A stretch of 63,956 nucleotides of DNA, the filler included, from Elsinoe ampelina (taxonomy: Eukaryota), in NCBI GenBank assembly GCA_010093995.1. It is 11 parts of 11 records of this genome, joined end to end, with 100 filler letters (N's around TTAATTAATTAA, not from the genome) between each part and the next. Parts side by side here need not be neighbours in the genome. Positions count along the whole stretch, not along the records: positions 14,977 to 21,476 come from ML992586.1; 10 more parts are not named here. One strand, 5' to 3'. Below are positions 1 through 63,956 of the stretch, one piece after another. The position numbers and the translations under genes were made by a program. Each line of letters opens with the position of its first letter. Position 1 is the stretch's first letter. A model generated the notes under the pieces. It was not told the DNA's origin and did no database searches. It saw nothing but the letters and a program-made list of their open reading frames with translations.

Positions 1-514
1 TAACTATAAAGGAGTCTTAGAAAGCAATAATAAGATTACCCTTTACTACTAAGATTAATAGTAATAACTAAGTAGCTCTTTTACTTATAAAGGAGCTATA
101 TACTTATAAAAGGGCAAAACACATTAATATTGCTTACTACTACGTTAGGAGGCTATAGAGGAACTAGAGGATATAGGTTAAGTTTATAAGGACAGTAGAC
201 ATAGTAGCTAATAGGTTAACTAAGCTATTATAAGGTTAGAACTTTACAAGGTTTATAAAGTAACTTAGCTTATTATTAACCTAATAGCTTATCTATAGGA
301 GCTAAGTAGAAGTGTTAAGAATATAGCTCTCTCTAGATAATTAGGCCTAAAGGTTATATAACTATAAGTTATATAATGCTAAGTCCTAGGGATTTATAGC
401 TGTTCTTTCTTTCGGTAGATAGACTCCTTAATTAATTAACTTATCTATTACCTAAGTAGTGTGCGGATTAGTTCTATATAATACTCTATCCCTAAACGTG
501 CCTTCTACTTAACA
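1..514 (+). mobile_element. Ty1/Copia 3' end (RNase H remnant, PPT, 202-bp LTR 313-514), RIP-inactivated, inserted in the MULE
   Basis: De-RIPped RAKHIDIAYHYVR...MVADGLTKPL at ~110-230; LTR TGTTAAG...CTTAACA; same LTR at 27388-27589. Confidence 0.85.
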
Positions 515-3008
515 AATAATATATAAGACATAAGAGATATATATAAAATATATAAGAAAAAGCTCTTTATTATAAATAAGTAATTTAGAGGTTTTATAAT
601 CTAAATAATATATACTCTATATAGTAATATTATTAAGCTAGTATATATTCTTAAATAAATTCTTCTTTAGGTAGTAAATTTTAATATATTAAAGATAATA
701 TAGCTTAAGTAGATACTTATTAGAAAGGTATCTAATATTTAAGCTATAAATTTAAAATTTAACCTTAAGGAAGTAGTATTTATATCTAGAGTTCTTATTA
801 GTAATAAAGCTATTTAAGCTCTTATTGTTATATTACTTTATTCTCTACGTGTTTCTATTGTAATAGAATTTAGCTAGTTTATATAGTAGTAGTAATCTAT
901 AAATCTACTTATAGAACATAAGTAATCTCTTATAATTAAATTAGTTATTATAGATAAGATATACCTTAAACTCGAGATTAAGAGTTAAGAATAAGATAGG
1001 TTAAGTTTAGCTAAGCTTCTAATAGTATATTACGCTATAGACGCTAATAAGGGTTAATTTAATTAATTATTATAGATAATTAGTTTTAGAGATAAATAAG
1101 TAGTTTATAAAAGCAAGGTAGGCTATAGATAAGCTAAAAGCTATATATATACTCTAGCTAAGAGAGATTTAAATTTAATTATTAAAAACAAATAAAATCT
1201 TATACTTTTTTAACTTAATCTTATAGTATATAAAAGGCTTATTAATAGACTTACTTATATAATTGTTACTAGAGAATATTATTCTTATTTATAAAAAGAT
1301 ATATAGAGTTAAAGATATTATTATTATTAAGAGCTTCTAAAGCACTTATAAAATAGTAGTCTACGCCTTAAACGAAGGTAGATATATTATATCTTAAAGA
1401 TTTAAGGTTCTTCTTTAAGGTATAATATATATCTTTAATAAGTAATATAGTATAATAGCTATAGTTATAGATATTCTAAGTCTATATAGTAATATACTTC
1501 TCTTTATAGATCTACTATTCTTACTTAAGGTATCTTAATTCTTATAGCTAGTATATCTCTAGTAAATAATATATAACTTAGAAAGTATCTTCTAAGGTTG
1601 CTTTAATTACTTAATAGTAATACGCTATAAATACTACTAATTCTATACTATCCTTTCTAAGATACTTTATTATATATACTTTAATATCTTTATTCTAATA
1701 CTATTTATAGAGAAGTATTAGTACTAAAGAATATTATTATAATAGTATATTAAGAAGAGCTCTTTCTTAATCTATAATAAACACCTAAGGTAAAGGTATC
1801 TATTCCTATTTAAAGAGAGTAAAGAGCTATTATAACACCTAGAGATAATCTTCTATACGTTTCTATACTATAAACAAAAGAGTAATTAGTATAACCTTCT
1901 TATTACTAGTAATACTATAGATATTTATAATAGGTAAGCTATACCTATTTATCTTATACGTATAGTCTATAAAGATAACGTTATAGTGTTACTATATATA
2001 ATAACGTATATAAGGTAGTAAGAAGAATAGTCTATAAAGATAAGAGTTCTTATCTTTATTATATCGAAAGAACTAGTTTTATTGTCTAAACTATTTAATT
2101 ATTTCTTATATTTAAGTATAGACTCCTTAGAAATTCTATTATAATAGATATACTTAAAGGTTATAAATATTAGTTAGACATTAAATTATATTCTTAATGC
2201 CTAGTCTCTTTCGTAGCTAATTAAGAATAGCCTTTAGCTTAATTCTAGATTCTATCGATGTATAGAGATTAGTAAGTAGCTCTAATTATTAGGAATATTA
2301 ATAATAGCTTAAGCTATAGAGCTAAGTTAGAGAGTAGTTATAAATAAAGCTCTAATTATTAGTAGTATATTTAATAAAGAATATACCTTCTCTTTGTTGT
2401 AGGTATAGAACTATTAGACAATTATTCTTTCTACTTCGTTTCTAATGTTTCCTTTTAGATTTATTAATTCGTTTATAGTAAAGAGGTCTAAAGTAGTAGC
2501 TATATTTCCGAGACTATTCTTTCTAATAATTATATATAATAGTTAGATTAAAGCTATACTCTTATATCTAGTAATAAATGTATTTAGAGGCGATTTTAAA
2601 CGTTAGAAACGAATCTTCTAGAGGAGGTTTAATCCGTATCTATTTGTCTATATCTAAACTTAAGTCTAACTATAATTCTTTAGAAGAAGAGTTATTACTA
2701 ACAACTATATCTTTAGGAATATTAAGTAGCTACGCGTCCTGCTCGTTAGTAACGCTTTCTACGTTAATAAGTAATCTTTAGAGTATTTATATAAGCTTAG
2801 CATTATTAAGCTTGTTTAGAACGATTAGATCTAGAAGGAATAACTCCTCCTATAATTATGTAGAGGTTTCTATAAGGAATTATCGTTATGAACGAACAGT
2901 ACAATATTTTATAAGTATAGAAGCACTCTTGCCGCACTTAGCTGAAGTTTAAACCGAAATTGGCTTAGAGGGGGCACCGGATAAAATTTTTGGGGGCACC
3001 GAATAACA
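515..3008 (-). mobile_element. Mutator-like (MULE) DNA transposon, RIP-inactivated, one terminus at ~2940-3008
   Basis: Minus-strand de-RIPped motifs MDCTYKTNRY (~1930-1985), PIALLF..E.TEDYLW (~1840-1900), DRERALLNAL (~1745-1775), LLCxWH (~1695-1720); terminus has a repeated CGGTGCCCCC. Confidence 0.85.
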
Positions 3009-5082
3009 ATGGCCGAACGCCTCACGATCCATCGTCGTCGGCGGAAAAACGGCGTACCTGATGGGTATCATGAACGCAACCGAATGAAACAGCCAGGGCA
3101 CTGAGCACCAGGCAACGTGCAGCAGTAGGTACATCCAGAAATCTCTCGAGTAGTTCGGATGTTTCTCGGTTGCACGGCGGATAGCAGATGCCACGGCTAC
3201 CCAACAGAGCGTGGCGTAGAGCGCGTGATACCATGCACCATCCCTGAACATGACGGAGTGGAGTCGGCGCAAGACGTTCGGACGACGAGATGGTTCCCTT
3301 TCCTTCATCGCCGGTCTTATTGAGCCTGTTGCGACAAATCGCATGACGGTCCCTCCGAGCCAACCGGGGAGCAAGATGGACTTGATGTGAGCAATGGTCC
3401 GGTCTGGTAGTGTCAGTATGTGATCGTATCACACCACGATGATCGCTTACATGGCGCCATCCAGGACTCATTGGCTGATGCTCTCATACAAAGACGATCT
3501 GTAGTCGCGAGAGATACGATCATAAGATCCATTCCGGTAGCGATGAATGCAGCGGCCGAAGCTCGTACCATTTTGGGTAGCTCATCGTCCTCGACCTGTG
3601 GCGCAAACGGCTTTCCTTGAAACAGCAGGATCAAGCTGACCCACATGTAGATGTTATTGATGATAAGTTTGATCTCTCTGAATGGCGGCAAGAACATATA
3701 CAATCTCTGTAGCAGTGTCATCTGTCGAGCTGATGCGCGGTCCAGGTACATATTCATGGCGAGACCAGATTGGATTGTGCCAACACTCTACACGCAGTCT
3801 GTCAGTCAATGCTCGTGACGCTGAACAGTCGACCTTACCCAACGTGTATACTGCTTCAAATGGCCGGTGAACGTTTCAGGCACGAGCCCATACTGGAGAG
3901 CTTCGGCCAGGTACGCAACATTCCAGCCCGCGCAGTATCATGCTGCTGAGGTGGACATCTTCGGACAGCGTCTGACCGGGAAAGCCTCCCACTTGGTGGA
4001 CCGCTTCCTTCTTTACTACGAAGCCGGATCCTGTGCACCAAGCACATCCTGCCATATCCTTGATAAGCTCTGCCCATTTGAAGGTGACGTTGAGGGTCTG
4101 CTGAAGAGGATCATTGACGGGCTGATTGTAGCAGCTCTGTAATCATGTCAGCTCAAATCGACCCTCGACGAAGAATCAAGACATACAGGAGGCGGATTGG
4201 TAAGAGCAAGGTTACTGTCAAGCAAGAAATGCGCCATGGATGATCTCAAGAATGTCTTCTCCGGAATCACATCGGCATCAAGGTTGGCAAAGAAGGGGAA
4301 GTGATCTCCAGGCAAATTGTCTGCGAAGGACATGGCGTGGTTGAGATTACTCGCTTTGTTGCGATTGTCTGGCGTTTTGATACGGGCGGTATAGCTCAGT
4401 GCCGGACCTAGGGCATCCTGCTGCAGGTTACTTATGGCACGTCGCAGCTCAGCTGAATCTCCGTCGTCGGTGACGGTGACTCTGAGTCGGTCGCTGGGGT
4501 AATCGAGATCGAGTGCAGCTCTGACGGTGTCAAGGATGATGTCAACATCCTCTCCGCAGCAAGCGATAACCAGATCAACGCCCGGAAGGTCTGCACCCAA
4601 AGCTAAGAGGCGTCTTCTCGGTCTACAGAGCAGGACTACCAGAGCGTCGACGATTGTTTTCATGCAGTCCGGAGCTATTCCCTGTCAGCCGGGCCGGTCA
4701 AGATGAACAGCCCAGACCTACCTAGGACGAGTAGCTCTACCACGGAGAAAGCGAGTCGCCACGAGTATCCGCTACGGTGCCACTGTGCGCCCATTGTGAG
4801 TACGTAGTAGTGAAGCTGAAGTGCCAGTGTCGCCATTCCAACGAATGGAAGGAGAGGCAGGAGGACAAGCTTGGCGAATCGGTTGATGGTCAACCAGTCT
4901 TTAGTATCGTTCTCAACGATCACACTCTGTCCGAGATTGTCGAGTTCTCCAGCGAACAGATCGGTTTTCTCGGGGAGCCAGCCGTCACTTGGCGATAACA
5001 AAGGAGACGCTGTGCGAGATGTGCCAGGTGTGAGGACAAGAAGCTGGCGCACAAGGCTAAGAACCCGCTTCCTACCCAGCAT
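3009..5082 (-). pseudogene. Processive glycosyltransferase family 2 (cellulose synthase-like) pseudogene, multi-exon
   Basis: DDG, KASNLN, DAD, CTGSG, SED and QYTRW (QxxRW) motifs; intron 4137-4186 and others; frameshift at ~3930; 3' end cut by the MULE. Confidence 0.85.
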
Positions 5083-5536
5083 GCTGTAGGTCGTCGAGGC
5101 AATGACAGATCTGGCTCCTATCTGGATATCGGGCTGGGTCGAATAAGCGGTGGGTTCCCTCGTGTGATGTCGGTGAAGAATGAATGTGCTTGGAAGGAGT
5201 CGTGCACATTCAGAGAAGCATCGGAAGGAAGCTGTTCTATACCTACCAAAACACCTGCAATACATCGGCAATCTCAACGTCGTCGGCTTGCATACATTGA
5301 CTTATCCGAGTACGTCTGACTGGTCCTCTATTCGCCATCTTCCTCGACATGGTTGCTCGGCGCGGAATCGGGCATACCGACCTGGTCTATCCGGTAAGAG
5401 ACTTTGGACTGGATTGGTCTGGACATCATCATACCGATTGACTGCTAGCAACATGGTCGTCACACATACTGGGCTTCGGAACGGATGGTGGTGGTGTAAC
5501 CGATGGCGCCTCAAAACACCTCGAGCCGGCATTATA

Positions 5537-5659
5537 ACCGAGATTTTTAGGTTCAGATACTAAGTTCTGGTAGTTATTGTACTATAACACCTACCGGCCT
5601 GGGGTTCCTTAGAAACAGAGTACGTTTCCAGGTGTAACTGACACCCTGAAAATCTCGGT
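5537..5659. repeat. Small imperfect inverted repeat, possible MITE
   Basis: ACCGAGATTTTTAGGTTCAGATAC vs reverse complement of the right end ACCGAGATTTTCAGGGTGTCAGTTAC. Confidence 0.4.
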
Positions 5660-6098
5660 ACCATAGACCTGGAACGTCTCGGTTGTGTCGCTTTTTTGCT
5701 TCGTCCAAACGCAAAGGAACCGGCTCGACATTAGCTCAATTCTGATATGAAATATGATCGCAAGTTTCCGGCTGGAATATTTGACTACGAAGGGCAGATT
5801 TCCGGCCTCTGGCGGTCAACCTCACGGTCTGGCGGGGACTAAGCAAGCCCGATTGCAGTAAGGACGCTGGTTCAGCTTATGCACGACATAATCGGTTGTA
5901 CCGACCGAAGAGGATGTATCCATGGCAAGTACGTATACGCTATCTGAAAAATTGCTCATTATTTCTGTCCCTTTGCCTTCACAAATCGAGCTGCAAATTC
6001 TGGTGGACTCATCCAGGTCTCACTCTGCACTGCGTTGTGTCCATATCTGTCCGCCAGGAAATCACGAGTTGAGTTTGTGAACGTCTGGAATCGATCAG

Positions 6099-7258
6099 TC
6101 AGATATGTCTGATGTCTCTCCATCCGGGTCTCACTTTGTAGATCTTCATGTTATTGTCACGAGCGCCTCCATCCGAAGTATCTGAGCTCCCTCGGTTCTG
6201 CTTGTCATATTCGTGGAACAGTGGAGGTGTCACTGACAAACAGTGCAGTCCAGTTCTGCAATGGTTGGCCAAGTCTGTATCGTAATGGGAATCAAGATTC
6301 TGCTCCATTCGGAACCTGGGAAGTATGAGTGAGTGCCACTATGAGCATGCCGAGGATAATACAAGATTTTTTGAGCTCCTTGATATGACACAGCATATCC
6401 GAAGGTACATAGCGGGAAGTCACTGCGGTGGACCGTTCTACTCTGATCGGGGAACATGTGCTGGTCGTTGAATTCAGGGGAGCTGTCCGAGGTTACCGGT
6501 ACGGTGACGTCGTTGTACTGAAAGGCTTCAATGTCATCTGACAGTACCCTGTAGGTCTCAGCAACGAGATCGAATGTCATCAAGCGGCACTTACGAGTCT
6601 CCCATGTGGCCCAACCAAAGGATACTACCACTGTTAGCCGTGCTTGGCGATTAGTCTGCCCACATACTCCCAGTCGTGCGGCACTCCCTTCTCGACCATA
6701 TGGCTCCACAGACTTGTCATTTGATCCCTGATGCGGACGTCCCAATCTACATCATCTTCTAGGATCAGCGCAGTCGGTACACGATTGTGTACAATACTGC
6801 ATCGGGTCAGTGGTGGTAGACCGAATACGAGTGGGAACTGACTAGCGCAAGATGTTCAGATGAGCCCGCCAGCTGGCCAAGTATCCATCTTGGAATTCAA
6901 GATGACGACCCTGACAAATGTGAGCTGGGTCGTCTAGTCGATTTTGAGGTATCTTACTCGAGGAACCTCCTTTGGAGATAACGCAGAGGCATCTACGCCA
7001 TCAGCAAAGTCAATATGTAAATCGGTTTCGGCCGCCATGATGTCGATCATATCACGCCTGTCCCTCCTCGATGGCAAGCTCAAGACAAAGATGTTTCGGA
7101 ATCCCAGTGTGGAATTGGTTGAGTGTGAAAGACGTCCCGATAATGCGACAGGCTCATTCCAGCTCGAGAATGAAACGAGTAAAGAAATTATTAAGAAGAC
7201 GAAGACGGCGAATAGCCACGTTGACCTGGTAGTATTCCCTGGACATCATGATGCTCAT
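6099..7258 (-). pseudogene. Glycosyltransferase family 25-like pseudogene
   Basis: Signal anchor, then NSTLGFRNIFVLSLPSRRDRRD, WRAHLN, ALILEDDVDWDVRI, PLCTFGYAVSYQGAQKILY; the ATG is out of frame and there is a frameshift/deletion after DVRIRDQ. Confidence 0.8.
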
Positions 7259-7469
7259 CTCTGCTTGTGATAGACCAACTCACAAGAGACCCTCCAGCTG
7301 GGCGGCGAGCACTATACTTACAATATATTCGAACGCTCATCTCAACGGAAAACATGCCGGGCCGTATTTGATGAACTAGACGATTTTGGCTGGACATGTG
7401 GTAGGATGCAGAAGACCGCGTGTCGGACGTGAGATCGAGATGCGGAAACCAATCTTCAATTTGTAGAAC

Positions 7470-8129
7470 TGTTGACTTGTGTGGGGGAGGAAAAAGGATT
7501 AATTACTACCTGATCCACCAAACTGAGGTGGATTGTAACTATATAAATACTTAACCTGATAAACTAAGAGATAGATAAATTAATAGAACTCCTGAGTAAT
7601 AATAGATTAAGACAATAACTATCTAATTTAATTATAAATTAGTAGAGTAGTAGATAAGTGTTTAGTTCTACTAAGGGATAAACTAAATTAGGGTCCTTCT
7701 TAGCGCTCTAGCTTATACCTCGGTTAATACACCCCTTTACTAAATAGCTATAAGGCTGTTATAGCTAGTTAGTAGACTACTAACTCGAGGGATAGCTATT
7801 ATAAGAAGGCCTTATACCTTCTAGGTAGTAATAACTTAGTTAATCTATTAGCTAGTGTATCTACTAATAGTGTCTATATAACTAAGATAGGACTAGATAG
7901 ATCTCTAGCTTAATTAATCTCTTGTTTTAGCTAATAATAATAAATATTAATATAGCGAAGGTATGTATTTAGCTTCTTAATTAGAGTAGTAATAAGACTA
8001 ATTATTTGCTAATTATTACACTAAATACTAATATACTTAAGAGAATAGATAGAGGCTATTAGCCTCCTCTACTATATAGCTTACTTAGTAGTCTCTATAA
8101 GAGTAAGTAATTTAGCTTCTATACTTAAG
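7470..8129 (-). mobile_element. Ty1/Copia 3' end (LTR 7470-7729, PPT, RNase H remnant)
   Basis: LTR is the reverse complement of 44713-44971; de-RIPped LADGLTK on minus at ~7835-7855. Confidence 0.85.
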
Positions 8130-8229
8130 NNNNNNNNNNNNNNNNNNNNNNNNNNNNNNNNNNNNNNNNNNNNTTAATTAATTAANNNNNNNNNNNNNNN
8201 NNNNNNNNNNNNNNNNNNNNNNNNNNNNN
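8130..8229. other. Artificial contig linker; also at 14877-14976, 21477-21576, 27932-28031, 33924-34023, 39706-39805, 45442-45541, 51145-51244, 56542-56641, 61854-61953
   Basis: Identical 100-bp N-run with a central six-frame stop TTAATTAATTAA; contigs sorted by length. Confidence 0.98.
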
Positions 8230-11200
8230 GCGTAGAGACGCTAGGACTAATTAAACTACTAGGGTTATTACGTGACCTAGCCCGACGTTTACCTAGTTCT
8301 CTATCTTCTCTAGTAGCTCTACCCCGGGGACTATAGAGTATATAGGTTACTAGCGGACGTGTACTCTATATTGCCCCTAACTCTCGCTATAGAGTATATA
8401 GAGTACATAGAGTACATAGTAAAAAACATATATATATAGGAGTAGTTCTTACCTTATATAAGTACTATAGTTAACCTCGTCTAGATAGCGAACACTAGTA
8501 TTACTAAGGCTAGCCTTTATAATACTATCTAATTGTACTTTATTATCTATAAGATATACCTTCTCTAACTCTTACCTTAGTACTATACTACTATAGAAGT
8601 AGAACTACCTTATTCTTAGCTTAGCTTAGACTACTAGTGTAGGCTATATTTAGACAGTTCGTAACATTTTAACTACCCTTACTATAGTATAGCACGCTAC
8701 GAGGTTAATAAGTAACTCTTGCTCTAAGTTACTATTAGCATCTTTAATCGCTAGTAAGCTAGGAAAGCTTACTATTAACGACATGTCTACTACTAGTTTA
8801 ACCTCGGGCAAACATAGAAGGTCTTTTAGTATAGAAGGACAGAGTAAGCCTAAGTTAGAAGTAGAACTCTTCTATAGGGACTACGCTTACTTAAGGCGCT
8901 TCCTTGTTTAACTTAAAGCCTTCTTTACCCTAGAGGGAGATAAGTACGCTAACGACGCAGCAAAGGTCCTCTATGCTAGGATACACCTTAAAGGCGCCGC
9001 CTTCGAGTAGTTTAAGCCTTATATAAGTAGCTACCTAGATAGATAACTAGGCCTAGATATAAAGGCTATTTTTAAGAGCTTTAGCATCTTCTAGGCAAAG
9101 ATTAAGCAAGTCTTTAACGTATCTAATAAGGAACGCGTCGCTATAATAAAGATCTAACAACTATAACAACGTAGGTCTATAGCCTAGTACTATTCCTAGT
9201 TCTAACAACTCGTAATGTATCTAGACTAGAACGATAGTACTAAACACTTAGTATTCTATTAAGGACTAAGCAACTTAGTTAAAAACTAAATAATACCCGA
9301 GCTGCCTAATAGCCTTTAGGAATTAGTAGATACTATAATTATTATCGACAATAGACTTTATAAACAACATATAGAACGTTATAGAGAATATAAGATAAAT
9401 ACTAGATATACGCGTTTCTCTCGAAACTATAGAGACCCTATAGAACTTAATACTATACGCGAAGGCTACCTCTTATAGGTACAAGGCTATAGCTATAGAG
9501 GAAAGTTCCTTAGTAGAAAAGAGAGAGAGAAGTATAGATAAGACAACTTATATTTTAAGTATAAAAGACCTAGGCATCGGGCTAGGGACTACTAACAAGA
9601 GGCGCTAGCCGATAGATTATATATAATAGTTGCTGGGCTAGTAGAGAAAAAGGCTAATACTACTATAGAAGACCTAACGACCTTTAGCGTAGGTAAGGAA
9701 ACATAGAAGAAGTCTATAATAACTCGAGAGGTAGTAGAATCCTCTCCGGATGTTATACTTAATATCTCTACAACTAATAGTAAATAACAAAGCTAATATA
9801 TAATGCTATTATAGATAGTATATTACAATAACTCTTGTTATATTTACTTATTAGACAAGTAGGGATCTAGTTAGTTCCTATATAAGCTGTCTAAGTATAG
9901 GCAACTAACAAAATAGCTAGACTAGAAACTCGACCTAGAAGAGCTCCCTATAATTAGTAGTAATAGTAACTAACCTTAAAAGGTAGTTAGTAACAATTAC
10001 TAATATACGATTATCGAGATGAAGTATTAGAACGTAAGTACTATATAATAATATAGTAGCCTTACCTTTAGCTCTTATAGCGAACTATAAGGAAAGGTAT
10101 ATTATATGTCGCTCTAGAAATGTACAAATCTAAATTATAAATAGTACTATACTATCTACTTACACGATGTACTTAGAGAAGAGACTATTAGTCTTAAATA
10201 CACTATAGACTTCTTAGTAATTAAAATAGATAGTACTATCCCCTATAGCTAAGTAAGAAAATATACTTAGTGTAGCCTTACTAACTATAACTATACTAGG
10301 GGTAGTAGCGACGAAGAGAAATATAACAAAGAATATACTAAATAACTATAATATAACAACATAGATAAGGACTTATCTAATAACAACAACGACGACAACA
10401 ATGTGCTACTACTAGGCAGACGACTTAAAGTATACCTTATAGGGATATAGAGGAATTATATAATAATATACACCTACTACTAGAATAGGACACGACAAGA
10501 TAAATCTATATAACTTGTTTTTGTCTTTAATGCTAACGCCTAGCTACACCTAGAAGAAATAGTTATACTAATATAGGTATATAACACTACTTAGTGTAAC
10601 TAGTAGAGAATTATTAGACTTTATAGTCACTAAGGGACTTAGGCGCTAGAAGTTTACCTTACTATATTAAATAGCGATAAAACACAACTTGCCTAATAGA
10701 TATAGTACTAATAGTAGATACGTGTAGAAAGGGATTAGCTACTTATCTAAGGAGCTATAATAACAAAAAACTAGCTAGTTGTCACCTAATAAGGCAAGAC
10801 AATAACACTAGCTAAAGCCTTAATATAATAAAGATCTACACGTTAAACTACTTTATACTAGAAGTTAAAATATAAGAGAGTAAGGTAAGAGTAATAATAG
10901 ATTCGGGAGCTAACTATAGCTACGTCTCTATAATAGTTACTAATTAGCTTAAACCTTATTAACACTAGAAGGAGTTACCTTACCTACTTACTATAGCAGA
11001 TAGAACCCCTATAGAAAAGAACAGAAAAGTCACTTAGGAACTATAAAATGTTATAATTAAAATTAAAATATATATAGAAAAACGATTAATCGATATAGTA
11101 GATATATAGTATAATATAGTACTTAGCATAGACTAGCTTTAATAACATAATCTAGACGTAGACTAGATTAAAGAAACACTTGAATTTCCTAAGTATAATT

Positions 11201-14200
11201 ATAGAACGTAGGGAGCATAATTAGCTCTGCGGATACTAACTATAAGAATAGTATAGATACGACTAATAGTTAGAGCTATCGCTAGCGTAAGTAATTAAGC
11301 ACTTCTACCGAAATATAAAGACTTCGAGGACTTATTTAAAGAAAGAAAAGATATTATAGCCTTACTCTAATATAAACTATAGAATTATAAAATACTCTTT
11401 AAAGAGAGTAAATCCCTAATACACTATTAAGGTCTTATACTACTATTAAAACAAGAGGAGAATATTCTTAAGGACTATATCGATAAGCACTTACTTAAAG
11501 GATTTATATAACTATTAAAATTACCTATTGCGCACGAAGTGCTTTTTATACCTAAAAAGGATAGGATGTTATAAATATGTATTAATTACTAGAAACTTAA
11601 TATACTTACTAGGAAGAATTACTATCCTCTACTAAGAATTAACAAACTTTAAGACTAACTACTTAGAGCTAAATAGTTTACTATAATTAATATTAGAGAC
11701 GCCTATTATTAAGTATAAATAAAGAAGAGTAAGAAGTAAAAGATAGCTTTTAGGACGTAATAGAGTCTATATAAGTACCTTGTTATACCCTTTAGGTTAA
11801 CTAACACTCCTATAACCTTCTAAGAGTTAATTAATAACACTCTATAAGAATACCTTAACAACTTTGTCTTAGCATATTTAGATAATATTATTATCTTCTT
11901 AAAGACGTATAATAAACATATAGGACATATTTATAAAGTGCTATAGAAACTAAAAGAAAAAGACCTACTAGTAAAGCTCTCTAAGTACAAGTTTTAAAAA
12001 CATAAGATACAATTTCTAAGCTATGTTATATCTACTAACAGCATCGGACCCGACCTAAAAAAGATTAAGTTAGTAAACGACTAGCTAGAACCTACTACAG
12101 TTAAGGAGGTTTAAGCGCTACTAGAGTTCTTTAACTACTACTATAAGTTTGTTAAAGAATTCTCTAAGGTAGCTACGCTAATATCTAACCTTATAAAGAA
12201 AGAAACTAGATTTATCTTCGATAAGAAATGTAAGTAGGCCTTTAAGGAGCTAAAGCTTAGACTTATAATAGTACCTATCCTAGCACTCTTCGACCTAGAC
12301 TAATAAGCACTACTAGAAACGGATGCCTTAGACTTTGTAATAGGAGCGTGTCTAGCGTAGAAGGACGCGGAAGAACAATACTACCTAATTGTATATTACT
12401 TACGAAAAATAACTAGACCTAAACTTAACTACGACATATACGATAAGGAGTTACTTGCGATTATAGAGGTATTCTACAAATAGAGAGTATACCTAGAAGG
12501 AACGACCTTACCTGTGTAAGTCTATACCGACTATAAGAACCTATTATATTAGACAATAACTAAGGTTCTTAATAGACAACAGGTTTAATAGTTAGAAACA
12601 CTTATAAGCTATAACTTTTAGATCTACTATGTTAAGGAATTAGAGAATAGTAGAGTAGATACTCTTAGCCGACAACTGGATTACTTAAAGAACATAATAA
12701 TAATAGAGGCCTCTATACTAAAGTAGTAAGATAGTGCTCTAGTCTATAAGCACCCGAAGGTAAAGTAGTTATATAGCCTTACCTAGGAGCTTACGTAAGA
12801 ATAGAAGAAAGAAGTTATTTAAATACACTATAATAACCTAATAGTAGAGCATAGTAGGATCGATAAGACTATTAAACTTATTATATAAAACTACCTATAG
12901 AAAGGACTCTAAAACGATATTAAGACGTATATTGCCGTATACGATATATGCTACAAGTCTAAGCACTTACGATACAAGCTATATAGCCTATTATAACCCT
13001 TACTACCACTAGATAAACTATAGCAATTAGTTACGATAGACTTTATAGGACCTTTACCGCTATTAGAAGAACCTCTTATAGGTATAAAGTATAATAGTAT
13101 CCTAGTCCTAGTAGATAGGTTTACGAAGTATTACTACTTTGTACTATATAAGACAATAGTAACTACCGAGGATATAGTCTTTACCTTCCTTCGAATAATT
13201 GTTTTATAATATAGAGTACTACGAGACCTAATAACTAATAGAGATAAGCTATTTACGTCACAATTCTAGTAATCATTTATAGATCTAATAGAAGTTAAAT
13301 ATAAGCTATTAACCTCCTTTTATCTATAGACGGACAGACAAACTAAATAGGCAAATTAAGTACTAGAGTAGTACCTACGATACTACCTAAACTATAAGTA
13401 AGACTTATAGGCGACGCTATTACTGCTCGTAGAGCTCGCTATTAATAATAGAAAGTTAGTAAATAGAATTTCACTATTCTACGTAAACTATAGAATATAC
13501 CCGGATCTACACTATAACATACTCAAAATTAAGCTAATATCTAAGGACGCTAACATACTAGTAGCTAATATTAAGAAACTATATAACTAGCTATACTACG
13601 ATATAGCATTTATATTACAAAGAATAGTAGAGTTTGCTAACTAGAAGAGAATTATAGGACTAATTCTATAGGAGGGAGAGAAAGTTTACCTCCTTAGTAA
13701 AAACATTAAAACGAAGTAACTAAGTAAGAAACTTAACTATACTAAGCTAGGACCCTTTAAGATCCTAGAAAAGAAAAACAAGAACGTATATAAACTAGAA
13801 CTACTAAGACATATAAGGATCTATCTAGTCTTTTATATATTACTACTAGAGAAAGCACTATAGAATACTATACCTAGACCTATCGAACTAGATAAAGAAA
13901 CATAAGAGCTATAGTACAAGATCGAAAGAGTTTTATATTATAAACTTATAAAAGGAAAACGCTACTATCTTATTTACTAGAAGGGACATTAGTATAGCGA
14001 AGTAATATAGGAACTAGAGGAGTACCTTACCTCGTAAGTAATTCTAGATTACTAGATCGAGAACCTATCCTAAGTAAACCGACTAGACGGACCTAGCACT
14101 CTAAACACTAAATAAAAACAAGGACGCCTAAGGAAGATTACTTAACTAATAGAAGCACCTTAATCGTTACTAAGTAAGAAACTCTAATCGGAGTTAGGCA

Positions 14201-14876
14201 TAAATAATTACTAGTTCTATAGTAGAATAGGATCTACTAATAATAGTATTTCCTTCTACTTTAAGACTTAAATATAAGTCTCTTCTAGAGAGATTACTTT
14301 CTCTACCTTGTCCTTTAACTTTTATATCTCTTCGCATAGGTAAAGCTTATTACCTATAGCTCTTTAATAAGCCTCTTTTGCCTTTTTATAAGCTTCTTTA
14401 GCTTCCTTTCTAGTAGCCTTAGCTATAACTAATTCCTTTCGTAAATAAATATACTTAGACTAGAGACACTACTATTCTAATTTTGTCACTTAAATATTAT
14501 AACCTAAGTAGTTACTCGCGATACACTAGCTATAAATACCTAACTGAATGTAGACTTTATAGTCTAACTCTTTTGACTTATAACAAAAGTAAGCTTATAG
14601 CATGTTAGTTCTAAATAATTTAATAAACTCCGAGAGGTTCTTTCGTGTAGATATACTAGATTCACTATACCTTTAACAACTAGGAGGCATGTTTAGTACA
14701 TAGCGCGTAAGGACAAGAAAGGATACTTACTTATTAGAACAACTCGATTAAGGGAGGAGAGTAATGTTATAAACTAGTAGGACAGCTAAAGCGTAGAGAC
14801 GCTAGGACTAATTAAACTACTAGGGTTATTACGTGACCTAGCCCGACGTTTACCTAGTTCTCTATCTTCTCTAGTA
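8230..14876 (+). mobile_element. Near full-length Ty3/gypsy chromovirus (family A), heavily RIPped
   Basis: 5' LTR ends 8666; gag ATG 8783; CCHC knuckle ~9550-9593; AAAAAAC slippery site ~10765; protease DSGA ~10900; RT YLD(D) ~11875; RNase H ETDA ~12316; integrase; chromodomain ~13910-14030; PPT; 3' LTR from 14765. Confidence 0.95.
14142..14690 (-). pseudogene. Antisense accessory ORF of gypsy family A (Zn2Cys6-like plus coiled coil), RIPped copy 1
   Basis: Colinear with 18245-18793; ATG and terminal stop conserved, 183 codons. Confidence 0.7.
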
Positions 14877-14976
14877 NNNNNNNNNNNNNNNNNNNNNNNN
14901 NNNNNNNNNNNNNNNNNNNNTTAATTAATTAANNNNNNNNNNNNNNNNNNNNNNNNNNNNNNNNNNNNNNNNNNNN

Positions 14977-17900
14977 AAGGAAATAAGGTAAGAGCAATAA
15001 TAGATTTAGGAGCTAACTATAGCTACGTCTCTATAACAGTTGCTAATTGGCTTAAACCTTATTAACATTAGAAGGAGTTACCTTACCTACTTACTATAGC
15101 GGATAGAACCCCTATAGGGAAGAACGGGAAAGTTACTTAGGAACTACGAAACGTTACAATCTAAATCGGAACACACACGGAAAGACGATCGATCGACATA
15201 GTTAATATGTAGTACGATATGGTACTCGGCATAGACTAGCTTTAACAACATAATCTAGACGTGGACTGGATTAAAGAAACACTCGAATTCCCTAAGTGCA
15301 ATTATAGGACGTAGGGAGTACGATTAGCCCTGCGGATACTAACTATAAAGACAGTATAGGTACGACTAATAGTTAGGGCTATCGCTAGCGTAAGCGATTA
15401 AGCACTTCCGCCGGAATATAAAGACTTCGAGGACTTGTTCAAAGAAAGGGAAGGCATCGTAGCCTTGCCCTAACATAAACTATAGGATTACGAAATACCT
15501 TTTAAAGAGGGTAAATCCCCGACACACTATTAAGGTCTTATACTACTATCGAAACAAGAGGAGGACGTCCTTAAGGACTATATCGACAAGTACTTACTTA
15601 AAGGATTTATACGACTATTAAAATCACCTATTGCGCACGGAGTGCTTTTTGCACCTAAAAAGAATAGGACGTCACGAATATACATTAATTACCGGAAACT
15701 CAATACACTCACTAGGAAGAATCGCTATCCCCTACTAAGGATCGACGAACTTTAAGACCGACTACTTAGAGCTAAATAGTTCACCGTAATCGACATTAGG
15801 GACGCCTATTATTAAGTACGAATAAAGGAAGGCAAGGAGTGGAAAACGGCTTTTAGGACGTAATAGGGTCTATACGAGTACCTCGTTATGCCCTTTAGGT
15901 TAACTAACGCTCCCGTAACCTTCTAAGAGTTAATTAACAACACTCTACAAGAATACCTTAACGACTTTGTCTTAGCATATTTAGACGATATTGTTATCTT
16001 CTTAAAGACGTACGATAAACACGTAGGACATGTTCGTAAAGTGCTACAGAAACTAAAAGAAAAAGACTTACCGGTGAAGCTCTCTAAGTGCGAGTTTTAT
16101 AAACACAAGATACAATTTCTGGGCTATGTTATATCTACCGACAGTATCGGACCCGATCTAAGGAAGATCGAGTTAGTAAACGACTAGCCGGAACCTACAA
16201 CGGTCAAGGAGGTTTAAGCGCTACTAGGATTCTTTAACTACTACTGCAAATTTGTCGAAGGATTCTCTAAGGTAGCTACGCTAATATCTAACCTCACGAA
16301 AAAGGAAACTAGCTTTGTCTTCGACGAAGATTGCAGGCAGGCCTTTAAGGAGCTAAAGCTTAGGCTTACGACAGCACCTGTCCTAGCACTCTTCGACCTA
16401 GACCGATAAGCACTGCTAGAAACGGATGCCTCGGACTTTGCGATAGGAGCGTATCTAGCGTAGAAGGACGCGGAAGGACGACGCTGCCTAATCGCATACT
16501 ACTCACGAAAAATGACTAGACCTGAACTTAACTACGACATACACGACAAGGAATTACTCGCGATCGTAGAAGCGTTCCGCGAATAGAGAGTATACCTAGA
16601 AGGGACGACCTCACTAGTACAAGTCTACACCGACCATAAGAACCTTCTATATTGGACAATAACTAAGGTTCTTAACAGACGACAGGTTCGATAGTTAGAA
16701 ACACTTGCAAGCTGCAACTTTTAGATCTACCATGTTAAGGGATCAGAGAACAGCGGAGCGGACGCTCTTAGCCGACGACCGGACTACTTAAAGAACATGA
16801 CAATAATAGAGGCCTCTATGCTAGAGTAGCAAGACGGCGCTTTAGTCTATAAGCACCCGAAGGTAGAGCAGTTATGTAGCCTCACCTAGGAGCTTACGTA
16901 AGAACAGAAAAAAGAAGTCATTCGAATACACTATAATAACCTAACGGCGGGACATGGCGGGATCGACAAGACTATTGAACTTATTACACGAAACTACCTC
17001 TAGAAAGGACTCCGAAACGATGTTAAGACGTACGTCGCCGCATGCGATATGTGCCACAAGTCTAAACACTCTCGACATAAACTATACAGCCTACTACAAC
17101 TATTGCCACCACCGGACAAACTATGGCAATCAGTTACGATAGACTTTATAGGACCTCTACCGCTATTAGAAGAGCCCCTCACGGGTGCAAAGTACGACAG
17201 CATTCTAGTCCTAGTGGATAGGTTTACGAAATATTGCTACTTCGTACCACACAAGACAACAGCAACCGCCGAGGATATAGCCTTTGCCTTCCTTCGAACA
17301 ATTGTTTTACGACACAGAGTACCACGAGACCTAATAACCGACAGGGATAAGCTATTCACGTCACAATTCTAGCAATCATTTGTGGACTTACTAGGAGTCA
17401 AACATAAGCTATTAACCTCCTTTCATCCGCAAACGGACGGACAAACTAAACGGGCAAATTAAGTACTAGAGCAGTACCTACGATGCTACCTAAACTACGA
17501 GTAGGACTCATGGGCAACGCTATTACCGCTCGCAGAGCTCGCCGTCAACAACAGAAAGTTAGCGAACGGAATTTCACTATTTTACGCAAACTATAGAATA
17601 TACCCGGATCTACACCACGACACACTCGGAATTAAGCTAATATCTAAGGATGCTAACATACTAGTAGCTAACATTAAGAAACTACACGACTAGCTACACC
17701 ACGATATGGCATTTATATCATAAAGAATAGTAGAGTTTGCCAACCAGAAGAGAATTGCAGGACCAATTCTACAGGAGGGGGAGAAAGTTTACCTCCTTAG
17801 CAAAAACATTAAAACGAAACGACCGAGCAAGAAACTCGACTACACTAAACTAGGACCCTTTAAGATCCTAGAAAAGAAAAACGAGAACGTATACAAACTG

Positions 17901-19330
17901 GAACTACCGAGACATATGAGGATCTATCTAGTCTTTTATATATCACTACTAGAGAAAGCACTATAGAATGCCGTACCTGGACCCATCGAACTAGATAAGG
18001 AAACACAGGAGCCACGGTACGAGATTAAAAGAGTTTTACGCTATAAACTCATAAAAGGAAAACGCTACTATCTTATTCACTGGAAGGGACATTAGTATAG
18101 CGAAGCAACATAGGAACTAGAGGAGCACCTTACCTCGCAAGTAATCCTAGATTACTAGATCGAGAACCTATCCTAAGCAAACCGACTAGACGGACCCGGC
18201 ACTCCTAACACCGAACGAAAACGAGGACGCCTAAGGAGGATCGCTTAGCTAACAGGAGCACCTTGATCGTTGCTAAACAGAGAACCCTAGTCGGAGTCAG
18301 GCATAAATAATCGCTGATCCCACAGTAGGACGGGATCCACCGACGACAGCATTTCCTCCTGCTCTAGGACTCGAATGCGAGTCTCCTCTAGAGAGATCGC
18401 TTCCTCCGCCTCATTCTCTAATTTCTGCATCTCTTCGCGTAGGCGAAGCTTATCGCCTACAGCTCTTTAACGAGCCTCTTTCGCCTTTTTACGAGCCTCT
18501 TTAGCTTCCTTTCTAGCAGCCTTAGCTGTAACTAATTCCTTTCGCAAACAAATGTGCTTAGACTAAAGACGCTACCATTCCGATTTTGTCACCCGAATGT
18601 TACAACCCGAGTAGTTACTTACGACACACTGGCTATAGATACCCGACCGAACATAGACCTTGTAATCTAGCCCCTTCGATTTGCAACGAGAATAGGCCTA
18701 CGGCATGTTAGTTCCGAACAGTTCGATAAACTCCGAGAGATTCTTTCGTGCGGATGTGCTAGATTTACTATGCCTTCGACGACTAGGAGGCATGTTTAGT
18801 GTATAGCGCGTAAAGACAAGGAGGGATACTTACTCGTTAGGACAACTCGATTAAAGGAGGAGAGTAATGTTACGAACCAGTAGGACAGCTAGAGCGCAGG
18901 GACGTTAGGACCAACTAAACCGCTAAGGTTATCACGTGACCTGGCCCGACGTTTACCCGGTTCTCTGTCTTCTCTGGCGGCTCTACCCTAGAGACTACAG
19001 AGCACGCAGGTTACTAGCAGACATATACTCTGTGCTGCCCCTGGCTTTCGCCACGAAGCACACAGAGCACACAGAGTACGCGATGGAGAACACATGCATA
19101 TAGGAACAGTCCTTACCTCATGTAAGTACTGTAGTTAACCTCGTCTAGATAGCGAACACTAGTATTGCCAAGGCTGGCCTTTGCAATACTATCCAATTGT
19201 ACTTCATTATCTGTAAGACATACCTTCTCCGACTCTTACCTTAGTGCTATACTGCTATAGAAGCAGAACTACCTCGTTCTTAGCTTAGCTTAGACCACTA
19301 GCGTGGGCTGTGTTTAGACGGTTCGTGACA
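14977..19330 (+). mobile_element. Second copy of gypsy family A (pol plus complete 463-bp 3' LTR 18868-19330), more lightly RIPped
   Basis: YLDDIVI ~15978; ETDASD ~16418; integrase ORF 17049-17372; LTR TGTTACGAACC...GGTTCGTGACA; aligns to contig 2 at offset 4103. Confidence 0.95.
18245..18793 (-). pseudogene. Antisense accessory ORF of gypsy family A, copy 2
   Basis: MPPSRRRH...A(Y/C)SRCKSKGLD(Y/C)KVYVRSGI(Y/C)SQCVVSNYSGCNI...KAARKEAKEARKKAKEAR...; all internal stops are TAG/TAA explicable by RIP. Confidence 0.75.
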
Positions 19331-19918
19331 AGGAGGTCCTTGCTAGAGTAGTGCTATAGACAAGTTAGCGGCAAAGAACACCCTCGATAAGGTCGACACC
19401 TACAGCGCGGAGAATAGCGGCAACGTCCTCGATAGCAAGGCGTAGGCCACGCATTTTGGCAACCTTAGCGCGCTCTAAGTCCTCCCCCTAGAGAGAGGCA
19501 ATGTTAGCACTAGCGCGAGCGTCCTACATGCCCTTAGTCTGCTTACGTTCCTTGACGAGGTTCATGGCCTCAATGTACTCGTTAGTGTAGCAGTTGCGCT
19601 TCTCGATAGATACGAGGTTAGCGGGGTCCTAGGAGACATAGTCGCGGTACTAGATGGCGCCGTAGGCGTTATTGACGCGGTCCAGCAGAATAGCGTCGTC
19701 GATGTTATAGCAAGCGACCTTCGCGTGCTTATAGCGGGCGCAAGTCTCGGTGACCCCTAGGTCGCGGTCATAGGGGGCATCTAGCGAATGTTAGTAGCGC
19801 CTCTAGAGGACTACTAGCGGGGTGCCGGAGACTTACCGATTATATCCCCGACGTAGTTGCTGTAGTGGTAGCAAGGGGTAATACGCGGTGGCAGCGCCCG
19901 AGAAGCCCTAGGAGCTAT
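19331..19918 (-). pseudogene. Intron-containing antisense Zn2Cys6-like accessory ORF of family B
   Basis: (M)APRASRALPPRITPCYH(Y/C)SNYVGDII, intron 19781-19836 (GTAAGT..TACTAAC..TAG), then DAP(Y/C)DRDLGVTETCAR(Y/C)KHAKVAC...; second intron ~19354-19403; cut by the family A insertion. Confidence 0.7.
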
Positions 19919-20729
19919 AGTGCTTGCTAAGGTGTTCGAGAAGCTATGTATAGGGAGGACTAACGTATTAGGGCGCGAGAGGTGCCTATATAGGCGCGTT
20001 CTGTTTACTACACAACACAACAAACACGGAAGGTGAATCCACACGCGTCGCCGTCTCCTAGGAGGTAGTAGTGTTATTCAAGGATTGATGTTATAAAGTG
20101 TCGATGTGCGACACTTGCTCGGGACCTCCGAGGGGGTTCTACGCAGTAAACGAACTAATCCTACACGTTTGCTAAAGCGCTAGTTGTTTCTTAAAGCAAC
20201 GAATGCTTTAGCTTGCAATGCAAAGAACAGCCATTAGAGGAGAGCCACGTTTGCCTTGATATATCAGTGTCGTCGGCAAATAAAGGCATGACGGATGTAG
20301 AGAGTAAACAAAGAAGCTAAGTTCTTCCCCTATGCAAGGAATGCTAACCTACCCTCATAGGAGAGGCCTATGACAGCGATCAGAGGCCTACGAAGGATGC
20401 GGTTCAATCGAGGGCGATTGAATACAGAGGGGGAATAATTGTAGGGGAGACTCGGTATGCGGCTCCGGCTGAGTCTGTCACGTGACGAACCCTCTCCAGC
20501 TGCCTTCCGTACGGCCTCCTGCCGCCACGAACAAAGGCAGCTATTAGTTTATCCATCTATCTAGCTTGTGGATATCGGTGGTTCTATACGTTGCTACACA
20601 CCTACCCTTATAATACGTGTAGACTTTTACTTAAGTATTATTCGTACTACTAATCGAGAGCTATCCTTACACTACTACAAGCTGATTATTATATATACTT
20701 ACTAGTATTAATATAATCTACCCCTAATA
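19331..20729 (+). mobile_element. 3' part of another LTR element (family B): PPT ~20426-20439 and LTR ~20440-20729
   Basis: AGAGGGGGAATAAT followed by TGTAGGGG...CCCCTAATA; the last ~100 bp recur at 58770-58869; no pol is visible. Confidence 0.6.
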
Positions 20730-20997
20730 GCCTACGTTACGTGACGGGACTATCCTAGAGCTATAGGACTAAGCATCCCCTTATACGTAATACTATCATT
20801 ATAAAGACATAAGGAACATAGATATTTATAAGGAGAAACTTAGTCCTATAGCTCTAGGATAGCTCTATCCCGTGACGTAGGCTCTCTATAGTATGTCTAT
20901 ATAGCCTCTGCTCTCTCGGCTATTTATATAAAGGTAGCTATTAGTTTATCCTTCTATCTAGTCTATAGACATCGTTAGTTCTATACATTGCTATACG

Positions 20998-21184
20998 TGT
21001 AAGGGCACGGCATTAGGGCGGCACTTGGTAGCGGCTAGTCCCACTTACGTGACGCACCTAGATATCCTACGCGGAGCTTGCGCCTAGGGCTTAACAGCAA
21101 TTAGTTCTACTACTAACGGACTGTTCGGTTAGATAGGCGTTCTCTATATTGCGACATACGTAGCTTTAATACAAGGCTTTAACA
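20998..21184 (+). mobile_element. Solo LTR (family C) with 5-bp target-site duplication ATACG, inside an older family-B-like LTR ending ~21268
   Basis: TGTAAGGG...TTTAACA flanked by ATACG at 20993-20997 and 21185-21189; reverse complement of 35647-35833. Confidence 0.9.
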
Positions 21185-21268
21185 ATACGCCTACTATTAC
21201 ATCTACAATACTAGTATAAGCTAATTGTTATATATACTCACTAGTAATAATATAACCTATTCCTAATA

Positions 21269-21349
21269 TAGAAGCCTATACTATAGGCTTAAATTACGTA
21301 ATAAATCTAACCTATATCCTAACTAGATCTAGTTTGTTTCTATCTCGTA
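21269..21349 (-). mobile_element. Terminal segment of a family-D-like LTR abutting 28S rDNA
   Basis: Aligns along its length to the LTR end at ~34482-34561. Confidence 0.65.
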
Positions 21350-21350
21350 C

Positions 21351-21476
21351 TTAGTTTTACCCTACTGATAACCGTCGCCCTAATGGTAATTCCGCTTAGT
21401 ACGAGAGGAACCGCGGATTCAGATAATTGGTTTTTGCGGCTGTCCGACCGGGCAGTGCCGCGAAGCTACCATCTGC
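21351..21476 (+). rRNA. 28S rRNA fragment (interrupted copy)
   Basis: Reverse complement of 45542-45667 except two RIP-type transitions. Confidence 0.93.
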
Positions 21477-21576
21477 NNNNNNNNNNNNNNNNNNNNNNNN
21501 NNNNNNNNNNNNNNNNNNNNTTAATTAATTAANNNNNNNNNNNNNNNNNNNNNNNNNNNNNNNNNNNNNNNNNNNN

Positions 21577-24500
21577 AAATAGATTAGGTCTTAGTATAAT
21601 AGTACGAGGGTAATTATATTACTAATGCTACTACGATTACTAGTTATCTCCTTACTTCTTCGAAATAGTATAGGCTTTAGCGATATTAACCGATAGCTTA
21701 GATAGCATCGGACTATAATAGTGTATTTTATAGTAAATAGGAGAAGGCTATACTATATTATAAGACACTTATTTCTATATTAACCCTTCTACTCGATCCT
21801 AGGACTTAGTACTATATAGGAGCCTATTTGTAAGCTTATCTAGAACATTAGACGCTAGAGCTAAACTAGATCTAGGTAGGATATCTAGTTCGTAGAGCTT
21901 AATCTTATACTATTCCTTAACCTACTCTTAGTTAACCTCTAGCCTATCCCCTACTTCCCTAGTACTGTACTAAATACTTCTCTAACGTATAGACGGAGTA
22001 ATAGTATACTAGTAGTGTTAGATTATATAGCTAGCGAACTCTGTTGTAATATACTAGTTATTCTTCGGAGCAATAAGTACTACTCTCTACTATAATATAT
22101 AGGCGCTGTTCTAAGTTAATAAGCCTCTACGTAAGGCTTTATAGTAGTTCCTCGTATACCTAAATAGCCTTAATAACGCTAGAGAACTTAGGAGAAGCTA
22201 TATCCCTACATTAGCAACCTGTCTTATTAGTACTATCCTATATAGGCGAGGGGTTAGAGGCTAGAAAGGGGAGATAGCTACCCTAGTTACTCTCCTCTTC
22301 GTCTAGAAAAAGTAAGATATATCCTAGCTAACCTAGATAGAGGCTTATAGGATTAGAAAGAGATGTATACTAAATATTGTTAGGAACTACATCTATCCTT
22401 ATATATATAAATCGAGGTAGATAAGCGATTTATAGAGTCTAGCCTATTATGCTAAACCTTTATAAGTATAGGAATTTAATAGATATATAAGGAAACTATA
22501 CGTAGAGTTAGATGTTTAGCTTAGTAATGTATATTAGGGACCTAGTTCGGTTTGTCTAGTTTCTAGGGAGGTATACGAACTAGATAGCCGAAGTAGACGC
22601 TAAAGTAGGCGCTAAAAAATCTCTAGATGTTTATTTACCTTAGCGTAAGGTAGCTCCTTACTATCTACTTTAATAAAAGCCTTGTTAGTCTTTTAATAAT
22701 ATAGTATATAATAATATAAATAGCATAGAAGAGTTTATTCTATAGCTAATAGATAACATAAGTATTATAACTAATAGTAGTAAGGATTTACTACTTAGTA
22801 TACTTAAACGGAACTACTATCGTGTTATATTAGTAAATACTTAGTAGTAGATAGAGTAGATATACATTAATAATCTTAATAACTCTATTGTTAGCGACCT
22901 TAAGAGAGATAGCTAGGTTAGTAAGGGGAGCGTAAGACATAGCTTCTTTAACGCCTAGTAATCTTAGGTTACCTTAAGTCGTAGTAAGTATAAAGGGTAG
23001 GTCCTAAACAACGTTGTCTAGATATAAGTCCTAGTAACGGATAGGAGGATTACTAGTAGTAGCGCTAGAATATACATTTTAAGGCTACTAAAGAGTACTT
23101 TAAGAAGTAAGGTCTAACTAATCTTAGCATAATCTTAGAGTAGCTAGGAATATAGTACCGAGGGTATAGAAGCCTAAGTAACGTTTCTAGATCTAGAGGT
23201 ATTAGCATAAAGGACTTTATTACTCCGAATAATAAGATAGACTATACTATTAGTAGTAGATACTACACCTTTAACTCTCTTAAGAGCGTAGCTAAGGACG
23301 TAAAGGAGTAGTTAGAATATAACTTAGACTATAATAGCGATAGAAGCGAAGAGTAGGAGGTAGCTATAACTATAGCTTCTATATAGAGCTAGATAGTATA
23401 GAAGTTAATAAGCTCTTAGTAGGTCGAGATATTCTAGGTTTAAGAAAGGCAAACTAGATAGAATCGATCTAGTTTAGCTATAGTAATGTTATAGATATAG
23501 TTATCCTACTCTTCTATGTCTTTAATAAATATATCTCGTCCGTAGCGGCTTTTAATATTTATCGCTCTTAGCTTTAATATAGATAAGTAAAGGCTAGTTA
23601 TATAACTACTTCGATAGAATAACTGCCTTAAGCTATATAGCATTCTTAATAACGGCAAATTCGGGCATTTACTTGTCCTCCTAGCCTAATCTATCTTCCT
23701 AACAATTGAAAAAATAGTTATCTAAAAGTATTAAGGAGAATACTCGCTAGTCTAGATTAAAGGTGCTATTAGCGTCGATCCTAGATAATATATATTCTAT
23801 AATATCTTATAGCGAGTAGATAAAGCGTGTTTCTCTATCTTTCCGCGTTATAAGTAATATCTTATTAAGTCGATCTTCGAGGGATCTTAGCGGCGAACGT
23901 AAGCCTTTAGAAGGGATAGCCTTTAATATATCGCTAGTCCCGCTATAGTAGGGGACGAAAGAGGTGTCGTGCTAGTTACTATAATAGCACTATTGCTACT
24001 ATCTACGTCGAAAGTTCGTGCTTATCTTATATATAAGCACTTAGAGTACTACTTGCCTGTTGTTTATCTCTATATAACTAGTAGTACTACGAAACTTTAT
24101 CTTTATAAGGCATATATTAAGTACTAATAAGAGTATCTCCCTTTTAATCTATGCCTTGTCTAATATAGATCTAAATGTCTTTCCGATAATTCTCTTTTAA
24201 GATATAATAGTCTTAATTAAGCTATATATCTCCTTATACTCTCGGTCGTCTAGGCCTAGGCTGTCTTTAATTGTCTCGATAGAATAGAGTTATTACGGCT
24301 ACTATTAAAGCTAAGAAGAAAGTAGTAGAATTATTTAGAGCAGTAAAAGAGTACTACGTAGCCTAATCTTACTTAGTATATCTATAGCCGATAATAGCTA
24401 CTAGAGAGTATAAGGGTAAAGTAAATAGATTTATAGCAGAGGTAGAGTTATAGAGTAAGTATAATATTAATTAGACTTAGCTAATTTATAATTATATCCT

Positions 24501-27387
24501 GCCTTAATTATTCGTCTACTATCTATTAAGGCTCTATTATTACCTAAACTATTACCTACTATCGCTATTCTCTAATATTAAGTAAAAGGTTATACCTAAC
24601 GAAAGAAACTTATAAAAGTTATTTACTTACTCTTATTTATATTACTATAAGGCTATCTAGTTTAATAGCTCGATGCTTACTTTATTATCTACTTCTACTT
24701 AACCTTTGTCTAGATAGGCCTATACTTTCTAGGAAGAGGTAGATAGAAGAATAAACATATATAGACTAGGAGGTATATAATATAGTAAACTTAAAGGGCT
24801 AGGAGGAGTAGAATAGAATACTTACTCTAGCTATACTATACTCTACTAATAGATTAGTATACCTATAGTAGAGAGGAGAGGCTATAGATAATAGATAGTA
24901 TACTAGTTAAGCTAGTAATTACCTAGACTAGAAACATTATTCTTTATCTAGTCGACCTTAACGCTCTAACTAGTACTTATATACCGTAGTAATAGAGCTT
25001 ATACTACCTAGTAGATATTACTATATATAATAAATGTTATAAGGTTTAGTATAGCTAGCGTATAGTGTCTTCTAATACTACGTATTGTTATAGTCTATCT
25101 TTTCTATATTCCCTTTTATATCTACTTCGAATCTAGATAGGACTATAGAGTAAGCTAGGTTATAATTATACTCTAGCTATAGTATATCTATAGTATACTA
25201 CTCTCCTAGCTTCTATCGCTACTACCTCTTCTTTCTATACGCGCGAAGGACTATAGTATAAAGCTATTATCCTTTTTATATTACCTTCTTATCCTACTCT
25301 TCCGTATTAAAGTGTAAGCTATATTAACTATAGTACGCGTTGCAAAATTACTAGTAGTAGGGGTTTTAAGCAAGAAATACTTAACATGTAAAAGCGCTAG
25401 CTTTATAAACTAGATCTCTAGAGTTTAATTCGGCTTACTAACTAGATATTAATAGGCATAGAGAGCACTAACCTATTCTAGTATATGCTTTTTATCTATT
25501 TTAGGCATAAAGAAAAGTACGCTCTTTGTTATAATAAATACCTTATATATATACCTTTACTATATTAGCGGACCTAATACCTATAATTATCTATTAATCT
25601 TATAGTTCTTAGCCTAGAGATTTTATATAGTTATTATTCTTCTAACGCTTACTTACTCTTTTACTAATTTATTTAAGAGCTTATATTAAGCATAGCTTTA
25701 GTAACAAAACGTCTATTACTTAAAAGCCGCAAGCGAGATATAAAGGACTAGACCGAGGATAATATTATATTAGAGCTTATAAAGCATAATACCTTTACTA
25801 AGGGTTTCTAGATAGCATACTTTAACTAGAGTAAGAATAACTTTAAAGAGGTAAGTAATACTACTATAGACATTTTCTATAAACAAGGTAAGAAGTAAGG
25901 CCTTAATATTCTTATTAATAAGTCTATATCCCGCTTATAAGAGTATAATAAGGTTAGAAAGAGCTCTAAGAGCATTCTTAATAATAGTTCTAGAAAAGTA
26001 TAAAATCTTTTTGTCTATTGTCCTAGTCGTTAAGATTTTAACTAGTTTAAGAAGTGTACCTTTAGTAGCGGCATAAACAATAAAGACTTTAACACTAAAT
26101 ACGCTATATAGATCTTTCTACTATAGAACAAAAATTATAGATCTAAGTTACTTAGGAAGAAGAAAGGGACTACGGGATAGAGCGGCCTACCTAATACGCT
26201 AGACATAATAATACCTAAGTAACCTTATAGTTTAGGCAGCGCGCTACTATTACTTAATCGTAGGGGGTTACGGCTTAGGACTAGTAACGATATACGTAAT
26301 TACGCTCTACTACCTTTTAAGGAGACTCTAGCTCGTAATATAGGATAGATATAACTAGAGGTTATACCTAACTATTAATAGATTATTATTCGGCTTATAG
26401 GTGTCGCTCCCGATTAATAGTATAGTACTACTAAGCTTAAATATATAAAGAGCGTATCTATAAATAACATTAATCCGCCTAGTATAAAGAGGCTATCTAT
26501 TAAGGAGATCTAGCGAGCTATCGATAAGAATAGTATTTATAGGAAATAGAACATTAAGCTATTCCTTGTACGCTAGAACGACCTAGATAATATAGATCTT
26601 ATTACTAATAATATAGACCTTACTAGGGCTATTAACTACTTCTACGTCTACCTACTAGCTAGAAAGGTTAAGATATTTCTTATCCTTAGTTAGGACATAG
26701 AAGACATATTAAAGTTACTATATTATATCTAAGGTAGGTCTTTAGTAGAGTTAATACCGTTTATAGCTAATTATCCTAGTAAACCTCTATATATACCGAA
26801 CTAGATAGTAAGCTCCTCTAGATAATAATAATCTACTCGGTTTAGAAATAGACTTTATATATAATAAACAACTCTCTCTACTACGTCGAGACACCTCGAG
26901 CCTAACTCTATATTATAACGCCTCTAACGGGAATAACCTCTTATTTATAGACAGAATTATAGCAAAATTAAGAGACCTAATACTAAGAGATATAAGGAAG
27001 AGTCGTTAAGTTATATTAGTAGAGAGTAATAGAGAAGGACGTAAGACTATAGAATTTAAGAATAAAGAGGAAGAACTATTCCTAGAGTTATAGTATATAT
27101 AGGAGTAGATAAGGAGTAAAGTATATATAAGTTAGATAAAGAGAAAAGAGAAATAAGAGCCTTGTCGATTATTTAGACTTAGAAGTTTATTAAACACTAG
27201 ACTTAGGCAATATACTAGTCTAAAAATTCCTTAATATATCTACTAAGGCATAAATTATAACTAAACTAGATCTACTACTAAGAGCCGAGTTCCCGATAGA
27301 TTTATAGTAGTAGATCTTATACTAAACTAGAGTAAGTCTTACTACTATTCCTTTACTTTTAGATATAATATAGTAAAGTATATATCT
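21577..27387. repeat. Unclassified RIPped repeat with several decayed ORFs on both strands
   Basis: Strong TpA excess; codon-like stretches at ~21950-22250(-), ~22720-23420(+), ~23550-24295(-), ~25690-27060(+); no TE motif recognised. Confidence 0.55.
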
Positions 27388-27931
27388 TGTTAAGAATATA
27401 GCTCTCTCTAGATAAATAGGCCCGAAGGTCACATAACTACAGATCATGTAATACTAAGTCCTAGGGATTTATAGCTGTTCTTTCTTTCGGTAGATAGACT
27501 CCTTAATCAATTAACTCGTCTATTACCTAACTAGTGTACGGATTGGTTCTATATAATACTTCACCTCTAAACGTGCCTTCCGCTTAACAGGTTATAAGCC
27601 TAGAGCTTATAGCACAAGTATAGGATTATATATATAGTAGTTAGCCTACTACTTAAACAAAACGGAAGCGGAATTACAATATCCCTACCGCCTTATAGTT
27701 AACTATCTAGATACCTTTAGTAAGCCTAGTAGACTATACTATAAGTCGTGAAAGATTGTACTACTTAGAACAACAAGTAGGAATAGCACTTCTATTTAGC
27801 ATAGGTTTAACTCCTATAATTATTCTACTATAGCTACTGTTTATTAGCTAGATTAACTAAACATATTCGATTTATTAACTTCCTCTAAGGCCTAGCTAGC
27901 CTTATAGACAACTATTAACTAGAGGTTATTA
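27388..27931 (+). mobile_element. Copia 5' LTR (27388-27589), PBS and gag start
   Basis: Same LTR as 313-514, followed by GGTTATAAGCC (RIPped GGTTATGAGCCC, internal tRNA-iMet primer site). Confidence 0.88.
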
Positions 27932-28121
27932 NNNNNNNNNNNNNNNNNNNNNNNNNNNNNNNNNNNNNNNNNNNNTTAATTAATTAANNNNNNNNNNNNN
28001 NNNNNNNNNNNNNNNNNNNNNNNNNNNNNNNCTCTACTATTACTATAAGTTAGATATAGCTTAGACCTAGCTTAGTAACCTCTAATCTAAACTAGATGTA
28101 TCAGGTAGTAGGTTACTTACC

Positions 28122-31100
28122 TAGGGTAGGGTAGAGTAGACTCTACTTAGTATAGTAGGTAGAGTAGAGTAGAGTATTCCCTATAGTAGGTAGAGTAAGG
28201 GTAGAGTAGTAGGTAATCTAGAGGCCTAAATACTCTACCTACTAATACTTATATCTATACTCTATAGAGTCTTATATAAGTAGTCTTAGCTAATTAGTTT
28301 TCTACTATTACGTATAGTATTAGGTAGAATAGTATTAATTATAGTTTCTAATTATAGTATCTTATATACGTTATTATCTTAATTAGGATTTAAATTGTAC
28401 TACGCTCTTCTAGCTAGTCTTATATACTTTACTAGTAGTTTATTATTATTAATATTATTATCTTTCTTATAGTTACTAGTAATAAGTAGACTCTCTTAAG
28501 AGAGTAGATTAAGTAAATTATCTACCTTATCTACTATATTATCTTTATAGCTACTATTATTAGAATTATTACTTAAGAGAGATAATCTAGTTATAAGCTT
28601 TATAATAACTAGCTGCTAGATTATTTATATAGAGAGCTAGTATCTCCTATTACTAATAATATTCTTTACTATATTAAAGATATACTCGATACTAACGCTA
28701 GCTATTAATATAGTAAGGATATCTTAAGTAACTTTAGTAAGCTATAGAAATTCCTTCTTATTAGTCTTCTACTAATTAAGTACTCTAAATCCTTATTACC
28801 TTTAGAGGGAGGAAATTCTAAGGTAATTCTTACTCTCCTAATAAGTAGTTTAAGACGTTTCCTCTTATTCCTAAGATACTAAGCTTATACTTAATTAGAA
28901 GCTAAAGCTTATCTAGGGAAAGGTATACTAGGTAGATAGCTAAGATCGATAGAACTAATTATCTTTATCCTTACTTAGGGGTATATTATTTAGTATATTA
29001 GATAGACTACCTATAGAAGGTAATCTACTATTATAGTAACTAAGGTAGTTAAGAAACTACTTATAATACTTCCTCTTATTAAATATCTTCTAAGTCTTGT
29101 CCTATAATACTATTAGCTTACTATTAAAATATATTAATAAGCTATAAACTTTATAGAAAGTTAGCTTCTATATAGAGTCTAGGACTATAGCGTAATTAAA
29201 GAGGTACTTTCTTTTATTATTAGTATAGTTATAGTACTTTAAGAGTTTATCTTAACTACGTTACGCTATAATTCTAACTACCTTAGGCTAAGGCTCCTCC
29301 TTATCCTTATCCTTATCTATAATACTATTCTTAATCTCGTTAAGAAAGTTAAATAGATAGTTATATATTATCTAGATATATAGGATTTATAGGTAGCTAA
29401 TAGTACTTAGCTAAAGAGTTATATCCTTAAAGTTCTTAAGTATCTTTATTACTAGCTTAAGATATATCTACTTAGTACTATTAAGATAAAGACGTTTAAG
29501 GTCCTTATAGTCTAGATTACTAGTATTATCTTTAACTAAGTTAGGTCCTATACTAGTAGAGCCTTTTAATATAATCTCCTACTTAAGCTATTTATTAATA
29601 AATAGTCTAAGCTTAAGACTATATTTATATATATTAAAGGTTAAGTTCTATTACGTCTTAATATCTTAGATAATAGTCTTATACTTTTAAGGTATTATAG
29701 CTTATTAGAGGTTAATAAACCTCTTAAACTATTAAGGTAATTAATTAATAGTAATATAAGTCGCGTAAAGCTAGTATCTTATTAGACTATAATTAAAAAC
29801 TATAATTAGAGTACTAACCTTATAAAGTAAGTTTAGTACTAAAAGTTTAGTAGAGATATATTTTAAGTACTATCTTTTAAGCTAAGTAGCTTATTCTTCT
29901 ACCTTAGTAGTCTTAAGGTTAAGGTATTTAATAATGTTCTATATAATAAGGTTAATAATATATATAAGATATAGAATAGTATTTTCTTATATATCCTAGG
30001 TAATACTTACCTATCTAAGAAGCTTATATATAGTATTATATAACGTATAGTTATTACTTATATTATTAGTAGTAATAGCTAGAAGCTAGTCCTAGAGGTA
30101 ATACTACTATAGTACCTATATAAGCTTAGTAGCTAGATTATAGCTTATATATTAACTACGAAGTAGTACTATATCTAATAACTATTCGCGGAGTTACTAT
30201 TAGTTATTAATATAATAAACTTTAATTACAATAAAGCCTAAATAATTATTAGTAGACTAGCTATTAAGTATAATTAAAAACTTTATAGTCTTATTAAGAT
30301 CTTATAATAAGAATTAGTAGATCTTCTTAAATTCTTTAATAAAGAAGAAAGCGAAATAAGTATAGCTTAGTATAAGTACTCCTAGATATAAGAACTAAAT
30401 AAATTATTAAAAGAATAGTTGCTTAATTATATAGAAGGACTAATTATTGTTCATAACTATTCGAATAAGCTCTAATTAGAAGTAAGTATTTAAATATAAT
30501 AGAACGTTTTTCTAATTAACTACTAGATAACTTTAAAGCTATATAAGTACTTAGACTACTAGAGCTTCCTTATAGACTAATCTTATTACTTTAGTATAGA
30601 CTTTTAAATCTCTATAATTACTTATTATATTTATACTATACTTTCTAAGTAAAGGGTAGATAAGAGTATAGCTATACTATAAGTAGTAGATAAATAGATA
30701 ACTATCTAATACCTATATAGCTTCTCTAAAGAATACCTATACTAATCTAGTTCTTAGTATTAAGTTCTAGCGTAGTAGGCTACACTCCTTAGAGAAACTA
30801 TAGCGAGATACTTAAAGTATTAAGTTCTACTACTATAAGAAGCTTAAGAGATCTATCTATTCCTTAGAATATACTAAGGAATTAGGCGTTAAATACTTTA
30901 TAAATTTCTATAATATAGCTTAACTACCCTTATTATATTATTATATAGTAAAGTAATTACTAAGTAAATCTTAAGGAATAGAAATTACTATAATTAATAA
31001 AGTTAGTATAAGTCGTAGTTATAGATTAATAAGATTATTAGAGTCTACTATAGTAAAGTAGAAGCTATATTATAGAATAGTATAGGTATCTATAATACTT

Positions 31101-33828
31101 ATTCCTTAGTTATATAAATTTAAATTATTTAGATAATTTATTAATTTAAGTTTAGACTATTAGAAAAAGTCTTATCTATTATTACTTTACGTAAGGTAGT
31201 CTAAAATATACTAGTAGCCCCTATATAATTATAAATATTAATTATAACTAGTAATTTTAATTCTAAAGATTAAAATATATAATATATATAGAGAATTAGA
31301 GTATTATTATATTATATTATTATAGTAAAGAAATTTATTACTCTACCTATACTATTCCTTTAGTATAAAGTACTACTTAAAACTCTAACTCTTACTTAAC
31401 TACTAACTATAAACTTCTAATAGTAGTACTTAGTAAGTTTAGAGTCTCTACCTTAGATAGTAATATACTTAGTATAGATAGTATTAAAGTTTATATCTAT
31501 ATATAGTATTAATTAAGAATTTAATATATATTAAATAAGTATATATCTTTTATATATCTAATAATAAATACCTCTACTAATTCCTAGAGAGCTCTAATTA
31601 TACTAGTTTAGAAGTAGAGGTTAGACTTATAGTTCTAAGTAATCTTATAGATAAGGTAAGAAAAAGAGAGTTTATAAAATAATAAAGTAACTTTCTTCTA
31701 GTAGTAATAAATCTCTTAGAGAGTAATAGCTAGCTTCTATTAGTTCTATACTATAATTAAAAACTATAATAATTACTACTAGGCTTAAATCTTTACTTCT
31801 TTCTAGGCTTTACTTAAGATTATAGCTTTTTCTTTATAGTAAGTTACTTTCCTTTATAACCTCTTTCTCTAGGACTAGGAGTAGCTTAAGGATAAGCCTT
31901 AGTATATACTATAGTAAAGTAAGAGGTTATTTATATATAGCTAAGAAGTTAAAGTTTATATATAAAATTTTTATATATATAAAATAGTAAAAAGAGAAGC
32001 TAGAGTAAGAAATATAAAATCTATTATTAGATATACTATTTACCCTTAATAATAAAGAATAATAGAAAAATAGTAAATAACTTATATAATAATAAATTTC
32101 TTATTCCTTACTCTAGCTTCCTTATTTATTATTTTATATATTTATAAATTATAAATTTTTAACTCTAACTTTACCTTTATACCTTTACTCTTTATACTTA
32201 CCTTATATATAATTTATATACTATAAATACTCTTTTTGTTACTTTTAATTAAATATCTATACCTATAGAAGATATTAAGATAGAGTAGAAAGAGTAGGTA
32301 GTAATTAAGTAAGAAAAAGACTTTAGAGAGAATATTCTAAGAGAATTACTAAAGGTATTAATTATAGTTTCTTATTATATATAGTTACTAATAATACTAG
32401 AGGTTTAATTCTAAGTAGTAAGAAATTAAATACTAGATCTCTTAGTATAGCGCTAGTTAATCTAGAAGAGGCTATAAGACTAGATTTATCGCTAGATACT
32501 CTAGACCTTTAAGTTAAAGCACTTATACTATTAAGTAGAGAGATTATACTTCTTAGTATATATATAAGAAGTAAGCCCTCTATACTACTTAAGTAGTAGA
32601 TTATAAAGTAGTTAGTACTTTACGTAATAAGGTTAAGAGAGAGAATAGGTAGAATTAGCTCTCTACTAATAAGTAGAATATTAAAATTAATAATACTATT
32701 AAAGAAATACTAGAGAAACGCTTTAATAAATAGAGAAGTAGTAAGTCTACTATTATAGTATACTATTATAGTAGTACTAATTATTATAGGTAAGTAGCTT
32801 AAATCTATATTTATATAGACCTATAAGAAATAGACTAGTATTAGAAAGACTCTATAAAAGTAAAAGTATAATAAGATTATTAAGCATATCTAAGATAATA
32901 TAGTAGCAAATTAGTAAAGTAAATAATAGCTAATATAAGTCTAGGCGTATATCTATAGTACTAGTAGTATTATCGAGAAGCTATAGTACTAGATTTACTA
33001 GGATAGCTATATAAGCCTTATTACTAACGATACTAATAATAAGTAGGTATATAAGATTTTTTTTAAGTAGCTTAAAGAGCTCTCTTCTACAGAATTAGTA
33101 GTCTTATATAATTCTAACTAGTAGTAAGTTTATTATAGTCTTTAATTATAGTATATTCTAATAATTATATAGGCTAGTTATTCCTCTATCTCCTAAGTAT
33201 AAATATATCTCTAAGCTTAAACTCTATAGTACTAGGCTATACTATAAAGGAGATAATAATAATAAGTATAAGGAGAAAGTTAAGGAGAATAAAGATAAGA
33301 TCGAAAGAATATTAGATAAAGAAGCTAGTAGTAAGGAGAATTATTATCTAGGTATTAAAGTTAAAGATAAGTTAGATAGTAAGGATAATAATAATAAGGT
33401 TATAGAGTACTCTAAACCTAAGACTAATAGTAATAACAATAAGGATAAGAATAAGAATATAAAGGGTAAGAATACTACTAATAATACTAATACTACTAAG
33501 AATAAGAATAAGAAGATATTTAATACTTAGATATAATAAGAATCTAGAGTATAGAATCTATAAGTAGTAGTATTATAGAATATAGTCTATAATTAGAATC
33601 TATAACTAGTAATTATTTCTCTTAACCTTTTAGATTACTACTTTAATCCTAGAATTACTAATAATCTACTAGGTATAAAAATTATAACTCTACTTTACTC
33701 TACCTACTTCTTAGTAAACCCTTACTCTATCTACTTCTTATTAGGTATACTAAGGAGTAGGTAGAGTAAGAATAGAGTAGAGTAACTCTAGAAAAATTCT
33801 TACTCTACTCTACCTACTAACTACTCTA
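28122..33828 (-). mobile_element. hAT transposon (~5.7 kb), transposase on minus ~28480-30950, RIP-inactivated
   Basis: De-RIPped IALDGWS, ITTDNASNN, IPCLAHIINL, DVETRWNST, WWK..EFPQLAKVARDILAI..ASVGIERIFN; AGTAGGTAGAGTAGAGTA subterminal repeats in inverted orientation at both ends. Confidence 0.85.
31950..32165. repeat. Fold-back / MITE-like inverted repeat inside the hAT
   Basis: AAGCTAGAGTAAGAAATATAAAAT pairs with ATTTCTTATTCCTTACTCTAGCTT, with AT-rich arms extending outward. Confidence 0.5.
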
Positions 33829-34023
33829 ATAGTAGCTATAGATTTTTTTACCTTAGCTATAAGGCTAACTCTAAGTAACTAGTAGCCTTCTTTAAGCTAC
33901 TCTATAAGCTTATTAACTAGCCTNNNNNNNNNNNNNNNNNNNNNNNNNNNNNNNNNNNNNNNNNNNNTTAATTAATTAANNNNNNNNNNNNNNNNNNNNN
34001 NNNNNNNNNNNNNNNNNNNNNNN

Positions 34024-34330
34024 AAGTTACCTTAAATACCTACTACTATATTTACTAGATTTTAATCTAATTAAGTAGTTATTCGTAGTATTAAAAGCGT
34101 AGGTAAAGTAACACTATAATCTTATTAATAGCTACGATAATTACGCCGATTTCTTAGAGCTAGTAGTAGTAGCGTATAGTAGATAGTATACTAAGATACA
34201 CTTTAAGAGCTATAGATATAGTATAAGGTTATAGGAGATCTATATTAGCTTATAAGAGATTACTTATATTAAACGATTTAATACTAAGAAATAGTAAAAA
34301 CTCTTTATAGCTACTCTCTCCTCTCTATAC
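34024..34330 (+). mobile_element. Tc1/IS630-type transposase C-terminus, RIPped
   Basis: De-RIPped EYLPPYSPDFNPIEQSFAVLKAWV at 34033-34105. Confidence 0.8.
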
Positions 34331-35646
34331 TACCTTTATACCTCTCTAAGTTAGATTAATCTAATTACGACTAGTAAGATAAAGAGGTTAATTACGTCTA
34401 TTCGTTAAGATATTAAGACTTAGAAGAAGAAGAGAAAGGCTAGTATATAAAGTATATATAATATTAAGAGCGAAGCGGCTGGAAGTCTAGGCTATAATAC
34501 TAAGATTACATAACTAATCTAAACTAGATCCTAGCTAACTCTAGTTCGTATCTATCTTATATTACTACTCTCTCTCTTAAGCGCGTTTATCCTTAAATAC
34601 TATTATATATTATTTGTCGATCTATCTTAGCTTTAGTTTATCTATATAAGTATTTAGATACTTACGAAGTATATTAGTAGCTCCTTTTAGATTGTTAATT
34701 AGCTACTAAGTAAGATCCTCTAGATAGCTCTTCTAGCTTATATAAGTAACTAGCTTACTATATAGTATATGTATATTAATTACGTTATCTACCTTATACT
34801 CTTCCTTACCCTCGACCTCTACTAGAGATAGTTCCTTAAAAGCTTAGCCTAGTAGAGGGTTATTTAGGTACTTAGTAAGGAGGTTAGTATAGAATACTAG
34901 GTAGATCCTTTATAGTATAGCTAGTAGATTAAGCTTATATACTAGTAGTAACTGTTTTTCGAGGATTTTATAAGGACTAATATACTTTAGTAGTAGCTTT
35001 AGATTACCTTATAGCTAGAGGTTTTTTGTCGATAACTATACTAAATCGCCCGCCTTAAACTCTCTTAGCTAGCGGTACTTATTAGCTTATTCTACTATAC
35101 GTAATTAGGCTATAGCGAGGTTAGCTTTAGTAATAGCTAGTACTTCTTCTAGTTACTTAGTAAGCGCGCGGATATTGACTTTATTTAGCTTAGCTCTTAT
35201 AAATAGTACATTAGAAGGGGGCTAGAAGCTTAGCCTTAGCTTATATTCTCTAGTAACCTCGAATAGTAATAGCTTAGTACTCTCTAATAGGTTAACGTTA
35301 GCAAAGAACTCTACTACTAGTAGAATAAGAGTCTAATTACTAAAGTGTATAGCGTATAAACGAATAACTTACTTAAACTTATAATTTATAACTTCTAATT
35401 AGCTATCTATTTATAGATACCCTATAGTAGACAGTTTAGTAGTAATCTTTAGAATCTAGTAGAGCCTATTCTAGACGTCGCTAATAAACTAAGAGCTATA
35501 GTTAGAGGTAATAGTATCTAGGAGGCTATATAATTTCTATACGTAGAAGAATAGTAGCTTAGCTATTTCGAACGCTAAGGTGCCTCTATCTCTAAAGAAG
35601 TAGAGAATTAGGTGTCGTTCCTTAGATAAGTAGTTAACGACGTATA
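34331..35646 (-). mobile_element. Gypsy chromovirus family D 3' part (integrase, chromodomain, PPT, LTR ending ~34561)
   Basis: De-RIPped HGLPDTITSDRGSQF, HPQTDGQSE, PLPGQ..EEEYEVDDV..SWKSY. Confidence 0.85.
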
Positions 35647-38600
35647 TATTAAAGCCTTATATTAAAGCTACGTATATCGTAATATAGAGAACGCCTATTT
35701 AACTAAATAGTCTATTAGTAGTAGAACTAATTGCTATTAAGTCCTAGGCGTAAGCGCTATATAGAATATCTAGGTGCGTTACGTAAGCGGGACTAGCTAC
35801 TACTAAGTACCGCTCTAATACTATGCTCTTATAATTGCCTCCTCCTCTAGGGGAGCTATCCTTAGCTCCTCGCTAGTACGTAAATATACAATTATAAACG
35901 AAAGTAATATAGGCCTTAAGGCATTTTCTATTATATGTTATATACGAACTATATACTACTTAGTTGTTATAATTCCGATAGTCTAGGTTAAAAGGGAGCG
36001 TTTATCTAGTCGCTATAGTATTAAAGCTAATCGGTAGTAATAATATTACTTTTCCCTAAAATTCCTAGTAGTGCTATAAGAGATATGCGCTCTACGCCGG
36101 TAGCTATAATAAAGATATAGTATACTAGAGATTAGAATATATAACCTTACTATTACTCCTTACTTTCTCTCTTCTATACTCTAAAATATATTTTTATTTT
36201 CTCTAACTTCTACTTTATTATAGCACTTTATACTTAATACGTATTATCTTTATAATGTCTAGACCTATAAGTGACATACGTAACGCTAGCTCTTATTAGC
36301 CTCCTATAACTCTCTTAGGTACGTCTTATACGACCTCTACTAGCGTAGGTCTAGCGCTAGCTTCTCTCTACTATAGGTATACCGCTAGCGTTAATAAGGG
36401 TAAGAGTAGTCTATTCTTATATAATTCGTAACTAACATATAGTAGGATTTAAGTATATTAGTAGAAATTTTAGTACTCTTACTAAGAAGAAGTATACCTA
36501 CTATATTAAAGAGTACTATACCTATAAGCTACTTCTACCTTACTTATATAGTAAGTATATAGCTACGCGAAACGTATTTAACTTGCTAGTAGAGATTAAT
36601 AATAATAATAATAGCGCGCCTATAGACTACGTAACCTACACCTAGACTCTCGAAGACTTTAAAGGTCTATTAAAGGTATACTACACTAACAAGTATAAGG
36701 TTACTAGCGAGGTGTCTACGCCTCGTAGTAGCTACGTAAGTGCTACGTATAGCGCGCTTAACTAGGAGAAGGTAGTAGAGCTTTAGAAGATTAGAAGGGC
36801 CTTAACTACCTTAGTAGCTATCGGATAGAAGGTATATAACTATATCGCTTATACATTTGTCCTATAACTAATACGCTTAGATAGTATATAACGCTAGTAG
36901 GTCGACTAAGTATTTAGATAGAGTTATAGCTAGAGGAGAGTTTTTTAAGGATAGAGAAGAGGTTAAGGGGAATAATAAGAATAGAGAGTAGTAGTAGTGT
37001 TATATACGAGCTAGGTACGTATCTTTAGCGCTATACCTATAAGGCCTTATATATAATATAAGAGTTTATAGCGTTTAGAATGATACCTATACAGCTAGCG
37101 TAAGTGTAGCGCTTTATTAAAATATATTGCCCTAGATAAGGAGTCTATCCTTTAACTAATTCCTATACTTATATAATCTAACTACTTATATACTCTATAA
37201 TCTACGCCTTTAGCGACTCTTCTTAGGCACCTATAGTTGTAACTTATATACGGTAATTAGCTCTCTCGTATTTATATAATTCTCTTCTAGTTCCTAGCTA
37301 TTAAACTTAGTAGGCTAGTTCTTCTACTTTACTAAGTAAAAAACCTTGCCCTTTATAGTTCTACTACCTAGGATTTTCTCTACTGTTTACTTATTTACTT
37401 TATCTACGAGAGGTATACTTTCTTCTAGCTCCTTACTAGTTCTACCTATCTATAGTTTAAGAAGAGATATATAAAAGACATTATAGATGTAATACTAACT
37501 CGGTAAGGCTAGGTAATACACCTATAATCTAATTATGTTAAGTATATAAAATAGGCTAAGAAATTGTAGTTCTATTTTCTTCTTTAGTATAGGTAGCTAT
37601 AAGTTCTTAGCTAAGAGTAGTACTAAGTTACCTATGCTATATACCTTTAGCATATACTTCCTATTATAATACTTAGCCTAGTAGGTAGAAGCCTCTTTCT
37701 ATTACTCTACTAGCTTTACGTCTATATCTCGTAAGTGTTACGCTAACTCTAATACTACTAGTACTCTTTCCCCTAAAGTCTCGTCCTAAGACTTAATAGC
37801 TATTACCTCTAACTTAGAGTAGTAGCTATATATTATTTAGAAGAGGCTTATACGTAGCGTAGTATAGATGCTATTATTGCTCGCGAACTCCGCTTATAAT
37901 AGACACTTAGCCTAGTTATTTTATAGTTCTATATAGTAGCACCTTAGATACTACTCTAATATCTAGTTTTACTATTTAGTTTAACTATCTATCTATAGGT
38001 AGAAGGCTATACTAAGCCTATATTTTATATACGTTTCGTAATAGAATTTACTCTAGAACTAGCTAGTAAAGACTAATTCTTAATTACTTACTATTTCCCT
38101 AGGAACACTATAGTAGCGAATTACGTAGTTATATAGAATCTCTATAAGCTCTATAGACGTATACTTCTTAGTAGTAGAAATATATAGTAACATCTTAGTA
38201 TATCGGTCTATAATTACTAGTACTATATTATAGTCGCTATTACCTCGCTTACTTAGTAGTAGGTTAGTAATAAAATCTATTATAATTTCTTACTATAGGC
38301 GATCTAGTATTAGTAGTATACGTAACTCGCTATAGAAGTAATAGCGGCGCGCTTTATACTTCTAGTAAACTTAGTATAACTATATATAGTTATTAATATT
38401 CTTTCTTATAGTTTACTAGAAGTATTTCTATAAAAGAAGCTTAAGCGTCTTATCCTTACTAAAATAACTAGCCTATTCGCTATTATAGTATATACGTAGT
38501 ACCTATACCTTAATAGTACTATTATTTAGAATAACTAGCGCGTTATAGTAGAATAGGAGGTTATCTTATAGATTCTATAGCGTCTTACTCTTGTCTCTAC

Positions 38601-54122: not shown

Positions 54123-55752
54123 ATGCCCTCGATACCATTGAAAAGGACGTCGACTGCCGAACGGAGTGTATCTCCGCCACCAACAAAGCGGAGGAGTGTA
54201 TCGACCGCGACAGCACCACAACTCGAGCAGAACGGCAAGAATGTCACGACGACAACCAGCGGAGCCCTGAGAAAGGTTGCAAGTACTACGAATAGTAAGA
54301 CCTCATTGGAGTCCCACTCACATTTACCCCGCATGCTGACCGCTAGCAGAGAAGCTGGTCCAGAACTTCTTCGCAAAGGCGTCGGAGAAAGCACCTGAAA
54401 GGACAAAGTGGGATCAGATCGGAAATTCGCTCTATATTTGTCGCTACGACAAGGTGGACGAACACAAACATGTCAGACCGCGCAAGGTTGCCCTCTTCGA
54501 CTTTGTACGCGAGCTCTCCCTGAAGCATGTCGTATCATGCTCCATATTCTGACATGGACGCAGGATTCCACTCTGGTTATAACACAATCTGGCAAGAAGT
54601 TCGGCCGCGAAGCAGGAGACTGGACCTGGTGGCACAGTAGTGTTGAGCAGAAGCTCAAGCAGTTGGTCCATGATGGGTATCTTGTTTGTATCATCAGCAA
54701 CCAAGCTGGTCTCAAAGCTCCGGATGCGAAGACGAAAGCACCCACAGCCGCGCTGAACAAGAAGACGTCCGAATGGAAGCAGAAGGTCAAGGCTGTTCTG
54801 GATGTCTTGGACTTGCCGATCACTCTGTACGCCGCCAGAGACCACGACACATATCGAAAGCCACGAATAGGGATGTGGGAGCAACTGCTCAAAGACCACG
54901 ATCTTCATGCCGCAGATATCGACATGAATGGATCTATCTTTGTGGGAGACGCCGCCGGACGCATAGCTGGGCCCATGGGAGGTAAGGACTTTTCGTGCTC
55001 AGACAGAGATTTTGCCACGAACGTGGGCATTCCGTTCAAGACGCCGGAGGAGTACTTCCTTGGTCAAGAAGAGCGGCCGTGGACACGAAACCTTGAGCCG
55101 AGCAAGTATCTCGACACGATCAACAACAGCAAGACGGATGAGAGTGAGTGCACCCGAGCAGGACAATGGGCGGAAGACTGACAAAACCAGGCCCCATAGT
55201 TTTCACCAAGAAGAATAATCAAGATATCATTCTCTTCGTCGGTAGTCCAGGAGCGGGCAAGTCATCTTTCTTCTGGCGCCATCTCGAGCCATTAGGCTAC
55301 GAGCGAGTCAATCAGGACATACTTGGTTCGGTACGTTGAATCTGCCCTGCCTGAGAATTCGCTGACAATGTCAGCGAGACAAATGCCTTCGTCGAGCTAC
55401 AGAGTATCTCACAGAAGGTCAATCCGTCGCCGTTGACAATACGAATGCCGACATGGACGTTCGCAAAGCTTGGCTCGATCTCGCAGCCAAACACAATGTG
55501 CCGGTTAGGGTCGTGCTATTCACTGCTTCACCGAAGCTTTGTGAACACAATGACACAGTCAGAGCGCTCGGCGGGATCAAGATGAACCCGGAGAGCAGGA
55601 CGATGTTGCCGAAGATGGCTTTCTCGGGGTTTGCAGGGAGGTACGTAGAGCCTTCGGTCAGGGAAGGTTTCCAGGATATCACCAAGGTGGACTTTCGATT
55701 CGAGGGCGGCGAGGTAGAGAGGAAGATTTGGGGGAGGTTCTGGATTACTTGA
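54123..55752 (+). CDS. PNK1: Polynucleotide kinase 3'-phosphatase, multi-exon
   Basis: DFDST across an intron, ISNQAG, RKPRIGMW, FVGDAAGR, FSCSDR, GSPGAGKS, VNQD, VDNTN. Confidence 0.93.
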
Positions 55753-56135
55753 GCTTGTGGTATGGTGCTTGTTGAACGGTATCTGGTCGCACGGTGGGAA
55801 GGGTTTCGAGAGTGAGCGATTGCTGGAGGAGGCATGGAGGGCGTTTGGGGTTTGCTGGGTATACCCATTACCGATGCTGCTTAACAGCAGAAGCATTATA
55901 TGAGAGTGTGGTTTCAGTCGGGTGATATACCACGACTGGAAAGTTCGAAGTATGAGTGCAAATGAAGCCATAAGACATAACACTCCTCTGCCTCCACCAC
56001 CACTATCAGAACACCGCCACATGGACGACTGTATGCATCTGTACCCAGATACACACATCGCGCCGCCAACGAACGAAGGCCAGCCAGCTCCTCCTCCAAA
56101 ACCTAGCCCCGCCCCCTCCGTCCCAGCAGCAAGGA

Positions 56136-56541
56136 TGTTGTAATGGAAGGCTGGTACAGCTTCTCTAGTACTGAAGAACTGGTACTGATGAGTCAGCGCA
56201 CGCACAGTAGATAAATCGGTTATTGTAACTCTCTAAATAAAATACACATCTCTCGATCCGATTTGCTAGTTATAATAGGTTATAAGCCCGGCGCTTCTAC
56301 AAAAGCACTTAAAGCTATAGCAAATTAAGTATATTATTATTAAAAGGATTACTAAGCTGCCTATACTAAATTCTAGACTAGCTACATTAAGATAAACACT
56401 TATAGTAGCCCGTATTAACCCTTTAATTAAACAGCTTAAATGGCTTAAACAAGCTAATTACATTAATTAAATTAATAGGCCTTTAGCTAATTACTATTAT
56501 TATATCTAGATTAGCAAAAATACTTAAGACTTAGATTCTTA
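56136..56541 (+). mobile_element. Copia 5' LTR (56136-56277, 142 bp), PBS and start of the internal region
   Basis: TGTTGTAA...TTATAATA (RIPped TTACAACA) followed by GGTTATAAGCCC. Confidence 0.8.
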
Positions 56542-56641
56542 NNNNNNNNNNNNNNNNNNNNNNNNNNNNNNNNNNNNNNNNNNNNTTAATTAATTAANNN
56601 NNNNNNNNNNNNNNNNNNNNNNNNNNNNNNNNNNNNNNNNN

Positions 56642-58190
56642 TCCCAGTCAGCTCACTGTGTCGACCTTGACCGGAGGTTTCACAGGCGTGATCGAACCCG
56701 CCTTCCCATCAACCCGGCAGTTCCGCTCGATTCCCTTCGCAGAACCTCCTGTAGGATCACGCCGCTGGCTGCCACCACAAAAACTCTCCGCTTCAGACGG
56801 TCACCGCTGGTCGACCAAGTTTCCGCCATCCTGCCCTCAGTTTGTCTCGGGGGTCGACATCTTCTGGAACTCCAATCTCACCAAAGGCAACTTGATCTAC
56901 AATGGCGCCCAGAATGATACTTCTGGACTCATAGGAGAGGCCACATCTGAAGACTGCCTGCAGCTCGCAGTATGGACACCCACGATCGAGAACATACCAG
57001 CGGAAGGTCTGCCTGTACTGTTCTTCATGACTGGTGGCGGCTTCGTCATGGGCGGTGTGGAATTGCCATGGCAGATACCTGTGTCTTGGGTCGATCGGTC
57101 CAAGTCGCACATCGTCGTGAGCATCAACTATCGAGTGAGCATATTCGGCTTTCCTGGCGCTCGTGGTTTGTCGGACCAAAACCTTGGGATACTCGATCAG
57201 CGTGTAGCTCTCGAATGGGTCCGCGACAACATTGCAGCCTTCGGCGGCGATCCGGATCGCATCACCCACTGGGGCAGGTCGGCAGGAGCCATCAGTGCGG
57301 ACATACACACATATGCATACTACGATGATCCGGTTGCCCAGGCCTACTACATTGAATCAGGCACTGTGTTCAGCGGCGGTGGGGTCCCCGCCCCGACCTT
57401 CTCCAACTTTTCGTTCGTGGCTCAGCATGTCGGATGCGCCTCTCCATGCGGTAGCCAGGCATGCAATGCGGAAGACTATGCTGCGGCTGAACTCGACTGC
57501 ATGCGTCAAGTGTCTCCAATCCAGATCATCAATTTCATCGGACAGTACGCAGACCGTGGGCAGGCACCGCCTTTGGCCTTTGGTTTGTCTGCAGATGAGC
57601 GGATCGTCTTCAGCGACTACGCCGCGCGATCAGAGGCCGGTCTGATTGCTAGGAGACCGACCATGATCTCATATACCGCCAACGAGTTCTCCTCGCTCGT
57701 GCCATGGCCTGTAAATTTGACAGAAGGTCCTGATCAAGCACTTGTCACTGCCGGGACTGTCACTTTTGGAGTATGTGCGACCTACAACTCGACTGCCTAC
57801 CGCAATCAATTGAGTCCTGACGTGCCGGTCTACCGCTTCCAGTACGCTGCAGAGTTCCCCAACCTGAACGTGTATGACTGGCTTGGTGCGTATCACAACA
57901 GTGAAACGCCACTGATCTTCGGCGCGTACGATTAGCTCAATGGTATCGCAAATACGACCCAGTACCAGGACGAAGTGAGCCGGGCAATGCAGGACCGCAT
58001 TTTGGCATTTGCCCAAGACCCATTCAATGGTCCACAAACACTTGGATGGCAGGCCTCGGTGACCAGCGATCCGAATGGCGGAAGCCTACTCCGATTTGGA
58101 GGCTGCAGTGGCCAGGTCGTCCAACAAATCACTGGGAATGAGGTGGACAATATGTGCAGAGGTACCGGAGAGTACAACTCATTTCCTTGA
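56642..58190 (+). CDS. Type-B carboxylesterase/lipase, 5' partial, with premature TAG at 57933-57935
   Basis: IPFAEPP, SEDCL, GGGF, NYR, FGGDPDRIT, GRSAG, GAYHNSE; the reading frame continues after the stop to 58190. Confidence 0.9.
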
Positions 58191-58337
58191 ATGTGCGGTG
58201 GACTTCTGACTGGAGATCGACAGCGTCTGGCAAGAGTTTTCTATACGGTTGAGAATCCTTCCTAGAAGTCACGAAGGGGCGCTCTCGTGGAAAGAGGGAT
58301 ATATATGCATGGAAATGAGCGTTGTATCTTCGTTGGA

Positions 58338-58640
58338 CCAGATTCCTGTATGTGTGCACGTATGCACTTAACTCCCTATATACTCTCTAATATTCAGTTT
58401 TTTCGCTACCTACTCTTATAGGTCTTTACGTAACTTCTTTACGTATATCTTTATATAGTTACGTATTCTATACCTACGTATAGTCTTTCCTAACGAGTTA
58501 TTATATGCTCTTTATAGTAAGTCTTTACTCTCTCTTCTCTATAAGTCTTTACTATCTCTTCTCTATAAGTCTTTATATATACTCTTCTCTATAAGCTTTT
58601 ATATATACTCTTCTCTATAAGCTTTTATATATACTCTTTA
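58338..58640 (-). mobile_element. Probable Helitron 3' terminus with ~26-bp minisatellite (58520-58640)
   Basis: On minus: hairpin GTGCAtacgTGCAC, 12 nt, CTGG, then T; RIP signature starts just inside. Confidence 0.5.
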
Positions 58641-58964
58641 TTATAGAGATTTTTAGAGATAAGGTATAAGCTTCTAATTAGATATAAGAATCTAGAGTCT
58701 AGCTAGCTTTAGATAGCTTATATATATAGGCTCTAATCTTACTATATACTACCTAAGAAAGATAGCTTCCTTAAGTATTATTTATACTATTAATTAAGAG
58801 CTATTCTTATACTACTATAAGTTAATTATTATATATACTTACTAGTATTAATATAATCTACCCCTAATATAATAATACTTTCTTACTCTACTTAGAAAGT
58901 AGTCTAAGAATAGCTATTATAAGAATATAGTTAGGCTCTATTAGTAATAAGAAGAGAATAGAAA

Positions 58965-60160
58965 CCTAGACACTATATGTCTTAGGAGGAAAGGTACATT
59001 CTAATAGTTTTACTAGAGCAGGGTTAGAGTATTTTTCTAGATTCTAATAGGATTCCTAACCTCTATTCTTTAGAACTTCCTAAGATTTTTTCCCTTTGAA
59101 TTTTTTAGAGATTACTTATATTACCTAGGTCCTCTATAATACTTAGTATTATCTAGAATCATCGAGTATTACTCCTAGAATCTAGGTTATAGTATACTAG
59201 GACTGTCCTAAAAATCTTTTAAAGTTCCTAAGAAAATATAGAGTAGAGGTCTTAGTAGCTTTACTTCTAACAGTTAGAAACTCTAGAATATCCCTACAAA
59301 TTTAGAGAGGCCTAGGTAGACTAGTAGATAGACATAAAATACATATTAAAGTAGAATAAATTTCCTAGTAAATAGGAGGTCTAAGAATTATAGATAACTC
59401 TATAGTACTTAGATTATATGTATAGATATCGCTTCTAGAGTTATTAGGGAAATCCTAGAGCCTATAATTCTTAATTAAATAATAGACAACTAGGATCTTT
59501 AGTAGAAATACCTACCTCCTCTCCTATCTTTGTCTTTTCTAACTACCTCTTAGTATTTCCCTAGACACTATATGTCTTAGGAGGAAGAGTACATTCTAAT
59601 GGTTTTACTAGAGTAGGGTTAGGGTATTTTCCTAGATTCTAATAGGATTCCTAACCTCTATTCTTTTGCTTTTTCTTCTATTTTTTCTTCTTAAAATTCT
59701 TAGATATTACTTATGTTATCTTAAGCTTCTATAATTCTTAGTATTATCTAGAATAATCTAGTATTACTCTTAGAATTATAGTTATAGTATGCCTAAAATG
59801 TCCTAAAAATGTTTTAAAGTTCCTAAGGAAATGCAGAGTATAGGCCTTAGTAGCTTTAGTCCTAGCAGCTAGGAACACTAGAGTACCTCTATAAAACTAG
59901 TAGCGCCTAGGCAGACTAGTAGATACACATAGAATATATGCTAAAGTAGGGTGATTTTCCTAGCAGATATAAGGTCTAATAATCATAAATAACTACATAG
60001 AATTTATGATATATGCCTAAATACCTAAACCTAAGAATTGTTAGGAGGACACCTAGGCCTAGGAGCCTTAATTAATAAGATTGACAGCTAGGATCTTTAG
60101 TATAAACACCTGCCTTTTTTCCTGTCTTTGTCTATTCTATCTACTTCCTAGTATTCCCCT
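58965..60160. repeat. Two diverged ~595-bp tandem units in an unclassified repeat extending to 61853
   Basis: CCTAGACACTATATGTCTTAGGAGGAA at 58965 and 59560, with colinear downstream sequence. Confidence 0.85.
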
Positions 60161-61953
60161 ATAATTTCCCTTTGTCTAGCTCTCTTAGAATAGCTAGATT
60201 AAAATTTAATAGCCTTTTATAATACTTAATTAAGATCTAGTAAGTATATTATATAGACAGGAGTCGAAATAGAATTCTTAGAGGCTATAGCTATGCTAGG
60301 ATATAGAGCTACTATTATAAGTTTATTAATCTAAAGGTTTAGTCTATTATTCTTATTGCATCACCTATTGTTATATTGCTCTAGGCAATAATAAGCTCTT
60401 ATATAAAATTGTCAAGAAACATTCCTAGGTTAGCCCCTAGCACCTAGGCATAGGTTAGTACATTCTAAGTCTCTAGGGCATATAAACCTAAGCATTTTAT
60501 ATGCTATATTTATATACTTCTTTATTATTATATTACTCTTTGTTTTATATGCCTAGCTACCTAGCATGACTTATAGATCTTATATATCTCTTTTATTCCC
60601 TCTAGCTTTCTTCCTTCCTCTTCTTATTATCTTTATTATAGTAAGTTTACCCTATTATAGCTAGATCCTTATCTAGTTCCTTTAAGAGAGTTAAAGTAGC
60701 TAGAGATGCTACTACAGAGATTAAACAGCCTTTAATTAGCTCTAGAAAGAACTAGCTTTATAGCTTACCTATAGCCTTTATAGCCTTTACAGCTTTTATA
60801 GCTTTTATAGAGCTTTTTACTAGCAAGAGATAGATATCCCTAGGGTTCCTTTACTTTAATAAGCTTAGTAGCCTTTATAGCAACATACATAGCTTTAGTT
60901 AGCCTACAGATCTTATCTCTGCTGCCTTAACTCTACTAAGAGACCTTAGAAGAGGACCTTTAGTAAATATAAGCCTTTCTAAGAACCCTAACTAACTATG
61001 ACTCCTAGCACTAGCCCCCTAGCCCTCCTATAATTTTGCCCTACCCTCCTAAACAATTCCCTAAGCCTAGTACTCCTAGCAACTATTATAGCTCCTAGGG
61101 CCTAGCACCCTAGGACTCCTATTAACCTCCTAAACACTACTAGTAACAAGGTTACTAACCTAAACCTCCTAAGTACGTCCTAAACTCCTAACCTAACCTG
61201 AATATACTAACAATTCTAGGCTTTACTTAGGTCCCTATAACCCTAGGATTTGCTTAGTAGGTCTAGGCTAACCTCTATAGGCTTAGCTCCGCCTAGCGCG
61301 ACACTCTAGATCCCTAGGTTAAACCCCTAATTAATTAGGACCTCTAGCATTTTAGCAAGCTCGACTCTAAGTTCTAGCTTAACTAGCCTATTGTCCTAAG
61401 GAACCCTAGGACTGTTATAAACCTCTTTAGATCTAACACTAACTACCTAGTTTCCCTGCTTGTCTATAGCGCTAATAGGTATACTATCTACCTAGCTAGT
61501 TAGAAATACACTTCCTATGCCTAGGGGAACGGTAAGTATAACTCCTATGTTACTATAAGGACTCCTAATAGCACTATACTCCTAAGGGGTTCCTATACTA
61601 ACTATAGCTTCTAGAACAATTACTATAGCTATAGCTTGTCTAGTACGTGTTCCTAAGTTTCCTAATCGATCCTAACTAACATAAGTCCTAGACTACTAGA
61701 GAGCTTCTAGACGCCCCTCTACTAACTCTACCCCTATGCGTCCTAGGGCTTCTAGACCTATAAGACGCCTTAGAGGTCTCCTAACCGACAATAAGGCTAC
61801 TAGGGGCTTCCTAATTAAGCTTCCTAACGACTTTAACTCTTCTAAGAACTAGCNNNNNNNNNNNNNNNNNNNNNNNNNNNNNNNNNNNNNNNNNNNNTTA
61901 ATTAATTAANNNNNNNNNNNNNNNNNNNNNNNNNNNNNNNNNNNNNNNNNNNN

Positions 61954-63956
61954 ACTAGTTTACGAACTAGATTTTAGTTCGGTAGCTAAACTAGTTCTTA
62001 GTTTAGCTCGGGATAGTAATCTAGTTCGGGTGCGACCTAGATTTAGTTTATTAATAATGCGTAGATTAAGTACTTTATATAGTAACAGCGTTTAGCGTAG
62101 ATTAGAGTCTTCTTTTAAGCGTAGTATATCTCTATTTCTCCTCGTAAGTATATTAGCTTTACTATTCGTAGCACTAGGCCTATATATAATCTTAAAGTTA
62201 AACTACGTAAGGTAGAGGGCCTAGCGTACTTAGCGGCGTAATAGCTTCTAAGTCTTTATAAAGTGTATTAAGGATTAGTAGTTAGTAAGGACGTAGATAG
62301 CCTTATTAGATTAAGTACTTATAAGCTTAGGGGCCTATTCCTTAAAGGCTTAGATAATAGCTAGTAATTCCTTGTTATAGATAGCGTAGTTACGCTCGGC
62401 TTTACTTATAGACTTACTAAAAAAGGTAACGGGGCGAAGAACGTTAGACCTATCGTATTATAATAGAACTCTAGTAGTAGTAGTATTAGATACGTTAGTC
62501 TCGAGGACTATCTATTTTAAGTAGTCGAAGTAAGCAAGAACTAGTATAGTAGTAATAGTATACTTTATATAATTAAACGCTATAGTATACTTATCGTTCT
62601 AAGGTAAGGCGTCTTTCTTAAGTAGATTATTTAGTAGCTTAGCGATAGTACTAAATCCCTTAATAAAGTAGCAATAATAGCTATAGAAACTAATAAAGCT
62701 TCTTACCTAAGTAGTATTACTAGGGGCTAGCTATTTCTATACTTATATAGCTTCTACCTTCTTAGGATCTATCTTAACTCTATCTTAGCTAACAATAATA
62801 CTAAGGTACTTTACCTCTGTTAGGTAGAACTTACTCTTCTTAATATTAGCGTTTAGGCTTAATTCGTAGAGCCTCTAGAGTACTAGCTTAATATACTCGG
62901 TATACTCTTAGTAAGAGCCGTTTATATAGATAAGAATATTATCTAGGTAGATTAATATAAAGCGCTCTAGTATATTAACAAAGTTATAATTTATAAACCT
63001 CTACTAGACTATAGAGGTATTAGTAAGACTAAATAGTATTACTAGCTACTTAAAGTTGCCTATACATATAAAGAACATAGTAAGATCTTTACTATCGATA
63101 GAGTTATAGAGGTAGTAGAAGGCCTAATAGATGTTAATCTTACTAAACTATTTAGTCTTACTTACGCGCGTAAATATTTCTTTAATAAGAGATAGAGAAT
63201 AGATATCTTACTTAGTTACCTTATTAAGGCTATAGTAGTTAATATAGAGACGGAGTCCTCTACCTAGCTTGTAAATAAAGAGAATAGGTAAGGAATAGCT
63301 AGTAGAGCTTAGTATAATAAAGCCTTTATTAAGATATTCTTAGATAAATTGTTCTACTATATCGAGTTCTTCTAGCGATAGGCAGTATAAAGGCTCTATA
63401 CGTAGTAGCTTAGCGCTATCTTTAAGTATAATACAGTTATTAAAATCCGGCCGATACTAAGAAAGCGTATTAGATTATTCTTTAGAGAAGACGTCGGTAA
63501 ACTCCTATAGCTCTTCTAGAAGAACTACTATAGGATCTAGTTCTAGCTTAGAGGCTATCTAGTAGTAGTCCTCGATATTCTTTACTAAGATTATAAATAC
63601 CTTATTTTCTTAGTATTTAGCTACTAAAGTAAAGGTAGTAGCGCTAATAAATATAATAGTTAGCTCTTCTTACTTAGTGTTACTTATATAGGTAGGTACG
63701 TAGGAGAACTTATATATTAACTAAGTACTATAGGAGATTAGCTTAAACTTTCTCTAATTTAGCTTAAAGTTCGACCTAAGAGCTAGCGGCCGATATAGTC
63801 TAGTTCGTTCTAACTTAGTAGCCGAGCTAGGACCTAGTTTACGTATTAAACTAGGACCGAACTAATTCTAAACTAAAACGGCAGCTTTACTAAGCTAGAT
63901 TCCTAGATCTAAGTCGGGCTTAGATCTAGATTCTAGTCTTTTAATTAGCTATAGTA
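61954..63956 (-). mobile_element. Gypsy pol fragment (RT plus RNase H), RIPped
   Basis: De-RIPped YLDDILI ~62930-62950, ETDAS ~62490, ERNYAIYDKELLAI ~62360-62400. Confidence 0.88.

Follow-up and report, generated by a model that had tools for sequence, protein, structure and literature searches.

A RIP-Inactivated, Intron-Containing Antisense Gene in the Probable Tail of a Low-Copy LTR Retrotransposon of Elsinoe ampelina

Introduction

The stretch of Elsinoe ampelina DNA analysed here (hereafter the window, 63,956 bases as a whole) carries on the minus strand of one of its contigs the remains of a small intron-bearing gene, called gene B below. The reading that is modestly favoured is that gene B is an extra gene between pol and the 3' LTR of an LTR retrotransposon with few copies (family B), of which the tail survives here, that it is placed on the strand opposite to the element, and that it is an orphan killed by repeat-induced point mutation (RIP); its position between pol and the LTR is a probable one, since the element's own pol has been lost from the contig. 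The minus-strand stretch is a former coding sequence of about 165 codons, and this copy is a RIP-killed pseudogene, with ATA at the start and four TAG stop codons. A neighbouring retrotransposon of the Ty3/gypsy chromovirus type (family A) has an antisense gene of its own at the corresponding place.

Organization of the Window

The window consists of 11 separate contigs in descending order of length (8.1 to 2.0 kb), and the joins are N-runs around TTAATTAATTAA (linkers at 8130-8229, 14877-14976 and 21477-21576, for example). Because the contigs were merely joined, neighbourhood across the linkers is meaningless, and one match to the Rfam LSU model was stretched over a linker. Gene B is located in the contig at 14977-21476, and the features of this contig and the related ones are collected in Table 1. 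The DNA is fungal and RIP-marked, with a GC content of 22-35% in many contigs: the repeat contigs have a TpA/ApT ratio of about 2 and a (CpA+TpG)/(ApC+GpT) ratio far below 1, while the rDNA and gene-rich contigs have ratios of 0.6-0.9 and 1.0-1.2, respectively. The corresponding indices of 19331-19918 are 2.04 and 0.68.

Table 1. Features of the contig carrying gene B and of related sites in the window.
Feature	Position	Strand	Remarks
Family A antisense ORF	18793-18350 and 14690-14247	-	Only window sites matched by the family profile
Family A Ty3/gypsy chromovirus, 3' LTR	18894..19330	+	81% to 8230-8666; contig 2 likeness stops at 19330 (..GTGACA)
Family B LTR element, probable residual 3' internal region with the antisense gene	19331..20425	+	Source-genome contigs differ by RIP-type changes throughout
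Antisense gene, exon 2, including TAA stop 19367-19365	19365..19780	-	Frame, periodicity
Spliceosomal-type intron, 56 nt	19781..19836	-	GTAAGT .. CTAAC (branch site, 10 nt before the end) .. TAG; phase restored on removal
Antisense gene, exon 1 as proposed	19837..19918	-	First codon ATA; short Arg/Pro-rich N-terminus and first C-x2-Y
Possible TATA box TATATAGG	19985..19992	-	About 70 nt upstream of exon 1; weak candidate
Polypurine-like tract AGAGGGGGAATAAT	20426..20439	+	Adjoins LTR B1
Family B LTR copy B1	20440..20729	+	TGTAGGGG start, CCCCTAATA end; short terminal inverted repeat
Near-palindrome, 155-bp	20730-20883		Adjoins the end of LTR B1; complementarity of the arms 74% along their full length
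Further LTR-B fragment	20884-20996		20930-20996 resembles 20533-20599 (mid-B1); interrupted by B2
Family B LTR copy B2	20998..21268	+	Starts TGTAAGGG at 20998; nested in fragment 20884-20996
28S rRNA fragment, 126-nt, contig end	21351-21476		Rfam LSU model positions 3022-3108
Family B-like LTR copy, contig 6	35639..35833	-	Downstream of minus-strand chromovirus pol and purine tract

Coding Evidence and the Intron

An earlier note on this DNA had described a minus-strand gene here, and the frame and its periodicity bear this out. The minus-strand frame running from 19790 to 19365 is unbroken save for four in-frame codons, all of which are TAG. RIP makes TAG stops from CAG or TGG codons, and the exclusive occurrence of TAG thus fits a RIP origin. 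The three-base periodicity is strong, with a codon-position chi-square of 78.2 for exon 2, a value reached by 0.46% of 1305 segments of equal length, and the segments reaching it, besides the gene's own, all belong to the GC-rich contig 7. Codon position 1 contains 39-41% G and position 2 contains 35-37% A, whereas position 3 has 6-7% A, 46-49% C and 68% GC, that is, a bias towards codons ending in C. The plus-strand mirror frame is equally open and its product is rich in Val, Leu and Ala, which is typical of antisense reading, while the amino-acid composition of the minus-strand product is natural.

Two canonical introns had been proposed in the gene, and one of them stands. The 56-nt intron has the full set of splice signals (Table 1) and its removal joins exon 1 (19918 to 19837) in phase to exon 2, which gives 165 codons in two exons. 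The other proposed intron (19546..19488, GTAAGC..CTAAC..TAG) is unsupported and was rejected, as its 59 nt would shift the frame. The stretch contains 14 A, none of them at a third codon position, and downstream of it G is the first base in 22 of 41 codons in the unshifted frame as against 10 and 7 in the shifted frames; the TAG codons that this intron would have removed are explained by RIP. A 40-nt variant of it (19527..19488) breaks the frame and was rejected too; an alternative 3' splice site at 19757 is in frame but distant from the branch point. No ATG start was found in the gene, the proposed first codon (19918-19916) being ATA, and the possible TATA box is a weak candidate because TpA-rich motifs are common in RIP-mutated DNA. 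Among the runs X3, X4 and X6 (presumed RNA) no contig lies over the gene, and these runs have no bearing on its expression. AlphaFold2 prediction of exon 2 without an alignment gave a mean pLDDT of 44, with helices only at residues 70-129 and of low confidence.

It might be argued that there is no gene at all and that the frame, the splice-like signals and the spacing of Cys and Tyr arose by chance in RIP-mutated DNA. The missing ATG, the four stops, the lack of a homologue and of RNA support and the poor AlphaFold model (pLDDT 44) would agree with this, and splice- and TATA-like motifs come easily in TpA-rich DNA, as the false second intron illustrates. A periodicity in the top 0.46% of the window, equal to that of the host-gene contigs, would however be hard to obtain in this way, as would stops exclusively of the RIP type and a composition that is natural on the minus strand and Val/Leu-rich in the mirror frame, so that a chance origin is considered very unlikely.

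The Cys/Tyr Pattern and Domain Assignment

The spliced translation contains C-x2-Y-x11-Y-x9-C-x2-Y-x6-C, namely three Cys and three Tyr, exactly as the earlier note had it. Tyr accounts for 11 of the 165 residues, and 9 of the 16 Cys and Tyr are found within one 37-residue stretch. When either residue was allowed at each position and the first gap was relaxed to 5-12, the pattern occurred in 0.6% of 20,000 protein shuffles, a test that was picked after the pattern had been seen. Tyr produced by RIP may derive from His as well as from Cys. A Cys-rich, metal-binding module in the gene B product is plausible.

The description of the gene as Zn-cluster-like could not be maintained, and membership of the Zn2Cys6 family is not supported by the sequence. 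The spacing of that family (C-x2-C-x6-C-x5-12-C-x2-C-x6-8-C) does not occur, even if each Y is taken for a C, the first spacing being 11 and not 6, no basic residues are present between the first pair and the third motif position, and the gene has no kinship to the family A gene, which is truly Zn2Cys6-like. No Pfam match to Zn_clus (PF00172) was obtained with the translation of either exon at E up to 10, nor in six-frame translations at E up to 0.1, and neither exon matched TRP28 (PF04195) or any other relevant Pfam model. Gene B resembles the Zn(2)-Cys(6) proteins of PF00172 in having six Cys-type positions in about 37 residues, a second half of the form C-x2-C-x6-C, and a motif at the N-terminus of a small protein with helices after it; it differs from them in having x11 for x6, no basic residues, three Cys only and no HMM match.

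The Family B Element and Its Copies

A plus-strand polypurine tract and an LTR had been reported past the gene, and the purine tract does adjoin the repeat designated B1 (Table 1). The gene starts about 0.5 kb from the tract, inside the element. LTR B1 has TG..TA ends, in which CA>TA is a RIP change, and its 3' end is 89% identical to 58767-58869 and 85% to 21210-21268. Three copies in the window have the same 3' terminus (20729, 21268 and 58869), and B1 and B2 are alike mainly in the 3' 60-100 nt.

The orientation of these repeats is given by contig 6, where a minus-strand chromovirus pol (39705-37279, with RNase H, integrase, SH3 and chromodomain, about 30% identical to the family A pol) is followed after 1.4 kb by a purine tract AGAGGAGGAGG (35838-35848), four bases and then an LTR copy, of which 35831-35649 matches the 5' part of B2 (20998-21191) at 84% identity. 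Since this LTR copy lies behind a pol and a purine tract, the sense orientation of LTR-B is fixed, and since B1 is plus-oriented with a purine tract ahead of it, the minus-strand gene is antisense. The co-linearity of B1, B2 and the contig 6 copy and the positions of the purine tracts thus agree with the earlier proposal that the gene is internal to a repeated LTR element and antisense to it; the sense strand of the family B element would be the plus strand of the window, and by this indirect route the strand of the gene appears to be the opposite one. The converse arrangement, in which the gene would be the sense content of a minus-oriented element, was rejected, there being no TGG-type primer-binding site after the LTR in that orientation. 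A pol with RT, RNase H, integrase and chromodomain is seen in family A and in the contig 6 element, and the element that carries gene B has lost that part: as had been remarked, its pol is not in this contig, and the family A LTR insertion at 19330/19331, which sits 34 nt beyond the TAA stop of the gene, cuts the family B element.

Probable source-genome contigs (X1) supplied 405 pieces on 19250-21340, and the account of single copies and sites is based on a sample of 9 of 407 pieces and 40 of 127 variant places. Their differences from the window are almost all of two kinds, C>T (49 places) and G>A (59 places), and the reverse changes are few (5 places with T>C, 3 with A>G). Over the gene region (19382-20425) there are 3-6 further contigs per site, all of them more RIP-mutated at the 40 of 127 variant places listed, and the window copy appears, among these sites, to be the least mutated of several. 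At least one diverged contig among the 9 pieces listed (record 5, 20375-20495) bridges the junction of the purine tract and the LTR, and in a 6821-nt source-genome contig the likeness ends exactly at 20440, which is an independent LTR boundary. No intact copy of the gene was seen among the copies examined. The presence of several RIP-diverged copies bounded by an LTR indicates a repeat family and not a single-copy host gene. The 1.4-kb spacer between pol and LTR in contig 6 has no likeness to 19331-20425, so the gene is not common to all LTR-B-like elements; together with the confinement of strong B1/B2 likeness to the 3' end, this places the gene-bearing element in a separate subfamily.

Alternatively, B1 could be a solo LTR inside an older repeat that carries the gene and is of another kind, perhaps a duplicated segment flanking rDNA or a DNA transposon. 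The contig does consist of nested fragments next to a broken 28S rRNA gene (LTR-B pieces, the 155-bp palindrome and the family A insertion), and no family B pol was seen in it. The purine tract, however, is situated exactly at the 5' end of the LTR, as it is in the contig 6 copy, and a diverged copy crosses the tract/LTR junction; a solo LTR is thus regarded as quite unlikely.

Search for Relatives of Gene B

Relatives of gene B were looked for at both the protein and the nucleotide level. Exon 2, with X at the stops, gave 27 word-sharing candidates and no scoring one in a word-indexed search of 5.8 billion clustered proteins. A full HMMER scan of 1.84 billion representatives with the same exon gave only two matches (E about 1e-5), which were judged spurious, as they were short stretches of internally repetitive proteins. 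The spliced protein had no match by tblastn at E up to 10 in 59 metagenome loci, and blastp against the six-frame translation of the window found only the gene's own locus. Furthermore, a transition-tolerant Smith-Waterman comparison of 19331-20440 with all contigs of the window, the contig 6 spacer included, gave nothing above background. The absence of nucleotide likeness to the family A ORF, noted earlier, was thus confirmed and extends to the protein level.

RIP alone does not explain the blank search, because the similarly mutated family A ORF matched a relative at E 4.6e-23. Gene B is, as far as the searched libraries go, an orphan. The earlier note had also named a captured fragment of a host transcription factor as an alternative, and neither a host paralogue nor an annotated fungal homologue nor any other homologue was found in the protein searches.

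The Antisense Gene of Family A

The family A pol extends from 14979 to about 18140 in plus frame 3 and matches RVT_1, two RNase H models, integrase zinc and core, Tf2-1 SH3 and chromodomain; the element shares 84% identity with contig 2 over 4 kb. Its antisense ORF matches a family of 46 proteins (alignment A1) at E 1e-44, which includes hypothetical proteins of Hortaea werneckii. The family A ORF (P0005) and an intact relative (P0006) are 45% identical (E 7e-27), and three Tyr of P0005 sit on conserved Cys of P0006, so the conversion of motif Cys to Tyr by RIP is seen directly. P0006 has the spacing C-x2-C-x6-C-x8-C-x2-C-x6-C. Members of the family have a coiled coil, a conserved C-terminal motif around W and a CKVHVRSG.C..C motif. 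The family is without Pfam annotation, Zn_clus being found below threshold in 14 of the 46 proteins (best E 0.027).

A metagenome scan with this family gave 59 loci, 44 of which hold a family A-like pol. Pol is solely on the opposite strand in 40 of these 44, on both strands in two and on the same strand only in two; the 15 loci without a pol match are mostly contigs of 1-1.5 kb. Where the element lies to one side, pol starts tens to a few hundred bases from the 3' end of the gene. The antisense gene consequently looks like a conserved feature of these fungal chromoviruses and is likely to be an accessory gene.

Gene B is alike in its probable placement, its orientation and its size, both products begin with a basic stretch followed by a Cys-rich module and end in helices, and in both genes three of the six Cys-type positions are Tyr, which in family A were changed by RIP. 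The two are nevertheless without sequence kinship (hhalign probability of 0.04 for the family A profile against gene B, and -0.1 bits by hmmsearch with filters off). In addition, the family A gene has canonical spacing, no intron and a start about 65 nt from the purine tract, whereas gene B has x11 in the first half of its motif, one intron and a start about 0.5 kb from the tract.

These comparisons bear on another origin of gene B, in which all or part of a host gene was captured at the DNA level by a LARD-like non-autonomous element or was duplicated beside an LTR, all copies then being hit by RIP without the gene ever having served the element. Its third positions (68% GC, 46-49% C) resemble those of GC-rich host contigs, an intron of its own and a possible TATA box are present, it is missing from the related contig 6 element, and its copy number in the source-genome sample is low, all of which capture would account for. 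Against it, neither a homologue nor an annotated fungal counterpart came out of the searches, the purine tract and the LTR adjoin the region and at least one other copy retains that junction, and the position and orientation mirror the conserved arrangement of family A; capture is thus considered unlikely.

Proposed Origin and Function

If gene B is an extra gene of a retrotransposon, as is favoured here, it would have been transcribed from its own promoter towards pol. The 56-nt intron would have survived retrotransposition, since its splice signals would be unreadable in the sense genomic RNA. The product would have consisted of a short basic N-terminus, a Cys-rich and probably metal-binding module and an alpha-helical C-terminal part of 100 residues, and may have been dimeric. 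Other antisense accessory proteins, and the Zn2Cys6-plus-coiled-coil protein encoded by the family A gene, would by analogy point to a role in the nucleus, where the product may have bound nucleic acids and regulated the element or host silencing. The death of this copy is recorded in the ATA start, the four TAG stops, the Tyr at likely Cys or His positions and the cut by family A at 19330/19331. A wider proposal, that two unrelated chromovirus lineages each have their own antisense gene with a Cys-rich module and a helical tail and that gene B is a lineage-specific, intron-bearing, zinc-binding regulator, is put forward only tentatively and is somewhat doubtful.

Relation to Known Antisense Genes

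Antisense accessory genes of LTR retrotransposons are already known, and gene B has no detectable relatives among the sequences searched. In fungi, brtn of Boty (Botrytis, Sclerotinia), published in Virology in 2011, is described in the available portions of the literature as an LTR retrotransposon gene antisense to gag-pol and located between pol and the 3' LTR (PMC8365987, PMC7264820 and PMC4227169). Compared by description alone, brtn and gene B are alike in belonging to a fungal LTR element, in being antisense and in the position between pol and the 3' LTR, which for gene B is a probable one; among the named matches in the gene B HMMER scan and the family A search, none is labelled brtn. 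In plants, antisense ORFs of the aORF-3R type lie between pol and the 3' LTR in maize Grande (gene 23), rice RIRE2, Silene Retand (TRP28) and PvRetro13 of Phaseolus, according to the accessible parts of two articles (PMC7264820 and PMC11963269). They share with gene B its probable position, its orientation and, as far as those parts describe it, a suggested nuclear or DNA-binding regulatory role. Most copies of a given family carry them. They belong to another kingdom and another Ty3/gypsy lineage, and gene B has an unrelated protein (no TRP28) and an intron and is found as a RIP-mutated relic only.

Among animal retroviruses, HBZ of HTLV-1 is a spliced antisense gene that encodes a bZIP protein and has its first exon in the LTR. 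Like gene B it is antisense, contains an intron and is located in the 3' part of a retroelement, and HBZ is regulatory; there is no homology between the two. HTLV antisense proteins are also mentioned in the available portion of PMC11963269.

The known cases thus comprise a few plant families and one fungal gene, brtn, none with an established function in the portions of the literature available. In a narrow literature search, no report was encountered of fungal LTR elements with an antisense gene that has an intron or is of the Zn-cluster type. From a second, unrelated fungal example that retains a spliceosomal intron it would follow that antisense genes of this kind are transcription units in their own right rather than ORFs that arose by chance, and that fungi acquired them more than once; if the proposal of two lineages is true, antisense regulators would have been recruited repeatedly and independently by fungal LTR retrotransposons. 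The practical value of the gene B copy is limited, as it is RIP-killed, truncated and without known relatives. A better handle is the family A gene, which represents an unannotated Zn2Cys6-like family whose tail-to-tail arrangement with pol is conserved across dozens of fungal contigs from the environment.

Other Features of the Window

The 28S rRNA fragment at the end of the contig matches the start of contig 8 (45542-45667) at 98.4% identity, and both differences are RIP-type transitions. The join between the repeat nest and the fragment reads GACAGG^TTAGTTTTACCC and lies about 47 nt before the sarcin-ricin loop sequence; the fragment may be a broken rDNA unit at the edge of the array, or the repeats may have been inserted into a 28S gene. 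This 28S end suggested a chance link of gene B to the His-Cys-box homing endonucleases of rDNA introns, which was rejected: 1.4 kb separates the gene from the rRNA junction, and LTR copies lie in this interval. The 155-bp near-palindrome has the appearance of a MITE-like or hairpin-forming insertion. In contig 8, a group I intron (49210-49588, minus strand; Rfam RF00028, 60.8 bits) is present inside the 18S rRNA gene, whose SSU match is in four pieces.

A 1078-nt contig of run X6 overlaps the final 80 nt of the family A LTR (19252-19331) and extends for a further 255 nt into unrelated GC-rich sequence; it may be read-out from a copy of LTR A elsewhere in the genome. The segment 33117-33665 has strong three-base periodicity (chi-square 63-74) in a contig of 24% GC. 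It could represent former coding DNA that RIP has heavily mutated, or a repeat whose period is a multiple of three. Moreover, the last contig holds another Ty3/gypsy pol fragment (62137-63390, minus strand), which is 33% identical to the family A pol.
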